DNA from: an uncultured Acidimicrobiia bacterium
GTDB lineage: Bacteria; Actinomycetota; Acidimicrobiia; Spongiisociales; JAOTWH01
Length of the DNA stretch: 64,000 nt
Direction: 5' to 3'
Assembly (NCBI GenBank): GCA_964195995.1
Contig: CAXMQS010000036.1
Coordinates: 31,116-95,115, forward strand
Shown here: one piece after another, positions 1-64,000 of the stretch
Layout: every line of letters begins with the position of its first letter
How positions within the stretch are numbered: the first letter of the stretch is position 1
Translations under genes and position numbers: made by a program
Notes under the pieces: generated by a model
What the model saw: only the letters and a program-made list of their open reading frames with translations
What the model was told of the DNA's origin: nothing
Database searches by the model: none

Positions 1-180
1 CTGTTGACCGAGCGTATCGACCACCTCACCGAGCACTTGAAGGATCACAAAGGTGACCATCACGGCCGTAGAGGACTGTTGATCATGGTGGGACGGAGGC
101 GCCGGCTCCTCGACTACTTGAACTCCAAGGACGTCGAGCGGTATCGAAACCTCATCGCCCGATTGGGGCTGCGGAGGTAA
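1..180 (+). CDS. rpsO: 30S ribosomal protein S15, C-terminal part (5' end outside window)
   Basis: Frame 1 translates to [58 protein letters not shown], a typical S15 C-terminus. It sits immediately upstream of pnp, the conserved rpsO-pnp arrangement. Confidence 0.8.
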
Positions 181-190
181 TCAGCTCAGG

Positions 191-228
191 AAGGCCACCC
201 GGCCTTCTCTCGACCGGAGGGACTCCGG
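191..228 (+). promoter_or_regulatory. rpsO-pnp intergenic stem-loops (rpsO terminator / pnp leader structure)
   Basis: Inverted repeats aaggcc-accc-ggcctt (191-206) and ccggag-gga-ctccgg (214-228) lie between the rpsO stop and the pnp start. This is the position of the pnp leader hairpin in other bacteria. Confidence 0.4.
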
Positions 229-322
229 CCGGTTGTCAGTGGCGACGTCTCGCCAGCACCTTGCGAGGCGTGACCACTGTCAATCAGTCGCCGTCTCCCT
301 CCCCAAAAACATAGGAGACAGA

Positions 323-2785
323 GTGTCTGAACACACAGTGTCAGGCTCCGTGGGTGGCAAAGAGCTCACCCTCAACACCGGCAAGCTTGCCTTGCTGGCC
401 GACGGAGCCGTAGTCGTCACCATGGGTGACACCGAGGTCCTCGTGACCGCAACCGCATCGCGCGGAATGCGGCCCGGCCAGGACTTCTTCCCACTAACAG
501 TCGATGTCGAAGAGCGCATGTACGCCGTTGGCAAGATCCCCGGCTCGTTCTTCCGTCGTGAGGGCCGAGCGACCGATCGCGCGACTCTCACCTGCAGGCT
601 CATCGACCGTCCGCTGCGTCCATCGTTCCGCGATGGCTATATGTCGGAGACCCACGTCGTGGCGACTGTTCTGGCCGTCGACGGCGAGCTGGATTACGAC
701 GTGCTCGCCCTCAATGGAGCGTCGGCCGCACTGACCATCAGCGGACTTCCGTTCGAAGGACCGATCGGCGCCATCCGGTTGGCCCTCAAAGATGGCAACT
801 GGATCGCCAACCCCACATACGAAGATCTCGGTGAGAGCGTCTTCGAGATCGTGGTGGCCGGCACTCGCAATGCCGACGGCGCTATCGACATCAACATGGT
901 CGAGGCCGGAGCGACCGAAGAGGGCTACCGGCTCGTACAGGCCGGTCAGCCTGCTTCCAACGAAGAGAGCGTCGCTCAGGGCCTTGAAGAGGCCAAGACA
1001 TACATCGCCGAGAGCATTGATCTGCAGCTCGCCCTAAAGGCGAAGCTCGGCGACATCGCTGAAGTCGAGCTCGCAACAGTCGAGACCTACAGCCCCGAGA
1101 TCTTGGAGCAGGTCAAGAGCCATGTCGGCTCCTCCGTCTCCGAGGCGGCGACCATCGCCGATAAGAAGGAACGCAAGGACGCTGAGAAGAAGGCTCTCGA
1201 AGGCGCCATTGAGGCCATGGGCCTCGCCGAGGACGACGTCGATGGGCGCAAGCAGGCCGCAGCTGCGTTCAAGTCGGTATCCAAGGAGGCCATGCGCAGA
1301 CGTGTCATCGACGACGGCATCCGGCTTGACGGCCGCAAGCCAGACGAGATCCGCGAGCTGTCCGCAGAGGTTGGGCTGATCAATCGCACCCACGGCACCG
1401 GCCTGTTCCAACGTGGACAGACCCAGGTCCTTTCGGTGGCGACACTCGGCATGCTGCGCATGGAACAGATGCTCGACACGATCCATCCGGAAGAGTCGAA
1501 GCGCTACATGCACCACTACAACTTCCCGCACTACTCCACAGGAGAGACCGGGTTCATGCGTGGTCCCAAGCGCCGTGAGATTGGCCACGGGTTCCTCGCC
1601 GAGAAGGCGCTGCTTCCGGTGATCCCCAATGCAGACGACTTTCCGTACGCCATCCGTGTGGTCTCGGACGTCATGACTTCCAACGGCTCGACATCGATGG
1701 CGTCCGTTTGTGGATCCAGCCTGTCGCTGATGGACGCCGGTGTTCCGATCGCCGCCCCAGTCGGCGGCATTGCCATGGGCCTCATCGCTCATGACGACGG
1801 GTTCATCACGCTGACGGACATCCTCGGAGCCGAGGATGCCCTTGGCGACATGGACTTCAAGGTGGCAGGGACGGCGGACATGATCACCGCCCTCCAGCTC
1901 GACACCAAGATCGCCGGGTTGCCGGCCGATGTGCTCATCGGGGCACTGGCGGCGGCCAAGGTGGCCCGCCTTCAGGTGTTGGCTGCCATGGCAGAGGCGC
2001 TCCCGGCCCCTCGTGAGGAGCTCAACAAGAACGCTCCACGCATCGAGGCTGTCAGCATTCCCAAGGACAAGATCGGCGAGATCATCGGGCCCAAGGGCAA
2101 GATGATCCGCGAGATCGAAGAGCTCACCGGCGCCACCCTCGACATCGAGGACGACGGCACCGTCATCATCGGTGCGGTCAGCGGCGAAGAGCTCGAGGCG
2201 GCGAAGGAGAAGGTCCTCGAGATCGCCTTCCCTCCAGACGTCGAGCTCGGAGAGGTGTACGACGGCGAAGTTGTGAACATCACCAAGTTCGGTGCCTTCA
2301 TCAACCTGATCGCCAACCGCGACGGCCTGCTCCACATCTCCAAGATGGGTGGCGGCCGCCGTATCGAGAACGTCGAGGACGAGTACACGATGGGCGACAA
2401 GATCAAGGTCATCGTTCGCGAGATCGATGACCGCGGCAAGGTCAGCCTCGACCTCGCAGACGCCCCCCAGGGCGGCGGCGACAAGCCGGCCAGAGAGAGC
2501 GGCAACGGCGACCGCGGTCGCTCCGGCGGCGGCGGTCGTGATCGTGAGCCCCGTGGCGGCGGTCGTGATCGTGGCGGCGACGGCGGCGGACGCGAATCCG
2601 GCGGCGGCGGTGGCGGACGCGAGTCCCGCGGCGGCGGTCGTGATCGCGACGGTGGCGGCAGGGGCCGCGACCGTGGCGGCGATAGCGGCGGCAGCCGCGA
2701 CACCGGAGGCGACAGCAAGCCCGCAGGCGGCAAGGCCCGCAAGCAGGTGTCCTTCTCCGACGAGTTCGACGCCGGCGAGAAGTAG
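323..2785 (+). CDS. pnp: polynucleotide phosphorylase with an Arg/Gly/Asp-rich low-complexity C-terminal extension
   Basis: The long ORF shows the RNase PH-like domains, KH domain and S1 domain (…GEVVNITKFGAFINLIANRDGLLHISK…). The probable start is GTG at 323, preceded by GGAGA at 314-318, and the product begins VSEHTVSGSVGGKELTLNTGKLA. The listed ORF start at 233 is likely too early. Confidence 0.9.
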   Translation: MSEHTVSGSVGGKELTLNTGKLALLADGAVVVTMGDTEVLVTATASRGMRPGQDFFPLTVDVEERMYAVGKIPGSFFRREGRATDRATLTCRLIDRPLRPSFRDGYMSETHVVATVLAVDGELDYDVLALNGASAALTISGLPFEGPIGAIRLALKDGNWIANPTYEDLGESVFEIVVAGTRNADGAIDINMVEAGATEEGYRLVQAGQPASNEESVAQGLEEAKTYIAESIDLQLALKAKLGDIAEVELATVETYSPEILEQVKSHVGSSVSEAATIADKKERKDAEKKALEGAIEAMGLAEDDVDGRKQAAAAFKSVSKEAMRRRVIDDGIRLDGRKPDEIRELSAEVGLINRTHGTGLFQRGQTQVLSVATLGMLRMEQMLDTIHPEESKRYMHHYNFPHYSTGETGFMRGPKRREIGHGFLAEKALLPVIPNADDFPYAIRVVSDVMTSNGSTSMASVCGSSLSLMDAGVPIAAPVGGIAMGLIAHDDGFITLTDILGAEDALGDMDFKVAGTADMITALQLDTKIAGLPADVLIGALAAAKVARLQVLAAMAEALPAPREELNKNAPRIEAVSIPKDKIGEIIGPKGKMIREIEELTGATLDIEDDGTVIIGAVSGEELEAAKEKVLEIAFPPDVELGEVYDGEVVNITKFGAFINLIANRDGLLHISKMGGGRRIENVEDEYTMGDKIKVIVREIDDRGKVSLDLADAPQGGGDKPARESGNGDRGRSGGGGRDREPRGGGRDRGGDGGGRESGGGGGGRESRGGGRDRDGGGRGRDRGGDSGGSRDTGGDSKPAGGKARKQVSFSDEFDAGEK

Positions 2786-2811
2786 AAGACAGGCCATAGG
2801 CCATAAGGAAG

Positions 2812-2840
2812 AAAGCCCTCTCGGAAACGAGGGGGCTTTC
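2812..2840 (+). terminator. rho-independent terminator-like hairpin after pnp
   Basis: aaagccctctcg-gaaa-cgagggggcttt is a GC-rich stem with one G-U pair. It is followed by the T-containing run cttctat. Confidence 0.55.
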
Positions 2841-2903
2841 TTCTATGGCCCCCTCCCGAGGGTGGCGACTATCAGGGGGGAGAGCCTCCTCCTCCCGCCG
2901 TTC

Positions 2904-2954
2904 GACCCCCTCCGACCTCGCTTAGCTCGGCCATCCTCCCCCTGAAGGGGGAGG
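2904..2954 (+). repeat. GC-rich double-hairpin repeat unit (copy A, type 1)
   Basis: gaccccctccgacc-tcgcttagctcgg-ccatcctccccctgaagggggagg. The 3' hairpin cctccccc-tgaa-gggggagg (2935-2954) abuts the ATG at 2955. Related copies occur at 16636, 21458(-), 34577 and 37948/38172. Confidence 0.7.
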
Positions 2955-4733
2955 ATGGGCTCCTTGCCTCCGTACTCTCATCAGTTCATGAAGGTCCTCG
3001 ACCCCTCCATCAGGCCCGGCCTGTCGCTGATTCGCACCACCCTCCTCGGGTATAGGTGGGAGGCGGCGCGGGCTATCAGCGGGGCGCTGCTGTGGATGGC
3101 CACCGTTGTGTCAATCCCGCTGATGACGAGACACATCATCGACCGGTCCATCCTGGCCGACCGCGGCTCCGTGCTCGGCGCGCTCGTTCTCGGGCTGTTG
3201 GGACTTGGCTTTCTGCAGGGAGTTGGCATTGGTGTCCGCAGGTACTTCGGCTTCCGCCTCTCGTATAGGGCCGAAGCCGATCTCCGCAATCACATGTTCG
3301 AGCAGGTGCAACGCCTCAGCTTTCGCTTCCATGACGAGGCCAGCACCGGCCAGCTGATGGCCAGGGCGTCGAGCGACCTATCGCAGATGAGGCTGGTCCT
3401 CGCCATGACGCCCATAACGGTCGCCAACATCGGCATGTTCTTGGCGGTGATCACCGTCTTTGTCGTGCTTGATCCTGTCTTGGGCCTTGTGGCCTCGCTC
3501 ACCGTTCCGATCCTCGGCTTGAGCGCCCGTGGCTACGCCAAGCGCGTCATCAAGCTGTCTTTTGACGTCCAGCAGCGCCTTGCCGACCTCAGCGAGGTGG
3601 TGGAGGAAGCTATCGGTGGCATTCAGGTCACGAAGTCACACGGCCAGGAGGACCAGGAGCAGGGCAAACTCGACCACGCCGCCGACCGCATCCTGGACGA
3701 CCAGATCGCGCTGGCCCGCATCCGATCGGTCTTCACCCCGCTGTTCGAGCTCATCCCATCCCTGGGGACCGTCGCGGTGCTGTGGCTCGGCGGCACCCGC
3801 GTTATCAACGGGCAGGTCAGCCTTGGCGAGTTCGTGGCCTTCACTCAATATCTCGGCGTCCTCATGTTCCCGTTGCGCATCACGGGCTGGTTCTTCGCCC
3901 AGGTTCCGAGAGCTGGTGCTGCAGGAACCCGCATCAGCCAGCTGTTCTCCGAAGCTCCAGATATCGCAGATCCCCGCCACCCTGAGACACTGCAGCCGGG
4001 TCCCGGCGAAGTCAGGCTGACCGGTGTCTCCTTCGCCTACCCCGACGGCACCGGCGTGCTGGACAACATCGATCTCACCATCCCTGGCGGGACATCGGTT
4101 GCCCTCGTCGGCGCCACCGGCGCCGGCAAGACCACGCTCTCCTTCCTCATCCCGCGCTTCTACGACGTCGACGAGGGGACCGTTGCCATAGATGGTGTCG
4201 ACGTCCGCCGAATTCAGCTGGCCGACCTGCGCCGAGAGGTCGCCCTGGTGTTCCAGGAGACGTTCCTGTTCTCAGCCTCGGTCAGGGACAACATCGCCTT
4301 CGGCCGTGCCGACGCCTCCGACGAACAGGTGCGCTTGGCGGCCCGCCTGGCGCAGGCCCACGATTTCATCATGGATCTGCCCGATGGATACGACACGGTC
4401 GTGGGCGAGCGCGGTCACTCGCTCTCTGGAGGACAGCGCCAGCGGGTGGCTCTGGCCCGCGCCGTCCTGCGCGACCCGCGGGTCCTCATCCTCGACGACG
4501 CCACCTCGTCTGTTGACGCCATCGTCGAAGCCGAGATGCTTACAGCTCTGGAGCGGGTGATGGCGGGCAGAACCACGGTCATCATCGCCCACCGCACCTC
4601 GACGCTGGCGCTGGTCGATCGGGTCGTCTTCCTTGACGAGAGCGGCATAGCGGCCGTTGGTCCTCACGCCGAGCTGGTCCGCACCGTTCCCAGGTACGCC
4701 GAGGTGCTGGCTCAGGAGGAGTCCCTCAGATGA
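2955..4733 (+). CDS. ABC transporter, fused permease/ATP-binding subunit (heterodimeric exporter, subunit 1)
   Basis: Six-TM N-terminal domain followed by an NBD with Walker A GATGAGKTT, signature LSGGQRQR and Walker B ILILDDATS. 4-nt overlap with the next gene. Confidence 0.85.
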   Translation: MGSLPPYSHQFMKVLDPSIRPGLSLIRTTLLGYRWEAARAISGALLWMATVVSIPLMTRHIIDRSILADRGSVLGALVLGLLGLGFLQGVGIGVRRYFGFRLSYRAEADLRNHMFEQVQRLSFRFHDEASTGQLMARASSDLSQMRLVLAMTPITVANIGMFLAVITVFVVLDPVLGLVASLTVPILGLSARGYAKRVIKLSFDVQQRLADLSEVVEEAIGGIQVTKSHGQEDQEQGKLDHAADRILDDQIALARIRSVFTPLFELIPSLGTVAVLWLGGTRVINGQVSLGEFVAFTQYLGVLMFPLRITGWFFAQVPRAGAAGTRISQLFSEAPDIADPRHPETLQPGPGEVRLTGVSFAYPDGTGVLDNIDLTIPGGTSVALVGATGAGKTTLSFLIPRFYDVDEGTVAIDGVDVRRIQLADLRREVALVFQETFLFSASVRDNIAFGRADASDEQVRLAARLAQAHDFIMDLPDGYDTVVGERGHSLSGGQRQRVALARAVLRDPRVLILDDATSSVDAIVEAEMLTALERVMAGRTTVIIAHRTSTLALVDRVVFLDESGIAAVGPHAELVRTVPRYAEVLAQEESLR

Positions 4734-6496
4734 CCACCGACACAGGGCGTCAGCGCACCGGGCGTTTGCTGCGTAGGGCTGTGATCCTGGATCGTTCGCT
4801 GGCGCGCCCAGCAGCCATCGCGCTGTCCGCCACCATCGTCGCCACCGTTGCTCGCCTCCTGGGGCCGCTGGTCGTCCGCTCTGGCATCGACGACGGCATC
4901 GCGAACAGCGACACCGGCGCCATCACTACCGCTGCGATCGCGTTCTCGGTGCTGCTGGTGGCGCAGTACCTGGCTCAGCGGTGGGCGCAGTTCGGTGTTT
5001 CATCATTGGGAGAGCTCTACCTGCGAATGTTGCGCAGCCGGGTCTTCCGCCACCTCATGGACCTCGATATGGCGTTCTACGGGCGCTCCAAGGCCGGCGT
5101 CCTGGTGAGCCGGATGACCAACGACATCGAGTCGCTCTCCGAGTTCGTTGAGGAGGGTGCCGTCAGCTTGGTCACCAACCTCCTGACCATCGCCGGCGTT
5201 GCCGTCGCCATGCTGCTCGTCGATGTTCCGGTCGCCCTCGCCGTTTTCGCCCTGATCGTGACCCTTGGACTCATCTCACGCATCTTTCAGAAGTTCGCCG
5301 CCCGCGCCTACCAGGAGGTCCGAGAGCAGATCGGCCGGGTGCTCGCCGGCCTCCAGGAGGGCATCACCGGAGTGAGGGTGGTGCAGGCCTTCACCCAAGA
5401 GCAGGAGCAGGCGGGGAGCTTCGGCGGGGTCAACGAGGCCTACTACGAGGCCAACATGCGGGCGGCTCGCCAGATCGCCTGGTACTTCCCGACCGTCGCC
5501 TTCTTCCGCACGGCCGGCGTCGGCGCGCTGCTTTTCGTAGGTGGAAGGCGGGTCATCTCGGGTGACATGTCCTTCGGGTCACTCGTTGCGATGTTGATGT
5601 ACCTGGACTGGTTCTTCCAACCGATCATCAATCTGTCAAACACCTACAACCAGATGCAGTCGGCGGCAGCAGCGCTGGCCAAGCTCTTCCGCTTGATGGA
5701 CACCGCTCCCACCGTCGTGGCCCCAGCCGACGGAGGGGTGCTGCTACCCAATCCCCTGAGCGGGGAGATCGTCTTCGAGGATGTGTCGTTCTCTTACGAC
5801 GGCGTAACGCCGGTCATCAACGGAGTCGACCTCGTGATCCCACCTGGGGAGAGGGTGTCTGTCGTCGGCGAGACCGGCGCCGGCAAGTCCACGTTGGCGC
5901 GTCTGGCACTCCGCTTCTACGATCCAACCGCGGGAACCGTCCGCCTCGACGGCGTTGATCTGACAGGCGTCAGTAACGCCGAGCGAGCCCGGCACGTCGT
6001 TCTGATTCCCCAGGAGGGCTTCCTTTTCAACGGGACGCTGCGCGACAACCTGCGCTACGCCCGAGCGGACGCCACCGATGAAGAGCTGTGGGATGTGTGC
6101 CGCACGATCGGCATCGACGACTGGGTCCACGATCTTCCCGAACGCATGGACACGCTGGTACGAGAGCGCGGCGGTCGGTTCTCGGCAGGGGAGCGACAGC
6201 TCGTGGCACTAGCCAGAGCGCTTCTCGCCGACCCCGAGGTCATCGTCCTCGACGAGGCCACCTCCAACCTCGACCCCGAGACCGAGGCCAGGGTCGAGCG
6301 AGCTCTAGCGACCCTGCTCGAGGGGCGGACCGCCATCGTCATCGCCCACCGCTTGCGCACCGCCGAGAGCTCCGACCGGGTGCTGATGGTCGGCGACGGT
6401 CGAGTGATCGCCGATGGCGCCCACGCCGACCTCGTGAACTCCAGCGTCGAGTACGGCGAGCTGGTGTCGGTGTGGGAGCGGGGGATCCTGCGATGA
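4730..6496 (+). CDS. ABC transporter, fused permease/ATP-binding subunit (heterodimeric exporter, subunit 2)
   Basis: TM domain plus NBD with GETGAGKST, FSAGERQ and VIVLDEATSNLD. Translationally coupled to the upstream paralogue. Confidence 0.85.
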   Translation: MTTDTGRQRTGRLLRRAVILDRSLARPAAIALSATIVATVARLLGPLVVRSGIDDGIANSDTGAITTAAIAFSVLLVAQYLAQRWAQFGVSSLGELYLRMLRSRVFRHLMDLDMAFYGRSKAGVLVSRMTNDIESLSEFVEEGAVSLVTNLLTIAGVAVAMLLVDVPVALAVFALIVTLGLISRIFQKFAARAYQEVREQIGRVLAGLQEGITGVRVVQAFTQEQEQAGSFGGVNEAYYEANMRAARQIAWYFPTVAFFRTAGVGALLFVGGRRVISGDMSFGSLVAMLMYLDWFFQPIINLSNTYNQMQSAAAALAKLFRLMDTAPTVVAPADGGVLLPNPLSGEIVFEDVSFSYDGVTPVINGVDLVIPPGERVSVVGETGAGKSTLARLALRFYDPTAGTVRLDGVDLTGVSNAERARHVVLIPQEGFLFNGTLRDNLRYARADATDEELWDVCRTIGIDDWVHDLPERMDTLVRERGGRFSAGERQLVALARALLADPEVIVLDEATSNLDPETEARVERALATLLEGRTAIVIAHRLRTAESSDRVLMVGDGRVIADGAHADLVNSSVEYGELVSVWERGILR

Positions 6497-6816
6497 GTCT
6501 CGAAGACAGCCTGCGGACTCGTCGCGGCGAGCTGGCTGCCGAGCTCGACCGGCTCACCGAGCCTCCTGAGCCCGGAGCCGGCCTCGGCTTCGGGAAACGG
6601 GTAGGGGATGGCACCGCCGAGGCCGTTGAAAGGATCAGCTCGACCCTGACTGCCCGCTCTATCGCAGCGTCGCTGGCAGAGGTAGACCGCGCCCTGGAGA
6701 AATTGGCCGACGGAACCTACGGCACCTGCGACAACTGCGGCAAGGAGATCCCGGCTGCCCGCCTCGAGGCGATGCCGGCCAAGACGATCTGTGTGGAGTG
6801 TGCCGCCGGGGCCTGA
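6493..6816 (+). CDS. TraR/DksA-family C4-type zinc-finger protein
   Basis: ATG at 6493 overlaps the ABC stop. The C-terminal CDNCGKEIPAARLEAMPAKTICVECA zinc-finger motif follows an N-terminal coiled region (SLEDSLRTRRGELAAELDRL), as in the DksA/TraR fold. Confidence 0.7.
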   Translation: MSLEDSLRTRRGELAAELDRLTEPPEPGAGLGFGKRVGDGTAEAVERISSTLTARSIAASLAEVDRALEKLADGTYGTCDNCGKEIPAARLEAMPAKTICVECAAGA

Positions 6817-6901
6817 TCGACCTGTGGTTCCCGGACATCTCGCAGTGCATGGGTCTATCGGCCCTGGGTCTCGGCTGATTAGCTGTTAGACACTGACGCA
6901 G

Positions 6902-7786
6902 ATGCTGTCTCTGGTTGACCTCCATAAACGATTCGGTGATGTCGTCGCTCTCGACGGCGCCGGCTTCAACGTGGAACCCGGACGCATAGTCGGCTTCCTG
7001 GGTCCTAACGGGGCCGGCAAGACCACCGCCATGCGCTGTGTTCTCGGCCTGGTCTCGCCCGACCAAGGTGAAGTCCTGTGGAACGGGGCGACGCCCACTC
7101 AACCTGATCGACTGCGCTTCGGCTACATGCCCGAGGAGCGTGGCCTCTACCCGAAGATGAAGATCCGCGAGCAGCTGGTCTACTTCTCCGAGTTGTCTGG
7201 CCTCGGACGCTCGGCATCGGCCGCGGCAGCAGACGAGTGGCTGGAGAGGTTGAGCCTCACCGATCGCGCTAACTCCAAGCTCGAGGAGTTGTCGCACGGC
7301 AACCAGCAGCGGGTGCAGCTTGCCGTTTCGCTGGTACACAGCCCGGACTTGGCGGTGCTCGACGAGCCGTTTTCGGGGCTCGATCCGCTGGGGGTCGACA
7401 GCATGGCGGCCATCCTGCGGGAGCTGGCCTCGGCGGGCGTCGGCATCGTCTTTTCCAGCCATCAACTCGACCTCGTCGAGGACGTGTGCCAAGACGTTGT
7501 CATCATCAACCGCGGCCGCGTGGTGCTGGCGGGCACGCTGGACGAGCTTCGCAACCGGTCGGGGCATCTCTACCTGGGTGTCTCTGTTGACGGCCAGGAG
7601 TGGTCGCCTGAAATCGAGGGGATGGAGACGACGACGAGTGCGCAGGGAAGGCGTCGCTACGTCGTCGACGCCGGCGCACCGGTTGACCATGTGATGGCCC
7701 GAGCCATGGCGGACGGCGTCGTCACCAGGTTCGCCCTCGAACCTCCAAGCCTCACCGACCTCTTCCGCGAGGCGGTTAGCGGATGA
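6902..7786 (+). CDS. ABC transporter ATP-binding protein (ABC-2 type exporter)
   Basis: GPNGAGKTT Walker A, LSHGNQQRV signature, VLDEPFSGLDP Walker B. Confidence 0.85.
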   Translation: MLSLVDLHKRFGDVVALDGAGFNVEPGRIVGFLGPNGAGKTTAMRCVLGLVSPDQGEVLWNGATPTQPDRLRFGYMPEERGLYPKMKIREQLVYFSELSGLGRSASAAAADEWLERLSLTDRANSKLEELSHGNQQRVQLAVSLVHSPDLAVLDEPFSGLDPLGVDSMAAILRELASAGVGIVFSSHQLDLVEDVCQDVVIINRGRVVLAGTLDELRNRSGHLYLGVSVDGQEWSPEIEGMETTTSAQGRRRYVVDAGAPVDHVMARAMADGVVTRFALEPPSLTDLFREAVSG

Positions 7787-8967
7787 TCCGACAGGTGTTC
7801 CTGATCGCCAGGCGGGACTTCTTGCAGCGGGCACGCAGCAAGGCGTTCCTGGCCTCGATGCTTGTCATCGTGGGCTTGGTCCTAGTTATGGGCCCGCTCC
7901 TTTCCCTCCAGAACAGGGCGCCATCGCCATACGACATCGGGGTCGTTGGGGCAGAACCCGATGGGCTCGATGCCTCGCTGCACTCGGCCGTTCGGCTCTT
8001 CGACAGGCGAGCAGTCGTCCACCGCTACCAGTCTCTCGCAGCTGCCGAGGAGGCACTCGATGGGGGGAGCGTCGACGTGTTGTTGGTCGATGATCAAGAA
8101 GTCGTGTGGCGCGAGGAGGCGGATCCGCAGCTCGAGGCCGTCGTCGCTGCGGCCTTCGGCGATATCGATCGGCGCCGGGTCATGGCAGAGCTGGGCCTGA
8201 CTGAGGAGGAGGCTTCGCGGTTGCTGTCACCGGCGCAACAACGCGACAGCAGCACCCTGCAAGAACCCGACCCCGATGCCGACGCCAAGAAGATCGCCGC
8301 CTATGCCGGCAACGTCGTTCTCTACATCTCCATCCTGATGTTCGGCCAGTTCGTCCTCATGGGCGTTATGGAGGAGAAGTCGTCTCGAGTGGTCGAAGTC
8401 GTGCTGAGCCGGGCTCAACCCCGCCACCTGTTGGCCGGCAAGGTGCTGGGCATCGGCGCCCTCGGGCTCATCCAGCTCGTGGTGCTGATCGTGGCGGCGC
8501 TGGTGACGCTGAGCATGGCCGACATCGCCGACGTGGATGTGGCTGCCCTCGGTTTTCGCACGGCGGGCATCGTGCTGTTGTGGTTCTTCCTCGGCTTCGC
8601 GTTCTTCAGCGTGCTGTACGCAGGACTGGGAGCGACTATTTCTCGCCAGGAAGACCTGCAGGGTGTTGCCATGATCCCCGTGCTGTTCCTGTTGCCTGGT
8701 TACTTCATCTCGTTCATTGCTCTGGATGATCCAGAAGCCCTCATCGCCCGGATCGCGTCGATCGTCCCGCCGTTATCGCCTCTTGTGATGCCAATCCGCA
8801 CGATCGCTGGCTCCGTGCCGCCCGAGCAGGTGGCGCTGGCTGTGGCGCTGATCCTGTTGGCCACCTACGGGATCATTCGATTCGCCGGACGCGTCTACCG
8901 GGGTTCCATTCTGCGGATCGGCGCCAAGGTGCGCCTCCGAGAAGCATGGCGGGCCTCCAGGGGCTGA
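7783..8967 (+). CDS. ABC-2 family transporter permease with large extracytoplasmic loop
   Basis: An N-terminal TM helix is followed by a soluble loop of about 150 aa, then five hydrophobic helices. 4-nt overlap with the ATPase gene. Confidence 0.7.
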   Translation: MIRQVFLIARRDFLQRARSKAFLASMLVIVGLVLVMGPLLSLQNRAPSPYDIGVVGAEPDGLDASLHSAVRLFDRRAVVHRYQSLAAAEEALDGGSVDVLLVDDQEVVWREEADPQLEAVVAAAFGDIDRRRVMAELGLTEEEASRLLSPAQQRDSSTLQEPDPDADAKKIAAYAGNVVLYISILMFGQFVLMGVMEEKSSRVVEVVLSRAQPRHLLAGKVLGIGALGLIQLVVLIVAALVTLSMADIADVDVAALGFRTAGIVLLWFFLGFAFFSVLYAGLGATISRQEDLQGVAMIPVLFLLPGYFISFIALDDPEALIARIASIVPPLSPLVMPIRTIAGSVPPEQVALAVALILLATYGIIRFAGRVYRGSILRIGAKVRLREAWRASRG

Positions 8968-8996
8968 CGAGTAGTGTCGCCGCGGAAGGAGGAGAT

Positions 8997-9890
8997 ATGC
9001 GCTTGGGGCTCGTCGTTGGGTTGCACGATGCTGACGATCGGGGAAGCGATCCTCCTCGGTGGGAGGAGATCAGCGCCCAGGTGCTGGCGGCCGAGCGAGC
9101 TAGCTTCGACATCGCCGTTTTCGAAGACGCCCTCACCTTCAGCGGCCGCGGCCACTGGGAGGCGATGACCCTGGTCGGTGGCTTGGCCGCCATCACCGAC
9201 ACCATCGAGTTGTCACATTCGGTGGCCAACGCCGCCATGCGGCGGGCACCAACAATCGCCTGGTCAGCAGCCACCCTCGATGAGATCTCTGGCGGCCGTT
9301 ACACCCTGGGCGTCGGCGCTGGCAATACCCCCGACGACTTCGTAGCGTTTGCCGTCCCCGTTGGTAGCAAGTTCAGCCGCTTCGAAGAGTCGCTGGCAGT
9401 TATCCATAGCCTGCTTGGCGACGGCAGGGTTGACTTCGAGGGTGAGTTCCAGAGCGCCCACAGCAAGCGTTTCGCTCCCGCCGGCTCTCGAACGGTGCCC
9501 ATAGTCGTGGCGGGCAAGGGTCCGCGAGTGCTGCGAATGGCCGCCCGCTATGGCGACGGTTGGAACTGGTGGGGCAACGCCGCCGATCCAACGACCGGTC
9601 TCGCTGAGATCCTCGATGAGGTCGGGCGAGCCTGCGACGACGTCGGCCGTGACCCTGCGACGCTTCGACGTTCGCTCGACTTGTACTCATACGACATCCT
9701 GGGGCTGATGGAGGAGGGCCCGGGCGAGTGGGTGTTCTCCGGGAGCTCCGCTGAGATGGCGGATTCGATCCTCGGCCTCGCCGAGCTCGGCATCGACGAG
9801 GTGCGGTGTGACGTCCTTACCAAGCCCGGGCTGCGGGTGGCGGCTGTAGAGGCGATGGCCCAAGTGGCTGAGCTAGTCCACGCCGGGTAA
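8997..9890 (+). CDS. LLM-class (luciferase-like) flavin/F420-dependent oxidoreductase
   Basis: MRLGLVVGLHDAD… TIM-barrel LLM motifs. ATG at 8997 is preceded by GGAAGGAGGAG. Confidence 0.75.
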   Translation: MRLGLVVGLHDADDRGSDPPRWEEISAQVLAAERASFDIAVFEDALTFSGRGHWEAMTLVGGLAAITDTIELSHSVANAAMRRAPTIAWSAATLDEISGGRYTLGVGAGNTPDDFVAFAVPVGSKFSRFEESLAVIHSLLGDGRVDFEGEFQSAHSKRFAPAGSRTVPIVVAGKGPRVLRMAARYGDGWNWWGNAADPTTGLAEILDEVGRACDDVGRDPATLRRSLDLYSYDILGLMEEGPGEWVFSGSSAEMADSILGLAELGIDEVRCDVLTKPGLRVAAVEAMAQVAELVHAG

Positions 9891-9927
9891 AGGGGCGACC
9901 AGGGGCTGGTTGAGGGGCGGTTGCTAA

Positions 9928-9943
9928 TCGAACATGTGTTCGA
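9928..9943. promoter_or_regulatory. LexA (SOS) box of the Gram-positive/actinobacterial type upstream of imuA
   Basis: tcgaacatgtgttcga is a perfect match to TCGAAC-N4-GTTCGA, located about 35 nt before the imuA start. Confidence 0.7.
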
Positions 9944-9977
9944 TTAGTGTTGGGTGCCCTTCTGGAGGGCGGAACGC

Positions 9978-10604
9978 ATGGGATCCATGCCTGCTCTGGA
10001 CGGGCTCTTGGCGCTGGAGCCCGGCCGGGTCGTCGGCTTGACCGGTTCTGTTGGAGCCGGGATGACTCGCCTTGGGCTGTCGCTCATGGCCGAGGCCTCG
10101 CGGCGCGGTCCCGTCGCCTTCGTCGATGTGCGCGGCTGGTTGTGTCCTGTCTCCGCCTGGGAGAGCAGCATCGAGCCCGACCGGCTGGCCGTGGTGCGTT
10201 GCCCCGACCCCGGTCGCTGGCCCAAGGTGGTGGCGGCGTTGCTGGAGGGAATCCCCGCCGTCTACGCCGAGGTGCCAACAGGGGTCAGCGATGCCCTGTT
10301 GCGCCGGCTGGGGGCGTTGGCCCGCAATCGGCGCAGCTCCCTGCTGCTGCGACCGCTGCGGGGATCGCTGCCGTCTGGGTTGACCCATCTGCGCTTGGAG
10401 GGAAGGGGTATCGAGTGGGAAGGAACGGGCGACGGCCATGGCCGGCTGCGGAGCCGTCGTTTGCTTGTCGAGGCGTCTGGTAAGGCAACCGGGGGGATCC
10501 CTCGACTGATCGAGATCGAGGGAGGTGAATATGGAGCGGACGCTATGCGTGTGGTTCCCGGACTGGCCGCTGCGCCTGTTGGAGTCACCACCGCCGCCGG
10601 ATGA
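9978..10604 (+). CDS. imuA: ImuA (ImuA') mutasome accessory protein, RecA/SulA-like fold
   Basis: MGSMPALDGLLALEPGRVVGLTGSVGAGMTRLGLSLMAE… with a P-loop-like motif. It precedes imuB behind an SOS box. ATG at 9978 follows GGAGGG. Confidence 0.7.
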   Translation: MGSMPALDGLLALEPGRVVGLTGSVGAGMTRLGLSLMAEASRRGPVAFVDVRGWLCPVSAWESSIEPDRLAVVRCPDPGRWPKVVAALLEGIPAVYAEVPTGVSDALLRRLGALARNRRSSLLLRPLRGSLPSGLTHLRLEGRGIEWEGTGDGHGRLRSRRLLVEASGKATGGIPRLIEIEGGEYGADAMRVVPGLAAAPVGVTTAAG

Positions 10605-11997
10605 GCCCTACCAGGCGGTAGGGAGTGACAATCGGGTGGCAGCCGTCAACCCGGCTGCTGCTGCGGCTGGCGTTGCTCTTGGCATGTCCCGGCGCGAGGC
10701 GGAAGGGGTGTGCCCGACTGTGACGACCATCGTGCGTGACCTGGGGGCAGAGGCCGTGGCCTTCGAGGAGGTGGCGCGGGCGGTTGAAGATCTGGTGCCC
10801 CGTATCGAGCTTGCTGAGCCGGGGTTGCTGTTCGTACCAGTCACTGGAGCGGTCCGCTATTACGGGGGAGAGGAACCCCTTGTGGAGCGGCTATGCAAAG
10901 AGGTGGAGGGGGTGGCCGGCCCCGGAGCTCACCTCGGTCTGGCCGCCGGCCCCTTCGCCGCCCGTATGGCGGCGGACCACGCCACCGACGCCCCCTACAT
11001 CGTGGATGACGACGCCGCTTTCGTCGAGTCTCTTGACCTGTCGACGGTCGCCCCCGACGACCTGGTGGCCACTTTCCGCTGGCTGGGCATCAGCACGCTG
11101 GGGGAGCTGGCTCGCCTGCCGCGACCGGCCGTGCTGTCCCGCTTCGGTCCCGAGGGTTTGACCGCGCACCGGCTGGCATCGGGGGAGGACAGGGCGGCGA
11201 TGACCCGCCCCATCCCCGCCGACCTGGCCGTCGAGGAGCGCTTCTCCCCTCCGCTGGAGTCGCTGGAGCAGGCGGCTTTCGCGGCTCGGGCGCTGTCGGT
11301 GCGTCTGATCGAAGAGCTGGCGCGTTACGGGGCGATGCCGCACCGGGTCGAGGTAGAGGGGGAGTCGTCAACCGGGGTGGTGCGGAACCGGGTGTGGCGG
11401 AGTGCGGACCCATTCGGGGACACCGAGCTGGCGGAGCGGGTTCGCTGGCAGCTCGGATCATGGGTGGAGGGAGAGGGCATCGTCGGGGGGTTGGTGCGGC
11501 TGCGGTTAGCGCCTGCCGACCTCTCCGACGAGGGACGCCAGCTGGCGCTGCACGAGGACGCGGTGGCCCTGGCGGAGGCACAACGCTCGTTGCTGAGAGC
11601 GCAGTCGCTGGCTGGTCCCGACGCGGTGCTGGCTTCGGAGCCCCAGGGTGGCCGCGACCCCCAAGATCAGGTGCTGTGGCGCCGCTGGGGGGAGCAGGCC
11701 TCGCCGGTCCGCGACGCCGCAGCCCCGTGGCCGGGCCGGCTCCCGGGCCCGGCCCCGGCGTTGGTACCTCCGCAGCCACCTGCTCTCGATGTGGAGTGGG
11801 AGGCGGGGACGCCAACCAGGGTGCGGTTGGGCAGTCGCTGGGAGCCCATCCTGTCATGGGCAGGGCCGTGGCGACGGATGGGCAAGTGGTGGGAAGGGGA
11901 GGGTCACTGCGACCGCTACCAGCTGGTGACATCGGCCGGTGCCTTCCTCGTCGAGGTCGCGGCCGACGGTGCCCGGCTCACCGGCGTCTACGACTGA
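10531..11997 (+). CDS. imuB: ImuB, inactive Y-family polymerase-like mutasome scaffold
   Basis: N-terminus MERTLCVWFPDWPLRLLE… is typical of ImuB. ATG at 10531 follows GGAGG. It overlaps the imuA 3' end by about 74 nt. The proline-rich C-terminal half produces many antisense ORF artefacts. Confidence 0.75.
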   Translation: MERTLCVWFPDWPLRLLESPPPPDEPYQAVGSDNRVAAVNPAAAAAGVALGMSRREAEGVCPTVTTIVRDLGAEAVAFEEVARAVEDLVPRIELAEPGLLFVPVTGAVRYYGGEEPLVERLCKEVEGVAGPGAHLGLAAGPFAARMAADHATDAPYIVDDDAAFVESLDLSTVAPDDLVATFRWLGISTLGELARLPRPAVLSRFGPEGLTAHRLASGEDRAAMTRPIPADLAVEERFSPPLESLEQAAFAARALSVRLIEELARYGAMPHRVEVEGESSTGVVRNRVWRSADPFGDTELAERVRWQLGSWVEGEGIVGGLVRLRLAPADLSDEGRQLALHEDAVALAEAQRSLLRAQSLAGPDAVLASEPQGGRDPQDQVLWRRWGEQASPVRDAAAPWPGRLPGPAPALVPPQPPALDVEWEAGTPTRVRLGSRWEPILSWAGPWRRMGKWWEGEGHCDRYQLVTSAGAFLVEVAADGARLTGVYD

Positions 11998-12725
11998 TTC
12001 ACCTCGTCGAACAGCTTGTGGACTGTGGCTTCGGCCTCGTTGCGTACCCGATCGACGTCGGCGCCGGTCAAACCAGCGACCGAAATCGGAGGAGCCACCT
12101 TTACTCGCACGGTCGCCGGGCGAACGATCTTGCTGCCCGGGGGCCATGCCCGGCGTGAGCCAGACGATGTCGCCATCGGGATGATGTCAAGCCCGTTGTC
12201 TATGGCGATCCGGAACGCCCCTTTCTTGAAAGGCTGGAGGTTGCCGTCGCGAGTCCGGGTCCCCTCGGGGTAGATGATGATCGAGTGCCCAAGCGACACC
12301 GTCCGCTCGACTTGGCTGTTGATGTCGCGGTGGGCCGAGGCGTGGGCTTGGCGGTCGACCTTGATGAAGTCGAGATGGCGCAGCAGGTAGCCGAGGATGG
12401 GGACCTTGAACAGCTCCTTCTTGGCCATGTAGCGGATGGGGTTGCGGCAGGCCAGGAAGTGAGCCGGGATGTCGATGTTCGATTGGTGGTTGGAGACGAA
12501 CACATAGCTGCGGTCTGGGTCGATGTTGTCCTGCCCCTCGACACGAAGCTTTACTCCGATAATGGCGTGAAAGAGGCGGGCCCAGAAGTGAAGCATGCCG
12601 GTGATGAGGGTGGAACGGGGATTGAAGCGAGCGATGGTTGTCGCAACGACTCCGATGTAGATGGTGTTGAAGGCCATCACGGTGATGCCGACGGTGCTGC
12701 GCACCACTGCCACGAGGGTTCCCAC
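11988..12725 (-). CDS. plsC: 1-acyl-sn-glycerol-3-phosphate acyltransferase
   Basis: HQSNID (HX4D) and IYPEGTR motifs. Convergent 10-nt overlap with imuB. Confidence 0.8.
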   Translation of the reverse strand: MGTLVAVVRSTVGITVMAFNTIYIGVVATTIARFNPRSTLITGMLHFWARLFHAIIGVKLRVEGQDNIDPDRSYVFVSNHQSNIDIPAHFLACRNPIRYMAKKELFKVPILGYLLRHLDFIKVDRQAHASAHRDINSQVERTVSLGHSIIIYPEGTRTRDGNLQPFKKGAFRIAIDNGLDIIPMATSSGSRRAWPPGSKIVRPATVRVKVAPPISVAGLTGADVDRVRNEAEATVHKLFDEVNQS

Positions 12726-12747
12726 TGCGGTAGGCTACCCGGCCGCC

Positions 12748-13929
12748 ATGCCTGATCTCTCCCAGCTCGATGCTCGCCGCATCACCCTGCACGCGATGGG
12801 CTTCACCGCGCCGCGGCCGAGTGGCAAGGTCGATATCCGTCACGTCCGCAAGACGCTGGCCCGCCTGCGGGCCATTCAGATCGACTCGGTGAATGTCCTG
12901 GTCCGAGCCCACTACATGCCTCTCTTCTCCCGCCTCGGTCCCTACCGCATGCAGCTCCTTGACGAGCTGGTCTACAAGCGCAAGGAAGCCTTCGAGTACT
13001 GGGGGCATGTCGCATCATTCGTACCCGTCGAGTTCCTGCCGATGCTGCGCTTTCGGATGGAAGCGGAGAGATCGTGGATAAGCGACCTCCTCAAGAAGCA
13101 CCCGACCTACATCGACGACCTCATCTCCGAGGTCAAGCGCCGGGGGCCGATGACCGTGTCAGATCTGGAGGATCCCGGCAACCGCAGCGGGCCCTGGTGG
13201 GGGTGGGCACCGGGAAAGACCGCGCTCGAGTACTTATTCGTCAAAGGAGTGCTTGGGGTGCAAGACCGTCGGAACTTCGCTCGTGTGTATGACTTGTTCG
13301 AGAACACGGTTCCCGCCGAGCACTTCCGAAGCCCTGCATTGCCTCAAGCCGAAGCGCATCAGGCCCTGGCCGTTGAATCGGTGGCAGCTCTGGGGATAGG
13401 CACCTACGCCGACATCGCCGACTATTTCCGGCTTCCCCCCCGGGACGGGCAGAAGGCGATCGACGCACTGGTGGCGTCGGGCGATCTGGAACAGGTGACA
13501 GTCGACGGCTGGAAGCACCCGGCGTATGTGCTGGCGGGCACTGCGGTTCCGCGGAAGCGTTCTCAGGCTGCAGCGCTGCTGACGCCGTTCGACAACCTCA
13601 TCTGGCATCGCGATCGCACCGAGCGGCTGTTCGACTTCCACTACCGCATCGAGATCTACGTCCCGGAGCCGCAGCGGATCTACGGCTACTACGTGTTGCC
13701 GTTCCTGTTGGGGGAGAAGCTGGCGGCCCGCGTCGACCTCAAGGCAGACCGGCAGTCGAGCACGCTGCTGGTCAAGGGGGCCTGGGCCGAGGATGGAGCC
13801 GACCTCGACGAGGTTGCACCCCGGCTGGCAGGCGAGTTGGCGTTGATGGCCACGTGGCTGGAGCTCGACGACATCGCTGTTGGCCGCAAGGGGAACCTCG
13901 CCAACAAGGTGCGGAAGCTGTTGCTCTAG
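12748..13929 (+). CDS. YcaQ/AlkZ-like winged-helix DNA glycosylase family protein
   Basis: LARLRAIQIDSVNVLVRAHYMPLFSRLGPY… and DFHYRIEIYVPEPQRIYGYYVLPFL are characteristic of YcaQ/AlkZ-like proteins. ATG at 12748. Confidence 0.65.
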   Translation: MPDLSQLDARRITLHAMGFTAPRPSGKVDIRHVRKTLARLRAIQIDSVNVLVRAHYMPLFSRLGPYRMQLLDELVYKRKEAFEYWGHVASFVPVEFLPMLRFRMEAERSWISDLLKKHPTYIDDLISEVKRRGPMTVSDLEDPGNRSGPWWGWAPGKTALEYLFVKGVLGVQDRRNFARVYDLFENTVPAEHFRSPALPQAEAHQALAVESVAALGIGTYADIADYFRLPPRDGQKAIDALVASGDLEQVTVDGWKHPAYVLAGTAVPRKRSQAAALLTPFDNLIWHRDRTERLFDFHYRIEIYVPEPQRIYGYYVLPFLLGEKLAARVDLKADRQSSTLLVKGAWAEDGADLDEVAPRLAGELALMATWLELDDIAVGRKGNLANKVRKLLL

Positions 13930-15143
13930 GCGCCGGGGACGAAGAAGGTTGCCGGACCCGGCACGCCGGTTGAGTGGATGCTGAGGCCAGAAACCGCGTC
14001 GACGGTGTCGACCGTGTGCACGGCGGCCGAGCCCACGTCGAAGAAGATCAGACGAGTGCCCGTCTCCTGTCCGGGATCTGCCTTCAGAAGGATCCAACGG
14101 CCATCGGAGCTCCAGCCAACGGGACGGACGAGGTCACCGCCCAGCGTCATCTCCTCGGCGTTGGAGCCGTCAACGCTGGTCAACCACAGGGTCGTCCCCC
14201 CGGGGGGAAAGGTGACTGAGGCGACCCACCTCTTGTTGGGCGACAGCACGGCTTGACTTGCTGGCTCGAGCCGGCTGCCCCGTAAGCCGAAAACGCCGTC
14301 GGGACCGGTTGGCTCGGCGGCTTCCAGGTCAGGGCCGACGATGGCCAGGCTTCCGTCTCCCAGGGTGGCAACGAGGAGCCGGCCATCGCCGAAGTCGTCG
14401 ACGTAGACGAACGGTCCCTCGGCGATGAGGTTGCCGTCGATGTCGAGTGTGGCGAGCTGTCGGCCGCTGGTAGGCGACAAGGTATCCAGGGCAAATCCCC
14501 AATCGCCGTAGGCGGCCAGAACACCCTCGAAGTCGAACCGCACGATTCGGCTGGAGTTGAATGTGCTGCCAAGCGCAATGGTGCGATCGGGGATGGAACG
14601 CCACAGCTCGCGCATCCCATCGGATTGGGGAGCCGTCACCAAGGCGAGGGCTCCGGGTTCGGTGGAGTGCCAGGCGAAGGACTCGACATCGTTGAAGACC
14701 TCGCGCACGTTGGTCGGGGGGCCGAAGTAGAGGGACGTCCCGAAGCTCGACGCGCCGATGGCCGCTATCAGAGCGCTGTCGCCGTTCCAAGAGCCGGACG
14801 CCCCATCGGGCAGCGCGCTGAGTCGGGGCGCGCTGTCGCCGCTTGACCAAGACCAGCCGACAGCTGCCCCATCCCCCGTGAGTCCGATGCCCCGCACCCT
14901 GCCCTGAAAGCCGGGCACCAGTCGCCGCAGCTCCTCCGCGGGACCTGCGACCTCGACCGTAGGAGGCAGGGTGGTCGTTGTCGTTGGGAGGTCGGCCGTG
15001 GTCGTTGGGGTGCTTGGCGACAGGGTGCCGCTGGCGAGGAACAGACCGAAGGCACCAAGGGCGGCTGCGGCTGCGGTTGCCAAGAAGAGGGCGCGGCGCG
15101 GTGGCTGGGGGTCGACATCGAGCGGCCGGACGCGGTCGGTCAT
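13926..15143 (-). CDS. membrane-anchored beta-propeller (TolB-like) protein with Thr/Pro-rich linker
   Basis: An N-terminal TM segment (ALFLATAAAAALGAFGLFLA) and a TTTADLPTTTTTLPPT linker are followed by repeated sheet-rich segments. Family assignment is tentative. Confidence 0.45.
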   Translation of the reverse strand: MTDRVRPLDVDPQPPRRALFLATAAAAALGAFGLFLASGTLSPSTPTTTADLPTTTTTLPPTVEVAGPAEELRRLVPGFQGRVRGIGLTGDGAAVGWSWSSGDSAPRLSALPDGASGSWNGDSALIAAIGASSFGTSLYFGPPTNVREVFNDVESFAWHSTEPGALALVTAPQSDGMRELWRSIPDRTIALGSTFNSSRIVRFDFEGVLAAYGDWGFALDTLSPTSGRQLATLDIDGNLIAEGPFVYVDDFGDGRLLVATLGDGSLAIVGPDLEAAEPTGPDGVFGLRGSRLEPASQAVLSPNKRWVASVTFPPGGTTLWLTSVDGSNAEEMTLGGDLVRPVGWSSDGRWILLKADPGQETGTRLIFFDVGSAAVHTVDTVDAVSGLSIHSTGVPGPATFFVPGA

Positions 15144-15210
15144 GGTCCAAAGCTACCCAGGGGTGGCGACCAGGGCGCGAGGTATCGTTGCGGCGCTCAA
15201 GGAGGTTTCA

Positions 15211-16104
15211 GTGATCGATTTCCAGGACCGCGTTGCGGTCATAACGGGCGCCGGCGGCGGTCTCGGCCGTTCCCATGCCCTGCTCATGGCGTCGCGGGGA
15301 GCTGCCGTCGTGGTGAACGACCTCGGTGGTGACGTGTCGGGCGAAGGGTCGTCGCAGACCGCGGCGCAGTCGGTCGTCAACGAGATCACTGCGGCAGGCG
15401 GCGCCGCCGCCGCCGAGTACTCGTCGGTGGCGACGCCGGAGGGCGGAGAGGCCATCGTTCAGAAGGCCATCGACGAGTTCGGCCGCATCGACATACTCAT
15501 CAACAATGCCGGCATCCTGCGCGACAAGAGCTTCGGCAAGCTGGAGTGGCCCGACTTGGATTCGGTTCTCGATGTTCACCTGCGCGGCGCCTTCTACGTC
15601 ACCAAGCCTGCCTTCGCCTACATGAAGGAGGCGGGCTACGGGCGCATCGTTATGACCTCATCTGCATCGGGGGTGCTCGGTAACTTCGGCCAGAGCAACT
15701 ACGGCGCCGCCAAGATGGGGCTCGTCGGGTTCATGAACGTGCTGAAAATCGAAGGCGCCAAGTACGACATCAAGGTGAACACGATCGCTCCAACGGCGAG
15801 CACGCGCATGACGACCGAGTTGCTAGGGCCGCTGGCCGACAAGCTGCAGCCGGAGCAGGTGTCGCCCGCCGTCGCCTACCTGGCTTCGGAGGCATGTCAG
15901 CTGACTGGTGAGATCTGGTCTGTTGGCGGTGGGGCTGTGTCGCGCATGTTCGTCGGTCTCACCGATGGATACTTCACGGCGGAGCTGCTGACCATCGAGG
16001 ATGTCGAGGCCAACCTCGAGACCATCCGTGACGATGAAGGGTTCATCGTGCCGTTCTCCATCCAGGACGAGCTGACCAAGTTGGGACCGAAGCTCGCCGG
16101 GTGA
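15211..16104 (+). CDS. SDR-family oxidoreductase (HSD17B4-like 3-hydroxyacyl-CoA dehydrogenase type)
   Basis: GTG at 15211 follows AAGGAGG. TGAGGGLGRSHAL Rossmann motif and the YGAAK catalytic motif. Confidence 0.8.
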   Translation: MIDFQDRVAVITGAGGGLGRSHALLMASRGAAVVVNDLGGDVSGEGSSQTAAQSVVNEITAAGGAAAAEYSSVATPEGGEAIVQKAIDEFGRIDILINNAGILRDKSFGKLEWPDLDSVLDVHLRGAFYVTKPAFAYMKEAGYGRIVMTSSASGVLGNFGQSNYGAAKMGLVGFMNVLKIEGAKYDIKVNTIAPTASTRMTTELLGPLADKLQPEQVSPAVAYLASEACQLTGEIWSVGGGAVSRMFVGLTDGYFTAELLTIEDVEANLETIRDDEGFIVPFSIQDELTKLGPKLAG

Positions 16105-16607
16105 CGGCCCGCACACCCGCCGAGTCCCTGCCCGAGGCGTCGCGCCGTGTGGTGGCAGCGGGAGCGGCGCTTGGGGTCTCCGTGGATGTCCACGAGTTCT
16201 CTCAGGGAACGAAGACCAGCCAGGATGCTGCCGATGCCGTTGGCTGCCCCCTCGGAGCCATCACCAAGTCGCTGGTGTTCATGGTCGACGACGTGCCGGT
16301 GGTCGCCATGCTCCCCGGCGATCGCCGATTGGATACAGCGAAGCTGGCCGCGGCCCACGGCGGCGTGGCGTCGCGGCGGGCGTCTCTCGATGAGGTCCGT
16401 GCCGCCACTGGTTTCGCCGCCGGCGGTACCCCGCCATTCGGCCATACCACCGAGATCGCCATCTACGCCGACAATGGCCTGTCGGACCACGAGGCGCGGT
16501 GGGCGGCGGCGGGAACGCCCAGCACGGTGTTTCCGATATCGGTCGAGCAACTCCTCGCAGCCACCGGAGCCAAGTGGGCCGATCTGGCGGAGTCGAGGGT
16601 CGCGTGA
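16101..16607 (+). CDS. YbaK/prolyl-tRNA synthetase-associated deacylase domain protein
   Basis: AIGCPLGAITKSLVF… GGTPPFGH motifs. GTGA overlap with the SDR stop. Confidence 0.7.
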   Translation: MTARTPAESLPEASRRVVAAGAALGVSVDVHEFSQGTKTSQDAADAVGCPLGAITKSLVFMVDDVPVVAMLPGDRRLDTAKLAAAHGGVASRRASLDEVRAATGFAAGGTPPFGHTTEIAIYADNGLSDHEARWAAAGTPSTVFPISVEQLLAATGAKWADLAESRVA

Positions 16608-16635
16608 CCCTCTGGACCCAATCGCAGCCCGCAGT

Positions 16636-16679
16636 TTGACCCCCTCCGGCCCTTCGGGCCACCTCCCACTGAACGGGGA
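16636..16679 (+). repeat. GC-rich double-hairpin repeat unit (copy B, type 2)
   Basis: gaccccctccggcccttcgggccacctcccactgaacggggagg, with hairpins ggccc-ttc-gggcc and cctccc-actgaac-ggggagg. Confidence 0.7.
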
Positions 16680-16753
16680 GGTTTGGCGGGGATTCTGCCT
16701 CTGGCGGAGTTTCCCCAATGCGATAGCGTTATGGCGTCATAGAGAGGGAGACC

Positions 16754-17143
16754 ATGACCATGCTTGATGAGGGCAAAGAGATGTTGCACGAAGTCCTGGG
16801 GAGCGTCAAAGAAGGTATGACCGTCAGCAAAGTGTTCGGCGAGCCATACGAGAAGAACGGCACCACGGTGATCCCCGTAGCGGCCGTCCGCGGCGGCGGC
16901 GGCGGTGGCGGTGGCGGTGGCACGGGTGTCGATGGTGAGGGAGAGGGCCACGGCAGCGGCGGTGGTTTCGGCCTGACCGCACGACCGGTCGGCGCCTACA
17001 TCCTCGACGGAGAGGGCGTGAAGTGGGAACCGGCCCTAGACGTTTCCCGCATCGCCATCGGCGGACAGATCATCGCAGTCATCGCACTGCTGGTGTTGCG
17101 TTCTCTGATCAAGTCCCGCGCCAAGGTGCGTCTGGCGCAATAG
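16754..17143 (+). CDS. GerW/YtfJ-family protein with a poly-Gly insertion
   Basis: VSKVFGEPYEKNGTTVIPVAAV…GFGLTARPVGAYILDGEGVKWEPALD matches the GerW fold. A 10-Gly run interrupts it. Confidence 0.6.
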   Translation: MTMLDEGKEMLHEVLGSVKEGMTVSKVFGEPYEKNGTTVIPVAAVRGGGGGGGGGGTGVDGEGEGHGSGGGFGLTARPVGAYILDGEGVKWEPALDVSRIAIGGQIIAVIALLVLRSLIKSRAKVRLAQ

Positions 17144-17145
17144 CA

Positions 17146-18141
17146 CTAGCTAGAAAGCAGCACGATGCCGGCGGGGTCAACCCGCCACTGAACGGTGGTG
17201 CCCACGTCGGCGCGTTCAGGTCCCGTCGCCAAGATGGTGGGCCCGACCAGGGGCTGCAGCCCTACCGCGAACTCGTTGCCCGTGAAGTCGCACGACACGA
17301 CCTTTGCCGAAAGCGAGCCTGTTTGGTCGATCGTCACCGAGCCCGGTCGCAGGGCTGCTGTGATCCGACCACTTGTAGATGAGGCGACTGGGCCCCATGG
17401 GGTGGCGACTCGGCCTCCCGTCTCCTCGACACTGGCGAAGGTGGTCCACCCCAGGAAACGAGCGACGAACTCGTTGGAGGGGCGCCGCCACACCTCCTCG
17501 GGAGGGCCAGCCTGGACGATGCGGCCTTCGTTCAGGATCACGACACGATCGGCGATAGCCAGCGCTTCGTCCTGATCGTGAGTGACGTAGAGGACCGCGG
17601 TGTCCAGTCCGTCGAAGATGGCGCGAAGGTCGGCGGTGAGGCTCTCACGCAGAATACGATCCAGCGAGCCAAGGGGTTCGTCCAGCATCAGTAGGCGCGG
17701 CCGGGGTGCTAACGACCGTGCCAGGGCTACTCGCTGTTGCTCGCCGCCAGACAACGTGTCGACAGCACGTCCCCCCCTGTCGCCAAGGCCGACGAGGGTG
17801 AGGGCCGCCGCCACCGACTCCTCGATGGCGTTCTCTCCGGTCATCTCGAGGCCGAAGGCAACGTTCCCGGCGACAGAGCGGTGGGGGAACAGCGCCAGGT
17901 CCTGGAACATCAATCCGAACTGGCGTTGATGAGGCGGAGTGTTCTGGAGGTCGGTTCCTCGCCAACTCACCGTGCCAGCGTTGGGTGCCAGCAATCCGGC
18001 GACAACGCGCAGCAGCGTGCTCTTGCCGCTGCCGCTCGGTCCCAATACCACGACGGTTTCGCCGACATCCACGATGACATCGACATCGGACAGGATGGTG
18101 TTCCCATCGATCGAGACAGAGATGCCGGCAGCTTCGAGCAT
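17146..18141 (-). CDS. ABC transporter ATP-binding protein (thiamine/iron-type importer)
   Basis: MLEAAGISVSIDGNTIL…[40 protein letters not shown] overlap with the permease gene. Confidence 0.8.
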   Translation of the reverse strand: MLEAAGISVSIDGNTILSDVDVIVDVGETVVVLGPSGSGKSTLLRVVAGLLAPNAGTVSWRGTDLQNTPPHQRQFGLMFQDLALFPHRSVAGNVAFGLEMTGENAIEESVAAALTLVGLGDRGGRAVDTLSGGEQQRVALARSLAPRPRLLMLDEPLGSLDRILRESLTADLRAIFDGLDTAVLYVTHDQDEALAIADRVVILNEGRIVQAGPPEEVWRRPSNEFVARFLGWTTFASVEETGGRVATPWGPVASSTSGRITAALRPGSVTIDQTGSLSAKVVSCDFTGNEFAVGLQPLVGPTILATGPERADVGTTVQWRVDPAGIVLLSS

Positions 18142-19727
18142 CAGAAGTCGCCGATCGTTCCTGGTCGAGAGCGTTCGAGGATGGCAACAGCGGCGGTGGT
18201 CAGGATCATCAGCACTGTGCTCAGCGCGAAGGCAGACGCGAGATTGTCGGAGCCAGGCTGCGAGAGGAGGCGGAAGATGGCGATGGGGACGGTGGGGTAG
18301 TCGGGCCTGGCGACGAACGCGGTAGCGCCGAACTCGCCGAGCGAGATGGCGGCTGCGAAGGCAGCCCCGACTGCTGCAGCACGGCGGATCAAGGGAAGAT
18401 CGATCTCGCGCCACACCCGGCCGGGCGCCGCCCCCAGCACGGCTGCGGCTTCCCTGAGCCGCGGCTGTACCGAACGCAAGACCGGCAAGGAGGCCCGGAT
18501 CACGAACGGGATGGCGACAAGGGCGTGGGCGATGGGAATCAGCGCAACGGATGCCCTGATGTCGACCGGCCAGTCGAGTGCCACGATGAAGCCGAAGCCG
18601 ACGGTGACAGCCGAGGCTCCGAGGGGAAGCATCAGGAGGGCGTCGAACCAGGCGAGGCGCCGGGTGGAGATGACGGTGGATGCTGCCAGGCCGACGACGA
18701 TCGCGAGCACCACCGTGACCGCGGCAAAGCCGAGAGAGTTGCCGATCGCCTCGGTTGGCGCCACGAAGAGGGCGCTGGGGACGTCATCCAACCCGGTGAA
18801 CGCCGATAGCGACCATGAGCCACCCGGACGTAGTGCCCGCCCCACTAGAACGACGAGTGGACCGCCGAGCAATACCGCCGCCAGCCCCAGCGAGCCGCCG
18901 AGGAGCCAGCGCTCGCCGGGCGTCTCCGGCCTCCTTGCCACATGAGCTGCCGGTCGTAACACCAGACGTCGTGCCGTGCGCTCTTGATAGCGGGCGTAGG
19001 CGATCAAGATCGAAGTCACTCCTACGAGCTGGATCAGGGCCAGCACCGCAGCGGAGCGCAGGTCGAGGAATGCCGTCGTCTGGCGGTAGATCTCGACCTC
19101 GATGGTGGATAGCCGCGGTCCGCCGAGCAGCAACACGATGCCGAACGAGGTGAAGGTGAACAGGAACACGATGCTCGAGGCGGCAGCGATGGCGGGGCGC
19201 AGCAGGGGGAGTGTCACCTTGCGGAAGGCGGCGAGGCGGGAAGCTCCCAGCATCCTCGCGGCGTCGACCAGTTGTGGGTCGAGGTGCTGCCACAGGCCGC
19301 CGACCACCCGCACCACCACCGCATAGTTGTAGAAGACGTGAGCTAGCAAGATGATGGTGATGGTCCGGTCGAGGCGGACACCGGTCGTCCCGTTTGCCCC
19401 GAACAAGGCAAGGAAGGCTGTCGCCACGACGACCGTGGGGAGCATGAACGGAACGGTGATGGCGGCGCGGAAAAAGGCCTTGCCCCGAAACTCGAAGCGC
19501 GAGACGACATAGGCGGCCGGCAGCGCGATAGCCAGGGTGAGCAGCGTCGAGACGACGGCCTGCCAAGTTGTGAACCAGACGACGCCGCCGTCCACGGTGA
19601 CATCACCTGCCTGGGACAAGCCCCTCCACAGGATGCGGCCGAGTGGGTAGGCGAAGAAGTACCCGAAAAAGACCAGCGGAACGACGATGAGGGCAGATCG
19701 CCTCACCGCAACACGATCTCTGTCCAC
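18141..19727 (-). CDS. ABC importer permease, duplicated (two-domain) ThiP/FbpB-like
   Basis: 528 aa with two tandem six-TM permease domains carrying EAA-like loops. Confidence 0.8.
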   Translation of the reverse strand: MDRDRVAVRRSALIVVPLVFFGYFFAYPLGRILWRGLSQAGDVTVDGGVVWFTTWQAVVSTLLTLAIALPAAYVVSRFEFRGKAFFRAAITVPFMLPTVVVATAFLALFGANGTTGVRLDRTITIILLAHVFYNYAVVVRVVGGLWQHLDPQLVDAARMLGASRLAAFRKVTLPLLRPAIAAASSIVFLFTFTSFGIVLLLGGPRLSTIEVEIYRQTTAFLDLRSAAVLALIQLVGVTSILIAYARYQERTARRLVLRPAAHVARRPETPGERWLLGGSLGLAAVLLGGPLVVLVGRALRPGGSWSLSAFTGLDDVPSALFVAPTEAIGNSLGFAAVTVVLAIVVGLAASTVISTRRLAWFDALLMLPLGASAVTVGFGFIVALDWPVDIRASVALIPIAHALVAIPFVIRASLPVLRSVQPRLREAAAVLGAAPGRVWREIDLPLIRRAAAVGAAFAAAISLGEFGATAFVARPDYPTVPIAIFRLLSQPGSDNLASAFALSTVLMILTTAAVAILERSRPGTIGDF

Positions 19728-20719
19728 TCGCGGATCCAGGCGTCGCGGTTGGCATCGACGAAAGCTGGGTCGAAGAGTCGGACCTCGTCGGGGAATTCGG
19801 TGTAGGCGACGAAGTCGGCGGGGAGGGCGGCCTCGCTGTTAGCCGGGTACACGAACATGTTGAGGGGAATGTCTTGTTGGAACTCGATGCTAAGCATGAA
19901 GTCGATGAGTTGACGAGCCGCTGACTGGGCATCCGAACCCTCCAAGACGGCGGCGTATTCGATCTGCCGATAGCAACTGGCCCCCAGAACACCCGTCGGC
20001 GCCTGGTCGGTCGGCTCTGCGGCGAAGATGACCTCTGCCGGTGGCGAGGAGGCGTAGGAGACGACGAGGGGCCGATCTCCTCCGTACAGGCTGAAGTCTC
20101 CGCGGTAGGCCTCCTCCCATCCGGCGGCGACCAGCACGTCGTTGGCAACGAGACCGCGCCAGTAGTCCTGCCAGCCGTCGGCGCCGTACTCGTGGATGGT
20201 CGCCAGCAAGAACGCCAGGCCGGGCGACGAAGTGGCGGGGTCCTGGACCACGAGCAGGCCCGCGAACTCGGGGGAGAGCAAGTCGTCGAGGTTCTGCGGG
20301 AGGGCCCGACCGATTTCGCTGAGGGCTTCGAGGTCGTAGTTGATGCAGACGTCGCCGAAGTCGATTGGCGCCGCCCGCCCCTCAGTTCCAGCTTGGAGGT
20401 CGGCGGGCACGTGGCGGAGACCGTCGGGTTGGTAGCGGTCGAGGATGCCGGCGTCGAGAGCTCGGCCGAGGAGGGCGTTGTCGACGCCGAAGATGACATC
20501 TGCCAGCGGATTGTCCTTGGTGAGGATCGCCTGATTGACGACCGCACCGGCGTCCCCGGAGCGCAGAACCTTGACGGTGATGCCGGTCTCGGCGGTGAAA
20601 GCCGCCAGCACGTCGTCGGAGACCGCGAACGAATCATGAGTGAGCAGCGTCACCGTGTCCGCACTCGATCCACCACACGAGGCGCCGACGAGGATCACGA
20701 TGGCGGCGAGGCGCTTCAT
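19703..20719 (-). CDS. thiamine/iron-type periplasmic substrate-binding lipoprotein (ThiB/TbpA-like)
   Basis: Lipoprotein signal MKRLAAIVILVGASCGG. ThiB-like fold motifs. It follows the thiamine pyrophosphokinase gene behind a TPP riboswitch. Confidence 0.7.
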   Translation of the reverse strand: MKRLAAIVILVGASCGGSSADTVTLLTHDSFAVSDDVLAAFTAETGITVKVLRSGDAGAVVNQAILTKDNPLADVIFGVDNALLGRALDAGILDRYQPDGLRHVPADLQAGTEGRAAPIDFGDVCINYDLEALSEIGRALPQNLDDLLSPEFAGLLVVQDPATSSPGLAFLLATIHEYGADGWQDYWRGLVANDVLVAAGWEEAYRGDFSLYGGDRPLVVSYASSPPAEVIFAAEPTDQAPTGVLGASCYRQIEYAAVLEGSDAQSAARQLIDFMLSIEFQQDIPLNMFVYPANSEAALPADFVAYTEFPDEVRLFDPAFVDANRDAWIREWTEIVLR

Positions 20720-21339
20720 GTCCGGTGGAGGGCTAGGACACAGCCCGCGGTGACTGTCACCGTGGCAGTGACAGCGTCGAGCTCATTGCTGACCCCGCGG
20801 GTGGTGCCCGGCGCGAGCTCCTCGTTGTCGAGTCCCCACCTGAGGCCGGAGGTCGTGACTGTGGCAGGTTCCCCGATGGCGAGCAGAGTGACCTGGTCGC
20901 CGATGGCGCCGACGATCGTGTAGTCCTGGCGAACAACCGCAGCGTGGTAGGAGTCGACGAACCATTCGACGGATGCGGTCTGGTAGCGGTCGGAAGCCAG
21001 CAAGGCGGCATTTGCCAACAGATGGTCCAAGCGTCCGCCACCCCCGCCGACCACGACGATGGAGGAGGCGCCTCTCGTCATCGCGGCGTCTAATGCGAGC
21101 TCGAGGTCAGTGGCGTCTTTATCACTGGGGCGTCGGTCGATGGCGACGCCGGCTGCTTCGACTTGTGCAAGGAGACCTGGTTCGACGGAGTCCATGTCGC
21201 CGATGACGAGGTCGGGAGTGAGCCCGAGCGGCGCCGCCAGCGCCAGGCCGGAGTCCGCGGCGATGACGCCATCGGGGGAGGGGAGGGCCGGCAGTAGGCG
21301 CGGTGCCTCGCCTCCTGCCAAGACGATGATTGTGCCCAC
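20716..21339 (-). CDS. thiamine pyrophosphokinase
   Basis: VIGDMDS…RPSDKDATDLELAL motifs. The proposed start is GTG at 21339, 7 nt after GGAGGA. The ORF-track ATG at 21357 lies inside the conserved riboswitch core. Confidence 0.7.
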   Translation of the reverse strand: MGTIIVLAGGEAPRLLPALPSPDGVIAADSGLALAAPLGLTPDLVIGDMDSVEPGLLAQVEAAGVAIDRRPSDKDATDLELALDAAMTRGASSIVVVGGGGGRLDHLLANAALLASDRYQTASVEWFVDSYHAAVVRQDYTIVGAIGDQVTLLAIGEPATVTTSGLRWGLDNEELAPGTTRGVSNELDAVTATVTVTAGCVLALHRT

Positions 21340-21436
21340 AGGTTCCTCCGCTGGCATTACCCAGATCAGGTTCGGTGGGTCGGTGGCGCCTGTAAGGCCA
21401 CCCTCTCAGCCCGGCTGCCCGAGCTCCCCAGTGACG
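21338..21436 (-). ncRNA. TPP (thiamine pyrophosphate) riboswitch
   Basis: The reverse complement reads CACUGGGGAGCUCGGGCAGCCGGGCUGAGAGGGUGGCCUUACAGGCGCCACCGACCCACCGAACCUGAUCUGGGUAAUGCCAGCGGAGGAACC. This contains the GGGG(U/A)GC…GCUGAGA and ACCUGAUCUGGGUAAUGCCAGCG…GGA thi-box elements. Confidence 0.8.
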
Positions 21437-21457
21437 GCCCCAATGGTACAGCAGTTC

Positions 21458-21506
21458 GCCCCTCCAGGGCGAGGTGGCCGAGCACAGCGAGGTCTGAGGG
21501 GGTCGA
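21458..21506 (-). repeat. GC-rich double-hairpin repeat unit (copy E, type 1, minus orientation)
   Basis: The reverse complement reads gaccccctcagacctcgctgtgctcggccacctcgccctggagggg, matching copies A and C. It lies between the riboswitch and the AT-rich promoter region. Confidence 0.6.
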
Positions 21507-21536
21507 ACTGCGGAAATGAATAGTTGAGAAAACCAC

Positions 21537-21575
21537 TTGACAAGGTGACATCATTATGACATCATCATGACATCA
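21537..21575 (+). promoter_or_regulatory. AT-rich promoter region with TTGACA and three 11-bp-phased direct repeats TGACATCA
   Basis: ttgaca at 21537-21542. tgacatca at 21546, 21557 and 21568, with exact 11-bp spacing. Local GC is near 45% in a genome of roughly 68% GC. Confidence 0.35.
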
Positions 21576-21595
21576 AGAGCCCACTAGGAGGGGAA

Positions 21596-21679
21596 ATGTA
21601 CAGCCAAACACTCACACCAGCCTTCATCCAGACCATCCAGATCGCACGCAGGGCCGACACAGCCCACATCGAGAGGTAA
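21596..21679 (+). CDS. micro-ORF 1 (27 aa), paralogue of micro-ORF 2
   Basis: ATG 6 nt after AGGAGGGG. MYSQTLTPAFIQTIQIARRADTAHIER. The paralogue pair differs mostly at synonymous codon positions. Confidence 0.45.
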   Translation: MYSQTLTPAFIQTIQIARRADTAHIER

Positions 21680-21681
21680 TC

Positions 21682-21774
21682 ATGCATAGCCAAGCACTGA
21701 CACCAACGCTCGTCAGAGCAGTCCAGACAGCCCGCAGGGCGGATGTCGCCCACATAGAGCGCACCAGCAGATGA
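21682..21774 (+). CDS. micro-ORF 2 (30 aa), paralogue of micro-ORF 1
   Basis: ATG 6 nt after GAGAGG. MHSQALTPTLVRAVQTARRADVAHIERTSR. ATGA overlap with the next gene. Confidence 0.45.
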   Translation: MHSQALTPTLVRAVQTARRADVAHIERTSR

Positions 21775-22220
21775 ACATCGAAGCTTCAGTCGTTGCCTTC
21801 GAGGAGACGCTGGCACAGCAGGCCACCCTCGGGGGAGACGCCGTTGAGGAGGCTGCTGGGGCCCTCCTTCAGGCCGTGCGGCCGGCGGTCGAGCGCCTGG
21901 CGCTATCGATAGCCGAGGACGCGGCACAAGAAGTCGCAGCCCAGATCCCGGATGCCACCGTTCGGGTCGTGATCGAAGAAGGATCGCCTGCTCTCATGGT
22001 CGAACGCCAAGAGACCGAGGAAGCGGCCGCATTCAAGGGGGAAGACCTCGAAGCCCGGCTCACGCTGCGCCTGCCGACGGCATTGAAGGGCGCTATCGAA
22101 GATGCAGCCGCTGAGGCTGGCGCATCTGTCAACAGTCAAGTAGTAGACGCACTGGGGAAGGCACTGCACCGTCACCAGCGGAGCAGCACTCGCCGCTTCA
22201 CCGGGACGATCGAAACATGA
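21771..22220 (+). CDS. acidic Ala-rich protein with C-terminal ribbon-helix-helix (Arc/CopG/HicB-like) domain
   Basis: C-terminus ARLTLRLPTALKGAIEDAAAEAGASVNSQVVDALGKAL is a strand-helix-helix RHH signature. ATGA overlaps on both sides. Confidence 0.55.
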   Translation: MNIEASVVAFEETLAQQATLGGDAVEEAAGALLQAVRPAVERLALSIAEDAAQEVAAQIPDATVRVVIEEGSPALMVERQETEEAAAFKGEDLEARLTLRLPTALKGAIEDAAAEAGASVNSQVVDALGKALHRHQRSSTRRFTGTIET

Positions 22221-22984
22221 GCCAATTCGAGAAGAGTTTTGCGATCAGCGGTCGCGCCCGGCTGGAGATCAAGATCAAGTCCGGCGACATTCGCGTTCGG
22301 GAAAGCGCCACCGGCGACGTCGTTGTCATGCTTGACGGATCAGACAAGTGGTTGGAGCGCATCGCCGTCGATCAGATCGGCGATGACATCGTCCGCATCG
22401 AGGGATCGGGTCGCACCGGACTGCTCGGCAGAGTCGAAGTTGTGGTGTCCGTCCCCGCCGGCTCCGACGTTGATGTCAAGGTCGGGTCGGCTGATGTGTT
22501 CGTCGACGTGGAGGTCACCGATCTGCGCGTCGGGGTCGGCTCGGGCGATGTGAGAGCCGGGCTCGTGAGTGGCAACGCCGCGATCAAGGCCGGATCTGGT
22601 GACGTTCACCTCGACGAAGTGCGAGGCGACTTCGATGTTTCGGTCGCCTCGGGAGACGTTCGCGTCAGGGAAGTGCGAGGAGACGTCAAGACCAAGGGGG
22701 CGTCGGGGGACATCATGTTGGACAGAGTTGGCGGTCGCGTCGATGGAAGCACTGCGTCGGGGGACATCACCATCAGGGCGTTCGAGGGCCGGGACCTGCG
22801 GGTAACCGCCTTGGCCGGAGACATCACGCTAGGCATCCCGTCCGGCCGCACGCTGGATGTTGCGCTGCAGACGATGTCGGGAGACGTCATCAACGACCTC
22901 GGGGAAGCATCGGACGAGCGCAGCGGCGCGGCGTCGCTTCGGGTGAAGACGATGGCGGGCGATATCCGACTCAAGCCCGCCTAG
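22217..22984 (+). CDS. DUF4097 (LiaF/YvlB-like) beta-helix repeat protein
   Basis: Many repeats of SGD(V/I)xV / GSGDVR, typical of DUF4097 putative adhesin domains. Confidence 0.7.
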   Translation: MSQFEKSFAISGRARLEIKIKSGDIRVRESATGDVVVMLDGSDKWLERIAVDQIGDDIVRIEGSGRTGLLGRVEVVVSVPAGSDVDVKVGSADVFVDVEVTDLRVGVGSGDVRAGLVSGNAAIKAGSGDVHLDEVRGDFDVSVASGDVRVREVRGDVKTKGASGDIMLDRVGGRVDGSTASGDITIRAFEGRDLRVTALAGDITLGIPSGRTLDVALQTMSGDVINDLGEASDERSGAASLRVKTMAGDIRLKPA

Positions 22985-23760
22985 GCGGCAGGAGGCCGCG
23001 GCAAGAAGGCGCTTGTCCGCCGGATGTATTCCACATAGGCGGGTCGACGCTTGGTGATGGTGCGCTCCAGCATGGCAACGCCGGACACCCGCACCAGCAG
23101 ATAGCTCATCAGAAGAGGCCCGATGAAGGTCCACCACGGCTCGATCGTTCCGAGGGCGACCAGGTAGAGGCCCCACCACACCAGGAAGTCCCCGAAGTAG
23201 TTGGGGTGTCGGGTGTAGCGCCACAGGCCGCGGTCCATCACTTGGCCCGCGTTAGCGGGGTCGGCCTTGAAGCGGGCCAGCTGGATATCACCGATCGTCT
23301 CGAAGAGGAGTCCCGCGGTCCACAGCGCCGCGCCCAACGCCACGGACGGCCAGAAGGTGTCGGCGCCGTCGGCTGCCATCGCCACCTGGACCGGTAGCGA
23401 TACCACCCACATGATCGCGCCCTGGAGAGCGAAGACCGTGAAGAGGCTCACCCACCAGAAGCGGCCGCCCCAGTGGCGGCGCATTGCCTGATAGCGAGCA
23501 TCCTCGCCCTTGCCTATGTTGCGCCAGGCCAGGTAGCCGCCAAGCCGCAGCCCCCACACGGTGACGAGCACAGCTACCACGAGATGGCGTACCTCGGCTA
23601 CCTCTGCCGTCACGAAAGACACCCAGGCCACCAGCACGAACCCCGGGCCCCAGAAGATGTCGACGATGCTGGCGTCTCGCAGAATCAGGCTCAGCAGCCA
23701 CAACCCCACCACAGCCGCGCCGATGACCACTGCCGCCATGACAAGAACGTCGACCATCAC
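22981..23760 (-). CDS. DUF1295 / steroid 5-alpha-reductase-like membrane protein
   Basis: Polytopic membrane protein with the C-terminal motif RHPNYFGDFLVWWG, shared by the ICMT/DUF1295 family. Confidence 0.65.
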   Translation of the reverse strand: MMVDVLVMAAVVIGAAVVGLWLLSLILRDASIVDIFWGPGFVLVAWVSFVTAEVAEVRHLVVAVLVTVWGLRLGGYLAWRNIGKGEDARYQAMRRHWGGRFWWVSLFTVFALQGAIMWVVSLPVQVAMAADGADTFWPSVALGAALWTAGLLFETIGDIQLARFKADPANAGQVMDRGLWRYTRHPNYFGDFLVWWGLYLVALGTIEPWWTFIGPLLMSYLLVRVSGVAMLERTITKRRPAYVEYIRRTSAFLPRPPAA

Positions 23761-24767
23761 AGGCGGGCGTCGATCCAGTCATCGACTTGCTGCCACTCAG
23801 CCATCAGCCACGCCGTTCGTTCGGCCCGGTCGGTCGGAACCTCGCTGCGAGGTATGCGGCGGAATTCGATCTGGAGGTGGCGTCCGGTGATGGAGCCGCT
23901 CCAGATGTCACCGAGGCTGGAGAGGCCGTCCAGGCCGACATGGGAGGCGATCACGATGTCGGCGTCGGGCGCGCCGTCGAGGGCGGCCAGTGTCCCGGCG
24001 GGGCGGGGGGGAAGAGTGTGGCGCAACCTCGCTGCGGTCGCCTGAGCCTCTGGGTCCTTCTGCAGTCGACGCAGGGCCCGCTGTCGCTTCTCGGGGGTGA
24101 AGCGGGTGCCCTCAGGAAAGATCATCACACCGCCGCGATCGCCGAGATCTGTGGCGAGGCGCCTGATCGCGGCAACCTCGTCTGCCGTCCTACCTCGCCT
24201 GTTGACGAAGTAGTTCGGCAACCGCTTACCGCCGATGTCGAGGGCTGCCTCGGACAACAGCTCTCGTTTGATCAACCAGCGGATCCGGATCTTGTAGGGA
24301 TCTCCCATGACGAAGACGAGCGGCAGCAGGTTGTCCACGATGCTGGCATGGCGGAAGAGCAGAATGATCGGAGCAGGCTCCAGCGCCTCGATGCCGGTAA
24401 CGGTTGTCTTCAGTCCCAAGAGAAAGCTGGCCGAGCGGAAGGTGGCTGCACCCCACCACCGCTGGACGGCGTATGCCGAATCGAGGAGAACCTTGTCACT
24501 GCGCCCGAACCCTGCCGCCAACCAGCCGATGAAGAAGCCGATGACGCCAAGTGTCGACAGCGCGAGGTAGGTCCACCCGAATGCCAGCATGCGAATCGCC
24601 ATGAAGGGGGTGCGGTTCCTGAGCCAGCGGAAGACATCGACGATTAGGGCCAGCGGGAGCCACAGCGGCGCCAGCAGGGTGACGACGATGAGGAGGAGAA
24701 AGAGCCGGGGGATGGTGATGAGCCGACGGCGGATGCAGGCGCCGCGGGTCTCGAAGGTCTGTTTCAC
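23757..24767 (-). CDS. membrane-anchored lysophospholipid acyltransferase (PlsC-like)
   Basis: N-terminal TM helices, then HASIVD (HX4D) and FPEGTR motifs. 4-nt overlap with the downstream gene. Confidence 0.7.
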   Translation of the reverse strand: MKQTFETRGACIRRRLITIPRLFLLLIVVTLLAPLWLPLALIVDVFRWLRNRTPFMAIRMLAFGWTYLALSTLGVIGFFIGWLAAGFGRSDKVLLDSAYAVQRWWGAATFRSASFLLGLKTTVTGIEALEPAPIILLFRHASIVDNLLPLVFVMGDPYKIRIRWLIKRELLSEAALDIGGKRLPNYFVNRRGRTADEVAAIRRLATDLGDRGGVMIFPEGTRFTPEKRQRALRRLQKDPEAQATAARLRHTLPPRPAGTLAALDGAPDADIVIASHVGLDGLSSLGDIWSGSITGRHLQIEFRRIPRSEVPTDRAERTAWLMAEWQQVDDWIDARL

Positions 24768-24790
24768 AAGGTGATGCTATTGAGCATGGC

Positions 24791-25555
24791 CTAGCTGTGC
24801 TCTCCTACGGCGTACGGGAGCAGTTCCTCGATGGTCGGCAACGCCTCCTCGGCGAAGATGGCATGACCCTGCCCCGAGACGTGGAACTGGTCCCCTGCCC
24901 ACAGATCGAGATCACCCGAGGCAAAGGCGGTCGACATGCGTCCCCAGTTCTCGGTCTTGGCTGCCCTGTCGAACTGCTCGGCGACCCGAGAAGCAGCGTC
25001 ATCGATGCGGCGGGCCCTGAAGGTCAGGAACGGTTGCAGGCTTCTTGGGAGACGGGGGATGGTGCCGAGGTCTCCAACCCCCATGACCGCTACTGCGCCT
25101 GAGACGTTATGCAGAGCTCCCACGATGGTGGTTAGGTCGGCCTCGTATGAGCTCACTGGGGTGGCCCGGATGGCGTCGTTGGCGCCGACGGATACGAATG
25201 CCAGATCAGGTCGCTGTGCAACCGCCGCTTCGAGCTGCCCGTCGATGACGTCACGGGCCTTGGAGCCGCCGACGGCCAGCGACGTCAGGTCGATGAAGTA
25301 GCGGCCCGAGAGATGGATGGCGATCCGCCGCACGAAGCAGTCGTCGACGTTGTCGACGCCGGGGCAGGTGATGGAGGAGTCACCGATCGCCACCATGCGG
25401 AGCTTGGTGTCTCCCGGGTGACCGAACGTGCCCGACGTCTCCTGGTTGCCAAAGCTCGGCAGGTCCTTGCGATGGCCGGCGCGGTAGACCTGAGATGCGA
25501 CGTACGCCAGTCCGGCGACGGGAAGGGCGACGATGGGCTTGGGGACTTTGGCCAT
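24791..25555 (-). CDS. SGNH/GDSL hydrolase family protein
   Basis: Block I IGDSS and later GANDA / DxxH-like blocks. N-terminal hydrophobic segment. Confidence 0.7.
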   Translation of the reverse strand: MAKVPKPIVALPVAGLAYVASQVYRAGHRKDLPSFGNQETSGTFGHPGDTKLRMVAIGDSSITCPGVDNVDDCFVRRIAIHLSGRYFIDLTSLAVGGSKARDVIDGQLEAAVAQRPDLAFVSVGANDAIRATPVSSYEADLTTIVGALHNVSGAVAVMGVGDLGTIPRLPRSLQPFLTFRARRIDDAASRVAEQFDRAAKTENWGRMSTAFASGDLDLWAGDQFHVSGQGHAIFAEEALPTIEELLPYAVGEHS

Positions 25556-25574
25556 GAAGGGAGAAGGTTAGGAG

Positions 25575-25844
25575 CTAGGCAGACCAGTCGAACAGAAGGC
25601 TTCCGGCCTGGACGAAGAGGACCCAGAACAACAGAGCCGCCGGGGCCGCGGCCAACGCCCACTTCGAGTTCGCACGCACCAGCCGGATGCAAACCACAAG
25701 CCCCACCAGCCAGGCTCCCCAGAGAACGGGGACAACTGCAAAAGGAACGACAAGGCCAGACGGCAAGTACGGCAGGACACCGACGCCCAGATAGGCGACG
25801 ACTGCCACCGCCCCGACAACTCGGTCTCGGGTCCATGCCTTCAT
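25575..25844 (-). CDS. small membrane protein (two or three TM helices)
   Basis: 89-aa ORF with hydrophobic helices, positioned upstream of the SGNH gene. No family assigned. Confidence 0.4.
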   Translation of the reverse strand: MKAWTRDRVVGAVAVVAYLGVGVLPYLPSGLVVPFAVVPVLWGAWLVGLVVCIRLVRANSKWALAAAPAALLFWVLFVQAGSLLFDWSA

Positions 25845-25887
25845 GCCATGACCCTAAGAGCCTCGCGTTGGCGAGCCTGACTGCTCT

Positions 25888-26610
25888 CTACTCAACCTCT
25901 CCCAGATACGCCTGGCGCATCTGGGGGTTGGCCAGCAGGTTGGCGGCGGTGTCGGCGAGCACGATCTGGCCCGTTTGCAGCACGTAGCCGCGGTGGGCGA
26001 TCGACAGCGCCATGTTGGCGTTCTGCTCGACGACGAAGACTGTGGTCCCCGCCTCGTTGATCTGTTTGATGATCTCGAAGTTGGTTGCGACCAGAACAGG
26101 GGCCAAGCCCATGGACGGCTCGTCCATCAGCAGGATCTTTGGTTTGGCCATCAGCGCTCTACCGACGGCAACCATCTGTTGCTCGCCGCCGGACAGGGTT
26201 CCAGCCTTCTGGGCGAGTCGCTCTTTGATCCGGGGGAACAATTCGAAGATACGGTCGTAGTCGGCATCGAGGTCGTCTGAAGACGGCCGCAGGAAGGCGC
26301 CGATCTCGAGATTCTCCTTGACGGTCATCCGCTTGAAAAGACGCCGGTTCTCCGGAACCATCGAGATGCCCCTGCTCACGATCTGGGCTGTCGACATGCC
26401 CGAGATGTCTTCACCGTCGAGCACCACCGAGCCGGAGGACGGAGCCACCATGCCGAGGATGGTCTTCAGCGTCGTGGTCTTGCCAGAGGCGTTGCCGCCG
26501 AGGAGGCTGGTGATCTCGCCCGCGTAGATCTGGATGTCGACATTCTTGAGGATGTGAACGGGTCCGTAGTGGGTGTTGACGTTGCGGAATTCGAGGATCG
26601 GCTCGCTCAT
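25888..26610 (-). CDS. livF: branched-chain amino acid ABC transporter ATP-binding protein LivF
   Basis: GGNASGKTT, LSGGEQQMVAVGRAL, LLMDEPSMGLAP. 4-nt overlap with livG. Confidence 0.85.
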   Translation of the reverse strand: MSEPILEFRNVNTHYGPVHILKNVDIQIYAGEITSLLGGNASGKTTTLKTILGMVAPSSGSVVLDGEDISGMSTAQIVSRGISMVPENRRLFKRMTVKENLEIGAFLRPSSDDLDADYDRIFELFPRIKERLAQKAGTLSGGEQQMVAVGRALMAKPKILLMDEPSMGLAPVLVATNFEIIKQINEAGTTVFVVEQNANMALSIAHRGYVLQTGQIVLADTAANLLANPQMRQAYLGEVE

Positions 26611-27383
26611 GTGTCCGTCTTTCCGAGGTAGGCCTCGATGACCTGCTCATTGGAAGACACCTCGTCGTAGGTGCCCTGGGCGATCCTGGTGCCGTGATCG
26701 AGGACGACCACTCGGTCGGACACGTTTCTCACGACTTTCATGTCATGTTCGATGATGACGATGGTGAAGCCGCGCTCGGAGCGAAGGCGACCGATCAGTT
26801 CTGTGAGTTCGATGGTCTCTCGAGGATTCATGCCGGCTGTCGGCTCATCGAGCAGCAACAGGTCGGGTTGGCTGGCCATCGCCCTGGCGATCTCGAGGCG
26901 CCGGCGGTTGGCATACGACAGCACGTACGCCGCCTGGTCGAAGCGATAGCCAACGAGTCGACTACCGAAGAAGCCCAAGACCTCCTTGGCCCGCTCCCGA
27001 ATCTCCTCCTCTTCGGCCCGGAAGCCCGGCGTCCCGAGGATCGCAGACCACGCCCCCTTGCGCGTCCTGGTGTGCTGGGCGACCATGACGTTCTCGAGGA
27101 CGGTCATCTGGGGGAAGAGGCGAACGTTCTGGAACGTGCGGGCGATGCCAAGGCGAGTGATCTCGGAGGGGTCGAGGCCAACGATGTCATAGTTCTCGAA
27201 GAGAATCTCGCCGCGGTCGGGTTTGATCATCCCGGTGATGTTGTTGAAGAACGTGGTCTTGCCGGCGCCATTGGGTCCGATCACCGAGACGATCTCGCCC
27301 TTGTCGATGTGAAAGTCGAGGCTGTCGATGGCGTGGAGACCGCCGAACGTCTTGCCGAGACCGCGGATGTCAAGCATTGCCAT
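26607..27383 (-). CDS. livG: branched-chain amino acid ABC transporter ATP-binding protein LivG
   Basis: MAMLDIRGLGKTFGG… GPNGAGKTT. The start ATG overlaps the livM stop (TGATG). Confidence 0.85.
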   Translation of the reverse strand: MAMLDIRGLGKTFGGLHAIDSLDFHIDKGEIVSVIGPNGAGKTTFFNNITGMIKPDRGEILFENYDIVGLDPSEITRLGIARTFQNVRLFPQMTVLENVMVAQHTRTRKGAWSAILGTPGFRAEEEEIRERAKEVLGFFGSRLVGYRFDQAAYVLSYANRRRLEIARAMASQPDLLLLDEPTAGMNPRETIELTELIGRLRSERGFTIVIIEHDMKVVRNVSDRVVVLDHGTRIAQGTYDEVSSNEQVIEAYLGKTDT

Positions 27384-29338
27384 CAGGAAGCATCCTCGGT
27401 TTCGGCGTCTTTTGTCTTGATCCAGGCGTCTTGCTCGAATTCCTCCTGGTGCAGTTCCTGAACGCGGCGCGAAGACGGCAGCAGTCCTTCGGGCCGCTTC
27501 AGCATCATGTAGATCAAGAGCGCTCCGTAGATGAGCAGCTTGAAGCCCTCGAACTCGCGCAGCAGCCCTGGCTGGGTGGGGCCTCCGAGGATGCCGACCA
27601 GCATGAGGGCTCCGAGCGCAACGCCGGGAATGTTGCCCATGCCGCCGACGATGATGATCACCAGGACGATGATGGAAACGATCAGCGCGAAGCTGCTGGG
27701 GAAGACCGCACCGATCTTGGCGGCGAACAGTGCTCCACCGAATGATGCCAGTATGGCCCCAGTAATGAAGGCCATCAGCTTGGCGGTGGTCGTGTTGATT
27801 CCCATCGCCTCCGCCACCTGCTCGTCCTCGCGCATCGCCATCCAGGCGCGGCCGATCCGCGAATCCTGGAGTCGCCACGAGACGAAGGCGGCGATGATGG
27901 CGAAGAAGAAGATGGCGTAGAAGATGAGTCTGGGCTTGGTCCCCTGGACGATGAACGTCCCGCTGAGGCCGATCTTGGATGCGGCGACGAGTGCTCCGAC
28001 GCCGATGGCGGCTGCCACCGAGCCAGCGAACAGCTTGAGTTGCTGACGCGCGGGATGGTGGAAGAAACGCCTATAGACGGTCCAGACAACGCCGAGAGCA
28101 GCAGCGATCAAGGCGGCGGAGATGAACCATCTCCACACGGCCACCGATGGAATCGAAAGGATTCCCTGGGCGCCACCAAAGATCGGCTTGAGCCAGTCGG
28201 AAAGGAAGAGGACGCGGGCGATCTCGCCGAAACCCAGCGTCACGATGGCGAGGTAGTCGCCGCGCATGCGAATGACAGGTGTCCCTACGAAGATCCCGGC
28301 GACGGCGGCGGCGAGGAGCACGAAGGGGATGGCGATGATGAATGGCAGAGTCGCCGTCAACCCTGGCGACGAGGGTGAGGTCAATACAGCCGTGGCGTAG
28401 GCGCCGACTGCGAAGAACGCTACATAACCGAGATCCAGCAGCCCGGCGAGACCGATGACGACGTTGAGGCCGAGGCCCATGAGCATGAACAGCCCGACCG
28501 TCGCCAGGATCTCGTTGAAGAAGGTGTTGAGCATCGACGGCAGCGCGAACCCAAGGCCGATCAGCAGGAAGGCGAGCACCAGCCCGACACCGGTCCGCTC
28601 CTTCTCGGGCAATGCGGCCAGGCGGACTCGAAGCGTGATCTTGTTTCTGGAAGAGGTGTAGTTGATGGCGAAGAAGATGGCGAAGATGGCGATGGCGGCA
28701 CCCCACCTCAAGGCGTCATCGACCGTGTAAACCCAATCCTCAACTGTGCCAGGGAGTTCTTCCAGGATGTCGACAATGATGAGCTTGAGCAGCGCGAAGG
28801 TGAACACCCACAGCAAACCCGAAGTGACGGCGTTTCGAATCCGCTCGGGCAGCAGGTGCATGGCGCCTCCGGCTGCTCCAAGAGCGGCTCCCAGCGCCAG
28901 CACTACGAGGATGCCGCCGCCAAGCCCATGGCCAAAGGTCAGAAGCTCGAAGAGCTCTGGGGAGGCGTTAGGAAAGATGTCGCGCAGGTGAATGGCGTCG
29001 AACAGGATCAGGAAGAGCGCCATGATGCCGCCTCCGACGAGGCCGGCGATGGCGCCGCCGACGACGTTGTGAGCGCCGGTGCGGGGCGCCTCCATGCCTT
29101 CGAGAGCCTCGCGGAAGGTGGCGCTGTAGCCGAAGACCACCGGAATCCACAGGAGGGATGCGTCTCCCAGATCGATGAACGGATCGACGAGGACTCGATC
29201 AGAGAACGTCTGCACCATGCCGATGATGGCTACGAACACTGTCGTCAGGCCGATGAAGCCGCCCCAGGTCAGCACACGGCGCATGTCCAGCTCGGTTGTC
29301 AAGTAGATCATCGGGGGAGTGGCGACTGCTTGTGCCAT
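27383..29338 (-). CDS. livM: LivM-type permease with a long N-terminal multi-TM extension (651 aa)
   Basis: The C-terminal half (about 300 aa) is LivM-like. The N-terminal half adds further hydrophobic helices. Confidence 0.75.
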   Translation of the reverse strand: MAQAVATPPMIYLTTELDMRRVLTWGGFIGLTTVFVAIIGMVQTFSDRVLVDPFIDLGDASLLWIPVVFGYSATFREALEGMEAPRTGAHNVVGGAIAGLVGGGIMALFLILFDAIHLRDIFPNASPELFELLTFGHGLGGGILVVLALGAALGAAGGAMHLLPERIRNAVTSGLLWVFTFALLKLIIVDILEELPGTVEDWVYTVDDALRWGAAIAIFAIFFAINYTSSRNKITLRVRLAALPEKERTGVGLVLAFLLIGLGFALPSMLNTFFNEILATVGLFMLMGLGLNVVIGLAGLLDLGYVAFFAVGAYATAVLTSPSSPGLTATLPFIIAIPFVLLAAAVAGIFVGTPVIRMRGDYLAIVTLGFGEIARVLFLSDWLKPIFGGAQGILSIPSVAVWRWFISAALIAAALGVVWTVYRRFFHHPARQQLKLFAGSVAAAIGVGALVAASKIGLSGTFIVQGTKPRLIFYAIFFFAIIAAFVSWRLQDSRIGRAWMAMREDEQVAEAMGINTTTAKLMAFITGAILASFGGALFAAKIGAVFPSSFALIVSIIVLVIIIVGGMGNIPGVALGALMLVGILGGPTQPGLLREFEGFKLLIYGALLIYMMLKRPEGLLPSSRRVQELHQEEFEQDAWIKTKDAETEDAS

Positions 29339-30609
29339 CAGGCGCGCTCCTCTACTGCGAGGCGCTCGCCGAGTAGACCGGTTGGTCGGAACACCAGAAC
29401 CAGGACGAGCGCGGAAAACGCCACAACGTCCTTGAGCTGACTAAGTGATGGGATGACGATCGAGAGCTCGAAATCGCGCCAAGCGGGGATTACGAGGATG
29501 GCCGCCAAAGCGACAGCGGCGCCGCTAAGAGCTGTTCGCCATATGGCGTTCGCCGCCATCGAGCGCTTGAGTAACGCCATGGCCGCGACGCCAGCGACGA
29601 CCCCAGCAGCGAGGATCGGCAGGGCCAGTCCCCAACGAAGGCCTCCGAGGACAACTTGCGGCCCGAGCGACTCGAAGAGGCCGAGGCTGACTCCCCCCAG
29701 CATGGCGCCAGCCATGTTGCCGATGCCGCCGAGTACTGCTGCCGTGAAAGCCTTGATGCCCGGCAGGAACCCGGTCAGGAAATAGACCTGGCGGAACAAC
29801 AGTCCCCACAGCATCCCGGCGATGCCGGCCATGAAGCCGCCGATGGCGAAGGTGGTGACGATGATGCGATCGACGTTGATACCCATGAGGCCGGCGATCT
29901 CCTTGTCCTCCGCAACCGCCCGCATGGCGCGCCCCGTCTTGGTCCGCTCGACGAACTGGTACAGAGTCAACATGGAGATAGCGGCGATAACGATGACTAT
30001 GACTTGGACTTTCTGAAAGCCGAAGAAGGCTTCCCCGCGCAGCGACTCCGGAATCTGCGGGTAGCTCTGGAATCCGGAACCGAAGAGCCCGCGGACGGCG
30101 TACTGGAGGAAGAAGGACATCCCGATCGAGGTGATCAACGGGATCAGCCGCGGTGCATGGCGCAGCTTTCTGTATGCCACCTTCTCGATGAGTACCGCCA
30201 CGATCGTCGAGGTCAAGGCAGAGACCAACAGGGTGAAGGCGATGGCGAGTATCGGGCTCGACTCCCATACCCCGGCCTCGAATAGCGCATCCGCTGCGAA
30301 GTACGCCACCAACGCGCCCGACATGAACACCTCGCCGTGGGCGAAGTTGATGAAACCGAGAACGCCGTAGACCATCGAATAGCCGAGAGCGATGAGTCCG
30401 TACATGGAGCCCTGGGCCAGGCCCGAGATCGTCAGGTCTCTCCACGCATCCCCACTGAGGCCTCCCGTCTGGCCGCTGAGGATGATCGACCCCAGGACGC
30501 CCCACACGATGACGATGAGGGCGAACACCCGGATGGCCATTAGGAAAGCATCCACCCACAGGATGGCGAAGCGAGATGGTCTGCGTGCGGCGACGTCTGT
30601 AGCGGTCAT
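29338..30609 (-). CDS. livH: LivH-type permease with N- and C-terminal extensions (423 aa)
   Basis: Core GYSMVYGVLGFINFAHGEVFMSGA… is typical of LivH. About 60 extra residues at each end. Confidence 0.75.
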   Translation of the reverse strand: MTATDVAARRPSRFAILWVDAFLMAIRVFALIVIVWGVLGSIILSGQTGGLSGDAWRDLTISGLAQGSMYGLIALGYSMVYGVLGFINFAHGEVFMSGALVAYFAADALFEAGVWESSPILAIAFTLLVSALTSTIVAVLIEKVAYRKLRHAPRLIPLITSIGMSFFLQYAVRGLFGSGFQSYPQIPESLRGEAFFGFQKVQVIVIVIAAISMLTLYQFVERTKTGRAMRAVAEDKEIAGLMGINVDRIIVTTFAIGGFMAGIAGMLWGLLFRQVYFLTGFLPGIKAFTAAVLGGIGNMAGAMLGGVSLGLFESLGPQVVLGGLRWGLALPILAAGVVAGVAAMALLKRSMAANAIWRTALSGAAVALAAILVIPAWRDFELSIVIPSLSQLKDVVAFSALVLVLVFRPTGLLGERLAVEERA

Positions 30610-30685
30610 GAACTCCAGGCCTCAATAAGGAAAGCCCGACCCCCTTTCTAGCGGGGCCGGGCAATCCTTGCTTGTCAGTTAGTCG

Positions 30686-32065
30686 TTAGTTGCCAGTTTC
30701 CGAGAAGCCGCCGTCCTTGGTCAGGTTGGCGACAACGGTCGCTGCCGCGATCGCGTCGGTAGCCGTCGCATCCTCATGGAAGAAGATGGCGATGGCCTGG
30801 GATCCACAGTCGCCGAACGCGTCACACGTAAGTGAACCGGTAACGCCGGGGAATCCGGACAGTCCATTCATGTGATCACGTAGGTCCTGACGATCTACCC
30901 ACAGCTCGCCGCCCGGGCCTTCCTTGGCGACGGCCTCGATCGAGCTGAGCAGGATCATGGTCGCGTCGTAAGTGTGGGCGTGGAAGGCCGCAAGTGGTGC
31001 CTCGCCGTAGTCCGCCTCATAACGAGCCTTCAGGTCGCCGTAGTTGACGCCGGTGAAGCCGCTATTGGTGAACACCAGGTTCGGGCCTGAGAAGTACATG
31101 CCCTCGGACTCGGCGAGGCTCATGAAGCCACCCTCGCCGCCAACGAACAAGCCGTCGGCTCCGAACAACTGCACATCCTCGAGACCGGATACTCCGCGGG
31201 CCTGCTGGGCAATGAAGTCACCGGCTGGCTGGAAGATCGGGAAGTAGATCACTTCCGGCTCTCCAGCAGCAACCTCCGTCAGTACCGGCACCATGTCGGT
31301 GTCGGTAGGGGCGACTGCCGTGTATACGGAGACTGTTCCACCAAGGGCGGTGAAAGCATTTGAGAACGATGTTGCAAGACCATCCGTGTAGGGGTCGCCG
31401 TCATGGATGGCAGCAGCGTTCGTAAAGCCGAGAACGCTGAAGGCGTACTCAGCTGCAGCCGCGCCCTGGAACAGGTCGTTGTGGGCTGTCCGGTAGTAGC
31501 CGGGCTGATAGTTCTCGTTGGCGTTGCCCTCAAGGTCAGACGTCAGCGAGGGGCTGGTGTTGGATCCGGAGATCAAGACCATTCCCGCACCGGTGATGAT
31601 CGGGCTCGCCGCTGCGGCAGCACCGGAACACGTGGTTCCGACGACACCGAGGACTCCGTCCTGAGCAACGATGGCCTGGGCTCCTGCAGCTCCGCCTTCA
31701 GGGCCGCACAGGTCGTCCTCGAACACGCCGAGGTCAACGCTGTGACCCAAGAGGTCTCCGTAGTCCTCGACTGCCAGTTCCGTTCCACGGTTCTGGTCAA
31801 CGCCCAGGAACTCCGTACCACCACTGATGGACTGGAGTGTCCTGATCTGGACGGACTCGCCGGCGCCGATTAGCACGCCGCCAAGATCGCTCATGGCCGG
31901 CGGCGGAAATTCCGCTGGCGCGTCTGTTGTCGGCGCGTCTGTTGTCGGCGCCTCTGTGGTTGGCGCCTGTGTTCCGCCGCTGGTCGTTGTTGTGCTGCTG
32001 TCTCCACAGGCAGCGGCAATCAGCGCCAGGACGAACACAAGAGCCAACAGCTTCGTGAATCGCAT
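30686..32065 (-). CDS. branched-chain amino acid ABC transporter substrate-binding lipoprotein (LivK-like)
   Basis: ATG at 32065 follows GGGAGGAA. Lipobox LIAAACGDSS, a Thr/Pro-rich linker, then a type-I periplasmic binding fold. Confidence 0.75.
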   Translation of the reverse strand: MRFTKLLALVFVLALIAAACGDSSTTTTSGGTQAPTTEAPTTDAPTTDAPAEFPPPAMSDLGGVLIGAGESVQIRTLQSISGGTEFLGVDQNRGTELAVEDYGDLLGHSVDLGVFEDDLCGPEGGAAGAQAIVAQDGVLGVVGTTCSGAAAAASPIITGAGMVLISGSNTSPSLTSDLEGNANENYQPGYYRTAHNDLFQGAAAAEYAFSVLGFTNAAAIHDGDPYTDGLATSFSNAFTALGGTVSVYTAVAPTDTDMVPVLTEVAAGEPEVIYFPIFQPAGDFIAQQARGVSGLEDVQLFGADGLFVGGEGGFMSLAESEGMYFSGPNLVFTNSGFTGVNYGDLKARYEADYGEAPLAAFHAHTYDATMILLSSIEAVAKEGPGGELWVDRQDLRDHMNGLSGFPGVTGSLTCDAFGDCGSQAIAIFFHEDATATDAIAAATVVANLTKDGGFSETGN

Positions 32066-32330
32066 ATGGGTATTCCTCCCGTATCTTTCTTTTGGGACTC
32101 CGAAAGCCTCGGCTTCGGAGTTTGGGAAGTCTAGGCGCTTGGTCAGCGCCACGCGTCGAAAAGCCCTAAATGGCACCGATTCCTCCGAAACCGTGTAGTG
32201 TCGTCCGTTCTCAAGACACGAAGACAGCGCAGCGCAGGAATCTGGGATTTTCTAGTGATTTCCCTTGCCAAATGCCGGGATTGTGAAATAATGCACAAGC
32301 TCATCGCGTTGTAACTCCTAGGAGGGTTCC

Positions 32331-33263
32331 ATGGGGGCACAACTGAAAACCGTTGAACTAACTACCGACACCGTCGCTGCTTACCTCAACAACGTCGGCC
32401 AGCACGAGCTGCTAACGGCTGACGAAGAGGTAATGCTTGCCCAGACCATCGAAGAGGGCAAGTCCGCGGAAGAGAAGATCGAAGCCAAGACCTACGACGA
32501 CCTCAGCGAGAGGCGTCGCCTCGGACGCTCCATGCGGCGCGGCGAGGATGCCCGTCACCGGTTCGTCAACTCCAACCTGCGCCTCGTGGTAAGCCAGGCC
32601 CGTCGCTACCGCAACACGCCCGGGATGGATTTCATCGACCTCATCCAGGAGGGGAACCTTGGCCTGATGCGTGCCGTCGAGAAGTTCGACTGGCGCAAGG
32701 GTTTCAAGTTCTCCACCTATGCCACTTGGTGGATCCGCCAAGCCATCCAGCGCGGTATCGCCGAGAAGTCTCGCACGGTCCGCATTCCCGGACAGCTCCA
32801 TGACAAGGCCAACCTGGTCCACGCCGTTGCCGACAGGTTGCGTGCCGAGACCGGTCGCGAGCCCACCATGGAAGAGCTTGTCGGCGAGACCGGCCTCGAG
32901 CAGAAGGTGATCGAGGATGCGCTTGCTCTTCAGGAGTCGGCGAGCCTCGAGGCGCCTGTTGGCGAGGACGGCGCCGTTCTCGGCGACTTCGTCATCGGCG
33001 ACATCGAAGAGGACGATCCGGTGTTCAAGATCGAGGAGCTTGCAGTTTCCGATGACCTGCGATCCGCCGTCTCCCGGCTTCCCGACCGCGAGCGTCGCAT
33101 CCTCGCGCTTCGGTTCGGCTTCGTTGATGGAGTACCACGGCCGCTCGACGAGATCGGCGACGAGTTCGGCCTTACGGCTGAGCGCATCCGTCAGATCGAG
33201 AAGCGAGCGCTCACCCGCATGCGCCATCCCAGCTTCGGCCTGCGCGAGCACGAGCTCGTCTAG
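32331..33263 (+). CDS. RNA polymerase sigma-70 family factor (group 2, SigB-like)
   Basis: Regions 1.2-4.2 are present: DLIQEGNLGLMRAVEKFD, the rpoD box TYATWWIRQAI, and region 4 LTAERIRQIEKRAL. An AT-rich promoter region lies upstream. Confidence 0.85.
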   Translation: MGAQLKTVELTTDTVAAYLNNVGQHELLTADEEVMLAQTIEEGKSAEEKIEAKTYDDLSERRRLGRSMRRGEDARHRFVNSNLRLVVSQARRYRNTPGMDFIDLIQEGNLGLMRAVEKFDWRKGFKFSTYATWWIRQAIQRGIAEKSRTVRIPGQLHDKANLVHAVADRLRAETGREPTMEELVGETGLEQKVIEDALALQESASLEAPVGEDGAVLGDFVIGDIEEDDPVFKIEELAVSDDLRSAVSRLPDRERRILALRFGFVDGVPRPLDEIGDEFGLTAERIRQIEKRALTRMRHPSFGLREHELV

Positions 33264-33337
33264 CCCAGTCCATCAGCCGCCTCACCGAGCTCATCGAGGC
33301 GAGTGACCTCGACGGTCTGATCCACCACATCGACGGC

Positions 33338-34219
33338 TTGGCTTCGTCGCGCTCGTGGGAGGACATCGTCGAGGTAAGGGAGCGCTGCGCCGAAGGCGTT
33401 GAGCGCGGCAAGCAGGTGTGGGCGGCATCTGAGTACGGCGCCTACAGGTTGGCCCTCGACGCTCCAGGAGAGTTCGCAGGCGCCGCCGTTGTCTCTGGCG
33501 CCGGCCGACACACCTTGGGCCCCCTGTGGGAGGTGGCGGCGTCTACCCACGAGTGGGCTGAGTTGGAGCCCCACCTCGACATCGGTGATCACCGGGAGTT
33601 GGTCGCCCGCGAGCGTGCCTTGCGCGGCGAAGACGTCGGGCTGGTCCCCGCTCACACCTACGACATCCCGGTGGCCCCCGAGCAGTGGGAGCCTCGATAC
33701 GCGGTGGCCGTCTACCGGGCCGATGGCGCCGACTTTCCCGAACCTGAGGTCGACCGCTACGAGGTTCTCGAAGTCCCGGCGGCGACGGCCGACGTGATGG
33801 AGGATGACGACGTTCTCGATGCCTTACACGATCTTGTGGAGCCCTGGACGGGCTCCCTGCAGACGGTCGCGGTGAGGGGTTCCACCGCAGACGCCATCGC
33901 AGCCACTGGTGCCGCTGCGGTCGTCGCCAAGCGTCTCGAGTCACAGGATGCGATCGCCCGCATGGGGTGGGCCGGCGCCAGTGGCGGCGCACACGGCCGC
34001 AGGCGCGGCGCCGCGGTCGGCCGCTACAACGCCTGGTGGGCTGTCGCCAACCTCGCCGGAGTCGAATGGCCGGACCTGGGAGGGGAGGGCGGTCGCCTCG
34101 AGTGGCTGGCTTGGCGACCGGCTGACTTCACGGAGGGTTGGGAGCTTCACCTGGCTATCGCCGATCCCGAGCGTGGCCTCGCCTGGGCTATCGCCGCCAC
34201 CGACGTCGTCGACACCTAG
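33338..34219 (+). CDS. hypothetical protein downstream of sigma factor gene (start uncertain)
   Basis: High-GC codon bias with GC3 consistent with coding. No recognisable family. The frame is open upstream back into the sigma gene, and the first start-type codon is TTG at 33338. Confidence 0.4.
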   Translation: MASSRSWEDIVEVRERCAEGVERGKQVWAASEYGAYRLALDAPGEFAGAAVVSGAGRHTLGPLWEVAASTHEWAELEPHLDIGDHRELVARERALRGEDVGLVPAHTYDIPVAPEQWEPRYAVAVYRADGADFPEPEVDRYEVLEVPAATADVMEDDDVLDALHDLVEPWTGSLQTVAVRGSTADAIAATGAAAVVAKRLESQDAIARMGWAGASGGAHGRRRGAAVGRYNAWWAVANLAGVEWPDLGGEGGRLEWLAWRPADFTEGWELHLAIADPERGLAWAIAATDVVDT

Positions 34220-34422
34220 GTCTCGACGAACTCGATCTTTTCGGGGGCGGGGATGCGCTGGCGATTGGCCCGCCAGACGTCCGAAAAGGCGAGCAGTCCC
34301 ACCATGGCGACGATGACGATGATGGCGATGCCGGCGATGATGCGCTTCTTTCGCTGCTGTTGGAGGCGCATCTCGAACAGCTCTGTCTCCGGCGCTACCT
34401 CTTCGTCAGACCATTCCCGCAT
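34216..34422 (-). CDS. small single-TM membrane protein (68 aa) divergent from dnaE2
   Basis: MREWSDEEVAPETELFEMRLQQQRKKRIIAGIAIIVIVAMVGLLAFSDVWRANRQRIPAPEKIEFVET: a charged N-terminus, one TM helix and a short tail. Its upstream region contains repeat copy C and the palindromic LexA box. Confidence 0.4.
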   Translation of the reverse strand: MREWSDEEVAPETELFEMRLQQQRKKRIIAGIAIIVIVAMVGLLAFSDVWRANRQRIPAPEKIEFVET

Positions 34423-34505
34423 TGGGGAAAGATATCGAGCTTTGAGCCTTGGGCTATGGGCTTTGGGCGTAAGCCGTGAGTGGCGTGGCGAGAGGGTGGG
34501 ATTTG

Positions 34506-34620
34506 TGTCTCCCCCCATTGGGGGGAGTACCGGCGGAGCCGGGGAGGGGGGCTTCCTAGCGGGCGTGCTCGTTGCTGACACCCCTCCGCCTCGCTGCGCT
34601 CGGTCACCCTGGAGGGGGAG
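34506..34620 (+). repeat. composite GC-rich repeat (copy C): internal GGGGAG/CCGG module plus type-1 terminal unit
   Basis: tctcccccc-attg-gggggag hairpin, followed by cggcggagccggggaggggggcttcctagcgggcg (nearly identical to 38100-38134), followed by acccctccgcctcgctgcgctcggtcaccctggagggggagg. Confidence 0.65.
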
Positions 34621-34621
34621 G

Positions 34622-34637
34622 GCGAACATATGTTCGA
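34622..34637. promoter_or_regulatory. LexA (SOS) box upstream of dnaE2
   Basis: gcgaacatatgttcga (core CGAAC-N4-GTTCG), about 15 nt before the dnaE2 ATG and immediately after the repeat unit. Confidence 0.7.
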
Positions 34638-34652
34638 CTAGAGTGATTTCCC

Positions 34653-37600
34653 ATGTATGCCGAGTTGCACTGTCACACCAACTACTCCTTTCAGGACGGG
34701 GCCTCGTGGGCAGAGGAGCTGGTGCAGCGGGCGGTCGATCTGGAGTACACGGCCCTGGCCGTCACCGACCACGATGGCTTTCGGGGGGCGGTCCGCTTCC
34801 ATCAGGCGGCCACTGTCACCGGGTTGCCGGCGGTGTATGGCACCGAAATCAGCATGGCGGCGAACGCCAACGAAGACCAAGACAAAGACCCGATACCAGG
34901 GCCGGGGGAGGCGGAGATAGCCGAGCCGGAGAAGCGGCGCGGGCGGACGCATCCGATGCACGGGTCGAAGCCGACGGCGATGGCGGAGGCCGATCATCTC
35001 GTCCTGTTGGCCTCCTCTCCCCAGGGTTATGGAGCCATCAGCCACTTGGTGTCCAAGGCCCAGTTCCGGGGACGCAAGGATCGTCCCGTCTACGACTGGG
35101 GCGATGTCGCGGAGGCCGCGGCCATCGGTGAATTGGTGGCGTTGTCTGGGTGCCACCAAGGGGCCATGGCGCGGGCGGCACAGGCCGGAGACCTCGACGG
35201 CGCGCTGCGAGAGGGCTCTCGCCTCAGGGAGATCTTCGGGGGTCGCTTCTACGTCGAGTTGTGGCATCACGGGATGCCCGAGGACGACCCGCGCAACGAT
35301 CTCATGGCCGAGGCCGCCCGTCGTCTCAATGCTCCAACCATCGCCACCAACAACGCCCACTACCACGACCGGTCGCAGGCGGACCTCTCCGAGGTTCTGG
35401 CCGCCATCGGCGGCAGGCGCGACCTCGACGCCAACGATGGATACCGGCCTGCCTCAGATGAGCGTTACCTCAAGTCTCCCCAAGAGATGGAGCAACGCTT
35501 CGCTCGCTATCCGGGGGCGGTGCGAAGGGCAGGGCGACTTGGGGCCGATCTTGCCTTTGACCTGGCGCTGGTAGCACCGCGGCTTCCCGACTACGGACTC
35601 CCCGGGTCGTTCACCACCGAGTCCGAATACCTGCGACACCTCGTGTTCGAGGGAGCTCAGGAGGTCTACCCAGACGGCGCCGGTGGCGTGGAGTGGCGGG
35701 CCGAGCAACGGCTCAACCACGAGCTGAAGGTCATAGAAGAGCTCGAGTTCGGTGGCTACTTCCTCGTGGTGTGGGACATCGTGCAGTTCGCACGGTCCCG
35801 CGACATCTATTGCCAGATCCGGGGCTCCGGTGCCGACTCTGCGGTGTGTCGCTGTCTCGGACTGACGAGGGTCGATCCGATACGCCTCAACCTGCCGTTC
35901 GAGCGCTTCCTCTCAGAGGAGCGGGCCCGCCCTCCGGACATCGACGTCGACTTCGAGGCGGAGCGCCGCGAGGAGGTCATCCAGTACTGCTACCAGCGCT
36001 ATGGACGGGAGCGGGCGGCCATGGTTGCCAACGTCATCACCTATCGAGCGCGGTCCGTGCTCCAGGACGTCGGCAAGGCGTTCGGGCTCACCCAGGCTCA
36101 GGTGAGCGGCCTCACCCGCTACGTAGACACCCGCAAGCCGCAGCGCTTGGCCGAGGAGCTCGAGTTGCCGCCGGGGCTGACGACCGACCTCATCTATGAC
36201 ATGTGTGCCCGACTCGACGGCTTCCCGAGGCACCTCGGCATCCACTCCGGGGGGATGGTGATGGCGGATCGCCCGTTATGGGAGGTGGTCCCGTTGGAGT
36301 GGGGGCGCATGGAGGATCGGTCGGTGCTGCAGTGGGACAAGGACGACTGTGCTGCCATGGGTGTCGTCAAGTTCGACCTCCTCGCCCTTGGCATGCTCAA
36401 CGCCCTCCACCTTGCGGTCGACATGATCGGCGACGCCCACGGTGTCGCTGTCGATCTGGCGACCATCGACCAGGAGCCGGTGATCTACGACATGCTCACC
36501 AAGGCAGACACGGTTGGCCTCTTCCAGGTGGAGTCGCGGGCTCAGATGGCGACCTTGCCTCGCATGAAGCCGAAGGACTTCTACGACTTGGCCATCGAGG
36601 TTGCCCTCATTCGCCCAGGCCCGATCCAGGGGCACTCAGTCCATCCGTTCCTGCGAAGGCGCAATGGCGAGGAGAAGGTGAGCTACCCCCACCCCCTGGC
36701 CGAGCCCATTCTCCGCAAGACGCTGGGAGTCCCCGTGTTCCAGGAGCAGCTCATGGAACTGGCAAGGGTGTGCGCGGGATTCTCGCCGGGTCAGTCAGAT
36801 CGGTTGCGCTCGGCGATGACCCACAAGCGGTCGGACGAAGCCATGGCCAAGCTCGCAGACGAGGTGTACGACGGCATGGCCCGTAATGGGATCACCGGGT
36901 CCGCCGCAGACGAGATATGGGAGAAGCTGCAGGGGTTCGCCTCGTTCGGCTTCCCCGAGAGTCACTCGGTTTCGTTCGCCTACATCGTCTACGCCTCGGC
37001 CTGGCTCAAGTACCACTGGCCGACCGAGTTCCTGGCGGGGTTGCTCAACGCCCAGCCCATGGGCTTCTACAGCCCCAACACGCTGGCGCAGGACGCCATC
37101 CGCCATGGGGTGGTGGTTCTTGCCCCCGACATCAACACTGCCGAGTTCGACTGCACCATCGAGCACATCGATACCGACCCCAACGACATCGCCATCTACT
37201 ACGGACTGAGCTGGCGTCGGGGGAGAGGACCCACCGATGATCCCGTTCGTCCGGCAACCGCGGTGCGACTCGGCCTTCGCTACGTCCGCAACCTGGGGGA
37301 GGCCGAGATCGCCCGCATCGAGGCCGCCCGTCAGGTTGGCGGTCCCTTTTCGTCTGCCGAGGACCTGGCGCAGCGCACCGGCCTCGACGCCGGCGGTCTC
37401 GAGGGTCTGGCGGCAGCGGGTGCCCTCGGCTCGGTTGGCATGGGAAGGCGTGATGGGATCTGGGCAGCAGGGGCCCTTGCCGACCTCGGTCCGGGGCGGC
37501 TGGCCATCTCCGAGGGTGCCGTTGCCCCATCGCTTGGCGAAATGGAGCCGTATCAGGCTCACCAGGCCGACCTGTGGTCGACGGGGGTGTCGTCGACGCA

Positions 37601-37952
37601 CCCGGTCCACTTCGCCCGCCCCGTTCTCGCCGACCGGGGCTGCTTCACCGTTGCCGACGCCCTTGTGAAGAAGCGTCACGGCATCAGGGCCAAGGTCGGC
37701 GGCATCATCACCCACCGCCAGCGTCCCGGCACCGCCAAAGGCATTCGCTTTCTCAACCTCGAGGACGAGACCGGTCTCCTCAACGTCGTCGTGATGCCCC
37801 AGGTGTGGGACCAGAACTACGAGATCGCCCGCAAGGCAGTCGGGGTGATCATCGAAGGACGCCTCGAGTTCCGCGACGGCGTCACCAACCTGGTCGCCCA
37901 CCGTTTCTGGGAGTGGCCGGTAGATGGAGTGAAGAGCCGCGACTTCCGATAG
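34653..37952 (+). CDS. dnaE2: error-prone DNA polymerase III alpha subunit DnaE2 (ImuC)
   Basis: 1099 aa. PHP domain MYAELHCHTNYSFQDGAS, pol IIIalpha palm/fingers, and an OB domain at the C-terminus. SOS box upstream. Confidence 0.9.
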   Translation: MYAELHCHTNYSFQDGASWAEELVQRAVDLEYTALAVTDHDGFRGAVRFHQAATVTGLPAVYGTEISMAANANEDQDKDPIPGPGEAEIAEPEKRRGRTHPMHGSKPTAMAEADHLVLLASSPQGYGAISHLVSKAQFRGRKDRPVYDWGDVAEAAAIGELVALSGCHQGAMARAAQAGDLDGALREGSRLREIFGGRFYVELWHHGMPEDDPRNDLMAEAARRLNAPTIATNNAHYHDRSQADLSEVLAAIGGRRDLDANDGYRPASDERYLKSPQEMEQRFARYPGAVRRAGRLGADLAFDLALVAPRLPDYGLPGSFTTESEYLRHLVFEGAQEVYPDGAGGVEWRAEQRLNHELKVIEELEFGGYFLVVWDIVQFARSRDIYCQIRGSGADSAVCRCLGLTRVDPIRLNLPFERFLSEERARPPDIDVDFEAERREEVIQYCYQRYGRERAAMVANVITYRARSVLQDVGKAFGLTQAQVSGLTRYVDTRKPQRLAEELELPPGLTTDLIYDMCARLDGFPRHLGIHSGGMVMADRPLWEVVPLEWGRMEDRSVLQWDKDDCAAMGVVKFDLLALGMLNALHLAVDMIGDAHGVAVDLATIDQEPVIYDMLTKADTVGLFQVESRAQMATLPRMKPKDFYDLAIEVALIRPGPIQGHSVHPFLRRRNGEEKVSYPHPLAEPILRKTLGVPVFQEQLMELARVCAGFSPGQSDRLRSAMTHKRSDEAMAKLADEVYDGMARNGITGSAADEIWEKLQGFASFGFPESHSVSFAYIVYASAWLKYHWPTEFLAGLLNAQPMGFYSPNTLAQDAIRHGVVVLAPDINTAEFDCTIEHIDTDPNDIAIYYGLSWRRGRGPTDDPVRPATAVRLGLRYVRNLGEAEIARIEAARQVGGPFSSAEDLAQRTGLDAGGLEGLAAAGALGSVGMGRRDGIWAAGALADLGPGRLAISEGAVAPSLGEMEPYQAHQADLWSTGVSSTHPVHFARPVLADRGCFTVADALVKKRHGIRAKVGGIITHRQRPGTAKGIRFLNLEDETGLLNVVVMPQVWDQNYEIARKAVGVIIEGRLEFRDGVTNLVAHRFWEWPVDGVKSRDFR

Positions 37953-38214
37953 AGAATCCTCCCCCTTCAGGGGGAGGTGGCCCGAAGGGTCGGAGGGGGT
38001 CGAGGCGTGGTTCACCCGTCATCGAGATCGTGGCGAGGCTCGCTTGGGGGAGTACCGGCGAAGCCGGGGAGGAGACCCTCTCCGTTTCTCCTCCCATAGG
38101 GGGGAGAAACGGCGGAGCCGGGGAGGGGGGCTTCCTCGCGGGCGCGTGGTTTTGGTACATCGTGATAGCTGTAAACAGGAAGCCCCCTCCGACCGTCTCG
38201 GCCACCTCCCCCTA
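37948..38214. repeat. MITE-like composite element (copy D) with ~44-bp terminal inverted repeats made of the double-hairpin unit
   Basis: The left arm cctcccccttcagggggaggtggcccgaagggtcggagggggtc (37948-37992) is the inverted complement of the right arm gccccctccgaccgtctcggccacctccccctaggggggagg (38172-38214). The internal part carries gggggagtaccggcgaagccggggagg and cggcggagccggggaggggggcttcctcgcgggcg modules shared with copy C. Confidence 0.65.
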
Positions 38215-38258
38215 GGGGGGAGGAGACGTCAAGCTGCCCTAAGAGGGGAGCGCTTCCT

Positions 38259-39035
38259 TTACGGTGCACGCACGCCGAGCGCTGTTGCCAGCACCACCGA
38301 TAGGCCGAGGACAACCTGCTGGGCCCCGAGCGCCGCTACGACCGGTGGACGGCGGCGAACCTGGACGATGTGCACGACCGCCAACGCGATGAGGGCGATC
38401 ATCCCGGTGAGAGGGACGGCGTCCAACGTGTATCCGACGGTCCCGGCCATTGCCGCCACGAACTGGGCGCCGTCGGAGGTAAGGACCTTGTGAGGTTGCT
38501 CCTTCATTCGCCGAAGCTGTACGCGCACGAATGGAATCGCGGCAACGGCCCTGGCGCCGGCGACGCACCACAGGCCGGCGGCGACCAGAGCACCGCCACC
38601 TCCTGCCAGGGCGATGGCGGCGGCCACCGCGGCAACGCCGACGGAGCCGGCCAGCTCGGGCACCAGCCGCCTGCTGCGGGACCGGATGTCGTACCACGAC
38701 TCGATAGCCACCAGCGGCGCCGCGATCACAAGGGGCCACCAGAACGCCTGCTCAGCGGTGACAACGGCAAGCATCAGCAGCACTGCTGCGATTGCCAGCT
38801 CGACACCCGCCACCCGTTCCGCCAGTTGCGTGCGGCCTAGCCGTCGCTTCCGCAGGCGATCGACCAAGGCGATTCTGAGCGGCGTGCGAGCCACGAACGC
38901 CGTGAGAGCGACACCCGCCAGCGCCAGGCCAGCCGCACTGGGCTCGACCAACAGCCCCAACACGGCAGGCTCGAGAGTGAGGCTCCAACCCCCGTGCTCA
39001 GTGGGGACGGCAACCGATCGGACGGAAACCACCAT
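38259..39035 (-). CDS. YwiC-like polytopic membrane protein
   Basis: 258 aa with about 8 hydrophobic helices. The N-terminus HGGWSLTLEP… is typical of YwiC-like proteins. Confidence 0.5.
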   Translation of the reverse strand: MVVSVRSVAVPTEHGGWSLTLEPAVLGLLVEPSAAGLALAGVALTAFVARTPLRIALVDRLRKRRLGRTQLAERVAGVELAIAAVLLMLAVVTAEQAFWWPLVIAAPLVAIESWYDIRSRSRRLVPELAGSVGVAAVAAAIALAGGGGALVAAGLWCVAGARAVAAIPFVRVQLRRMKEQPHKVLTSDGAQFVAAMAGTVGYTLDAVPLTGMIALIALAVVHIVQVRRRPPVVAALGAQQVVLGLSVVLATALGVRAP

Positions 39036-39079
39036 GCCCGAAGCCTACGAAGGTACAGCTCTGAGAGGGGCGGTGCGCC

Positions 39080-39880
39080 TTAGGTCTGGGATCCCGACAG
39101 CTTGATGACCGACATCACGGCCCCTTGTGGGTCCTGGACAACGGCCATGCGGCCAAAGTCGGGGACGTCGAAGGGCTGCATCAGCACTTTGCCTCCGCTG
39201 GCGGCAACGGTCTCGAGGCAGCCTTCGCAGTCGTCGACCGCGAAGTAGGTGCCCCAGTAGTTGGGAATTGGGCCCATGTTCTCGTTCTTAGCCATCATCC
39301 CGGCGACGGGGTTGGTGACTCCGTCGACGAAGTACATCGTGTACGGACCGCTGGTCCCTTCCATCGTCTTGGCGCTGAGACCGAGGGTTTCCGAATAGAA
39401 CTTCTCCGCGGCGGCGGTGTCATCGGTGAGCAGCTCATTCCACACGAACGCTCCCGGCTCGTTGACCATCTCGGCACCGAAGAAGCCCTTCGCCTGCCAC
39501 AGCCCAACTGAGGCTCCGGTGGGATCGGTGACGAAGGCCATGCGGCCGGACCCAGGAACATCCATCACCTCCATCATGACGCCGCCGCCGGCCGCTTGAA
39601 CCTTGGCGATGGCGGCATCGACGTCGTCAACTGCGATGTAGGTGCTCCACATTGGGGGTACTCCGGCCGCAGCTAGCTCATCGGGCAGCGTCCCCATTCC
39701 GGCAACGGTCTTGCCGTTCTTCTTGTACAGCGTGTAATTACTGCCCTGGTCGTCGGTCGGCATGTCCTCGGCCTCCCAGCCAAAGACCGAGCCGTAGAAA
39801 GCCTTGGCCCCATCGATGTCGCTGGTGGCGAGGTCTACCCAATTGGGCGTGCCGTGGGCGTATTCGGTGCGTTCCGGCAT
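39080..39880 (-). CDS. VOC (glyoxalase/bleomycin-resistance fold) family protein, tandem two-domain
   Basis: Two repeats of the WxDLxT…FYxxVFGW…GMFxxxxVxDxDAA pattern. Confidence 0.8.
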   Translation of the reverse strand: MPERTEYAHGTPNWVDLATSDIDGAKAFYGSVFGWEAEDMPTDDQGSNYTLYKKNGKTVAGMGTLPDELAAAGVPPMWSTYIAVDDVDAAIAKVQAAGGGVMMEVMDVPGSGRMAFVTDPTGASVGLWQAKGFFGAEMVNEPGAFVWNELLTDDTAAAEKFYSETLGLSAKTMEGTSGPYTMYFVDGVTNPVAGMMAKNENMGPIPNYWGTYFAVDDCEGCLETVAASGGKVLMQPFDVPDFGRMAVVQDPQGAVMSVIKLSGSQT

Positions 39881-39924
39881 GGTGACTCCTTGGGTCGTGT
39901 CGTGCCGAGAATATCGGGGCTCGG

Positions 39925-40416
39925 CTACTTGTGGTTCGGAAACAACCGCGGCGGGAGCACGAAGGCGAGGGTTGCCGAGTTGGGCTCGAGTCGCTTCCAG
40001 TCGTCTGGTCCGAGGTCCAGGCCGACGGCAGTCGCCGTCGCGACGCGGACCCGAGCGCCACAGAGAACGGAAACGGTTTGCGACGTCGTGGGCTCGTGGC
40101 CAACGACGAGAAGACGCTCGCTGCGTCCTCCGGCGGAGTGGATGGTGTTGATGACCTCGCTGGCGGAGGCCCCGTAGAGCTCGTCACGAATCTCAACCGG
40201 CACCTCCCAGGCGGCAGACACCAGCTCGGCCGTCGTTCGCGCCCTGACCGCGGGTGATGACAGGATCCTGTCTGGGACCTCGCCGCCGACCGTCAGCACC
40301 CGGCCCATGGCTTTGGCGGACTCGACCCCTCGGTTATTCAGGGGGCGTTCACGGTCGGCGTCGTAAGAGGCATCCCAGTCCGACTTGGCGTGACGCATGA
40401 GGATGAGCCGCTTCAT
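39925..40416 (-). CDS. histidine phosphatase family protein (SixA-like)
   Basis: RLILMRHAKS catalytic RHG-type motif. About 160 aa. Confidence 0.75.
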   Translation of the reverse strand: MKRLILMRHAKSDWDASYDADRERPLNNRGVESAKAMGRVLTVGGEVPDRILSSPAVRARTTAELVSAAWEVPVEIRDELYGASASEVINTIHSAGGRSERLLVVGHEPTTSQTVSVLCGARVRVATATAVGLDLGPDDWKRLEPNSATLAFVLPPRLFPNHK

Positions 40417-40611
40417 GGTCCGACGCTACCGACTATCCGCCCGAGGCGACGGCGATGAGAAACTGGGAGGCGAAGTAGATGGGGAGTCCGCCCACCTCAT
40501 GTTGGCGATGCTGGGTGTTACCAACCGATTCGGCCACCGGGCAAGGACCAGCGGCGAAATTGGGTGGCTTCTTCACCAGGCGCCAACCGGTGGGTCGATG
40601 CCGCCTAGCCG

Positions 40612-41418
40612 CTAAAGGATCTGCGACAGGAACAGTTTGGTGCGATCCTCGGTGGGGTTGTGGAAGAAGTGCTCGGGGGTGCCTACCTCAACGATCTCGC
40701 CGTCGGCCATGAACACGACCCGGTCAGCCACCTCGCGGGCGAAACCCATCTCGTGGGTCACCACCAACATGGTCATGCCCGACTGGGCCAGCTCCTTCAT
40801 CACGTCGAGTACCTCTTTGATCATCTCGGGGTCGAGCGCCGATGTCGGCTCATCGAAGAGCATCACCTTGGGGCTCATGGCGAGAGATCGGGCGATAGCC
40901 ACCCGCTGCTGCTGACCGCCAGACAGCTGGCCTGGGTACTTCTCGGCCTGTTCGGGGATCTGCACTCTGGTTAGCAGCTCCATGCCCAGCTCCTCAGCTT
41001 CCTTCTTTGGCATGTTGCGTGCCTTGCGCGGCCCCAACGTGACGTTGTCGAGCACGGTGAGGTGAGGGAACAGGTTGAACTGCTGGAACACCATCCCGGT
41101 CTCCATGCGAACCTCTTGGATATTGCGGATGTCATTGGACAGCTCGATGCCGCCTACGACGATACGGCCGCGATCATGCTCTTCCAGTCGGTTGATGCAG
41201 CGGATCATTGTCGACTTGCCTGACCCTGAAGGTCCGATGATGACGATGACCTCCTGGCGGGCCACCCTCATGTCGATCCCCTTCAATGCCTGGAAGTCGC
41301 CAAAGAATTTGTCGACGCCGTCGAGCTCGATCATTAGCTCGCCGGAGCCCGCCATCTCAGTGGCGTCAGTGAAGGCCTGGTCGGCGGCGGCTCGTGTCTT
41401 ATCGCTTGTATCTGTCAT
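40612..41418 (-). CDS. polar amino-acid ABC transporter ATP-binding protein (AapP/GlnQ-like)
   Basis: [38 protein letters not shown]. Confidence 0.85.
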
Positions 41419-42626
41419 CGTTCTCCAACTCCGAGCTTCCGTTCCAGACGTTGGCTCTCTCGTGACATCGTGAATGAACCTACCCAGTAGATCAACGCCG
41501 CGAACACCAGAGTCTCCGTGAGGAGGCCCTGACCCCGGAAGTCGCCCTGCTGGGTGATCGCCTGAGCCACACTGAGGACCTCCAGGAGGCCAACGATCGC
41601 AACCAGCGACGTGTCTTTGAACAGGCTGATGAACTGGCCGACGAGCGCCGGGATCACGGCCCGCAGAGCCTGTGGGAGCACTATGGAGGAGATCACCTGA
41701 ATCGGGGACAAACCCACGGCCTGAGCGGCCTCCTCCTGTCCGCTAGGGACCGCCTGCAGGCCACCGCGGACGATCTCGGCCACGTACGCAGCCGTGAACA
41801 GCGTCAGCACCACGACGCCGCGGACAACAAGGCTCGGCGCCGATATCCCCGCCGGTAGGAACAACGTGAGCATCACAAAGCCCATGAAAAGGAGTGCGAT
41901 GAGTGGCACGCCTCGCACGACCTCGATGTAGCTGATCGACAGCCATCGCGCCGCAGGCAGCGTGGAGCGGCGTCCGAGCGCCAGCAACACACCGAACGGA
42001 AACGAAAGGAGGATGCCGCCGATGGCCAGGGTCAGCGTGAGTAGCAGGCCACCCCATTCGTTCCACCCCACGCCGCCGAAGCCAGAGATCACGGTCACCA
42101 CTGCAAGCGGCGAGAGCAGAGCGACGGCAACACCCCATCCTGTCCGCTTCTTGGGGAGCCGATACCCGGCGCCCCTTCCGATCAGGAAGCTGGCGCCAAT
42201 GCCCACGACGACGAGCACTGGGCCGATTGACCCGGCGAGAATCAGCAGCAGGACGACAAGCATCGCCAACGGCCACGCCCGTGTCGCGAACGTGCCAAGA
42301 GCCCGGAAGAAAGACGCAGGTTCGGTGCCTCGCAGGGAGATGCCAAGCAGCAGCCCACCAGCGAAGCCAACGATCAATAGGGCGACCGAGACTCGCCAAA
42401 GCTGTTCGTGCGGGAAACGGCCGACCATGAAGGTCGTGAGATTGACGCGGACGATGTCCCACTTGGCGGACGCGAGGACCCAGATGAGGAACGAACCCAG
42501 CGACCAGGCGAGAAAGCCACCAGCAACGATCGTGACAAGTGAGTCCCACCAGGTACGGAAGAGGTTGTTCTTGATCCACTTCTTGGCACCCGTGGTCACG
42601 ACTGGAGGCGTTGCCGTGGACGTCAT
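41415..42626 (-). CDS. amino-acid ABC transporter permease (AapM-like)
   Basis: Multi-TM protein with an EAA-type loop. Operon position with 4-nt overlaps. Confidence 0.8.
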
Positions 42627-43810
42627 CGTTCAACCAGAGCGAGCCGTCGGTTCATGAAGTTGGTCAGCGCGGCGATCATCAGCGAGAGAATGAGGTAGAT
42701 GAACATCAACAACACGTATGCCTGTGGCGCAGGGCCTCCGTTCCCAATAATGTCGTTCGTGATCTTCGTAACCTCGAAGTAGGACACCGCCACGGCCAGC
42801 GACGAGTTCTTGGTGATGCTCAGGTACTGGTTAGCGAGCGGTGGAATCGCCACCCGGAGTGCCTGAGGCATGATCACGTAGCGAATCCGCTGCAGGGGCG
42901 ACAGCGCGATTGCCGTGGCGGCCTCCTGCTGGCCCTTCGACACCGACTGGATGCTGGCACGGGTGATCTCTCCGATATGAGACGCGGTGTAAAGCACCAG
43001 CGATACCAACAGCGCGGCGTACTCGGGGCTGATGCGAATCCCACCGACCACGAGCTTGCCCTCAAAGGCCGGAACGGTGATCGAAACTGGCCCACCGAGC
43101 GCGAAATATCCGACGATGGCAATCACCCCAAAGGCGCTAGCACCCCACAACAGCGACCGGGCCGGCACACCCGTCCGATCGTGCGATTGTTGGCGCCACC
43201 GGCCGGCCAGGACACCGGCGATCATGCCGATGACGAGGATCAACACATACAGGCCAAAGTTGGACTCGCTCTCATACCACGGAAGGAACAAGCCCCGGAC
43301 GTAGACGATGGCCAGCCCGAGCGGCTCACGCGCATCCTCGATCGGGCCGAGCCGAAGGAAGACAACTAGGTATGCAAAGATGATGATCACGAGCAGCGGG
43401 ATGTTGCGGAAAAACTCGACGTACAGGCGCGCACCCGTGCTGACGAGCCAATTCTTGGACAGCCGGGCCATTCCGAGGAGGCCGCCGAGGATGGTGGCGA
43501 AGACGATGCCAAGGATGGCGACCCGAATGGTATTGCCCACACCAACGAGAATCGCCTCAAGGCGGGTTCCGGTGCGGTCAAAACCCGAGCCGGGGATGGA
43601 GAACTCTGCCGGCTGGGACAAGTAGTCGAAGCCGATGTTGATCCCCTGCCGGCGCATGTTCGTGACCATGTTGCCGATGAAGAAGGCGACCACCGCCACG
43701 ACGGCGACCACGATACCGACCTGCGCAATGGCGCGTAGCACGCGTATGTCCCGAAACCACGAAGGCTTCCCCGCGGCCTCTAGCTCCGGAACGCGCTCAT
43801 TCGTCTGCAC
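42623..43810 (-). CDS. amino-acid ABC transporter permease (AapQ-like)
   Basis: Multi-TM protein with an EAA-type loop. Operon position. Confidence 0.8.
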   Translation of the reverse strand: MQTNERVPELEAAGKPSWFRDIRVLRAIAQVGIVVAVVAVVAFFIGNMVTNMRRQGINIGFDYLSQPAEFSIPGSGFDRTGTRLEAILVGVGNTIRVAILGIVFATILGGLLGMARLSKNWLVSTGARLYVEFFRNIPLLVIIIFAYLVVFLRLGPIEDAREPLGLAIVYVRGLFLPWYESESNFGLYVLILVIGMIAGVLAGRWRQQSHDRTGVPARSLLWGASAFGVIAIVGYFALGGPVSITVPAFEGKLVVGGIRISPEYAALLVSLVLYTASHIGEITRASIQSVSKGQQEAATAIALSPLQRIRYVIMPQALRVAIPPLANQYLSITKNSSLAVAVSYFEVTKITNDIIGNGGPAPQAYVLLMFIYLILSLMIAALTNFMNRRLALVER

Positions 43811-43879
43811 TGGAAGGTCTCAACGGCCAAAAACGTAGGTGAGGTCCCCGTTCGTCGGGAACCTCACCTGCGCTGTTAC

Positions 43880-44911
43880 CTACTTGTATGGCGGTGAGTA
43901 GAGCAAGCCGCCCTTGGTCCAGATGTCGTTCACAGTGCCGGCTCGGTTGATACCGAGCGGCGCAATGTGGTCGTCCCAGATCTCCCCATAGTTCCCGACC
44001 TGCTTGATCACCTGATAGGCGAAGTCGGCCGGCAGACCCAGTCCTGGATCAAAATCTGCAGTTCCCCCGAGGAAGCGCACGATGTCCGGATTGGGCGAAG
44101 ACAGGAAGCTGTCCACGTTCCCGGAGTTGATGCCCCACTCCTCGGCCTGGATGGTGGCGAGCACGGCCCAGTCGACCGCGTCCCTCCACTTCGAGTCACC
44201 GTCCTTCACGGCAGGCGCCAGGGGCTCCTTCGAGAAGATGTCTGGCAGGATCGTCAGCGCTTCCGGCCCTTCGGAGTATGTGGACCGCAGCGCAACGAGC
44301 TGCGAGCTGTCCGATGTCCAGCCATCGCAGCGACCCGCGGCGAAGGCTGCTGCTACGAGATCGGTGTCTGCAAACGACAACGCTTCGGTGAGTGCAATGT
44401 TGTTGAACTCGAAGATCGTCTCAACATTGATCTGCGTGGTCGTCCCCTCCACCAAACATACGGTGGCACCATCCATGTCGGCGACGCTCGTGTACGCGCT
44501 ACCGGTGGCGACCATCATCCCTTGACCGTCGTAGAACGTTGGAGAGACGAAAGCGGCACCCTCAGAGCCGTCACGTGTGCCCGTCCACGTCGTGTTACGG
44601 ACTAACACATCGATCTCGCCAGCCTGCAGAGCCGTGAAGCGGGCGGATGTCTCCAGCGGAACCATCTCCACCTTGCTGGCGTCACCCAGTACGGCGGCCG
44701 CGATCACGCGGCAGAAGTCCGAGTCGAAACCCCGGTACTCACCATCATCACCCAGCACGGCAAAGCCGGGCAGAGCGTCACGGGTCCCGCACTTGATCGA
44801 GTCGTTCGACTTGACAGTATCGAGCAGCGAATTATCGTCGCTACTCGAACAAGCGGTAGTGACAAGCGCCAATGCGAGCGCCAGTACGAGTAGCAATCTC
44901 CCTCTATTCAT
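43880..44911 (-). CDS. amino-acid ABC transporter substrate-binding lipoprotein (AapJ-like)
   Basis: Signal/lipobox LALALVTTACSS. Type-II periplasmic binding fold motifs. Confidence 0.8.
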   Translation of the reverse strand: MNRGRLLLVLALALALVTTACSSSDDNSLLDTVKSNDSIKCGTRDALPGFAVLGDDGEYRGFDSDFCRVIAAAVLGDASKVEMVPLETSARFTALQAGEIDVLVRNTTWTGTRDGSEGAAFVSPTFYDGQGMMVATGSAYTSVADMDGATVCLVEGTTTQINVETIFEFNNIALTEALSFADTDLVAAAFAAGRCDGWTSDSSQLVALRSTYSEGPEALTILPDIFSKEPLAPAVKDGDSKWRDAVDWAVLATIQAEEWGINSGNVDSFLSSPNPDIVRFLGGTADFDPGLGLPADFAYQVIKQVGNYGEIWDDHIAPLGINRAGTVNDIWTKGGLLYSPPYK

Positions 44912-45155
44912 GTCTTCCTCCTAATTGTGGGCCAGGTCTCGCAATGCCTTACGCGAAGTGAAACAAGGCGGACCAAAACTCACCTCATGTGAAGTAACGA
45001 CGGTTGCCGCCGTCGGGCTGCACCAACCTAGCGGCAGGAGATCCTTTTTGCATTTGTCGAACTGACTGAATCCGTGGTTCTAGAGAGTTCATAGTCGACG
45101 CGATCGGCGACGAATTCTTGTTGGCGGCCGAATTCGACCCGGAACTGCGCTAAGT

Positions 45156-45181
45156 GCCACCGCCACCGCCACCGCCACCGC
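45156..45181. repeat. (GCCACC)4 hexanucleotide microsatellite in intergenic DNA
   Basis: gccaccgccaccgccaccgccaccgc read directly from the sequence. Confidence 0.8.
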
Positions 45182-45231
45182 AAGAACGAAACCCGACGAC
45201 ACCAACATCTTGACCAATCCGCCGTTCGCGG

Positions 45232-45780
45232 TCACGATGCTGCGGTCGCTCGCCACCTGCCGGGGTAGTCGGTTACAAAACCCTGGTCGTTCACCGTTAG
45301 CACAGCATCGAATTCGCCAGCTGAGTACCGATAGGTCTCGTCGGAGAGCCGCTCGTAGCGCTGGGTCGCCACTTCGATGTCCCTCTCGGGAAACGAGACG
45401 CGGACAACCTTGATCTCGGCCCCCTCGCCGACACCGAGATCAAGCCGGCGCAGCGGCAGCGTCTTGGTGGCAGGCGTGAAGCCAAAGTCGACGTCTTGGG
45501 CCCCCGCGGCGTCGTCGAGAGCATCTTCGCCCATCGTCCATCGACTCGACTCATCCACCCGCAGCGAGAGTCTCCGTTCGCCGTCGGGACCCTGGAGGTG
45601 AGCCGCCACCACTCGCGTGTTCCACGCCGGGTCGACCAGCACCGAATAGCGGATGTCGTAGGTCCCGTTCTGGTAGGCGAACAGTGCGGTACCAGCGATG
45701 CGGTGCCCGGTAGCGTCGGGAGCGATCGTGGCGCGGTCGTGCCCGGGTGTATCGAGGCGTTCCCACAGGATCGAGGACAT
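45232..45780 (-). CDS. putative glycolipid-binding-domain family protein
   Basis: 182 aa: WERLDTPGHDRATI…FAYQNGTYDIRYSVLVD…. Assignment is by resemblance to that family only. Confidence 0.45.
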   Translation of the reverse strand: MSSILWERLDTPGHDRATIAPDATGHRIAGTALFAYQNGTYDIRYSVLVDPAWNTRVVAAHLQGPDGERRLSLRVDESSRWTMGEDALDDAAGAQDVDFGFTPATKTLPLRRLDLGVGEGAEIKVVRVSFPERDIEVATQRYERLSDETYRYSAGEFDAVLTVNDQGFVTDYPGRWRATAAS

Positions 45781-45851
45781 GGCAGGAGGGTATTGGTGAA
45801 ATCAGTTGTGAGCTGTCAGCCCAGAGCCCGGAGCCCCATAAACTCTCGCTC

Positions 45852-47039
45852 ATGTCTATCTCTCAACGCGCCTCTAACGTCGCTGTCTCCGCCACCGGTG
45901 CTATCACCGAGCGGGCAAAGGAACTGGCCGCCAGTGGACTCGACGTGATCTCCTTCGGCGCCGGTGAGCCCGACTTCCCGACACCCGACCACATCGTCGA
46001 GGCCGCGATAGTGGCAGCGCGTGACCCCAGCAACCACAAGTACAGCCCGGCTGCCGGCCTTCCCCAGCTGCGCGAGGCGGTTGCTGACACCACAACGGCC
46101 TCTGCCCTGTCGATCAGTGCCAAGCAGGTGCTCATAACCAACGGCGCCAAGACCGCGGTGTACATCGCGTTCCAGACGCTGCTTGACTCCGGCGACGAGG
46201 TTCTCGTGCCAGCGCCGTTCTGGGTTAGCTACCCCGAGATCATCAAGCTGGCGGACGGCGTACCCATCCCCGTGTTCGCTGGTGTCGCGCAGGGCTACAA
46301 GGTCACCGTCGAGCAGCTGGAGGCGGCGGTGACCAACAGGACCAAGGCGTTGTTGTTCGTGTCGCCGTCCAACCCGACCGGGTCCGTGTACAGCCAAGAC
46401 GAGATCAAGGCCATCGGCGAGTGGGCCGCGCAACGGGGGCTCTGGGTAGTCACGGACGAGATCTATGAGCACTTCACCTACGGCGCCGAGTTCGCCTCGA
46501 TGCCGGCGTTAGTTCCCGAGGTCGCCGAACGGACGATGGTCATCAACGGCGTTTCCAAGGCCTACTCGATGACTGGATGGCGGGTTGGGTGGCTCATCGC
46601 ACCCCCCGAAGCCGCAGCTGCCGCCATCCGGCTGCAGTCACAGATGTCAACGAACGTGTCCAACGTCAGCCAACGCGCCGCTATCGCCGGCTTGGCAGCG
46701 GGCACCGGCCATCCCGAGATGATGCGAGAGGCCTTTGATGCCAGGCGCCAGGTGATGCACGACGCGCTTTCCGAGATCGATGGCATCGTTTGCCCTGACC
46801 CCCAGGGCGCGTTCTACATGTTCCCCGACGTTTCCAACCTCATCGGAAGGGAAGTCGGAGGGGTCAAGGTGACGTCGTCGCACCACCTCGCCGAGCAGGC
46901 GCTCGAGATCGCCCAGGTCGCGGTCGTGCCGGGAGAGCCCTTTGGGGCGCCGGGGCACGTCCGGTTCTCCTTCGCGCTGAACGACGAGGACCTACGGCGC
47001 GGCATCGACCGCTTCGTGTCGTTCGCCTCCGGCGGCTAA
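45852..47039 (+). CDS. pyridoxal-phosphate-dependent aminotransferase (aspartate aminotransferase class I)
   Basis: ATG at 45852. Motifs SFGAGEPDFPTP, SNPTGSVYS and NGVSKAYSMTGWRVGW (PLP lysine). Confidence 0.85.
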   Translation: MSISQRASNVAVSATGAITERAKELAASGLDVISFGAGEPDFPTPDHIVEAAIVAARDPSNHKYSPAAGLPQLREAVADTTTASALSISAKQVLITNGAKTAVYIAFQTLLDSGDEVLVPAPFWVSYPEIIKLADGVPIPVFAGVAQGYKVTVEQLEAAVTNRTKALLFVSPSNPTGSVYSQDEIKAIGEWAAQRGLWVVTDEIYEHFTYGAEFASMPALVPEVAERTMVINGVSKAYSMTGWRVGWLIAPPEAAAAAIRLQSQMSTNVSNVSQRAAIAGLAAGTGHPEMMREAFDARRQVMHDALSEIDGIVCPDPQGAFYMFPDVSNLIGREVGGVKVTSSHHLAEQALEIAQVAVVPGEPFGAPGHVRFSFALNDEDLRRGIDRFVSFASGG

Positions 47040-47794
47040 CCCGGAGACACGTGATCTGGCGCCAGCCGGCGGGCCAGTTGAAGTGTGTGGTGATCGAGCG
47101 ACTCGATCACCAGTTGTCTGTCGATGCGGTGGGTTATCGCCTCGAGGGTGTCTTCGAACGAGACTCCCGGGACCACGTCGGCGATGGCACCTGTCACCTC
47201 GGGGCGCCACTCCAGTTCGAGAGCGGCATACACGGGTCGCAGGACCTCGCGGATGCCTGCTGAATCGTTCACAACCACGACGCCACCGATGTGGGCTGCC
47301 CGACGCGCCACGCGCTGCCCTAGGCCAACCAACTTGATCGTTCCCGCGGCACTGATGCTGAAGCGCCCCGGGCAGTACTCACCCGCGACCTCCCCGATTC
47401 GAGCATCAACGCCGAGATCGCCGAGGGCGTCTCTCAATAGAGCGGAGACCATCTCGAAGCGCTGTTCGGTCCTCGGTCGCGGCTCGGGGTCGGGGATGGT
47501 CCACCCCAAGGCGATGGTCGATGGAGAGAACACCGCGGGGCGACCGCCGGCAAGCCGCTCGACCGCCTCGAAGCCTCGCTCCCGCGCCGCGCTCGTGGCC
47601 GCTCTGTAGCCGGCCGCAGCAACGTCCTGCTTCCCGAAGGCCACCTCATGGCCCGGCCGGTACAGCCGAAGCGTTTCCGCAACTTCTCCGGCATCGGCGC
47701 GCTGCAGCAGGGCGCTGGATATCGCCGTGTCCAGACCAGGATCATGGGGATAGGCGTCGGCGATGAGGCGCAGTGGGTTGGTTGGTGAGGTCAT
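47036..47794 (-). CDS. lipoate-protein ligase / octanoyltransferase family (BPL/LPL catalytic domain) protein
   Basis: GGRAVFSPSTIALGW… KLVGLGQRV-type motifs. Convergent 4-nt overlap with the aminotransferase gene. Confidence 0.6.
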   Translation of the reverse strand: MTSPTNPLRLIADAYPHDPGLDTAISSALLQRADAGEVAETLRLYRPGHEVAFGKQDVAAAGYRAATSAARERGFEAVERLAGGRPAVFSPSTIALGWTIPDPEPRPRTEQRFEMVSALLRDALGDLGVDARIGEVAGEYCPGRFSISAAGTIKLVGLGQRVARRAAHIGGVVVVNDSAGIREVLRPVYAALELEWRPEVTGAIADVVPGVSFEDTLEAITHRIDRQLVIESLDHHTLQLARRLAPDHVSPG

Positions 47795-47820
47795 TGGCTA
47801 ACCCCATAATGCTCTCATCC

Positions 47821-48504
47821 ATGAGGCCGTTGCTCGGAATTCTCGCGTTCGCCATCGTTGTCGCCGCTTGCGGCGAAGATCCGCTGTCTGGCGTTGGTGA
47901 TTTGGCGAATCAGGTCGTCCACGACGGAACGACCACAACCTTCATCGCCTCGCCGCCAACGGGAATCGCGGCCGTTGGCATCCCCATCTCGACGAGGTCA
48001 GCGGACGAGCTGACCTGGCTCAATATCGATCGTGTTCCCGTCTCGGCCGACCCGCGCGACGTCTTGATCGAGGTGTGGGAGAGGGGTCGCGGGGTAACGA
48101 GTGGATTCGTTCAGGCTGGGCCTGATGAGATCACGCTGGTGCTTCCCGAGCTGATCTTCCCCGGAAGCGTCCCTCTCGACGTGCTTCACGTTTCGAGCCA
48201 GCTCGTGTTCGACTCCTCGGGCATCCTGGATCCCAGGACTTCGGCGGCTTTCGGCCTGTGGAACACGGTGCCCTACTCCGTTGGTCGCGCCGCCGGGCAG
48301 GTGGCCGTCCTCACGGTCGGCCAGACGATCAACGTCGACGTCGCAGACGACGCCATCACTTCGGAGGTCGTTGCAGATGGGATAGCGCTGACGTGGCAAC
48401 ACGTCGGTCTCACCTATGAGATCTTCTGCCGGGATACCTTGCCCGAGGCTGCGTGCTGGGAGATGGCGACCTCGGGTCGACCCCTACGAACAGTCGATCT
48501 CTAG
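47821..48504 (+). CDS. hypothetical lipoprotein
   Basis: ATG at 47821 gives a signal peptide and lipobox, MRPLLGILAFAIVVAACGED. No family recognised. Confidence 0.45.
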   Translation: MRPLLGILAFAIVVAACGEDPLSGVGDLANQVVHDGTTTTFIASPPTGIAAVGIPISTRSADELTWLNIDRVPVSADPRDVLIEVWERGRGVTSGFVQAGPDEITLVLPELIFPGSVPLDVLHVSSQLVFDSSGILDPRTSAAFGLWNTVPYSVGRAAGQVAVLTVGQTINVDVADDAITSEVVADGIALTWQHVGLTYEIFCRDTLPEAACWEMATSGRPLRTVDL

Positions 48505-48520
48505 GGGGGACGAGGAAGCA

Positions 48521-50425
48521 ATGTTCCACTCAGGCGGATGGTGGTCGTACCTGCAGTACGACGAAGATCAGGATCAACCAAAGATCAGTCGAGCCCTCAT
48601 CTTTCGAGTGCTCCACTACGCGAGGCCATACCGTCGCCACTTGCTGATCGTGCTCGGCACGATCGTCGTCATTTCCGGTCTCACCCTGATCCCACCGCTT
48701 CTGATGCGAGACCTCCTGGACAAGGCGATCCCGGATAAGGATGTCGGCAGGGTCACCGTCCTGGGTATCGGGATGGTTCTGGTACCGCTGCTCAATGGTG
48801 GGTTCGGCGTGCTGCAGCGTTGGGCGTCGTCTGTCGCCGGCGAGGGGATCATTCTCGACTTGCGACGCCAGCTGTTCGCCCATCTCCAGCGGATGCCCCT
48901 GGCCTTCTTCACCGGAACTCGCACCGGTGAGTTGATGTCTCGCCTGAACAGCGATGTCGTCGGAGCCCAATCTGCCATCACCGGTACCTTCATCACCCTG
49001 GCGTCGAACATCTTCACGGTGGCCGCCACGCTGGTGATCATGATCGGTATCGAGTGGCGGTTGACTCTGTTGGCAGTAGCGGTGCTGCCCCTGTTCGTCT
49101 ACCCGTCACGCAGTGTCGGCAAGATCCTTCGGCGAATCTCTCGTCAGCAGATGGACGCCAATGCCGAGATGAGCGCCACTATGAACGAGACGCTCAACGT
49201 CAGCGGTGCGCTGGCCGTGAAGCTCTTCGGTCGCAGCACCGCCGAGGATCAGAAGTTCGGCGGCCAGGCGGCAGAACTCGCCAGGCTCGGTGTGCGCCGG
49301 GCGACCGTTGGGCGCTGGTTCTTCATGGCGCTCAGCCTTGTTAGTGCCCTCGGGACGGCGTTGGTGTTCTGGGTCGGTGCGAGGATGGTGATCAACGAAG
49401 ACCTGACCATCGGCTCGATAGTCGCTCTCGCTGCCTACCTGGCCACCCTCTACGGGCCGCTGATCGCTTTGTCCAATGCCAGGGTCGAGTTCGCGACATC
49501 TCTCGTCTCCTTCGAGCGGGTGTTCGAGGTGGTGGATTTGCCGAACTTCCTAACGGAAAAGGAAGATGCCATCTCGCTGGACTCCGTCATAGGTGAGATC
49601 AGCTTCGATGGTGTGTCGTTCAGCTACCAGGAGGATGCTCCGACCATCGAGTCGGTACGACGCTTCCACTGGAGGGGCGGCGGAGATCTTGCCGATGAGC
49701 CAAGCATGGCTGACCCAGAGCAACGGTGGGCGCTGCGCGACGTGACCTTCGCGGTGGAGCCTGGTCAGCTGACGGCGCTGGTTGGCCCAAGCGGAGCCGG
49801 TAAGACAACCGTCACCTATCTGGCGCGCCGGCTCCACGATGTGGCGTCCGGGGCGGTCACTATCGATGGCGTTGATGTTCGCGACGTCACCTTCGACACG
49901 CTGGCAACGACCATCGGTGTCGTCACCCAGGAGACGTACCTCTTCCACGACACGCTCGCCGCCAATCTTCGATATGCCAGAGAAGAGGCAACCGACGCCG
50001 ATCTGGAAGCCGCTTGCCGCGCCGCCAACATCCACGACTTCATCGCGGGCCTGGAGAAGGGTTACGACACCGTGGCTGGCGAGCGCGGCTATCGACTATC
50101 CGGGGGAGAGAAGCAACGGGTTGCCATCGCCCGGGTCATCCTCAAGGACCCGCGAATCCTCATACTCGACGAGGCCACTTCGCATCTCGATGCTCGGTCG
50201 GAGGCGCTCATCCAGGACGCCCTGGAGTCGTTGATGAAGGATCGAACCTCGATCGTCATCGCCCATCGTCTTAGCACCATCCTGGCGGCGGATCAGATCA
50301 TCGTGATGGACCACGGCCAGATTCTCGAGCATGGAACGCACGCCGCCCTCTTGGACGCCGGCGGCCTCTACAGCGAGCTCTACCGTACCCAATTCAACGC
50401 CGCCGAGACTCTACCGAACCCGTAA
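48521..50425 (+). CDS. ABC transporter, fused permease/ATP-binding exporter with an insert before the NBD
   Basis: ATG at 48521. Six-TM domain, then ESVRRFHWRGGGDLADEPSMADPEQRW inserted before Walker A GPSGAGKTT. LSGGEKQRVAIAR and ILILDEATSHLD. Confidence 0.85.
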   Translation: MFHSGGWWSYLQYDEDQDQPKISRALIFRVLHYARPYRRHLLIVLGTIVVISGLTLIPPLLMRDLLDKAIPDKDVGRVTVLGIGMVLVPLLNGGFGVLQRWASSVAGEGIILDLRRQLFAHLQRMPLAFFTGTRTGELMSRLNSDVVGAQSAITGTFITLASNIFTVAATLVIMIGIEWRLTLLAVAVLPLFVYPSRSVGKILRRISRQQMDANAEMSATMNETLNVSGALAVKLFGRSTAEDQKFGGQAAELARLGVRRATVGRWFFMALSLVSALGTALVFWVGARMVINEDLTIGSIVALAAYLATLYGPLIALSNARVEFATSLVSFERVFEVVDLPNFLTEKEDAISLDSVIGEISFDGVSFSYQEDAPTIESVRRFHWRGGGDLADEPSMADPEQRWALRDVTFAVEPGQLTALVGPSGAGKTTVTYLARRLHDVASGAVTIDGVDVRDVTFDTLATTIGVVTQETYLFHDTLAANLRYAREEATDADLEAACRAANIHDFIAGLEKGYDTVAGERGYRLSGGEKQRVAIARVILKDPRILILDEATSHLDARSEALIQDALESLMKDRTSIVIAHRLSTILAADQIIVMDHGQILEHGTHAALLDAGGLYSELYRTQFNAAETLPNP

Positions 50426-50496
50426 ATGGCCTTAACAGTCTCCTAATACGCCCCGGCGATAGTGAGGTCATGAAAGACGCAACCAAAGGAGTCACT

Positions 50497-51177
50497 ATGC
50501 GTCACACGATGAAATTAGGAGTGATGGTCGTTGCTGTCGTCGCAGCCGTCATGGGCGGGATCGCTTTCGCCCAGACGGATGACTCGGTTGATCCGGTCGA
50601 GACAAGACAGTCACAGGTCACTGAACATCTCGCACCACTGGTCGAGGATGGGACGATCACCCAAGACCAGGCTGATGCCATCGCCGAGAACTTCTCAGAG
50701 CGCTTCGCCGACAGGCTGGCCCAGAGGGAAGAGCATCGGGCAGAGCGCGAGGCCTACCACCAGGAGCTGCTGACGCTGCTCGACATGGAGGATGAAGATC
50801 TGCGGGCCGCAATCTCGGAGGGCATGACGTTGGCCGAGATCGCCGAACAGCAGGGAACCACTGCTGAGGCCGTCATCGACCTCATGGTCGGTCACGCCGA
50901 AGAGCGCCTGGCTGATGCTGTTGCCGACGAGCGGCTGACGCAGGCAGAGGCCGATGAGAAGCTGGTCGAGATCACCGCCGATATCACCGACAAGGTGAAC
51001 AACGGTGGTGGCTTGGGCAAGGGCTTCGGCCCCGGACACCGCCACTCTCCTGACGGAGAGGGCTTCGGCGGACAGGGCTTCGGCAGGCGCGGTGCCGGCG
51101 GACCCGGTGCCGGCGGTCAGGGATTCGGTGGATTCGGAGCACCTCAGGATCCAGCGGCTGACGCCATCAACGCTTAA
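50497..51177 (+). CDS. secreted protein with Gly-rich GFG-repeat C-terminus
   Basis: Signal peptide MRHTMKLGVMVVAVVAAVMGGIAFAQ. Acidic helical middle. Tail GGGLGKGFGPGHRH…GQGFGRRGAGGPGAGGQGFGGFG. Confidence 0.45.
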   Translation: MRHTMKLGVMVVAVVAAVMGGIAFAQTDDSVDPVETRQSQVTEHLAPLVEDGTITQDQADAIAENFSERFADRLAQREEHRAEREAYHQELLTLLDMEDEDLRAAISEGMTLAEIAEQQGTTAEAVIDLMVGHAEERLADAVADERLTQAEADEKLVEITADITDKVNNGGGLGKGFGPGHRHSPDGEGFGGQGFGRRGAGGPGAGGQGFGGFGAPQDPAADAINA

Positions 51178-51229
51178 CAGCTAAGCGCCAAACGCCTTCG
51201 AGGCCGGCCTTCGGGCCGGCCTCGTCGCG

Positions 51230-52381
51230 TTATGCGGGTGCTGCGGCCGACAGCGGTAACGAGGCGACATCGGCCCAGCCCGCTTCGATCAGCTTGGCAC
51301 CGCGGCCAACCGGGGGCTGGAGTCGGGGGTGGCAGCGATGGAGCGCCCAGGCCAGCAGCTCGATGCCATCGACGAGGCGCGGTCCTGGACGGGAGAAGTA
51401 CGCCGAGGCGTCAACTGCGAAGGTCCTTGCGAAACGAGTCGCCTCCACGAAGTCCGGGTTGGCGGTCAGCTCTTTGAAACGCGCTTGCGTCTCATAGAGG
51501 TTGTAGCCACAGAAAGCCAGGACGATGACGTCTGGCTGTGCCGCGGCGAGTTCGGCGACCGTCGTTGGTTGTGACGCCTGGCCGCTGGTCCCGAAGACAT
51601 TGATCCCGCCCGCCGCCTCCACCATCTCGGGCACCCAGTGGCCCGGCGCATACAGGGGGTCGGGCCACTCGATGACGGCGACCCGAGGCGGTTCGAGCTC
51701 GGTCACCAACGAGGTCAGTCGATGCAGTCGTGACCGGAGGCGAGCGACAATTGCCTGCCCTGTCGCCCCCGCTCCGGCGACTGCCGCGATGTCGCCGATC
51801 GAGGCCAGCACTTCCTCGAGGTTGGTCGGGTCGAACGAGGCGACCGCGGCTGCTGACGGCATCGAACACCTCTCGACTGTGGCCGTGTCAACTGCGCACA
51901 CCGAGCACAAGGACTGGGCTACGACGAGATCTGGAGTCGTGCCGGCAAGCGCCTCCTCGTCGATGGCGTAGATGGTGTGGGCATCGGTAACCGAGGCCCT
52001 GACCGCCTTGTCGATGAGGGCAGAAGGGAGGCCTGTCTGGATGAGGCTGGAGGTGACAGGCGGGATCTGTGCCGCGTCCTGGGGGAAGTCGCACTCGTGG
52101 GTGCGGGCAACGACGCCATCTCCCATTCCTACTGCGAAGAGGATCTCGGTGGCGCTTGGAACGAGGGAAGCTATCCGCACGGGCCGGGAGAGTAGCCTCG
52201 CCAGGCCCCCCGAAAGGTGACCAATTGCAACCCGCTGGCCTCGCTTCTGTCCGAATACCGTCCGACCCCCAGCTCCATCCAGACGGTCACCGCGCCGCCT
52301 TCGTGGTCTCTCGTGCGGACCTCGAGATCGACACCTACCGGCGTTCACTGTGGCTGTGGGATGGGAACGACGCTGGTGCAC
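51230..52381 (-). CDS. BtuF/TroA-like (class III) periplasmic binding protein; start uncertain
   Basis: RIASLVPSATEILFAVGMGDGVVARTHECDFP is the hallmark N-terminal motif of cobalamin/siderophore binding proteins. The real start is probably internal (around 52150-52200) because the ORF 5' end is Arg-rich and non-signal-like. Confidence 0.55.
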   Translation of the reverse strand: MHQRRSHPTATVNAGRCRSRGPHERPRRRRGDRLDGAGGRTVFGQKRGQRVAIGHLSGGLARLLSRPVRIASLVPSATEILFAVGMGDGVVARTHECDFPQDAAQIPPVTSSLIQTGLPSALIDKAVRASVTDAHTIYAIDEEALAGTTPDLVVAQSLCSVCAVDTATVERCSMPSAAAVASFDPTNLEEVLASIGDIAAVAGAGATGQAIVARLRSRLHRLTSLVTELEPPRVAVIEWPDPLYAPGHWVPEMVEAAGGINVFGTSGQASQPTTVAELAAAQPDVIVLAFCGYNLYETQARFKELTANPDFVEATRFARTFAVDASAYFSRPGPRLVDGIELLAWALHRCHPRLQPPVGRGAKLIEAGWADVASLPLSAAAPA

Positions 52382-54117
52382 TCACCGAGGGCCACGTCGA
52401 TACCGCTCCTCGGTGGTCGCCCGATGGTTCTCAACTGGCCTTTCTGAGGGCAGCGCTCGAAGAACCGACCGCGGCCTCGGTGATGATCATGGATGTGGCC
52501 TCCGGAGAGGTCACCGAGGCGGCTCGGTTCTCGATAGCTGCGCATCAGGTCGAGTGGTCGCCAGACGGATCTGCCCTGGCGGTCGTAGCTACCGAATGGA
52601 CCGCGGAGTACGCCGACCTACCGCAGGGCGAGCGCGACCGGACGCCGGCGCGGCTGACCCGAGAACACTTCCAGGTTGACAACTATCCGCCGACGCACGA
52701 TCGTCGCAAGCATGTTTGGATCGTCGTCAGTGGGGACAAGCGGCTGCTGACGGATGGGCCCTTCGACGAGCACGACGTGGCCTGGCATCCGTCCGGCGAT
52801 CGCATCGCTTTCATCAGCGCCCGCCACGAGAGCCGAGGAACCCGACCTGGAAACCAGGTCTTCGAGATGCAGTTGAGCGGCGGGGAGGCGCAACCGCTCA
52901 CCGAGGTCGGATTCTTCGATGCAGCCACCTATGACCCCACCGGCGCGGCGCATGTCGTTGGCATGCTCGACCCTTGGGATCACCCTGGCGTCGGCGCCAT
53001 CTTCCGGTTGGAGGGCACCGAAACCGTCGACCTTACCGGTCACCTCGACCGCGATCCGCTGCCGTATTCGACGAGCGTCGCCCCCAAGGGTCCCCGCTTC
53101 ACCGAGGACGGGTTCGTCACTGTTTTCGAAGACGATGGGCGGGTCGTCGTCGTCCGCTCAGGCGAAGGAAACTTCGATCGGGTTGTCGACGGGGATGTTG
53201 TCGTAACCGGTGTCGACGCCGGCCTCCATGGCCTCGCCTACGTCGCCTCCACCCCGACGTCACCGGGGGAGCTCTATTGGCACGACGGCGAGTCGTCCCG
53301 CCAGCTCACAGATCTCAATGGACAGCTTGAAGACTTGTTCGTGGCGCCGCAGCAGTTCACGGTCGAGTCCGACGGCATCGAGCTGACGGTCTGGGTGTAC
53401 CTGCCTCCGGGAGATGACAAGGTCCCTGTGCTCTTCAACATCCACGGCGGTCCCGCCAGCCAATACGGTGTCGGCTTCTTCGACGAGTTCCAGGTGTATG
53501 CCGGCGCCGGCTACGGAGTGGTCGCCTGCAACCCGCGGGGCTCCAGTGGTCGTGGCCGCGACTTCGTCAGAGCCGTTGTCGGCACCTGGGCCACGGACGA
53601 TTCACCGGACATACGCGACTTCAATGCGGTGCTTGCTGCTTCGCTCGAGCGGTTCGAACGCCTCGACGCGGATCGCGTCGGGGTTATGGGTGGTTCCTAC
53701 GGTGGATGGGCAACAGCCATGCTCATCGGGCGCGACCATCGCTACCGCTCGGCCGTCGTCGAGAGAGGCGTCACGGCGTGGACGTCCTTTTGGGGGACAT
53801 CCGACATCGGACCTTGGTTTGGAAAGATGTACCTCGGTACTGATCTAGCTGAGGACTGGGATGGCCACCTGCGGGCCAGCCCCATGGCCAACGCCCACAA
53901 GATCACCACTCCAACCCTCGTCCTGCACTCGCAGTCAGACTGGCGAACGCCTTTGGAGCAGGGGCTGCAGCTCTTCACGATGCTGCAGTTCAACGGCGTT
54001 CCGTCTGAGATGGTGCGCTTCCCCGACGAAGGCCACGAGCTGTCGCGGTCCGGAAAGCCGCGACACCGAGTCGAGCGCTTCGAGGCGATCCTGGACTGGC
54101 ACGGCCGTCACCTCTAG
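52225..54117 (+). CDS. S9-family serine peptidase (prolyl oligopeptidase/acylaminoacyl-peptidase type)
   Basis: N-terminal propeller (SDPQLHPDGHRAAFV, WSPDGSQLAF), C-terminal alpha/beta hydrolase with GGSYGG nucleophile elbow and a catalytic D/H region. The start is tentative, TTG at 52225. Confidence 0.75.
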   Translation: MQPAGLASVRIPSDPQLHPDGHRAAFVVSRADLEIDTYRRSLWLWDGNDAGALTEGHVDTAPRWSPDGSQLAFLRAALEEPTAASVMIMDVASGEVTEAARFSIAAHQVEWSPDGSALAVVATEWTAEYADLPQGERDRTPARLTREHFQVDNYPPTHDRRKHVWIVVSGDKRLLTDGPFDEHDVAWHPSGDRIAFISARHESRGTRPGNQVFEMQLSGGEAQPLTEVGFFDAATYDPTGAAHVVGMLDPWDHPGVGAIFRLEGTETVDLTGHLDRDPLPYSTSVAPKGPRFTEDGFVTVFEDDGRVVVVRSGEGNFDRVVDGDVVVTGVDAGLHGLAYVASTPTSPGELYWHDGESSRQLTDLNGQLEDLFVAPQQFTVESDGIELTVWVYLPPGDDKVPVLFNIHGGPASQYGVGFFDEFQVYAGAGYGVVACNPRGSSGRGRDFVRAVVGTWATDDSPDIRDFNAVLAASLERFERLDADRVGVMGGSYGGWATAMLIGRDHRYRSAVVERGVTAWTSFWGTSDIGPWFGKMYLGTDLAEDWDGHLRASPMANAHKITTPTLVLHSQSDWRTPLEQGLQLFTMLQFNGVPSEMVRFPDEGHELSRSGKPRHRVERFEAILDWHGRHL

Positions 54118-54126
54118 GGGCGACTC

Positions 54127-55467
54127 TCAGGACACCTCCGGTGTCTCGATCTGCGCTACCACCCCTGGGGATTCCAGCATCGACGAGGGGTCGATGCGGG
54201 CCCTTTCTGGCGACAGGCTCATCACTACATCGTTGGCTCCGAATTGCACGGGCTCTGGCTCGATCTTGCCGTCGCCGGAATCGAGCACCCGCACCCCGGG
54301 TATCTCGCTGGCAGAGCTGGCGGCGGCGATTACGACAACAGCGGTTCCGTCGTTCAAGCGAACGATGGAACCAGGGGGGAATACGCCCATCATGTGGATG
54401 AAGGCCCGCACCAGCTCGGGATCGTGAGCGCTGCCCATGCCGTGGGCCAACGCCCGCAGGGCGCGAGTCGGAGTCTCGGCACGCCGATACCGACGCCGCG
54501 TGGTGAGGGCGTCATAGACGTCAACGACTGAGACCATGTTGGAGAACATGTGGGGCTCTCGGTGTCCTTCGGCGCTGGGGTAGCCAGCGCCGTCGAAGCG
54601 GGAGTGATGTTCGAATGCAACCGTCGCCGCTACCTCATGGCTGGGGCCGGCAGCCGCCATGATCGCCTGGGCCCCCTCCTGGGGATGCAGGCGAACCTGC
54701 GCCCAGGCATCATCGCTGAGCTTGCCTGCATGGTGCAGAACTTCTGGGGACAGTGCCACCTTTCCAATGTCGTGGAGCAGGGCACCCGTGCCGATGGGAA
54801 GCAGTTCCTCTGGGGTAAGGCCTATGAGCTTGCCAAGCGCCAAAGTGAGGATGCAAGTGTTGACAGAATGATAGAAGGTGTACTCGTCGTGGCTCTTGAC
54901 GGTGCTCAGCAGGAGTGCGGCTTTGGTCTCCGTGAGCGATCTGTTGACCAGATCCTCGACCGACGCCATCACCGCGCTCAGGTCGAAAGCCCCTTCGTGG
55001 GCGAGGCCGTCGGTAGCGCGGCGGAGCGAGTGCAGCGACCCTGCATATGACCGTCGGAGCGGCGACAGACCCTCGGCGCCGGCACCGAGGGAATAGTCGT
55101 TGAGCAGGATGGTCCCGCCGGCCGGAATGTCCTTCGAGATCGAAGCGAGGAAGGCTGCCAGGTCGAAGAGATCGGACTCGATAACGGGCCGGCGGAAAGT
55201 AATCGAGGTCACGGCGCGTTCCTCCAGGCTGTGCACCAGCCCGCTGAACTCGAGGGAAGCGTGTGGCAGGAGGTGACCGTCGCGGTAGAGGCCCTCATCT
55301 CGGACGTTGATAACGAACTCCGGGCTGCTGCCGAAGGCCTCGTCGAGGGCGACGATAGCCACGGCCAAGGACTCCTGGGTCAGCGGGTGTTCTTTGGGAT
55401 AGAGAGCGATCGATCGACTGATGCGGCGCAGACTCTGAAGGAACCCGTGAATGCTCAGTTCATCCAT
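54127..55467 (-). CDS. HD-GYP domain protein (putative c-di-GMP phosphodiesterase / signalling phosphohydrolase)
   Basis: LLHDIGKVAL (HD), FEHHSRFDGAGYPS (GYP). Start taken as ATG at 55467 (MDELSIHGF…). Immediately downstream of the HEAT-repeat gene. Confidence 0.75.
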   Translation of the reverse strand: MDELSIHGFLQSLRRISRSIALYPKEHPLTQESLAVAIVALDEAFGSSPEFVINVRDEGLYRDGHLLPHASLEFSGLVHSLEERAVTSITFRRPVIESDLFDLAAFLASISKDIPAGGTILLNDYSLGAGAEGLSPLRRSYAGSLHSLRRATDGLAHEGAFDLSAVMASVEDLVNRSLTETKAALLLSTVKSHDEYTFYHSVNTCILTLALGKLIGLTPEELLPIGTGALLHDIGKVALSPEVLHHAGKLSDDAWAQVRLHPQEGAQAIMAAAGPSHEVAATVAFEHHSRFDGAGYPSAEGHREPHMFSNMVSVVDVYDALTTRRRYRRAETPTRALRALAHGMGSAHDPELVRAFIHMMGVFPPGSIVRLNDGTAVVVIAAASSASEIPGVRVLDSGDGKIEPEPVQFGANDVVMSLSPERARIDPSSMLESPGVVAQIETPEVS

Positions 55468-57574
55468 TGTCGTTCCTGAGAGCGCGGCGCGCCGCGTTGC
55501 GGCCGGCGCGGTGGGCTGGCTTGAGGGCGAAGCGTCGAGTGGCCAGAGCCCGCATGTCCGCCAGACTGTCCGGAACATGGTCGACGAGGTACTGGGCTAT
55601 CCCGACGAGCGTGGAGTGCGGCAACGCGCCGCTTGCCAGGATCACCTGCAACCTCTTTTCGAACGCTCCGCTCTCCAGGGATCGCAACAAGCCAATGGCA
55701 CCAGATCGGACCCGTTCTTCGGGGTCGCCAAGAGCGTTGAGCACGCTCGGCGTCGCCTCCCGACTATCGAGCCGGACCAGTCCCCGCAGTGCCTCGAGGC
55801 GCACCCGGGGGTCGGCGTGCGCCGTTGTCTGTCGGATGGGCTCGGCTGCCAGCGGCAAACCCGTCTTGGCGAGCACGGCGACCACGTTGCGCACGACGTA
55901 CCAGCGATCGTCGCTAAGCGAGGTCAGCAGTGGTGTCGGGTTGTCTTTTGCCAGAACGGCCAGGAGGTCGATCAGACTTCTCCTGGCGGCCGCATCTTCT
56001 TCGACGGCCAAACGCTCCAACACTCGTCGTACGGCTGGCGATCCGAGCATCAGCATCAACTCGATTATCTGATCCCGACTCTCTCCGGTGGCGAGGGAGG
56101 TGGCGTCCTTCGTCAGTTGTGGCGTCATCAGCGCTGCCAGAACGCCGTCTACAACGCCGGCTCGAGACTCCGGGAACGGCGGATCATCAAGGATGGCTCG
56201 CAGCATGGCGGTGGCCTCGTCGACCCTCCCGCGGTGAAGACGATCCCGCACTCGCCCTGCCCATACCTCAACGAGGCGGGCGAACCGCTGGTCATCGACG
56301 ACGGTGGCGAACAATGCGCGCACCACGCGGACTCCGTAATCGACATGATGATCGGCCGCCAGCTGTTCCCGCAACACCTCGCCCAGATCGGTGGCCGGCG
56401 CGATCGCCAGCTCGGCGAGAAGGTCGCCGATCCGAGAGCCGGTCTCGGCCCGCAAGCTCCGCACCTCGCGGGCGGACCGCAGCAGGGTGAGCAGCTCCTC
56501 GTCGTCGCCGGTGGCTTCCGTCGTCGCTCGGGCGTACTCGACCAGGGCTGCGAACCCCTCGTCGCTGATATCCGGAACCAGCTCGGCCAGCTCATCGCCT
56601 GAGAACTGGTCGAGGAACATCCGACTTTCATCGTCCGTCGTGCTGACTAGGAACGCCTCGAGGATCTCGGCGCGGGTCCTTTCCGTGAGGCGAAAGTAGA
56701 CCTCGATGAACGTTCCCGTCGGTGACGGACCGATGTCGTCAACCGTGTAGGGCATCAGCATGTCGCCAAGGCTGGCGGAGGTCGTCGAGGTCATGGCTCC
56801 GGCGTGCACTTCGCGAAATGAGCCGACGAACTCGATCCGCAGCTTGTCGTCGTCGCCCTTGCTGACCGCAACCAGCTTGGCGTGTATGTCGTCTGCGTTG
56901 GCGCCCTCGTCGATTAGGGAGGCGATCTCGGTCTTGCGTGCCGGCATACGATCGTCCTCGTCCTGGTCGGCAGAGCCCTCATCATCGGCGTCGCGGCTCA
57001 AGAGCCCTCGCAGCGAGATCTGAAACGTCTTCAGGCTTTCGCCGATATTCCCCAACCCGCCCATGGCCTCGGCTCCTGCCCGATCGAGCACGAGCAACCC
57101 GAACAGCACACACAGCTCCTGGGGGTCAGGGTTCGAGCTGATGGTGATTCGGTCAACGTCGTGGATGAACAACCTGGTAGCTAGGTTCTCGACGGTGCCA
57201 CGCTCGGAACCCAGTGTTGTGTCGCCGATGGCGAGAGATCCGGCGCCTACCTCGATCGTGACGCGACCGGCGCCGATGCTGTTCATGCGCTCGATGGCCT
57301 GGCGGAAGCCCGGCTGGTCGACGGGGTTGGGGTAGAGCCGATAGATCGACCAGGTGCTGGCGAGACCGTTGATGGCGGCGGCGGCCGCCTCAACTCCGAT
57401 TTCTTGGGAGTCTGCCCCTTCGGGGGCCCCAACGTCACCCAGGAACCCGTCTCCATCAGGCGTGCCGGTCTCGGCGTCTGCGGCAAGCTGTGCCAGACGC
57501 TCAAGTGGATCAGCTTGTCGCTGGCGAGCGGTCACGAATCGTCCCCGATTGAGGCCAGTCCTATATCGGCCCAT
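55460..57574 (-). CDS. large HEAT/PBS-lyase-repeat protein
   Basis: C-terminal third has repeated DxxVRxxAxxALGxL-type HEAT motifs (DPRVRLEALRGL, DPEERVRSGAIGLL, RWYVVRNVVAVLAK). The N-terminal roughly 450 aa are unassigned. Confidence 0.55.
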   Translation of the reverse strand: MGRYRTGLNRGRFVTARQRQADPLERLAQLAADAETGTPDGDGFLGDVGAPEGADSQEIGVEAAAAAINGLASTWSIYRLYPNPVDQPGFRQAIERMNSIGAGRVTIEVGAGSLAIGDTTLGSERGTVENLATRLFIHDVDRITISSNPDPQELCVLFGLLVLDRAGAEAMGGLGNIGESLKTFQISLRGLLSRDADDEGSADQDEDDRMPARKTEIASLIDEGANADDIHAKLVAVSKGDDDKLRIEFVGSFREVHAGAMTSTTSASLGDMLMPYTVDDIGPSPTGTFIEVYFRLTERTRAEILEAFLVSTTDDESRMFLDQFSGDELAELVPDISDEGFAALVEYARATTEATGDDEELLTLLRSAREVRSLRAETGSRIGDLLAELAIAPATDLGEVLREQLAADHHVDYGVRVVRALFATVVDDQRFARLVEVWAGRVRDRLHRGRVDEATAMLRAILDDPPFPESRAGVVDGVLAALMTPQLTKDATSLATGESRDQIIELMLMLGSPAVRRVLERLAVEEDAAARRSLIDLLAVLAKDNPTPLLTSLSDDRWYVVRNVVAVLAKTGLPLAAEPIRQTTAHADPRVRLEALRGLVRLDSREATPSVLNALGDPEERVRSGAIGLLRSLESGAFEKRLQVILASGALPHSTLVGIAQYLVDHVPDSLADMRALATRRFALKPAHRAGRNAARRALRNDNG

Positions 57575-57636
57575 TGGGGCCTGCGCTGAAGGCAGGCGCT
57601 CCGTAATCTCGGCCGAGCCGACCGCGAAGCATGAAG

Positions 57637-58650
57637 CTAGATGTGGGGCGCGACTTCCTCGGCGAGTTGCTGCATGAGCTCGATCTGGTCCTCGTAGGGG
57701 AGCGTCGGGAGGTAGCTGCGTGCTGCGAATTCGATCGGCATGGCTGCCTTCTCCCGCAGCTCACCGAGGTAGGAGACGATACGCTCGTTGGATCCGGCGA
57801 TGGTCGCCCGTCCTAGCAAGAGAGAGCGTTGGTCTTCGGTATCCGGAGCCCGAGGTGGAGTCCCGTTCCTGTCTGTCGACGCCTCCATGTCGGAGTACTT
57901 CCACATCATCTGCCACACATGATCGGTGTACCTCTCCCAGGCGGCGTCCTCAGATAGGCCGGGGAGCATTACGGAGTAGTGCACGACACGGAGGTCCGAG
58001 ATGTCGCGGCCGATGCGATCGCACTCGTCCCTGAGCCAAACCAGCTGCTGCAAGAACTCGTCGACCGGGGCGTTAGCAAAGAGGCCGTCTGCCAACCGGG
58101 CGGCCCTGCGGATCGCAACCTCGGCCCCGCCACCGATGAGTATCGGAATCTTGCGCGAAGGAGCGGGCCGCACAGCAAGCTCGGGAAAGGAGTAGACGGC
58201 ACCCTCGTGGTGGAAGGTCTTTCCCGACCACGCCTGGGGAAGGATCGTCAGGATCTCTTCCATAGCGGCCCCCCGCCGCCGGATGTCGGCTCCGAGCCCT
58301 CCGAACTCGGTCGTGCTCCAGCCAAGGCCGAGGCCGAGTGTGAAGCGGCCGCCGCTCAGCAGGCTGACCGTGGCAGCGTCCTCCGCCAGGCGCAGTGGGT
58401 GGTGTAGCGGAGCCAGCACGACGCCGGTGGCGATCTCGATCGTCGACGTTGCGGCGGCGATGGCACCGCTCACGACGGCCAGCGATGGCATGTAGCCGTC
58501 GTCAACGAAGTGGTGTTCCGTCGTCCAGATGGATGAGAGGCCGAGTCGTTCGGCCTCGACCGCGATCCTCACCGTCTCGTCGTAGGCCCGAGACCAATCG
58601 CGTTCGCCCGGTCGCAGCTGGGCGCTCAACAATCCGAAACCGAGGGACAC
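57637..58650 (-). CDS. LLM-class flavin/F420-dependent oxidoreductase
   Basis: MSLGFGLLS…WTTEHHF…LGLGLGW motifs. Confidence 0.8.
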   Translation of the reverse strand: MSLGFGLLSAQLRPGERDWSRAYDETVRIAVEAERLGLSSIWTTEHHFVDDGYMPSLAVVSGAIAAATSTIEIATGVVLAPLHHPLRLAEDAATVSLLSGGRFTLGLGLGWSTTEFGGLGADIRRRGAAMEEILTILPQAWSGKTFHHEGAVYSFPELAVRPAPSRKIPILIGGGAEVAIRRAARLADGLFANAPVDEFLQQLVWLRDECDRIGRDISDLRVVHYSVMLPGLSEDAAWERYTDHVWQMMWKYSDMEASTDRNGTPPRAPDTEDQRSLLLGRATIAGSNERIVSYLGELREKAAMPIEFAARSYLPTLPYEDQIELMQQLAEEVAPHI

Positions 58651-59043
58651 CTAGACAGCCAGGTGGTCGACGGCCGACTCGTGGTCGTCGACCACGATGG
58701 CGAACTCAAGGCCTTCAGCCGACGAGCGCAGCAGGTACATGGCCTCGATGTTGGCGTTGGCATCTGCGAGGCTGCGCGCCATGGTGGCGACGCCCGCGGC
58801 GCCGTGGGGGAGCATCTGGGTCAAGGCAGGGCGCTCCTCCCACTCGATGTTGTCGCGGCCGAAGATCTTGCGGGCGAGCGTCTCGTCGTCGACGATGACC
58901 CGGACGACACCCTCGCCATCGACGCCGTAGGCGGCGAGAGCCTCGATATTGATGCCGGCTTCGGCCATCTGCTCGGTGAGGAACGCCAACATGCCGGGGC
59001 GGTTGGCGAGCCTTACGGTGAATTCAGTCATCGGATTCAGCAT
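58651..59043 (-). CDS. ACT-domain protein (tandem ACT)
   Basis: MLNPMTEFTVRLANRPGMLAFLTEQMAEAGINI… repeated as a second ACT. ATG at 59043. Confidence 0.55.
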   Translation of the reverse strand: MLNPMTEFTVRLANRPGMLAFLTEQMAEAGINIEALAAYGVDGEGVVRVIVDDETLARKIFGRDNIEWEERPALTQMLPHGAAGVATMARSLADANANIEAMYLLRSSAEGLEFAIVVDDHESAVDHLAV

Positions 59044-59069
59044 ACGCCTCAGTCGAGAGTTGTGCACCG

Positions 59070-59942
59070 TCAGGCGCCGAGGAAGGCCACGATTCTGCGA
59101 CCAACCTCCTCTCCCTTGTCTTCTTGGAGGAAGTGTCCCGCCCCCTCGATCAGCTCGAGTTCGGCGGCGCCGGGGATCCGCTCGACGAAGCGCTCTCCAA
59201 CCTTGGGGACGAAGACCGGATCTGCCGTCGAGAACAGGACCTGCGCCGGATTGGTCCATTGCTCCAGCCGCTGGCGGACGGCGAGCATCGTTGCGGCTCC
59301 ATCGTCTGCCGGATCCAGCGGGACGATGAGCGGGAATCGATGCGCCCCCTCCTTGTATGACCTGTCGGGGAACGGGGCCTCGTAGGCATCGAGGACGGCA
59401 TCACCCCAGGGCTCGGTCATCGACCGTTCCATAATGAAGCGAACCGGAAGGTCCTCGGACTTCTCAACGAACGCCCGCCACGCCATGAACCCTTTCGACA
59501 TCTTTCCCCCGGTGAAGAGGCCGGTGTTCAAGATCGACAATGCCGAGAACATCTCTGGATGTTCAACGGCTATGCGTAGTCCGATAGGCCCACCCCAGTC
59601 CTGGACGACGGCGCATGCCTCGGAGATATCGAGGCTCGACAGCAGCGCCACCATTGAGTCGGTGTGAGCGTCGTACGTGTAGGCGTCGGCCTGTGCTGGC
59701 TTGTCCGACTTGCCGAAGCCGAAGTAGTCGGGGGCGATGGCTCGATACCCGGCAGCGACGAGGACGGGAATGACCTTGCGATAGAGGAAGCTCCAGGTCG
59801 GCTCTCCATGGAACAGGACGACGGGGCGACCCTCACCTTCGTCGAGATAATGCAGGCGCGTCTCGCCCCATTCGAACCAGTTCGGCGAAAACGGATAGTC
59901 GGGAATGGCTGCGAATCGCTCTTCCGGCGTCCGCAGGATCAC
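59070..59942 (-). CDS. haloalkane dehalogenase-type alpha/beta hydrolase
   Basis: HGEPTWSFLYRKVIP, nucleophile-elbow VQDWGG, and the family N-terminus FSPNWFEW. Confidence 0.8.
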   Translation of the reverse strand: MILRTPEERFAAIPDYPFSPNWFEWGETRLHYLDEGEGRPVVLFHGEPTWSFLYRKVIPVLVAAGYRAIAPDYFGFGKSDKPAQADAYTYDAHTDSMVALLSSLDISEACAVVQDWGGPIGLRIAVEHPEMFSALSILNTGLFTGGKMSKGFMAWRAFVEKSEDLPVRFIMERSMTEPWGDAVLDAYEAPFPDRSYKEGAHRFPLIVPLDPADDGAATMLAVRQRLEQWTNPAQVLFSTADPVFVPKVGERFVERIPGAAELELIEGAGHFLQEDKGEEVGRRIVAFLGA

Positions 59943-60436
59943 GCGTTGTCCTCGTCTTCAGGTTGGCGCGGTAGCGCCGGGACGATCAGGACTGGGATCG
60001 TGCCCTCCTGAACGACCCGCATCGACACGGACTCCCAGCTCGATTCCTCGAAGATGGGCCGCGTTGCTCCAAGGATGATGACGTCGGCCTCCGATCTGAC
60101 CGCGGCCTCATAGATCGTCTTCGCCGGATCCTCGCCCTCGAGGAACGTGGTGGTTGTCTCTAGCCCGAGGCCTCGCAGCGCCGCCAACAACGGGTCGGTG
60201 ATTCGCTTCCCACGTTCCTCGACGTAGCGGCCTATCACCACGTCTTCGTGGGTTCCCCGTGGCTCAGACTCATCGAGTGGGTGCCACTCATCGACGTGGA
60301 TCTCGTCAAGGAAGGATCTTGGAACCTCGATGACGGTGACGACGTGCACCGCACCACCCTCACCGGCTAACCGGGCCGCAAGCCGAGCCGCAGGCTCAGG
60401 TGAGAGCGCTCCGCTCGTCGCGATCAAGACATCCAT
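59939..60436 (-). CDS. universal stress protein (UspA family)
   Basis: The roughly 160-aa Usp fold contains the ATP-binding motif G-x2-G-x9-G(S/T)-like region (IILGATRP). Confidence 0.7.
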   Translation of the reverse strand: MDVLIATSGALSPEPAARLAARLAGEGGAVHVVTVIEVPRSFLDEIHVDEWHPLDESEPRGTHEDVVIGRYVEERGKRITDPLLAALRGLGLETTTTFLEGEDPAKTIYEAAVRSEADVIILGATRPIFEESSWESVSMRVVQEGTIPVLIVPALPRQPEDEDNA

Positions 60437-60482
60437 TATCCCGCGACTCTAGGAGCGCGGAAGCGGGGAGGTGTAGGCCACA

Positions 60483-61013
60483 ATGGACGAATCTGATCGA
60501 AGGAGCCGCGTGGAGCCGGAGACGCTGAACAAGGTGATGTGGTCGATTCCCAATGTTCTATGCCTGTTGGGGAGCCGGTCCGGCGACGAGTGGAACGGTA
60601 TGACGCTGAGTTGGGTGACTCAGGTCTCGATGGAGCCGGTCCTGATAGCTATCTCTGTGGACAACTCGGCGATAACGCACCGCCTGATAACCGAGAGCCA
60701 GGTATTCACCATCAACCTGTGGGACCGTGAGGACACCAGGCCGTTCGTGAAGTTCTCCAAGCCCGCTAGCTACGAGAGCGGCGATCTCAACGGCCAGCCG
60801 GTGCGGGAGGGGACGACGGGCGCCCCGATCTTCGAGAATGCCATCGCCTATGCGGAATGCCGCGTGTGGGGGAGCACCGATGTCGGAACACACACCGTGT
60901 TCTACGGAGAGGTCGTGGCGGCCGACTTCCAGGGAAACGGCGAGGAGGCCGCCGTCGCTCGCATGGAAGACACCCGCATGAAGTACGGCGGCGTCAAGCG
61001 CGGAGGGCACTAG
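60483..61013 (+). CDS. flavin reductase family protein (NAD(P)H-FMN oxidoreductase-like)
   Basis: The sequence LLGSRSGDEWNGMTLSWVTQVSMEPVLIAISV is the canonical flavin reductase-like domain signature. Confidence 0.8.
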   Translation: MDESDRRSRVEPETLNKVMWSIPNVLCLLGSRSGDEWNGMTLSWVTQVSMEPVLIAISVDNSAITHRLITESQVFTINLWDREDTRPFVKFSKPASYESGDLNGQPVREGTTGAPIFENAIAYAECRVWGSTDVGTHTVFYGEVVAADFQGNGEEAAVARMEDTRMKYGGVKRGGH

Positions 61014-61098
61014 GAAACGGCCTTGAGCTCTGAGCTCTGGCCGAGAGTCAGCGCTAGTAGCCCCTAGCTTCTCCTGCTTACCCGGTAGTTTCCCTCAC

Positions 61099-61551
61099 AT
61101 GAAAGCCCTCCAGGACGAGTACGGCCCCGACACCATCTGTTTCGGATGCGGTCCAGCCAACGAGGCTGGCCTCCAGATCAAGAGTTTCGTTGAGGGCGAC
61201 GAAGTGGTCGCCGACTTCACTCCCCAGGACCACCACCAGGCGTTCCCGGGGGTCATCAACGGTGGGATCATCGGAGCCCTCTTCGACTGCCACATGAACT
61301 GGACGGCGGCCTATCACCTCAAGGGTGACGGAGAAGGGGTCCCGGTGACCGTCACCGCCGAGTACTCGGTAAAGCTGCGTCGGCCGACGCCGGCGGGGAC
61401 GCCGCTGCACCTCACGGCTCACATCACCGAGAGCTCACGAAGCCGGGCAACGGTCGAGGCGACGCTCCTAGCCGACGACGTCGTGTGCGCCGAGGCCTTC
61501 GGCAAGTTCGTTGCTGTTGAAGAAGGACATCCCGCTTATCACCGGTGGTAG
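61099..61551 (+). CDS. PaaI/hotdog-fold thioesterase
   Basis: CFGCGPANEAGLQI…GVINGGIIGALFD matches PaaI-type thioesterases. Confidence 0.75.
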   Translation: MKALQDEYGPDTICFGCGPANEAGLQIKSFVEGDEVVADFTPQDHHQAFPGVINGGIIGALFDCHMNWTAAYHLKGDGEGVPVTVTAEYSVKLRRPTPAGTPLHLTAHITESSRSRATVEATLLADDVVCAEAFGKFVAVEEGHPAYHRW

Positions 61552-61628
61552 GAGTGAGCTTTGAGCCTTGAGCTCCGGACCTGAAGCCGCAAGCCTGAAG
61601 CGTGATGTCTGAGTGTTAGGTTCGCCTT

Positions 61629-62408
61629 ATGGATGTTCGCGTAGACGACAAGGTCGCATTGGTGACCGGCGCCAGCCGGGGTATCGGGGAGGCGGTGGCA
61701 GCAGAGCTTCTGGCAAGTGGAGCCCGCGGCGTCGTCATCACCAGCCGCAAACCGGAGAACATCGAGCCGGCTGCCGAGCGCTTGGGCGAGCCGGACCGCG
61801 TGCTGGCCGTCGTCGCCAAGGCAGATGAGCCCGAGCATGCCACCGACGCCGTAGCCAGGGCGGTATCGCGATTCGGCGCCTGCGACATCCTCGTCAACAA
61901 CGCCGGAACGAGCCCCGCGGTAGGCGATATGGCGACTGTCGACATCGGCGCCGTGCAGAAGACTTGGGCGGTCAATCAGCTGGGACCCCTCCTCTACGCC
62001 AGGGAATCCTGGAGCCAGTGGATGCAGGCCAACGGTGGCTGCATCGTCAATGTCGCGTCGATCGCCGGTCTCGAACCGAGCCCGTGGCTCGGTGCCTACA
62101 ACGTCTCCAAGGCGGGTGTCATCCATCTGACCCGACAGCTGGCGCTCGAGATGGCACCGGGTGTGCGAGTCAATGCGGTTGCGCCTTCAGTGGTACGCAC
62201 CCAGTTGGCAGCGGCACTGTGGAAGGACCACGAGCCCGAGGCGGCCGCCGCCCATCCGCTCGGCCGCATAGGAGAGCCCGCGGACATCGCCAACGCCATC
62301 GTGTTCCTGGCGTCAGACGCCGCCTCCTGGATCACCGGCGTCACGCTGGCGGTCGACGGGGGAGCGAGCGGTGCCAAAGGCGGGACGCTGGGTCAGGTCA
62401 GCGGGTAG
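61629..62408 (+). CDS. SDR-family oxidoreductase (FabG-like)
   Basis: TGASRGIGEAVA, NNAG, YNVSKAG catalytic tetrad motifs. Confidence 0.85.
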   Translation: MDVRVDDKVALVTGASRGIGEAVAAELLASGARGVVITSRKPENIEPAAERLGEPDRVLAVVAKADEPEHATDAVARAVSRFGACDILVNNAGTSPAVGDMATVDIGAVQKTWAVNQLGPLLYARESWSQWMQANGGCIVNVASIAGLEPSPWLGAYNVSKAGVIHLTRQLALEMAPGVRVNAVAPSVVRTQLAAALWKDHEPEAAAAHPLGRIGEPADIANAIVFLASDAASWITGVTLAVDGGASGAKGGTLGQVSG

Positions 62409-63622
62409 CCGGGAAGCCCCATTGCCACCCACCGTTCGAACGCCTCGTCGCTGTCGACGTCCCGCTGAGTCTCCGTCGCCATCAAATACCGATGATTGAG
62501 GAAGTCGGCGTAGCCCTGGATCGGATTGGCAGTTGCACCGGCCACGTGGCGTATTCGCTCGAGCAGCGGCTCGAATACCTCAGTTCTCCAACGCACGGCG
62601 GCCATCGCCCTCTCGCTTGGCGTGGCTGTCTTGTCACGGGCGTGATAGTGCAGGTCGTCGAGGATCACTCGGGCCTGGCCCTCGGTAGCGTCAATGCCGG
62701 TGATGTCACGCAGCCGCGAGCTGTGGAACCGACGCCCTCCCACCTTGAGCCGAAAGCGGAGCGAGCCATCGGGGTCGCCTGAGGAGATCTCGACGTCATC
62801 GACCTCGTATCCGAGCTCGTTGAGGCGACGGATACGCGCCGAGATGAGGTAGCGCTCGTTACGGTCGACGACCTCGCTACGCGTCAACTCATCCCAGAGA
62901 TCGTGGTATCGAGCTGCGATGTCCTCTCCGAGGCTCAGATCGGCTTCGTCGAGAGTCAACGACATGGCCATGGGCTTGGCCCACTCTGGAAGGTCCTCGC
63001 TGCGAGCTGCGATGTCGGCCATGCCGGCGGCGACGTTCTCGATCATGATCTCGAGATCGTGATGGCGCTGTCCGTCTGTTAGCTCGTCATGGATATCGAC
63101 GGTCTCGGCGTCGACCATCGTCACCTGGAGTGCTTCGGCGTCGAAGCGGTAGAGCACATTTGACAGCGAAGCGTCTCCCCAGAAACAGCCGAGGACATGC
63201 AGCTCCGCCAGCAGGTTAGCGAAGGCATTGAGCATCTGATTGCGTCGTGACCCGAACCCGTCGCCTTCGAGCAGCTCGCGATAAGAGACGGAGTAGTCGA
63301 GGTATCGGGTGATCACCGCCCCCGCCCCCTCGGCGTGCGGATCGAGCCACGGGCGCTCGACCACTCCTACCGGCTCGACGGCTGAGGCCTGTAGTTCGCG
63401 AAGCTTGCGCAGCATGGCGTATTCGTGGCGGGCAGTTCGCAGCGAGAGCTCTTTTATGGCGTAGATATCTCTCCGGTATGGCACGAAGACAATGGGATGG
63501 CGGTGGATGCCAGTCGGCAGATCGACCGTGCGCTCGTTGGTCCAATCTTCTATTCGGCTCGACCAATCGAGGTCCAGAAAGTCGGGGTGCCCGGCTCGAA
63601 TGCTTAGGCGAGGTGTATCCAC
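62393..63622 (-). CDS. DUF4032-like domain protein (kinase-like fold, hypothetical)
   Basis: 409 aa with LGCFWGDASLSNVLYRFD… resembling DUF4032 proteins. Overlaps the SDR 3' end by 16 nt. Confidence 0.5.
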   Translation of the reverse strand: MDTPRLSIRAGHPDFLDLDWSSRIEDWTNERTVDLPTGIHRHPIVFVPYRRDIYAIKELSLRTARHEYAMLRKLRELQASAVEPVGVVERPWLDPHAEGAGAVITRYLDYSVSYRELLEGDGFGSRRNQMLNAFANLLAELHVLGCFWGDASLSNVLYRFDAEALQVTMVDAETVDIHDELTDGQRHHDLEIMIENVAAGMADIAARSEDLPEWAKPMAMSLTLDEADLSLGEDIAARYHDLWDELTRSEVVDRNERYLISARIRRLNELGYEVDDVEISSGDPDGSLRFRLKVGGRRFHSSRLRDITGIDATEGQARVILDDLHYHARDKTATPSERAMAAVRWRTEVFEPLLERIRHVAGATANPIQGYADFLNHRYLMATETQRDVDSDEAFERWVAMGLPGYPLT

Positions 63623-63641
63623 GAACTCAGTTCGGACGCCG

Positions 63642-64000
63642 CTACGCGGTGCCGAACCTGGCCTCGAAGCGCTCTGCTTGCCGGAGAATGCGGTCGGGAA
63701 CGGCCATCAGCTTCTCCTGGAACTCTGCTGCTTTCGGCGTCAGGTCCTTCAGCTCCGCGATGTTCCACTGCTTGAGAAGCGGAACCACAACGTGTTCGTA
63801 GTGGACACGCATGTTGTAGACCCCGGCCCTAGCCATCTCGACGGACCGGCGCATGAAGCCGGGAATGCCGACACCGGGCATCTGGAAGTTGTCGAAGGTG
63901 GTGTAGATGCCCTCCATCACGACGGACGGCGCCTCGCGCAGCATGGCGGCCATTACGCCCTTGTAGAACACGAAGTGATGGTTCTCGTCCGCGGCGATGT
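63642..64000 (-). CDS. ferritin-like/iron-containing redox enzyme-like protein, 3' part only (gene continues past window end)
   Basis: The frame stays open to position 64000, reading …AADENHHFVFYKGVMAAMLREAPSVVMEGIYTTFDNFQMPGVGIPGFMRRSVEMARAGVYNM…, so the N-terminus is outside the window. Confidence 0.4.
   Translation of the reverse strand, partial: IAADENHHFVFYKGVMAAMLREAPSVVMEGIYTTFDNFQMPGVGIPGFMRRSVEMARAGVYNMRVHYEHVVVPLLKQWNIAELKDLTPKAAEFQEKLMAVPDRILRQAERFEARFGTA

Follow-up and report, generated by a model that had tools for sequence, protein, structure and literature searches.

To our knowledge, PNPase has been treated in every characterised bacterial degradosome as a folded client of motifs in the disordered tail of another protein. 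In the degradosomes of E. coli, Caulobacter and cyanobacteria, a short linear motif within a long, disordered and charged region links PNPase to further components of RNA decay (PMC2723993; PMC3964918), and motif-mediated PNPase complexes are documented for the RRRRRRSSA and GWW motifs (PMC3964918; also PMC2723993). The references for comparison here are the microdomain 1021-1061 of E. coli RNase E, the GWW of Caulobacter and the cyanobacterial RRRRRRSSA nonapeptide. In these systems the motif lies in the tail of RNase E and is received by the folded core of PNPase. The Acidimicrobiia PNPase described here bears both the disordered region and the motif itself, which would be the opposite polarity, and its acidic-aromatic VSFEDEFE is unlike any described PNPase-related motif.

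Disordered extensions are found in several other systems. SSB and FtsZ join an oligomeric folded core to a hypervariable disordered linker and a conserved C-terminal peptide, and the S1 domain of RNase R is followed by a low-complexity, disordered, basic tail through which the enzyme contacts the ribosome and tmRNA-SmpB. The condensation of RNase E into BR-bodies is driven by a pattern of charge blocks, which well-mixed charge would not resemble. The Acidimicrobiia themselves are abundant, mostly uncultured Actinomycetota of soil and water; a literature search found no experimental data on any Acidimicrobiia PNPase, no instance of the motif strings given below and no description of a disordered C-terminal tail on a PNPase. 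In the Actinomycetota, Rho carries an inserted disordered region, rich in Arg, Asp, Asn and Gly and bearing RxR motifs, that reportedly increases the affinity for RNA and for which a tendency towards phase separation has been predicted or shown (PMC11347177).

The pnp locus and the extent of the tail

The pnp gene lies at the start of the window, by which we mean the whole 64-kb stretch of DNA that was analysed. The features of the locus are as follows.

1-179, + strand: 3' end of rpsO (ribosomal protein S15), upstream of pnp; the frame ends at 179
323-2785, + strand: pnp ORF, open from 233
323-2458, + strand: pnp core, with RNase PH 1, the alpha-helical PNPase domain, RNase PH 2, KH and S1
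2459-2737 (aa 713-805), + strand: hypervariable disordered linker, Arg/Gly/Asp-rich, a near-neutral, well-mixed polyampholyte
2522-2691, + strand: degenerate tandem DNA repeats coding for the linker (Tandem Repeats Finder, repeat family D1, exact pattern search)
2738-2782 (aa 806-820), + strand: conserved C-terminal short linear motif RKQVSFSDEFDAGEK, from conservation across 113 sequences
2783-2785, + strand: pnp stop codon TAG, directly downstream of which DNA conservation with the relatives L081 and L083 collapses
2799-2850, + strand: terminator-like hairpin with an inner stem of ~17 bp, a GAAA loop and an outer stem from an AGGCCAT repeat

The likely start is the GTG at 323, which has a GGAG 5-6 nt upstream, agrees with the starts called in homologues and gives a product of 820 aa. 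Pfam recognises RNase_PH (2 stretches, 2.3e-52), PNPase, KH_1 and S1 in the domain order of PNPase, with KH at aa 576-632 and S1 at aa 640-709, and the best PDB match is 7ld5 (6e-220). With 899.9 bits the product lies above the PNPase equivalog cutoff of NCBIfam NF008805 (471), and it also passes TIGR03591 (862.8 bits, cutoff 525); it is a PNPase, but one that falls short of the cutoff of the Streptomyces-type model TIGR02696 (actinobacterial GPSI/PNPase; 879.9 bits against 1106.75). The core is confidently folded in AlphaFold2 (AF2) models, with pLDDT mostly above 80. In the close relatives L081, L082 and L083, too, pnp follows rpsO, which Pfam identifies there as Ribosomal_S15. At the other end of the gene, the hairpin 3' of the stop has a folding energy of -42.8 kcal/mol (z = -6.1; 0 of 200 shuffles as stable), and terminator-like matches fall inside it at 2816-2835.

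Beyond S1 the protein continues for ~108 residues (aa 713-820, nt 2459-2782; G 37%, R 17%, D 13%), and PNPase family models and solved structures cease to match between aa 708 and 731. The preliminary description, which had reported an Arg/Gly/Asp-rich tail of ~100 residues past the canonical end of the enzyme, was right on both counts, and the peptide that it quoted is exactly the translation of the ORF at 323-2785. Of the 120 closest homologues listed, all from Acidimicrobiia MAGs, 118 are complete, and 118/118 of these have a tail of 69-127 aa together with the motif, as do 10/10 Acidimicrobiia genome loci; tail length spans the same 69-127 aa over the 113 homologues analysed. Arg/Gly-rich PNPase tails occur in other Actinomycetota lineages and in Chloroflexota as well, those containing RG/RGG being found in Chloroflexota, Solirubrobacterales and Coriobacteriia, whereas in Streptomyces, Mycobacterium and Micrococcales the tail of PNPase amounts to no more than 3-29 acidic residues. 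As judged from these alignments, the tail is universal among the Acidimicrobiia sampled, is not peculiar to this organism and would be ancestral to the class.

One could suspect an artefact or neutral junk, that is, a frameshift, a read-through, an assembly repeat error or a GC-driven low-complexity extension, since GC-rich degenerate repeats are poorly handled by assemblers and polymerases and the linker sequence lies barely above its shuffled identity baseline (46% pairwise identity vs 36% for shuffled linkers). Such an origin is very improbable. The 118 complete homologues with this architecture come from many samples and from the NCBI, ENA, JGI and Logan archives, P0001 is identical from two assemblies, and all gaps in a three-way alignment of the tail-coding DNA with L081 and L083 are multiples of 3. 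The last 15 codons of pnp are conserved in relatives, with synonymous substitutions (TCC, TCG or AGT for the invariant Ser; CGC, CGT or CGG for the invariant Arg), the stop codon is conserved and is followed by the hairpin, and charge balance and composition are held. Ala (3.7%) and Pro (4.5%) are scarce in the linkers of the 113 homologues although the codons are GC-rich and the window has 64% GC, so GC drift alone cannot explain the composition. A frameshift after S1, which the preliminary description had considered, is not supported, and an assembly error was rejected together with it on the class-wide tail, the in-frame gaps, the synonymous codons and the hairpin; comparison of the sequences argues strongly for a genuine, in-frame and translated tail.

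Composition and turnover of the linker

Two parts can be told apart in the tail: a hypervariable linker and a terminal motif. The linkers of the 113 homologues range from 55 to 112 aa, and their pooled composition is R 25%, G 25% and D 17%, with ~2.5% hydrophobic residues. Exact peptide repeats, which are lineage-specific, occur in 36/113 of the homologue tails; together with the in-frame gaps they indicate that the linker turns over by in-frame indels and lineage-specific repeat expansions. The length variation by repeat slippage proposed in the preliminary description is borne out by the range of tail lengths, and the repeats fit it. In this PNPase, the 19-nt repeat GGCGGCGGTCGTGATCGYG is present in three copies at 2528-2546, 2555-2573 and 2630-2648 (0/100 shuffles match); the number of copies and the first two positions stand as previously given, the third having been placed 1-2 nt off at 2632-2649. 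Tandem Repeats Finder reports a period of 27 x6 (67% matches) and of 75 x2 (81%) in the tail DNA; the arrays are imperfect, and the tandem repeats, although present as had been claimed, are therefore degenerate rather than clean. The linker probably changes fast by in-frame slippage of such GGC/CGN/GAY-rich repeats. When the linker alone (aa 713-805) was searched against 5.8 billion proteins, there were 4154 word-sharing candidates and none at E <= 1e-3.

The linker is predicted to be disordered, as had been supposed. In the AF2 model of the full-length monomer the tail, motif included, has a pLDDT of 33-39, with values below 50 over aa 716-820, and the linker stays at 33-43 across this model and that of a KH-S1-tail construct. 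The net charge of the linkers is +3.3 +/- 2.5 (+4 in this PNPase), and the counts of positive and negative residues are correlated across the 113 tails (r = 0.80). The charges alternate residue by residue (RDRDRGG), with no segregated blocks of opposite charge; kappa is 0.10 for this tail, where shuffles give 0.15 +/- 0.04, and the median of the 113 tails is also 0.10. Such well-mixed and balanced charge is what an expanded spacer would show.

These properties bear on the proposal of the preliminary description, by which an RGG-type tail would serve chiefly to bind RNA and form condensates and PNPase would be a phase-separating organiser of the degradosome; the motif would be secondary on such a view. 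The tail is indeed Arg- and Gly-rich and predicted to be disordered, RG/RGG tails recur on the PNPases of three further groups as noted above, and the trimeric core would confer multivalency. The Rho insertion of the Actinomycetota shares with it the phylum, an unusual composition and a role in RNA handling, and is linked both to higher RNA affinity and to phase separation (PMC11347177; bioRxiv 10.1101/2025.08.28.672908); it is, however, an internal insertion of the N-terminal domain rather than a C-terminal tail, and has no terminal motif of the VSFEDEFE type. Eukaryotic RGG/RG boxes are likewise Gly/Arg-rich, disordered and carried by RNA-binding proteins. By the definitions of di-RGG, tri-RGG and di-RG motifs, this tail has one di-RGG (RGGGRDRGG, aa 744-752), also an RGRDRG at aa 780, and no tri-RGG of the form RGG(X0-4)RGG(X0-4)RGG, which is present in 20/113 homologue tails. 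Unlike those boxes, it has acidic residues interspersed and is near-neutral rather than cationic. Arginine methylation of the RGG-box kind is not known in bacteria. The long disordered region is shared with the RNase E scaffold of BR-bodies, but the charge blocks that drive RNase E self-coacervation are missing at a kappa of ~0.10, and where that scaffold holds several distinct client motifs, this PNPase clade has only one conserved motif. Aromatic or hydrophobic stickers are also missing (Y and W 0%, F 0.1%, pooled over the 113 homologues). The description as a typical RGG tail thus gives way to that of a near-neutral polyampholyte, whose neutral, well-mixed charges and lack of aromatics do not alone favour self-condensation, a tempting over-reading that is corrected here. 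Given further that the motif is the sole strongly selected element and persists in a PNPase without an Arg/Gly/Asp-rich linker (see below), a mainly condensate-forming tail is unlikely.

The conserved motif and its possible partners

The terminal motif RxVVSFEDEFExG, which the preliminary description had missed, has the class consensus R-x-V-V-S-F-E-D-E-F-E-x-G-[LF]. Across the 113 sequences, R806, S810 and F811 are the only invariant residues of the tail, and conservation reaches 90% or more at V809, E812, D813, F815 and E816. Its pairwise identity of 81% exceeds the 77% of KH/S1, and the alignments point to strong purifying selection on what appears to be the only sequence-constrained element of the tail. 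In L084, a fragment of a divergent PNPase, RKVVTFQDEYE is retained although the tail lacks the richness in Arg, Gly and Asp, so the motif and not the composition is the constant. This clade has one conserved motif, while two or three are present in other Acidimicrobiales (SFEDxFE, FGDLGP and an RRRR tip); the motif is internal there (SFEDxFExE...FGDLGP...RRRR), so a free C-terminus is not needed for recognition. This pattern of conservation suggests specific docking rather than generic RGG behaviour.

A profile of the motif matched 9 of 1.84 billion representative proteins, mostly C-terminal PNPase fragments, and the motif appears PNPase-specific at this sensitivity. Six-frame scans of the window found no other protein with the motif or with an Arg/Gly/Asp-rich tail. 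An apparent exception in the profile search was P0128 (211 aa), encoded on a 3-kb contig where the 3' end of a PNPase gene lies 1.3 kb upstream of it; no homologues of it were found at all, and no att-like repeat joins the two motif-coding regions of that contig. It was not accepted as a second motif-bearing family and may be a chimera, a relic or an orphan.

In the AF2 model of the KH-S1-tail construct a helix forms at aa 811-817, and the last 15 residues reach a pLDDT of ~58 compared with ~40 for the linker, from which a nascent helix on an otherwise disordered tail is predicted. Confident docking of the motif in cis was found in neither the full-length nor the KH-S1-tail model; as both runs were of monomers, they say nothing either way on docking to the trimer or to a partner.

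The architecture recalls SSB and FtsZ, whose three-part layout it shares, with a linker that drifts in length and sequence and a tip that is conserved. SSB also resembles it in having an acidic tip with aromatics behind an OB-fold domain, S1 being an OB fold. These are nonetheless different families with no homology, and the internal motif of other Acidimicrobiales does without the free C-terminus. RNase R resembles PNPase as an exoribonuclease in which a disordered tail follows S1, but that tail is Lys-rich and cationic, and lacks a conserved acidic motif.

The acidic tips of SSB and Hfq act as nucleic-acid mimics that fold back on their own proteins. The acidic-aromatic tip of PNPase could likewise fold back on its own basic RNA-binding surfaces, a possibility that counts against docking onto a partner. 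On this ground the tail may be autoregulatory, its tip mimicking nucleic acid, folding back, in cis or between subunits of the trimer, on the basic surface of KH/S1 or on the Arg-rich linker and gating the access of RNA. Two conserved aromatics and a strongly acidic character mark the motif, which sits on a long flexible tether beside S1. The five acidic and three basic residues of the motif roughly offset the small positive charge of the linker, and the motif gains confidence and helicity over the linker in the truncated model. The full-length model, however, leaves the motif at a pLDDT of 33-39, the gain in the truncated one stops at ~58, and an invariant Ser, an invariant Arg and a fixed F-x-x-x-F spacing would be superfluous for pure charge mimicry. 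We regard autoregulation as improbable, to about the same degree as a mainly condensate-forming tail.

The reading that we prefer, with a probability of roughly 0.45, is that the tail is a translated, disordered, class-ancestral extension made of a flexible spacer and a docking motif, which tethers the PNPase trimer to a partner. In the spacer, aa 713-805, the composition is kept (Arg, Gly and Asp, balanced mixed charges, hydrophobics almost absent), and sequence and length vary. Residues 806-820 would most likely fold into a short amphipathic helix, acidic and with F811 and F815 on the same side, and we infer that this helix docks onto another macromolecule in trans. PNPase is a homotrimer, so each enzyme would extend three arms of ~90 residues, each tipped with a docking peptide, and the attachment could be multivalent. 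The arms may tether PNPase to a component of the RNA-decay or translation machinery, candidates being RNase E/G, RNase J, a DEAD-box helicase, Rho and the ribosome, and weak, non-specific contacts with RNA close to its entry at S1/KH may come from the Arg-rich spacer. Compared with the degradosomes characterised in E. coli, Caulobacter and cyanobacteria, such an arrangement would have the reverse polarity.

No gene for an RNase, RNase E and RNase J included, or for a helicase was present among the 20 ORFs checked in the 64-kb window; the neighbours include ABC transporters, luciferase-like oxidoreductases, an ImuB-like protein, an AlkZ-like glycosylase, a DnaE2-like polymerase, a sigma factor and peptidases. 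A more far-reaching and rather doubtful extension of the tethering reading is an inverted degradosome in the Acidimicrobiia, in which the PNPase trimer and not RNase E bears the disordered arms and the VSFEDEFE docking helix, and a multivalent RNA-decay network is organised by PNPase. Through its three tethered motifs the trimer would then join up with an oligomeric partner (RNase E/J, a helicase, Rho or the ribosome), with either one recruiting the other, and the forms with SFEDxFE, FGDLGP and an RRRR tip in other Acidimicrobiales could represent a richer, ancestral multi-docking version.

Implications for RNA decay in the Acidimicrobiia

Overall, the PNPase of a whole class comes with a disordered arm of its own and with a conserved motif of ~11-17 residues. 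Given that the linker is nearly free to evolve while charge balance and motif are held, the family offers a natural test of the separate contributions of linker composition and motif. Moreover, the motif peptide, for example KPGRTVVSFEDEFEKGL, is a concrete bait for the organisation of RNA decay in a lineage without an experimental model.

The pnp gene and its C-terminal extension

The gene for PNPase lies at the beginning of the window:

1-179 (+), 3' end of rpsO, upstream of pnp
323-2785 (+), pnp ORF, GTG start at 323, 820 aa

A GGAG stands 5-6 nt upstream of GTG 323, and homologues agree with this start both in their N-termini and in their called length, which is 817 aa in the nearest relatives; the listed TTG at 233 is unlikely. 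Pfam recognises two RNase_PH stretches and the PNPase alpha domain, as well as KH at aa 576-632 and S1 at aa 640-709. General PNPase equivalogs are passed (NCBIfam NF008805, 899.9 bits, cutoff 471), while the score for the actinobacterial GPSI/PNPase model TIGR02696, 879.9 bits, is below its curated cutoff of 1106.75. The enzyme itself is an ordinary PNPase; the match to family models and solved PNPase structures ends between aa 708 and 731, and 108 residues (713-820) follow S1.

The translation, domain limits and repeats confirm the tail noticed in the preliminary description, whose quoted sequence is an exact match. Its composition is 37% G, 17% R and 13% D. The 19-nt unit GGCGGCGGTCGTGATCGYG begins at 2528, 2555 and 2630 (0 of 100 shuffles had a match); all three copies had been reported, the third with a coordinate that differs by 1-2 nt. 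In Tandem Repeats Finder the region appears as degenerate arrays, one with a 27-nt period (6 copies, 67% matches) and one with a 75-nt period (2 copies, 81%). Just past the stop, the 7-nt direct repeat AGGCCAT x2 (2791-2805) forms the outer stem of a very stable hairpin (2799-2850; -42.8 kcal/mol, z = -6.1), terminator-like with a GAAA loop and without a clear U-run. A 587-aa antisense ORF (1034-2797, -) lies opposite pnp, and more frames are open over the repeats in either direction; all are artefacts of the kind that high GC typically produces, and GC3-based gene picking passed over them. Elsewhere in the window are:

10525-11997 (+), ImuB-like protein (IMS/Y-family)
12661-13929, AlkZ-like DNA glycosylase
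34653-37952 (+), DnaE2-like second Pol III alpha subunit, 22 kb from the ImuB-like gene and not in one cassette with it

The tail is real. The 120 best matches taken from a search of 5.8 billion proteins are PNPases, 62-94% identical, from Acidimicrobiia or Actinomycetota MAGs where the source is named; anchored on the S1 end, 118 carry tails of 69-127 aa, and the other two are annotated as partial. P0001, the closest relative with 97% identity in the core, has an identical assembly in two independent records, and its gene order (RidA-like gene, rpsO, pnp, ABC, ABC) parallels that of the window (rpsO, pnp, ABC, ABC). When the DNA is aligned with that of two close relatives, the S1 end is nearly identical, the tail middle has many substitutions and gaps, the last ~15 codons are conserved again, and similarity drops sharply immediately 3' of the stop. 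Conserved tail residues are retained through synonymous changes, the invariant serine being TCC, TCG or AGT. The frameshift envisaged in the preliminary description is contradicted by DNA gaps that are all multiples of three and by conserved end codons and stop position; that the tail is artefact or junk is extremely improbable.

Linker and terminal motif

A 113-sequence alignment shows that the module has two parts, not one: a hypervariable linker (aa 713-805) and a conserved motif (aa 806-820). Within the tail only R806, S810 and F811 are invariant, and conservation is at least 90% at V809, E812, D813, F815 and E816. The Ser-anchored consensus is K-P-G-R-[TK]-V-V-S-F-E-D-[ED]-F-E-x-G-[LF], represented in the window by RKQVSFSDEFDAGEK. 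Mean pairwise identity is 81% in the 11-residue motif, 77% over the final 150 residues of the KH/S1 region and 46% in the linker, against 36% for shuffled linkers. This motif, absent from the preliminary description, is the tail's most informative feature.

A motif-region profile matched 9 of 1.84 billion representative proteins, mostly C-terminal PNPase fragments, with P0128 as the exception. A divergent pnp 3' end (L084, Logan SRR7042100 contig, 1-3029; ORF 3..506) has a tail that is not Arg/Gly/Asp-rich, yet ends with RKVVTFQDEYE. About 1.3 kb downstream on the same contig (1833-2468) lies P0128, an orphan 211-aa ORF whose C-terminus is the canonical SRKVVSFEDEFESGS; a search of 5.8 billion proteins yielded no homologue of it, and the two motif regions are not linked by any att-like DNA repeat. 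P0128 may have arisen as a chimera or be what is left of a pnp end, or it may be another protein that bears the motif.

Across the 113 homologues the linker spans 55-112 aa, with about half of its residues charged, a net charge of +3.3 +/- 2.5 and correlated positive and negative counts (r = 0.80). The residues that dominate the pooled linkers are R (25%), G (25%), D (17%), S (8%) and E (6.5%); GC bias alone (the window is 64% GC) is insufficient to explain this composition, because Ala (3.7%) and Pro (4.5%) have GC-rich codons yet are scarce. Exact lineage-specific tandem peptide repeats in 36 of the 113 tails (for example DRGDRQRRD x6, GRGDRERRD x5 and RDRGG x6) fit rapid turnover by slippage. 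The preliminary description proposed an RGG-type, RNA-binding tail that may organise a degradosome or phase-separate, a reading kept in play by the documented behaviour of the compositionally similar insertion in Actinomycetota Rho (PMC11347177). The sequence properties agree with it only in part: the PNPase linker is neutral, essentially aromatic-free and well mixed in charge (kappa 0.10 in the window, 0.10 as family median), and the window's tail holds a single di-RGG, all of which speaks against it; we regard this role as unlikely.

The disorder proposed at the same time is borne out by AlphaFold2 (113-sequence alignment), which gives the full-length monomer a well-folded core and a pLDDT of 33-39 over aa 716-820. 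When a KH-S1-tail construct is modelled, linker values remain near 40 and those of the last 15 residues climb to ~58, with a helix predicted at construct positions 246-252 (aa 811-817, FSDEFDA). The prediction is therefore of a disordered tail whose motif forms a nascent amphipathic helix. Neither monomer model docks the motif confidently in cis, and autoinhibition by an acidic tip mimicking nucleic acid, which these predictions leave without support, appears improbable.

PNPase tails across lineages

PNPase C-termini by lineage
Acidimicrobiia, window's clade: motif at the tail's end
Other Acidimicrobiales (L003-L007, L012 Ca. Aldehydirespirator, L034, L049): motif internal, [VAP]SFE[DA]x[FW]ExE
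Micromonospora, Dactylosporangium, Glycomyces, Nocardiopsis, Actinomadura: 50-89 aa tails, RRRR-type tip, without motif
Solirubrobacterales: 50-76 aa RDRDRGG tails
Coriobacteriia: 43-55 aa basic tails
Chloroflexota (Anaerolineae and relatives): 36-65 aa GGGDRR tails
Streptomyces, Mycobacterium, Micrococcales, Propionibacteriales: 3-29 acidic residues after S1

Contrary to the novelty implied in the preliminary description, the tail is not unique: beyond the 118 homologues, PNPase tails rich in Arg/Gly(/Asp) are widespread in these phyla, and outside Acidimicrobiia they measure 36-76 aa in Solirubrobacterales and relatives (conserved tail start DDPEIAGKS..EL in L047, L052, L058, L062, L075) and Chloroflexota (AVLEGWT.EEAR in L051, L053, L059, L064, L071-L073). 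Given this comparison and the motif's presence in 10/10 Acidimicrobiia genome loci, the motif alone is class-specific. Seven of the other Acidimicrobiales loci have complete tails, in which the internal motif is followed by a second conserved element, [FYL]G[DEN]LGP, and then by a C-terminus rich in Arg; this may be a fuller form with several motifs, perhaps the ancestral one. A basic RRRR(x)R(x)S-like tip ends the tails of L004-L007 and of L008-L011, L014 and L035 (Micromonosporales, Nocardiopsis, Actinomadura, Glycomyces). It is similar to RRRRRRSSA, the nonapeptide by which cyanobacterial RNase E binds PNPase (PMC3964918), and might serve in self-recognition or RNA binding.

A putative docking helix

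Overall, this PNPase has a folded, oligomeric core from which a hypervariable, expanded spacer leads to a conserved peptide at the terminus. It shares this three-part layout with SSB and FtsZ, whose terminal peptides both serve as docking sites. By this analogy we favour a tethered docking helix joining PNPase to a partner, at a probability of roughly 0.45. The terminal helix would dock the enzyme through the flexible spacer, whose arginines may contribute weak RNA contacts by the S1/KH entrance. Since sister lineages hold the motif internally, the recognition feature is not a free carboxy-terminus, which argues against a degron or PDZ-type tip.

In known degradosomes it is the tail of RNase E that bears the motifs, with the PNPase core as their receptor (PMC2723993; PMC3964918); here the polarity would be opposite, with disordered tail and motif on PNPase itself. 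Mycobacterial PNPase contacts RhlE1, RNase J and RNase E IDRs (PMC12767347), which would be the first partner candidates. No description of a PNPase C-terminal disordered tail or motif was found in the literature searched, whose coverage was incomplete, and automatic disorder annotations of such PNPases probably exist already. What is new here is an appended tail module that is class-wide and conserved and would reverse the polarity of known degradosome wiring.

What the first reader, a model, noticed from the sequence alone, without database searches (positions are those of the whole stretch)
2904..2954. Family of ~45-bp GC-rich double-hairpin repeat units at five or more intergenic loci
A family with the consensus gaccccctccg(a/g)cc-[cttcgg or tcgctNNgctcgg]-gccacctcccc-ctgaa-gggggagg occurs at five intergenic loci. 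These are 2904-2954, 16636-16679, 21458-21506 (minus), 34577-34620 and 37948-37992/38172-38214. Each unit folds into two short GC hairpins. Copies sit exactly at gene boundaries: after the pnp terminator, after ybaK, between the thi riboswitch and a divergent promoter, and around dnaE2. This is consistent with REP/MITE-like elements that can act as terminators, mRNA stabilisers or insulators. In copy A the 3' hairpin cctccccc-tgaa-gggggagg contains the Shine-Dalgarno of the ABC exporter gene (ATG at 2955), so the repeat may occlude the ribosome-binding site.
Basis: seen in the sequence. Interest (0 to 1): 0.55.

Follow-up and report, generated by a model that had tools for sequence, protein, structure and literature searches.

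The report
Triplex-type intergenic DNA repeat family
The ~45-bp GC-rich repeats are real, and they belong to a very widespread bacterial family whose three conserved blocks are arranged so that one DNA strand could fold into a hairpin-capped triple helix, like the enigmatic E. coli "BoxC" repeats; they do not look like gene-specific regulators.

Summary
The window has six strong and three decayed copies at five intergenic loci, against none in shuffled sequence. A covariance model built only from copies in other genomes finds them (E 4e-13 to 7e-6).

That box is the mirror image of the pyrimidine arm of hairpin 2. Across subfamilies in Alphaproteobacteria, Acidimicrobiia and Chloroflexota, all three blocks change together: C always lies opposite G, and T or A opposite A. 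Watson-Crick pairing cannot produce this pattern. It fits a purine-motif intrastrand triple helix on the G-rich strand.

The closest known kind is BoxC / PIT / TMECO (Holder 2015). The difference here is that the second loop holds a covarying mini-hairpin, often with a GNA triloop.

Orientation is independent of transcription (75 vs 81). Copies favour gene 3' ends and occur in inverted pairs with unlike hairpins. Ribosome-binding-site occlusion is not supported as a family function. Triplex formation itself is inferred, not shown.

Verdict: new variant of a known kind; function still unknown, as for BoxC.

The parts
2906..2958 (+). Copy A. Strand is the one that reads C-rich box to purine block. 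Third-strand box CCCCCTCC 2906-2913; hairpin 1 2914-2932 (TTA apex); pyrimidine arm 2935-2942 (stem extends to 2931); loop TGAA 2943-2946; purine arm GGGGGAGG 2947-2954 (stem extends to 2958 and includes ATG 2955).
   Evidence: E=3e-8; DNA fold -19.5 kcal/mol on the G-rich strand, z=-4.8, tail unpaired; perfect triplet register.
16640..16682 (+). Copy B. Box CCCCCTCC 16640-16647; hairpin 1 GGCCC-TTC-GGGCC 16648-16660; pyrimidine arm ACCTCCC 16661-16667; loop 16668-16675; purine arm GGGAGGT 16676-16682. Hairpin 2 is weakened by two substitutions.
   Evidence: (E=1e-7). It lies 33 nt after the stop (16607) of the YbaK/tRNA-editing-domain gene.
21456..21502 (-). Copy C, degenerate. Box CCCCCTCA 21495-21502; hairpin 1 21476-21494; arms CTCGCCC / GGGCGA with a compensated C-G change that the box does not follow.
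   Evidence: I1, 79% to copy A; E=0.057. It lies 16 nt upstream of the 5' end of the TPP riboswitch at 21325-21440(-).
34509..34551 (-). Copy D4a, sister subfamily. Box CCCCCCTCC 34543-34551; hairpin 1 CCGGC-TCC-GCCGG 34530-34542; linker TA; pyrimidine arm CTCCCCCC 34520-34527; loop AAT; purine arm GGGGGGAG 34509-34516. With copy D it forms a head-to-head inverted pair.
   Evidence: family D4; E=9e-8.
34581..34622 (+). Copy D, degenerate. Box CCCCTCC 34581-34587; hairpin 1 34588-34605; pyrimidine arm largely lost; purine block GGGGGAGGG 34614-34622. It abuts a LexA-type box at 34623-34636.
   Evidence: (E=5.8).
37958..37999 (-). Copy E, the best copy. Box CCCCCTCC 37992-37999; hairpin 1 GACCC-TTC-GGGCC 37979-37991; linker A 37978; pyrimidine arm CCTCCCCC 37970-37977; loop TGAA 37966-37969; purine arm GGGGGAGG 37958-37965. 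The + strand here is the G-rich strand: CCTCCCCC-TTCA-GGGGGAGG-T-GGCCC-GAA-GGGTC-GGAGGGGG.
   Evidence: (E=4e-13). It starts 6 nt after the stop (37952) of the DnaE-type gene.
38039..38075 (-). Copy D4b, truncated or decayed. Hairpin 1 CCGGC-TTC-GCCGG 38055-38067 and pyrimidine arm CTCCCCC 38046-38052 are kept; the purine arm is lost.
   Evidence: D4, 62%; E=0.99.
38085..38130 (-). Copy D4c. Box CCCCCCTCC 38122-38130; hairpin 1 38110-38121; arms TTTCTCCCCCC 38099-38109 and GGGAGGAGAAA 38085-38095 (one mismatch); loop TAT.
   Evidence: 90% to D4a; E=7e-6.
38183..38223 (+). Copy F. Box CCCCCTCC 38183-38190; hairpin 1 38191-38203; linker A; pyrimidine arm CCTCCCCC 38205-38212; loop TAG; purine arm GGGGGAGG 38216-38223.
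   Evidence: (E=2e-8). It lies 35 nt from the stop of the YwiC-like gene at 38259-39035(-).

Best explanation
These are copies of a dispersed, non-coding, intergenic repeat of the bacterial 'intrastrand triplex motif' kind (BoxC / PIT / TMECO), in a form not described in the literature I could search.

Read on the G-rich strand, a unit is: pyrimidine block (CCTCCCCC), 3-4 nt loop, purine block (GGGGGAGG), 1-3 nt, a small covarying hairpin that often has a GNA triloop, then a G-rich third block (GGAGGGGG) that is the mirror image of the purine block.

Shown:
- the blocks, the hairpins and their covariation;
- the three-way co-variation of the blocks across subfamilies and phyla;
- the lack of transcription-strand bias;
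- the inverted pairing of neighbouring copies.

Inferred:
- When that strand is single-stranded (replication, repair, transcription bubble), blocks 1 and 2 make a Watson-Crick hairpin. Block 3 then folds back antiparallel into its major groove (G*G-C, A*A-T or T*A-T), giving a class II purine-motif triple helix with the extra hairpin capping loop 2.
- The fold, rather than any flanking gene, is what the process that spreads or keeps the element recognises.
- The element behaves as a selfish or neutral structural repeat. Its side effects would be stable hairpins in transcripts of either strand, possible polymerase obstacles, and local genome plasticity, which Holder et al. link to E. coli TMECO.

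How it spreads is unknown.
For: 1. Real family.

2. Wide distribution with the same architecture. The pattern scan hit its 120-locus limit both in species genomes (Sphingomonadales, Caulobacterales, Hyphomicrobiales, Acidimicrobiia/Actinomycetota, Chloroflexota) and in IMG/VR contigs.

3. Hairpin 1 covaries: 3 of 6 pairs carry double changes, and 0 of 500 shuffles reach the observed score. Its apex is C[TNC]G in 251 of 413 copies, which is C[GNA]G on the G-rich strand.

4. Three-way covariation: GGGGGAGG with CCCCCTCC; GGGAGAGG with CCCTCTCC; GGGGGAAG with CCCCCTTC or CCCCCATC; GGGAGAAGG with CCCTCATCC; GGGAGAGGG with CCCTCACCC; GGGGAGGG with CCCCTCCC or CCCCACCC; GGGGGGAG with CCCCCCTC. The subfamily-by-box compatibility matrix is diagonal. 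The true assignment is matched or beaten by 157 of 20000 random permutations for 8-mers and 63 of 20000 for 9-mers.

5. Unbiased test: scans using hairpin 2 alone, with no box in the pattern. A triplex-compatible block lies on exactly one side in 139 of 153 cases (91%) for CCTTCTCCC/GGGAGAAGG. It lies on at least one side in 134 of 172 (78%) for CCCTCTCCC/GGGAGAGGG and 54 of 120 (45%) for CCTCCCCC/GGGGGAGG. Controls (direct repeat of the arm, mirror of another subfamily, reversed register) reach 0-5% of sides.

6. Opposite A the box carries T or A; opposite G it carries C. In the hairpin-2-only scans the forms with an A are the commoner ones (CCCTCATCC 131, CCCTCACCC 112 vs CCCTCTCCC 28, CCCCCACC 40 vs CCCCCTCC 21). 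These are exactly the triplets allowed in the purine motif and not in the pyrimidine motif (triplet rules as given in PMC4666352).

7. The same blocks occur with either a 2-7 nt second loop (classical BoxC form) or a hairpin-bearing loop. Caulobacter copies carry the TMECO blocks, including the trailing GTC.

8. Behaviour matches TMECO:
- intergenic;
- no strand bias (75 vs 81);
- neighbouring copies within 150 nt inverted 88 times vs direct 7 times;
- hairpin 1 differs between partners in 78 of 78 close inverted pairs (compare).

9. The TMECO G-strand oligonucleotide forms a stable triplex in vitro (Tm 70-82 C, by CD and NMR; PMC4666352).

10. In the window copies the 8-nt third block is left unpaired by Watson-Crick folding.
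Against: - There is no structural measurement for this family. ViennaRNA cannot model triplexes, so formation is inferred only from sequence covariation.
- For E. coli TMECO, in vivo DMS footprinting did not detect a triplex, and the duplex competes with it.
- Only 4 of the 9 window copies have 8 perfect triplets. One more has 7, and the rest are decayed.
- In the unbiased scan only 45% of CCTCCCCC/GGGGGAGG hairpins have a third block.
- The subfamilies share ancestry, so the number of independent covariation events is smaller than the number of copies.
- No propagation machinery was identified.
- The enrichment at gene 3' ends (convergent 60 vs divergent 26) could also fit an RNA-level role.
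- The extra stability of GNA triloops is from my own knowledge, not tested here. Only 5 of the 9 window copies have a GNA apex.
Confidence: 0.6

Rival explanations
1. One reading: a REP/MITE-like element that works at the RNA level. The two GC hairpins in the mRNA terminate transcription, protect 3' ends from exonucleases or insulate genes. In copy A the 3' hairpin hides the ribosome-binding site of the ABC exporter gene.
For: - Both hairpins are predicted on either strand.
- Copies lie at gene ends and favour 3' ends: convergent 60 vs divergent 26, and 376 adjacent 3' ends vs 259 adjacent 5' ends.
- The hairpin of copy E is followed by a T-rich tail.
- ATG 2955 lies inside the 12-bp stem of copy A.
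Against: - It does not explain the conserved, covarying mirror third block.
- There is no orientation bias in tandem gene contexts (75 vs 81).
- Most copies have no T-run.
- ORF starts show no peak at Shine-Dalgarno distance.
- GGAGG abuts ATG 2955 with zero spacing.
- Holder et al. report that an earlier study found no promoter or terminator activity for E. coli PIT elements (PMC4666352).
Confidence: 0.2
2. The C-rich strand, as RNA or DNA, forms a pyrimidine-motif triplex (C+*G-C, T/U*A-T). The 5' box lies parallel to the purine arm.
For: In the window copies the box CCCCCTCC matches GGGGGAGG perfectly in parallel register, and the topology (Hoogsteen block, pyrimidine arm, purine arm) is allowed (strand-order classes in PMC4666352). 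According to that paper, pyrimidine-type intrastrand triplexes can form in RNA.
Against: - Seven of the eight triplets would need protonated cytosine, which is unfavourable at neutral pH (PMC4666352).
- In most subfamilies the box has A opposite an A of the purine arm (CCCTCATCC, CCCTCACCC, CCCCCACC). That is a mismatch in this motif but allowed in the purine motif.
- There is no transcription-strand bias.
Confidence: 0.08
3. The G-rich strand forms a G-quadruplex (or the C-rich strand an i-motif) from the G-runs of the purine block and the third block.
For: The G-rich strand has four or more G2-G5 runs. Holder et al. also considered this for TMECO.
Against: - It does not explain why a complementary pyrimidine arm is always present in cis, or why the A positions of the third block mirror those of the purine arm.
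- NMR on TMECO showed a triplex, not a quadruplex.
- Subfamilies such as GGGAGAAGG have only G2-G3 runs.
Confidence: 0.04
4. It is a double-stranded binding site, for example for a nucleoid-associated or other DNA-binding protein, and no folding is involved.
For: The blocks are highly conserved across phyla. E. coli REP/BIME elements bind host proteins (my own knowledge).
Against: - Compensatory changes in hairpin 1 and hairpin 2 indicate that base pairing is selected, not sequence.
- A mirror repeat has no meaning for a protein reading duplex DNA.
Confidence: 0.07
5. It is chance similarity of low-complexity GC-rich sequence.
For: The blocks are low-complexity C/G runs, and the 11-mer GACCCCCTCCG alone is not over-represented.
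Against: - The full pattern has 0 matches in 100 shuffles, and the strict triplex scan also has 0 in 100.
- A model built from other genomes gives E-values down to 4e-13.
Confidence: 0.01

Closest known systems
BoxC / PIT elements / TMECO intrastrand triplex motif of E. coli and other Proteobacteria (Bachellier 1990s; Hoyne & Maher 2000; Holder et al. 2015, PMC4666352)
   Same: - Three blocks on one strand in the order pyrimidine, purine, mirror G-rich block (class II purine motif).
- G/C-rich, with T or A allowed opposite A.
- Always intergenic, tens or more copies per genome, and no strand bias.
- Occasional inverted pairs made of two different types.
- Unannotated in genome records: the TMECO 36-mer matches all 5426 E. 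coli genomes, median 19 places, with no feature under the listed best matches.
- Caulobacter relatives of the window family carry the very TMECO blocks CCCTCTCCC / GGGAGAGGG / GGGTGAGGG-GTC.
   Different: - The window blocks are 8 nt with a different sequence (CCTCCCCC / GGGGGAGG / GGAGGGGG).
- The second loop is 12-28 nt in the 413-copy sample (most often 14-20 nt; about 14-23 nt in the window) and contains a covarying 4-7-bp hairpin, usually with a GNA triloop. In TMECO it is 3 nt.
- The hosts are Acidimicrobiia, Alphaproteobacteria and Chloroflexota rather than Enterobacteria.
REP / BIME elements and REPIN doublets (E. coli, Pseudomonas), mobilised by RAYT transposases
   Same: Short GC-rich extragenic palindromic units at high copy number, with a preference for gene 3' ends. 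Neighbouring copies are usually inverted (88 inverted vs 7 direct). Sequence variants are genome-specific.
   Different: - There is no GTAG-type 5' tetranucleotide.
- The core is conserved across phyla, whereas REPs are species- or genus-specific (my own knowledge).
- REPs have no third mirror block.
- Association with a RAYT gene was not tested.
H-DNA-forming mirror repeats (homopurine-homopyrimidine tracts)
   Same: Mirror symmetry of a purine/pyrimidine tract and the same Hoogsteen or reverse-Hoogsteen triplet rules.
   Different: H-DNA needs only two mirror halves and forms from duplex DNA under supercoiling. Here one strand carries all three blocks and can fold on its own, with a Watson-Crick hairpin built in.
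Hairpin-forming MITEs and small dispersed repeats (for example Correia, RUP, RPE, SMAG)
   Same: Non-autonomous, small, intergenic and hairpin-forming.
   Different: No terminal inverted repeats or target-site duplications are visible at the window copies. The unit is also much shorter (42-53 bp).

Membership tests
Intrastrand triplex motif, class II purine motif (PIT / BoxC / TMECO kind) | Pyrimidine block and purine block on the same strand form a Watson-Crick hairpin with a short first loop (N3-6). | tested here: met
   Stems of 7-12 bp with 3-4 nt loops in copies A, E, F, D4a and D4c; copy B has an 8-nt loop.
Intrastrand triplex motif, class II purine motif (PIT / BoxC / TMECO kind) | The third block is the mirror of the purine block (G opposite G, A or T opposite A) over at least 7-8 consecutive triplets. 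| tested here: met
   8 of 8 in A, E, F and D4a; 7 of 8 in B; not met in the decayed copies C, D and D4b. Across subfamilies the third block tracks the purine block.
Intrastrand triplex motif, class II purine motif (PIT / BoxC / TMECO kind) | Second loop short: N3 in TMECO, 1-6 nt in ITxF, 0-10 nt in Hoyne et al. | tested here: not met
   The second loop is about 14-23 nt in the window and 12-28 nt in the 413-copy sample, and it contains a hairpin. Short-loop relatives with the same blocks exist elsewhere.
TMECO proper | Consensus CCCTCNCCC-N3-6-GGGNGAGGG-N3-GGGNGAGGG[GTC]. | tested here: not met
   The window blocks are CCTCCCCC / GGGGGAGG / GGAGGGGG. So this is the same kind of element but not the same sequence family.
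Intrastrand triplex motif, class II purine motif (PIT / BoxC / TMECO kind) | Intergenic, no strand bias, occasional inverted pairs of unlike types. | tested here: met
   All window copies are intergenic. Tandem contexts give 75 vs 81. In 78 of 78 close inverted pairs the hairpin 1 sequences differ. D4a/D is such a pair in the window.
Intrastrand triplex motif, class II purine motif (PIT / BoxC / TMECO kind) | The isolated strand forms a triple helix (CD, NMR, melting). | not testable with these tools
   Shown only for E. coli TMECO oligonucleotides (PMC4666352).
REP / REPIN with RAYT | Extragenic imperfect palindromes of 20-40 bp at high copy number, often as inverted doublets. | tested here: met
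REP / REPIN with RAYT | Conserved GTAG-type 5' tetranucleotide and a cognate RAYT (IS200/IS605-like) gene. | not tested
   No GTAG is seen at the unit ends.
MITE | Terminal inverted repeats and target-site duplication. | tested here: not met
   By inspection of the flanks only: no duplicated flanks, and the only inverted repeats are the internal hairpins.
Intrinsic (Rho-independent) terminator | GC-rich hairpin followed directly by a T/U run. | tested here: not met
   Only the hairpin of copy E has a weak T-rich tail. The real pnp terminator is a separate hairpin at 2816-2835 with a T-run.
Any Rfam RNA family | A match at or near the family's gathering score. | tested here: not met
   Only the TPP riboswitch passes in the window. 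At the repeats, only chance-level matches far below gathering scores are found.

The most novel reading that the evidence does not exclude
The triple-helical fold of the G-rich strand is itself the selected and recognised structure. On this reading BoxC/TMECO, the short-loop forms and this hairpin-in-loop form make up one superfamily of structure-defined single-stranded-DNA elements spanning several bacterial phyla. The three-way (Watson-Crick plus reverse-Hoogsteen) covariation would then be comparative evidence that a DNA triplex is under selection in vivo. The elements would be propagated or maintained by a structure-specific machinery that has not yet been identified.
Probability: 0.35. 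Interest if true: 0.8.

Novelty: new variant of a known kind. Interest (0 to 1): 0.62.

Why it matters
BoxC/PIT elements have been known since the 1990s without an assigned function, and whether DNA triplexes matter in living bacteria is still open.

- This family extends the phenomenon from Enterobacteria to Actinomycetota, Alphaproteobacteria and Chloroflexota.
- It reveals an architecture (a hairpin inside loop 2) that the loop limits of the published triplex searches should have excluded.
- It provides covariation among all three strands. That kind of evidence established many RNA structures, and I did not find it applied to a DNA triplex.
- It gives sharp, cheap tests: which strand folds, which triplets are used, and which register.
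- It warns annotators that GGAGG-containing hairpins next to start codons in these genomes are repeat debris rather than ribosome-binding-site regulators.

Tried and rejected
- Rfam: a gathering-threshold scan of the whole window found only the TPP riboswitch. A permissive scan over 37930-38250 gave only chance-level microRNA or sRNA matches.
- Literature by sequence strings: searches for CCCCCTCC/GGGGGAGG and CCCTCATCC/GGGTGAGGGG gave only unrelated papers. A search for REP with Sphingomonas and Caulobacter gave nothing relevant.
- Anti-Shine-Dalgarno mimicry: I considered that CACCTCC resembles the 16S 3' end and that the unit mimics an SD/anti-SD helix. I dropped this because CAC is not conserved in many subfamilies, orientation is random and there is no Shine-Dalgarno-distance peak.
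- Alternative Watson-Crick pairing of the 5' box with the purine arm (a switch): rejected because the box is the mirror, not the direct repeat, of the pyrimidine arm (direct-repeat control).
- First alignment: MAFFT on mixed loop lengths mis-aligned the 3' block, so I used a gapless subset.
- Gene calling: two crude ORF-based callers were too noisy. I replaced them with a codon-position GC test of the coding strand in the flanks.
- Model hit at 19795-19835: it lies in coding sequence with no hairpin 2, so it is chance.
- GC-skew orientation: there is a bias only in IMG/VR loci (13 vs 58) and none in genome loci (26 vs 23), so I did not use it as evidence.
- Window organism: the exact ABC-exporter protein was found only on a 13-kb Logan contig. 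The taxon was inferred from 66% PNPase identity to an Acidimicrobiia MAG.
Full report
**1. The observation**

- The composite pattern CCCCTCC-N8-30-CCTCCC-N3-8-GGGGAGG has 4 exact matches in the window and none in 100 dinucleotide-preserving shuffles.
- The repeat finder links the copies pairwise: 79-91% over 47-58 nt.
- Read on the C-rich strand, D4 (AGCCCCCCTCC-CCGGCTCCGCCGG-TA-CTCCCCCC-AAT-GGGGGGAG) has the same plan as the main family.

Two reader coordinates are off by about 10 nt, and one copy (37958-37999) is on the minus strand.

The window holds six strong copies (A, B, D4a, E, D4c, F) and three decayed ones (C, D, D4b), all intergenic. They lie:
- after the pnp terminator;
- after a YbaK-type gene;
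- just upstream of the TPP riboswitch;
- before and after a DnaE-type polymerase gene.

**2. The family elsewhere**

A scan of one genome per species with CCCCCTCC-N8-30-CTCCCCC-N3-6-GGGGGAG stopped at its 120-locus limit. The same scan of IMG/VR contigs also hit the limit.

The hits share features the pattern did not require:
- a perfect small hairpin directly after the 5' box;
- a C[TNC]G apex on that hairpin;
- a 1-3 nt linker (usually A or CCC) before the pyrimidine arm;
- GAT after the purine arm.

The hairpin-bearing architecture occurs in Sphingomonadales, Caulobacterales, Hyphomicrobiales, other Alphaproteobacteria, Acidimicrobiia/Actinomycetota and Chloroflexota.

A covariance model built only from foreign copies recovers the window copies with E-values from 4e-13 to 7e-6. 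The window elements are therefore members of this wide family.

The window itself comes from an Acidimicrobiia-like actinobacterium. Its PNPase is 66% identical, and a second gene 58% identical, to an Acidimicrobiia MAG. That MAG also has an element just downstream of its pnp terminator, but from the other subfamily and in the opposite orientation.

**3. Anatomy**

Hairpin 1 varies in sequence but keeps its pairing. Three of six pairs show changes on both sides, no shuffle out of 500 reaches the observed covariation, and slid registers collapse.

The key point is the 5' box. It is not complementary to anything in the unit. It is the mirror image of the pyrimidine arm of hairpin 2. Equivalently, it is the same-polarity complement of the purine arm.

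Extra copies in the fetched loci belong to subfamilies with different purine arms, and the box changes with them:

| Purine arm | Box |
|---|---|
| GGGGGAGG | CCCCCTCC |
| GGGAGAGG | CCCTCTCC |
| GGGGGAAG | CCCCCTTC or CCCCCATC |
| GGGAGAAGG | CCCTCATCC |
| GGGAGAGGG | CCCTCACCC |
| GGGGAGGG | CCCCTCCC or CCCCACCC |
| GGGGGGAG | CCCCCCTC |

I defined elements by structure alone (hairpin 1 with a TNC triloop). The matrix of 'elements of subfamily i' against 'box compatible with purine arm j' is then diagonal. The true assignment is matched or beaten by 157 of 20000 random permutations for 8-mers and by 63 of 20000 for 9-mers.

**4. An unbiased test**

The first scans required the box, so I rescanned IMG/VR with hairpin 2 alone for three subfamilies. 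I then asked what lies within 50 nt on either side.

| Hairpin 2 type | Distinct cases | With compatible third block | Commonest boxes |
|---|---|---|---|
| CCTTCTCCC / GGGAGAAGG | 153 | 139 (91%), always on one side only | CCCTCATCC 131 |
| CCCTCTCCC / GGGAGAGGG | 172 | 134 (78%) | CCCTCACCC 112, CCCTCTCCC 28 |
| CCTCCCCC / GGGGGAGG | 120 | 54 (45%) | CCCCCACC 40, CCCCCTCC 21 |

Three controls were run: a direct repeat of the pyrimidine arm, the mirror of another subfamily, and the reversed register. They occur on 0-5% of sides.

The same blocks occur with two kinds of second loop: a short loop of 2-7 nt, or a long loop that contains a hairpin of at least 4 bp. The hairpin is therefore an optional insert in loop 2 of a common design.

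**5. What the mirror rule means**

Watson-Crick pairing gives reverse complements, never mirrors. A protein reading duplex DNA gains nothing from a mirror either. Triple helices do require mirror symmetry.

The observed rule is C opposite G, and T or A opposite A. In the hairpin-2-only scans the forms with an A are the commoner ones. This is wrong for the pyrimidine motif, which needs T opposite A. Read on the complementary G-rich strand, however, it is exactly the purine motif:
- the third block runs antiparallel to the purine arm;
- it uses G*G-C, A*A-T and T*A-T triplets (triplet rules as summarised in PMC4666352).

The register is also right. The third block ends where hairpin 1 begins, and hairpin 1 ends 1-3 nt from the duplex. 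The two ends of hairpin 1 therefore close a loop equivalent to the 3-nt loop of the classical motif.

On this same strand the apex of hairpin 1 is C-GNA-G. From my own knowledge this is the unusually stable DNA mini-hairpin loop. According to the paper, purine-motif triplexes do not form in RNA. All of this points to single-stranded DNA of the G-rich strand.

Watson-Crick folding of the window copies leaves the 8-nt third block free.

My own inference, not tested: a T rather than an A in the third block, in subfamilies whose purine arm is palindromic as a mirror (GGGAGAGGG), would stop that block from competing as a Watson-Crick partner.

**6. Comparison with the known**

The literature search found Holder et al. 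2015 (PMC4666352). It reports that:
- E. coli BoxC, re-described as PIT elements and then as TMECO, is CCCTCNCCC-N3-6-GGGNGAGGG-N3-GGGNGAGGG[GTC], a class II purine-motif intrastrand triplex;
- no triplex was detected in vivo by DMS;
- the elements are always intergenic and show no strand bias;
- in five cases they sit as inverted pairs that always combine type A with type B;
- an earlier study found no promoter or terminator activity;
- they are associated with locally elevated sequence variability.

I confirmed the TMECO 36-mer in all 5426 complete E. coli genomes (median 19 places). No annotated feature lies under the listed best matches.

The present family behaves the same way:
- In tandem gene contexts, 75 copies share the direction of the flanking genes and 81 oppose it (p=0.69).
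- Convergent contexts (60) outnumber divergent ones (26; p=3e-4).
- Neighbouring copies within 150 nt are inverted 88 times and direct 7 times.
- In 78 of 78 close inverted pairs the two hairpin 1 sequences differ. This would avoid a long perfect palindrome.

Caulobacter copies carry the TMECO blocks themselves plus the inserted hairpin, which bridges the two forms.

I found no other description in the held library, but that library is incomplete.

**7.

The REP-like classification is fair. A strand-specific RNA role is not supported as a family property:
- orientation relative to flanking genes is random;
- there is no Shine-Dalgarno-distance peak of ORF starts on either strand (18 of 222 and 18 of 210);
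- there is no T-run except a weak one after copy E.

In copy A the purine arm abuts ATG 2955 with no spacer, and the ATG is inside a 12-bp stem (-19.5 kcal/mol for the unit as DNA). An in-frame ATG follows at 2988 with no Shine-Dalgarno. Either the true start is downstream or initiation is unusual. I could not decide this.

**8. Verdict**

- It is best filed as a new architectural variant (hairpin in loop 2, new block sequences, new host phyla) of the known intrastrand triplex repeat kind.
- The block architecture and the three-way covariation are shown.
- Triplex formation, its occurrence on single-stranded DNA in vivo, and any function or mode of spread are inferred or unknown.

Noticed in passing
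window 34623-34636: A LexA/Cheo-type SOS box, CGAACATATGTTCG, lies 16 nt upstream of the ATG (34653) of the 1099-aa DnaE-type polymerase. This suggests an SOS-inducible DnaE2-like gene, here without adjacent imuA/imuB. The same box is present in the Acidimicrobiia MAG locus L119, between pnp and the next gene (exact coordinates not determined).
   Followed up: partly
window 2499-2691 (within ORF 233-2785): The PNPase gene carries a C-terminal Gly/Arg-rich extension encoded by imperfect 27-nt-period repeats (families D1, D5 and D9). The homologue in L119 also seems to extend beyond the S1 domain.
   Followed up: no
window 21325-21440 (-) and 20716-21357 (-): A TPP riboswitch (57.5 bits) sits directly upstream of a thiamine pyrophosphokinase gene. 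Decayed repeat copy C occupies the 16-62 nt upstream of the aptamer, where the promoter would be expected.
   Followed up: no
fetched loci L002-L241; in the window the pair 34509-34551(-) / 34581-34622(+): Neighbouring copies within 150 nt are almost always inverted (88 vs 7). In 78 of 78 close inverted pairs the two hairpin 1 sequences differ. This echoes the E. coli rule that type A is always paired with type B, and it would avoid long perfect palindromes.
   Followed up: partly
IMG/VR loci L122-L241 versus genome loci L002-L121: The G-rich reading of the element lies on the locally C-skewed strand in 58 viral-collection loci and on the G-skewed strand in 13. In genome loci the split is 23 vs 26. 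This is unexplained. It may be a coding-strand effect in phage-like contigs or a real replication-related bias.
   Followed up: partly
window 2848-2896: A C/G-rich stretch (CCCCCTCC ... GGGGGGAGAG CCTCCTCCTCCC) lies between the pnp terminator and copy A. It has repeat-like blocks but no valid hairpin or triplex arrangement, so it may be a decayed copy.
   Followed up: partly
L119 about 2965-3016: In the Acidimicrobiia MAG, an element of the D4-like subfamily lies just downstream of the pnp terminator, as copy A does in the window, but in the opposite orientation relative to pnp. This is either a recurrent insertion site or coincidence.
   Followed up: partly
plasmid collection: Sequences 80-88% similar to copy E occur on large replicons of Rhizobium, Azospirillum, Shinella and Pleomorphomonas. 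Nearly all have no annotated feature under the match.
   Followed up: no

What the first reader, a model, noticed from the sequence alone, without database searches (positions are those of the whole stretch)
21520..22984. AT-rich island: 11-bp-phased triple direct repeat, two tandem paralogous micro-ORFs, an RHH protein and a DUF4097 protein in one translationally coupled operon
In a roughly 68% GC genome, 21520-21600 drops to about 45% GC. It contains TTGACA followed by TGACATCA three times at exact 11-bp (one helical turn) spacing. This is the geometry expected for a response-regulator or iteron-type binding array.

It drives two micro-ORFs with strong Shine-Dalgarno sequences: MYSQTLTPAFIQTIQIARRADTAHIER and MHSQALTPTLVRAVQTARRADVAHIERTSR. 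Their DNA differs mainly at synonymous positions (agg/cgc Arg, gcc/gcg Ala, gac/gat Asp, atc/ata Ile, ctc/ctg Leu) while the peptide motif ARRADxAHIER is kept. That argues for selection on the peptides, not chance ORFs.

They are ATGA-coupled to an acidic protein with a C-terminal ribbon-helix-helix DNA-binding domain, and then to a DUF4097 (LiaF/YvlB-like) beta-helix protein. The combination of duplicated leader-like peptides, an RHH regulator and DUF4097 does not match any operon I can name. It could be an envelope-stress or peptide-sensing module, an RiPP-like precursor pair, or a novel toxin/antitoxin-like arrangement. Low GC suggests horizontal origin.
Basis: partly seen in the sequence, partly recalled or inferred. 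Interest (0 to 1): 0.75.

Follow-up and report, generated by a model that had tools for sequence, protein, structure and literature searches.

The report
Self-regulated repressor–Toastrack operon with microproteins
This is a real, conserved actinobacterial operon whose promoter carries a helically phased operator; its likely self-regulating DNA-binding protein is paired with a Toastrack protein and, in this lineage, preceded by one or two unannotated microproteins that act as a detachable part of the repressor.

Summary
TTGACA, three TGACATCA boxes 11 bp apart, two paralogous micro-ORFs, an acidic protein with a C-terminal ribbon-helix-helix (RHH) domain and a DUF4097/Toastrack protein are all present and translationally coupled.

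Comparison with 90 related loci shows what it is.
- **Gene pair:** the RHH and Toastrack genes are an obligate pair, adjacent in 83 of 86 loci.
- **Operator:** 68 of 68 non-redundant loci carry TGACATCA-like boxes exactly 11 bp apart over the promoter. There are none in 343 kb elsewhere. The array persists in Actinoplanes as TGACGTCA.
- **Micro-ORFs:** they are real genes under purifying selection (pN/pS 0.15–0.6). They are present in about 70% of loci and were duplicated independently in two clades. In other lineages they are fused in frame to the RHH protein.

Best reading: an RHH repressor binds one dimer per box and shuts off its own promoter. Basic microproteins attach to its acidic N-terminal domain, and Toastrack is the signal-coupling partner.

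The horizontal-transfer, RiPP, iteron and response-regulator ideas are not supported. A toxin-antitoxin-like reading is not excluded.

The RHH–Toastrack pairing was noted in passing in 2024. I found no description of the operator or the microproteins. Verdict: new variant of a known kind, moderately interesting.

The parts
21537..21542 (+). -35 hexamer TTGACA
   Evidence: Read and found by the promoter scan. An exact TTGACA sits at a fixed offset from the box array in most related loci.
21546..21553 (+). Operator box 1 (TGACATCA), in the promoter spacer
   Evidence: The position weight matrix from 190 boxes is T.94 G1 A1 C1 A.99 T.90 C.96 A.96.
21557..21564 (+). Operator box 2 (TGACATCA). It overlaps the extended -10 element, TG-n-CATCAT (21560-21565)
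21568..21575 (+). Operator box 3 (TGACATCA), over the inferred transcription start
   Evidence: In relatives, spacing between boxes is 11 bp in 118 pairs and 22 bp in 47 pairs; every other spacing occurs 5 times or fewer.
21596..21679 (+). Micro-ORF1, 27 aa: MYSQTLTPAFIQTIQIARRADTAHIER. This is the distal paralogue and is preceded by the Shine-Dalgarno sequence AGGAGGGG (21586-21593)
   Evidence: An orthologue is present in L027. It belongs to an 86-bp tandem duplication that includes the Shine-Dalgarno sequence. Constraint on the distal copies is weaker, with pN/pS about 0.6.
21682..21774 (+). Micro-ORF2, 30 aa: MHSQALTPTLVRAVQTARRADVAHIERTSR. This is the proximal copy, and its stop codon overlaps the RHH start (ATGA)
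   Evidence: Orthologues occur in L027, L028, L029 and L087 with pN/pS 0.31. A family HMM separates these ORFs from 2,360 decoy ORFs.
21771..22220 (+). 149-aa acidic protein. It has an N-terminal helix-helix-beta-hairpin domain (residues 1-80), a disordered acidic linker, an RHH domain (96-138) and a conserved C-terminal tail, RRFTGTIET
   Evidence: Alignment. AlphaFold2 models. Profile match to Arc in PDB at E = 2e-4. Top Foldseek match is Arc. Family size is 2,171 clusters.
22217..22984 (+). 255-aa Toastrack (DUF4097) protein with no transmembrane segment. Its start overlaps the RHH stop (ATGA)
   Evidence: Pfam PF13349, E = 9.9e-20, covering profile positions 3-246 of 247. Maximum hydropathy over 19 residues is 1.04. 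It follows the RHH gene in 83 of 86 loci.

Best explanation
This is a self-contained, autoregulated transcription module of Actinomycetota, of the subtype found mainly in Acidimicrobiia and related MAGs.

**Promoter and operator.** A sigma-70-type promoter (TTGACA, 17 bp, TG-n-CATCAT) is overlaid by three 8-bp pseudo-palindromic boxes (TGAnnTCA) set one helical turn apart. The boxes fall in the spacer, on the -10 element and on the transcription start.

**Repression (inferred).** The C-terminal RHH domain of the 149-aa protein binds one dimer per box. The dimers sit cooperatively on one face of the DNA and exclude RNA polymerase. The operon therefore represses itself.

**Translation.** One strong Shine-Dalgarno sequence heads the first cistron, and stop/start overlaps join micro-ORF2, RHH and Toastrack. 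Micro-ORF1 is separated from micro-ORF2 by 2 nt, and micro-ORF2 has its own weaker Shine-Dalgarno-like sequence (GAGAGG). This arrangement suggests the products are made in fixed proportion (inference).

**Microproteins (inferred).** These are basic peptides with a short N-terminal segment followed by a likely amphipathic helix. They are proposed to dock on the acidic N-terminal domain of the RHH protein. In effect they are a detachable N-terminal helix of the repressor that tunes its assembly or its coupling to Toastrack.

**Toastrack (inferred, least certain).** This soluble beta-helix protein is proposed to be the signal-coupling partner. It may bind the conserved C-terminal tail or the N-domain of the repressor, and relieve or reinforce repression in response to a signal that is still unknown and may be envelope-related.

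**Shown here:** the conservation of the parts, their geometry, and the coding status of the micro-ORFs.

**Inferred:** who binds the boxes, the direction of regulation, the microprotein-RHH contact, and the role of Toastrack.
For: **Gene pair.** The RHH gene is followed directly by a Toastrack gene in 83 of 86 loci; the other three are cut contigs.

**Operator.**
- 67 of 67 non-redundant loci have at least one pair of boxes exactly 11 bp apart within 300 nt upstream (68 of 68 once L087 is added).
- There are 117 such pairs in 20 kb upstream and none in 343 kb elsewhere.
- Spacing is 11 bp in 118 pairs and 22 bp in 47 pairs; all other spacings occur 5 times or fewer.
- Boxes occur in direct or inverted orientation, as expected for a pseudo-symmetric site bound by a two-fold symmetric dimer.
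- The array survives at about 33% protein identity in L089, and as TGACGTCA in Actinoplanes friuliensis.
- The residues that align with Arc's DNA-reading strand (R96, T98, R100) are invariant in all 27 aligned homologues.
- The array occurs once in the 64-kb window.

**RHH fold.** PDB profile hits to Arc, Mnt, AmrZ and TacA, helix-turn-helix pattern in the AlphaFold2 models, and Arc as top Foldseek match.

**Micro-ORFs are genes.**
- pN/pS is 0.15-0.46 in the proximal copies of six clades and about 0.55-0.6 in the distal copies. Substitutions are richest at third positions in five of the seven multi-sequence groups compared, and only marginally so in the two distal-copy groups.
- About 70% of loci have such an ORF ending at or overlapping the RHH start.
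- Two clades show independent tandem duplications.
- L012 and L014 carry in-frame fusions to the RHH protein. An HMM built only from unfused micro-ORFs hits their N-termini at E = 1.7e-5 and 1.3e-4, against 0.011 for the best decoy.
- Further N-terminally extended homologues exist: P0044, P0045, P0052, P0060 and P0066. In L091 the extended ORF starts right after the boxes.
- In the AlphaFold2 model of the natural fusion P0045, the extra N-terminal helix has pLDDT 80-93.

**Charge complementarity.** The microproteins have pI 8.5-11.9. The RHH N-domain has pI 4.1 and net charge -15.

**No RNA-level alternative.** The leader folds no better than shuffled sequence (z = +1.0) and no terminator is found.
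Against: - Nothing here shows binding. Another factor could recognise the boxes.
- About a quarter of loci lack a micro-ORF, having a short leader or being leaderless. The microprotein is therefore dispensable for the core module.
- Pfam RHH models score below their gathering thresholds.
- Coordinates of the fusion model could not be inspected, so packing of the extra helix is inferred from pLDDT alone.
- The distal micro-ORF copies evolve faster (pN/pS about 0.6) and could be decaying.
- The signal and the direction of Toastrack action are unknown.
Confidence: 0.6

Rival explanations
1. This is a type II toxin-antitoxin-like module, possibly tripartite. The RHH protein would be an autoregulating antitoxin, Toastrack the growth-inhibiting partner, and the microprotein a third modulator. 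Transcription would be controlled by the ratio of the partners.
For: - The RHH domain is most similar to Arc and to the TacA/KacA antitoxins.
- Databases label relatives as HicB, TacA or DUF1778 antitoxins.
- The gene order has the regulator first, with tight translational coupling and an operator over the promoter.
- A conserved C-terminal tail follows the RHH domain.
Against: - Toastrack belongs to no known toxin family, and nothing matches in PADLOC.
- The pair sits in a conserved chromosomal position in one close relative examined (L087), next to housekeeping genes.
- In other Actinomycetota it sits beside ABC exporters and two-component systems, which suggests signalling. Ravi et al. interpret it the same way.
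- The 'antitoxin' names come from the RHH domain alone. The HicB N-terminal fold is absent.
Confidence: 0.12
2. The micro-ORFs are regulatory upstream ORFs. On this reading, only the act of translating them matters, for delivering ribosomes to the RHH start or for sensing translation stress. The peptides themselves would have no function.
For: - They lie in the 5' leader.
- The RHH start has no Shine-Dalgarno sequence of its own and overlaps the micro-ORF2 stop.
- Micro-ORFs are missing in about 25% of loci, where the leader is 16 nt or less or the mRNA is probably leaderless.
- Peptide sequences diverge quickly between clades.
Against: - Purifying selection acts on the amino-acid sequence along the whole ORF in six clades.
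- A family profile recovers members across clades.
- In-frame fusions to the RHH protein occur in several lineages.
- There is no run of any regulatory codon, no alternative RNA structure (z = +1.0) and no terminator.
Confidence: 0.15
3. The boxes are bound by a different regulator, such as the LuxR-type response regulator encoded next to many homologous operons. On this reading the RHH protein acts elsewhere.
For: A histidine kinase plus LuxR-type regulator, or a receiver-domain protein, lies directly upstream in L008, L019 and L042-type loci. A LuxR-type regulator lies nearby in L089 and L092.
Against: - The neighbouring genes examined in the window (about 18.1-25.6 kb) include no such regulator, yet the array is intact.
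- The array tracks the RHH gene in every locus, whatever the neighbours are.
- An 8-bp pseudo-palindrome repeated every helical turn, in either orientation, is typical of RHH operators (from my own knowledge of Arc, CopG, MetJ and omega). It is not typical of NarL/LuxR sites.
- The DNA-reading residues and the boxes are jointly invariant.
Confidence: 0.08

Closest known systems
Actinobacterial RHH-Toastrack(-ABC transporter) gene neighbourhood noted by Ravi et al. 2024, mSystems (PMC11237479)
   Same: - An RHH-domain protein is encoded next to a Toastrack/DUF4097 protein in Actinobacteria.
- The authors propose that it couples a membrane-proximal signal to transcription.
- The distant homologues L089 and Actinoplanes L092 have exactly that context, with a divergent MacB-type ABC transporter.
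   Different: - The window and its Acidimicrobiia relatives have no adjacent ABC transporter.
- The paper describes no operator, no N-terminal domain and no micro-ORFs.
- The microproteins, their duplications and their fusions are additions found here.
Arc/Mnt (phage P22), CopG, MetJ and omega repressors: RHH proteins that bind repeated sites cooperatively
   Same: - The RHH domain matches Arc and Mnt by profile.
- The repeated short boxes are helically phased, overlap the promoter, and are tolerated in direct or inverted orientation.
- Arc dimers at subsites one helical turn apart, CopG on successive major grooves, tandem MetJ met-boxes and omega heptads in both orientations are all recalled from my own knowledge and were not tested here.
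   Different: - Here the RHH domain is C-terminal to an 80-residue acidic domain of unknown fold.
- It is followed by a conserved tail.
- It is paired with a Toastrack protein and a microprotein.
- The box sequence, TGAC(A/G)TCA, is its own.
Type II antitoxins with RHH domains (HicB, TacA/DUF1778, ParD, CcdA)
   Same: - The RHH domain, an autoregulated bicistronic core and translational coupling.
- Database labels for relatives are 'HicB family antitoxin' and 'TacA1-like'.
   Different: - The partner is not a known toxin.
- The N-terminal domain is not the HicB fold.
- The locus is not visibly mobile.
LiaF/LiaG/VraT Toastrack proteins of Firmicutes envelope-stress systems
   Same: - The same Toastrack domain (Pfam PF13349), with partial matches to LiaG.
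- Some homologous loci sit directly downstream of a histidine kinase and a LuxR-type regulator.
   Different: - There is no LiaI-LiaF transmembrane domain and no membrane anchor.
- The LiaG equivalog score is far below its cut-off, 54.6 against 285.
- The transcription factor is an RHH protein encoded in the same operon.

Membership tests
Ribbon-helix-helix (Arc/MetJ) DNA-binding superfamily | Sequence signature of strand, helix, G-x-S/T/N turn and helix, detectable by profile | tested here: met
   The A1 profile against PDB hits Arc (1u9p/1b28) at E = 2e-4 to 6e-3. It also hits Mnt, AmrZ and TacA/KacA, all over residues 95-141. NCBIfam YlcI_YnfO_N scores E = 2e-6.
Ribbon-helix-helix (Arc/MetJ) DNA-binding superfamily | Passes curated Pfam thresholds for an RHH family | tested here: not met
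   Arc scores 15.7 bits against a cut-off of 20.4. HicB scores 15.3 against 21. TacA1 scores 12.9 against 21.
Ribbon-helix-helix (Arc/MetJ) DNA-binding superfamily | Two-helix fold following a short strand. The strand pairs only in the dimer | tested here: met
Ribbon-helix-helix (Arc/MetJ) DNA-binding superfamily | Binds the repeated operator boxes | not testable with these tools
   Only co-occurrence is available: 68 of 68 loci carry the array, and R96/T98/R100 are invariant.
Toastrack / DUF4097 (PF13349) | Full-length match above the Pfam gathering score | tested here: met
   71.4 bits against a cut-off of 22.9, covering profile positions 3-246 of 247.
Toastrack / DUF4097 (PF13349) | Intracellular, with no transmembrane segment inside the domain | tested here: met
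   Maximum Kyte-Doolittle hydropathy over 19 residues is 1.04, so no hydrophobic segment is present.
Type II toxin-antitoxin system (HicAB or TacAT type) | Partner gene belongs to a known toxin family (HicA, GNAT TacT and so on) | tested here: not met
   The partner is Toastrack only. There are no PADLOC hits.
Type II toxin-antitoxin system (HicAB or TacAT type) | HicB N-terminal fold (partial RNase H-like) | tested here: not met
   The N-domain is helix-helix-beta-hairpin. The Pfam HicB hit covers only the RHH part, residues 96-128.
Type II toxin-antitoxin system (HicAB or TacAT type) | Partner inhibits growth and the RHH protein neutralises it | not testable with these tools
   This needs expression experiments.
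Lia-type envelope stress system (LiaF/LiaG with LiaSR) | LiaG or LiaF equivalog score, and a LiaI-LiaF transmembrane anchor | tested here: not met
   LiaG scores 54.6 against 285. LiaF_C_term scores 13 against 57. There is no transmembrane segment.
Lia-type envelope stress system (LiaF/LiaG with LiaSR) | Adjacent histidine kinase and NarL/LuxR-type regulator | tested here: not met
   Absent from the window. The neighbours are a thiamine operon and a DUF1295 gene. The pair is present in a subset of homologous loci such as L008.
Actinobacterial RHH-Toastrack-ABC operon (Ravi et al. 2024) | RHH transcription factor gene adjacent to a Toastrack gene | tested here: met
Actinobacterial RHH-Toastrack-ABC operon (Ravi et al. 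2024) | ABC ATPase and permease in the same neighbourhood | tested here: not met
   Not in the window or in its syntenic relative L087. Present in L089 and L092.
Leader-peptide attenuator | Alternative RNA hairpins or a terminator downstream of the leader ORF, and runs of regulatory codons | tested here: not met
   The leader folds with z = +1.0 against shuffles. No terminator-like site lies in 21300-23200. The peptides contain no codon run.
RiPP precursor pair | Adjacent modifying, transport or immunity genes, and a leader-core organisation | tested here: not met
   The neighbours are thiamine uptake genes, DUF1295, an acyltransferase and a GDSL lipase. The peptide is fused to the RHH protein in L012 and L014.
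Iteron array of a replicon | Adjacent rep gene, with the repeats acting at an origin | tested here: not met
   No rep gene is present. The array overlaps a promoter and is conserved upstream of a chromosomal operon.

The most novel reading that the evidence does not exclude
This could be a previously unrecognised three-component signalling system, in which a freely evolving microprotein is a split-off subunit of an RHH repressor. The microprotein is sometimes duplicated and sometimes fused back. Its abundance or stability, for example through stress-dependent proteolysis or capture by the Toastrack beta-helix, would set the oligomeric state of the repressor on a helically phased operator. That would give Toastrack proteins a concrete biochemical role as a platform that trades a microprotein against a transcription factor.
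Probability: 0.2. Interest if true: 0.8.

Novelty: new variant of a known kind. Interest (0 to 1): 0.58.

Why it matters
Toastrack/DUF4097 is a very widespread domain. It occurs in LiaF, VraT and YvlB, in human FAM185A and in thousands of actinobacterial proteins, yet its molecular mechanism is unknown.

This module reduces the problem to a few small soluble parts plus a sharply defined 8-bp operator that overlaps a consensus promoter. That makes it unusually easy to test, by gel shift, reporter fusions, two-hybrid assays or co-folding. A cultured relative, Actinoplanes friuliensis, carries the core version.

The module also adds a family of 25-50-residue bacterial microproteins that gene callers almost never report. 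Only 6 members were found among 5.8 billion database proteins. The natural gene fusions already point to their binding partner.

It also cautions that thousands of relatives are labelled 'HicB/TacA antitoxin' on the strength of the RHH domain alone.

Tried and rejected
- **Known RNA element.** Rfam finds only a TPP riboswitch on the opposite strand. The leader RNA is not structured. Rejected.
- **Horizontal transfer.** Composition and synteny speak against it.
- **RiPP and defence system.** No supporting neighbours and no PADLOC hits.
- **First locus searches.** The search with the broad alignment A1 failed because it had no sufficiently conserved stretch. It was repeated with A2.
- **Co-folding attempt.** I tried to fold an artificial microprotein-linker-RHH paired alignment. 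I used the natural fusion P0045 instead.
- **Apparent Toastrack truncation in L087.** This was a gene-calling artefact. The ORF is intact.
- **Automatic classification.** The heuristic mislabels a few loci. L007 and L035 are scored as 'fused' through an alternative frame. L022, L030, L063, L066 and L084 are scored as '0 sORF' because their Shine-Dalgarno sequence is weak. I corrected these by eye.
- **Literature.** Searches for the box sequence, and for DUF4097 together with RHH, found no description of the operator or the micro-ORFs.
Full report
**1. What is in the sequence**

Region 21500-21599 is 44% GC in a window of 64.3% GC. It holds the following, in order:
- TTGACA at 21537-21542;
- three exact TGACATCA boxes at 21546, 21557 and 21568, 11 bp apart;
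- the Shine-Dalgarno sequence AGGAGGGG;
- a 27-codon ORF (21596-21679);
- a second, weaker Shine-Dalgarno-like sequence, GAGAGG;
- a 30-codon paralogous ORF (21682-21774).

The stop codon of the second ORF overlaps the start of a 149-codon gene (ATGA). The stop of that gene overlaps the start of a 255-codon gene (ATGA).

The promoter scan reports TTGACA-17-CATCAT with an upstream TG. Box 2 therefore coincides with an extended -10 element, box 1 fills the spacer, and box 3 covers the expected transcription start.

The window holds 7 exact boxes against 1.5 expected. The only phased array in the 64 kb is this one.

The two micro-ORFs belong to an 86-bp tandem duplication that includes the Shine-Dalgarno region.

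**2. The two larger proteins**

The 255-aa protein is a full-length Toastrack/DUF4097 domain (Pfam E = 9.9e-20). It has only sub-threshold similarity to LiaG and no hydrophobic segment.

The 149-aa protein is acidic (pI 4.5).
- Pfam RHH models (Arc, HicB, TacA1) hit residues 96-134, but below their gathering scores.
- A profile of 27 homologues hits Arc, Mnt, AmrZ and TacA/KacA in PDB over residues 95-141, with best E = 2e-4.
- AlphaFold2 gives two long helices (3-20, 23-58), a beta-hairpin (62-79), a disordered acidic linker, and then the two RHH helices (103-116, 120-138).
- The best Foldseek match is Arc.
- In the alignment to Arc, R96, T98 and R100 take the places of Arc's DNA-reading strand residues. 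They are invariant in all 27 homologues, as is the motif L-R-x-P.
- A C-terminal tail, (R/K)-x-x-G-T-x-E-T at the C-terminus, is also conserved.

**3. Relatives**

The word-index search found only 31 close relatives, all from Acidimicrobiia-type MAGs and metagenomes. A full HMMER scan of 1.84 billion cluster representatives found 2,171 clusters at E ≤ 1e-3 and 995 at E ≤ 1e-10. A search starting from the distant member P0028 found more than 3,600 proteins. These include cultured Actinoplanes and related genera, and they are labelled 'HicB family antitoxin', 'DUF1778', 'TacA1-like' or hypothetical.

I fetched 86 loci around homologues and six more by exact-protein look-up (L087-L092).

**4. The gene pair and the operator are conserved together**

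A Toastrack gene follows the RHH gene directly in 83 of 86 loci. The remaining three are truncated contigs.

The operator evidence is as follows.
- All 67 non-redundant loci with enough upstream sequence have at least one pair of TGACATCA-like boxes (one mismatch or fewer, either orientation) exactly 11 bp apart within 300 nt upstream. The count is 68 of 68 once L087 is added.
- There are 117 such pairs in 20 kb upstream and none in 343 kb of the rest of the loci.
- Spacing between boxes is 11 bp (118 pairs) or 22 bp (47 pairs). No other spacing occurs more than 5 times.
- The position weight matrix from 190 boxes is almost invariant: T G A C A T C A.
- Arrays are either three direct boxes, as in the window, or two direct plus one inverted. 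Because the box is a pseudo-palindrome (TGAnnTCA), both arrangements offer nearly the same surface to a two-fold symmetric dimer.
- An exact TTGACA sits at a fixed offset in most loci.

The array persists in distant homologues. L089, at about 33% protein identity, has TGACATCAccaTGGTGTCA abutting the start codon. Actinoplanes friuliensis has TGACGTCActaTGACGTCATG.

The RHH protein is the only DNA-binding protein present in every locus, and the boxes cover the -10 element and the transcription start. I therefore infer that the RHH protein represses its own operon, one dimer per box on one face of the helix. From my own knowledge, not tested here, this resembles Arc dimers bound one helical turn apart, CopG on successive major grooves, tandem MetJ met-boxes, and omega heptads that work in either orientation.

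**5. The micro-ORFs are genes**

In about 70% of non-redundant loci, a 25-50-codon ORF with a Shine-Dalgarno-like sequence ends at, or overlaps, the RHH start. The overlap is -4 (ATGA) or -1 in most cases.

Their sequences fall into clade-specific flavours that share one plan. A short N-terminal segment often contains T/S-P. It is followed by what looks like an amphipathic basic helix with a conserved H/Q and R.

Within clades, substitutions are richest at third codon positions in five of the seven multi-sequence groups compared, and only marginally so in the two distal-copy groups. The pN/pS values are:

| Group | pN/pS |
|---|---|
| L002 clade | 0.15 |
| L008 clade | 0.29 |
| Window clade, proximal copy | 0.31 |
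| Two window paralogues compared | 0.31 |
| L065 clade, proximal copy | 0.42 |
| L007 clade | 0.46 |
| Distal copies | about 0.55-0.6 |

Tandem pairs occur in the window clade (window, L027, L028) and independently in the L058/L065/L067/L072/L073/L077/L083 clade. In that second clade both copies end in …KTDTRS. The window's closest syntenic relative, L087, has a single copy.

**6. Fusions point to the partner**

In L012 and L014 (also L046 and L047), the micro-ORF runs in frame, with no stop, into the RHH protein: MHYTPELITAVHEAR… and MHWTPELLATVHDAR….

An HMM built only from unfused micro-ORFs scores these N-termini at E = 1.7e-5 and 1.3e-4 in a set of 2,367 small ORFs. The best decoy scores 0.011.

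The HMMER scan also returned several homologues with 45-85-residue N-terminal extensions that begin with a similar basic helix: P0044, P0045, P0052, P0060 and P0066. Of these, only P0045 reaches a borderline profile score (E = 0.062). In the P0045 locus the extended ORF starts immediately after the box array.

An AlphaFold2 model of P0045 has mean pLDDT 84. It gives the extra N-terminal helix pLDDT 80-93 and the linker about 66. That suggests a packed helix, but I could not inspect the coordinates.

The microproteins are basic (pI 8.5-11.9). The RHH N-domain is strongly acidic (pI 4.1, net charge -15).

I infer that the microprotein is a detachable N-terminal element of the repressor.

**7. 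What it is not**

- **Not a structured RNA leader.** The leader RNA (21572-21790) folds no better than shuffled sequence (z = +1.0). No terminator-like site is found. Rfam sees only a TPP riboswitch on the other strand.
- **Not a RiPP cluster.** No modifying enzymes are nearby. The neighbours are a TPP-riboswitch-controlled thiamine uptake/TPK operon, DUF1295, an acyltransferase and a GDSL lipase.
- **Not a recognised defence system.** There are no PADLOC hits.
- **Not horizontally acquired, as far as can be seen.** The GC of the RHH and Toastrack genes equals the window average. The locus is syntenic with L087.

About a quarter of loci lack any micro-ORF, having a leader of 16 nt or less or a probably leaderless mRNA. 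The microprotein is therefore an accessory part of the module, not a core part.

**8. Context in other lineages**

- In several Acidimicrobiia-type loci, a histidine kinase plus LuxR-type regulator lies directly upstream, and a large protein with a C-terminal YbjQ domain lies convergent downstream.
- In Actinoplanes-type loci, a MacB-type ABC transporter is divergent and a LuxR-type regulator is nearby. This is the context that Ravi et al. 2024 mention in one sentence, as an actinobacterial operon in which an RHH protein replaces a GntR regulator next to Toastrack and ABC genes.
- A table from a Streptomyces gene-cluster paper lists a hypothetical 177-aa protein next to a DUF4097 protein in the lun cluster, and a second DUF4097 protein directly beside the cluster's ABC exporter genes. 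I did not check the homology of that 177-aa protein.

These contexts fit a signalling role better than a toxin role. However, nothing here excludes a toxin-antitoxin-like mechanism.

**9. Novelty and verdict**

The RHH-Toastrack pairing is known as a genomic association. I found no description of the following in the literature available to me:
- the helically phased TGAC(A/G)TCA operator;
- the N-terminal domain;
- the microprotein family, which is almost absent from protein databases, with 6 unnamed hits among 5.8 billion proteins;
- the recurrent duplication and fusion of that microprotein.

I classify the finding as a new variant of a known kind, with moderate interest.

Noticed in passing
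window 21325-21440 (- strand): A TPP riboswitch (Rfam RF00059, 57.5 bits against a gathering score of 54.3). It heads the divergent minus-strand operon of thiamine pyrophosphokinase, a solute-binding protein and an ABC permease (20716-21357, 19703-20719, 18141-19727). The same riboswitch and operon lie beside the RHH module in L087, and probably in L007, L015, L016, L028, L032 and L052.
   Followed up: partly
window 21451-21462 / 21500-21511: A 12-nt inverted repeat, 92% complementary, with 37 nt between the arms (GCAGTTCGCCCC … GGGTCGAACTGC). It lies between the TPP riboswitch and the RHH-operon promoter. Its function is unknown; it may belong to the divergent thiamine promoter.
   Followed up: no
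window 22981-22984: The Toastrack stop codon (TAG) overlaps the stop codon of the convergent DUF1295 gene (22981-23760, minus strand). No intrinsic-terminator-like site was found anywhere in 21300-23200.
   Followed up: no
L008 2062-3824 and 5425-7368; L019 2729-3859 and 5268-7637: In a subset of homologous loci, the module lies directly downstream of a histidine kinase plus LuxR-type response regulator, or of a receiver-domain protein. It is also convergent with a 650-790-aa protein that carries a C-terminal YbjQ_1 domain. This may be a functional link to two-component signalling.
   Followed up: partly
L087 8450-9217 versus the called gene at 8675-9577: The public gene call over-extends the antisense DUF1295 ORF across the intact 255-aa Toastrack gene, which was therefore not called. 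At first this looked like a Toastrack deletion. None of the micro-ORFs were called in L087 either.
   Followed up: yes
L012 about 3700-3800: About three tandem copies of a roughly 33-nt unit (CCTCATGTAGCGAAGCGRTAGGACMC…GGCC…TGT) lie just upstream of the operator in this MAG. A different short repeat (AACCTAGAACCTAG…) lies upstream in L074.
   Followed up: no
P0168 (381 aa): An apparent fusion of RHH to a long arginine-rich tail, which ends in Toastrack-like motifs (…SGDVRLDRVDGHLRVKGASGDL…). It looks like a frameshifted read-through of the RHH-Toastrack pair, not a true fusion.
   Followed up: no
L092 (Actinoplanes friuliensis CP006272.1, 5742718-5751209), 3950-4003: A cultured organism carries the core module: a 163-aa RHH protein, DUF4097, a divergent MacB-type ABC transporter and a nearby LuxR-type regulator. 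Its boxes are perfectly palindromic, TGACGTCA, 11 bp apart, and they abut the start codon, so the mRNA is probably leaderless. This is a practical system for experiments.
   Followed up: partly
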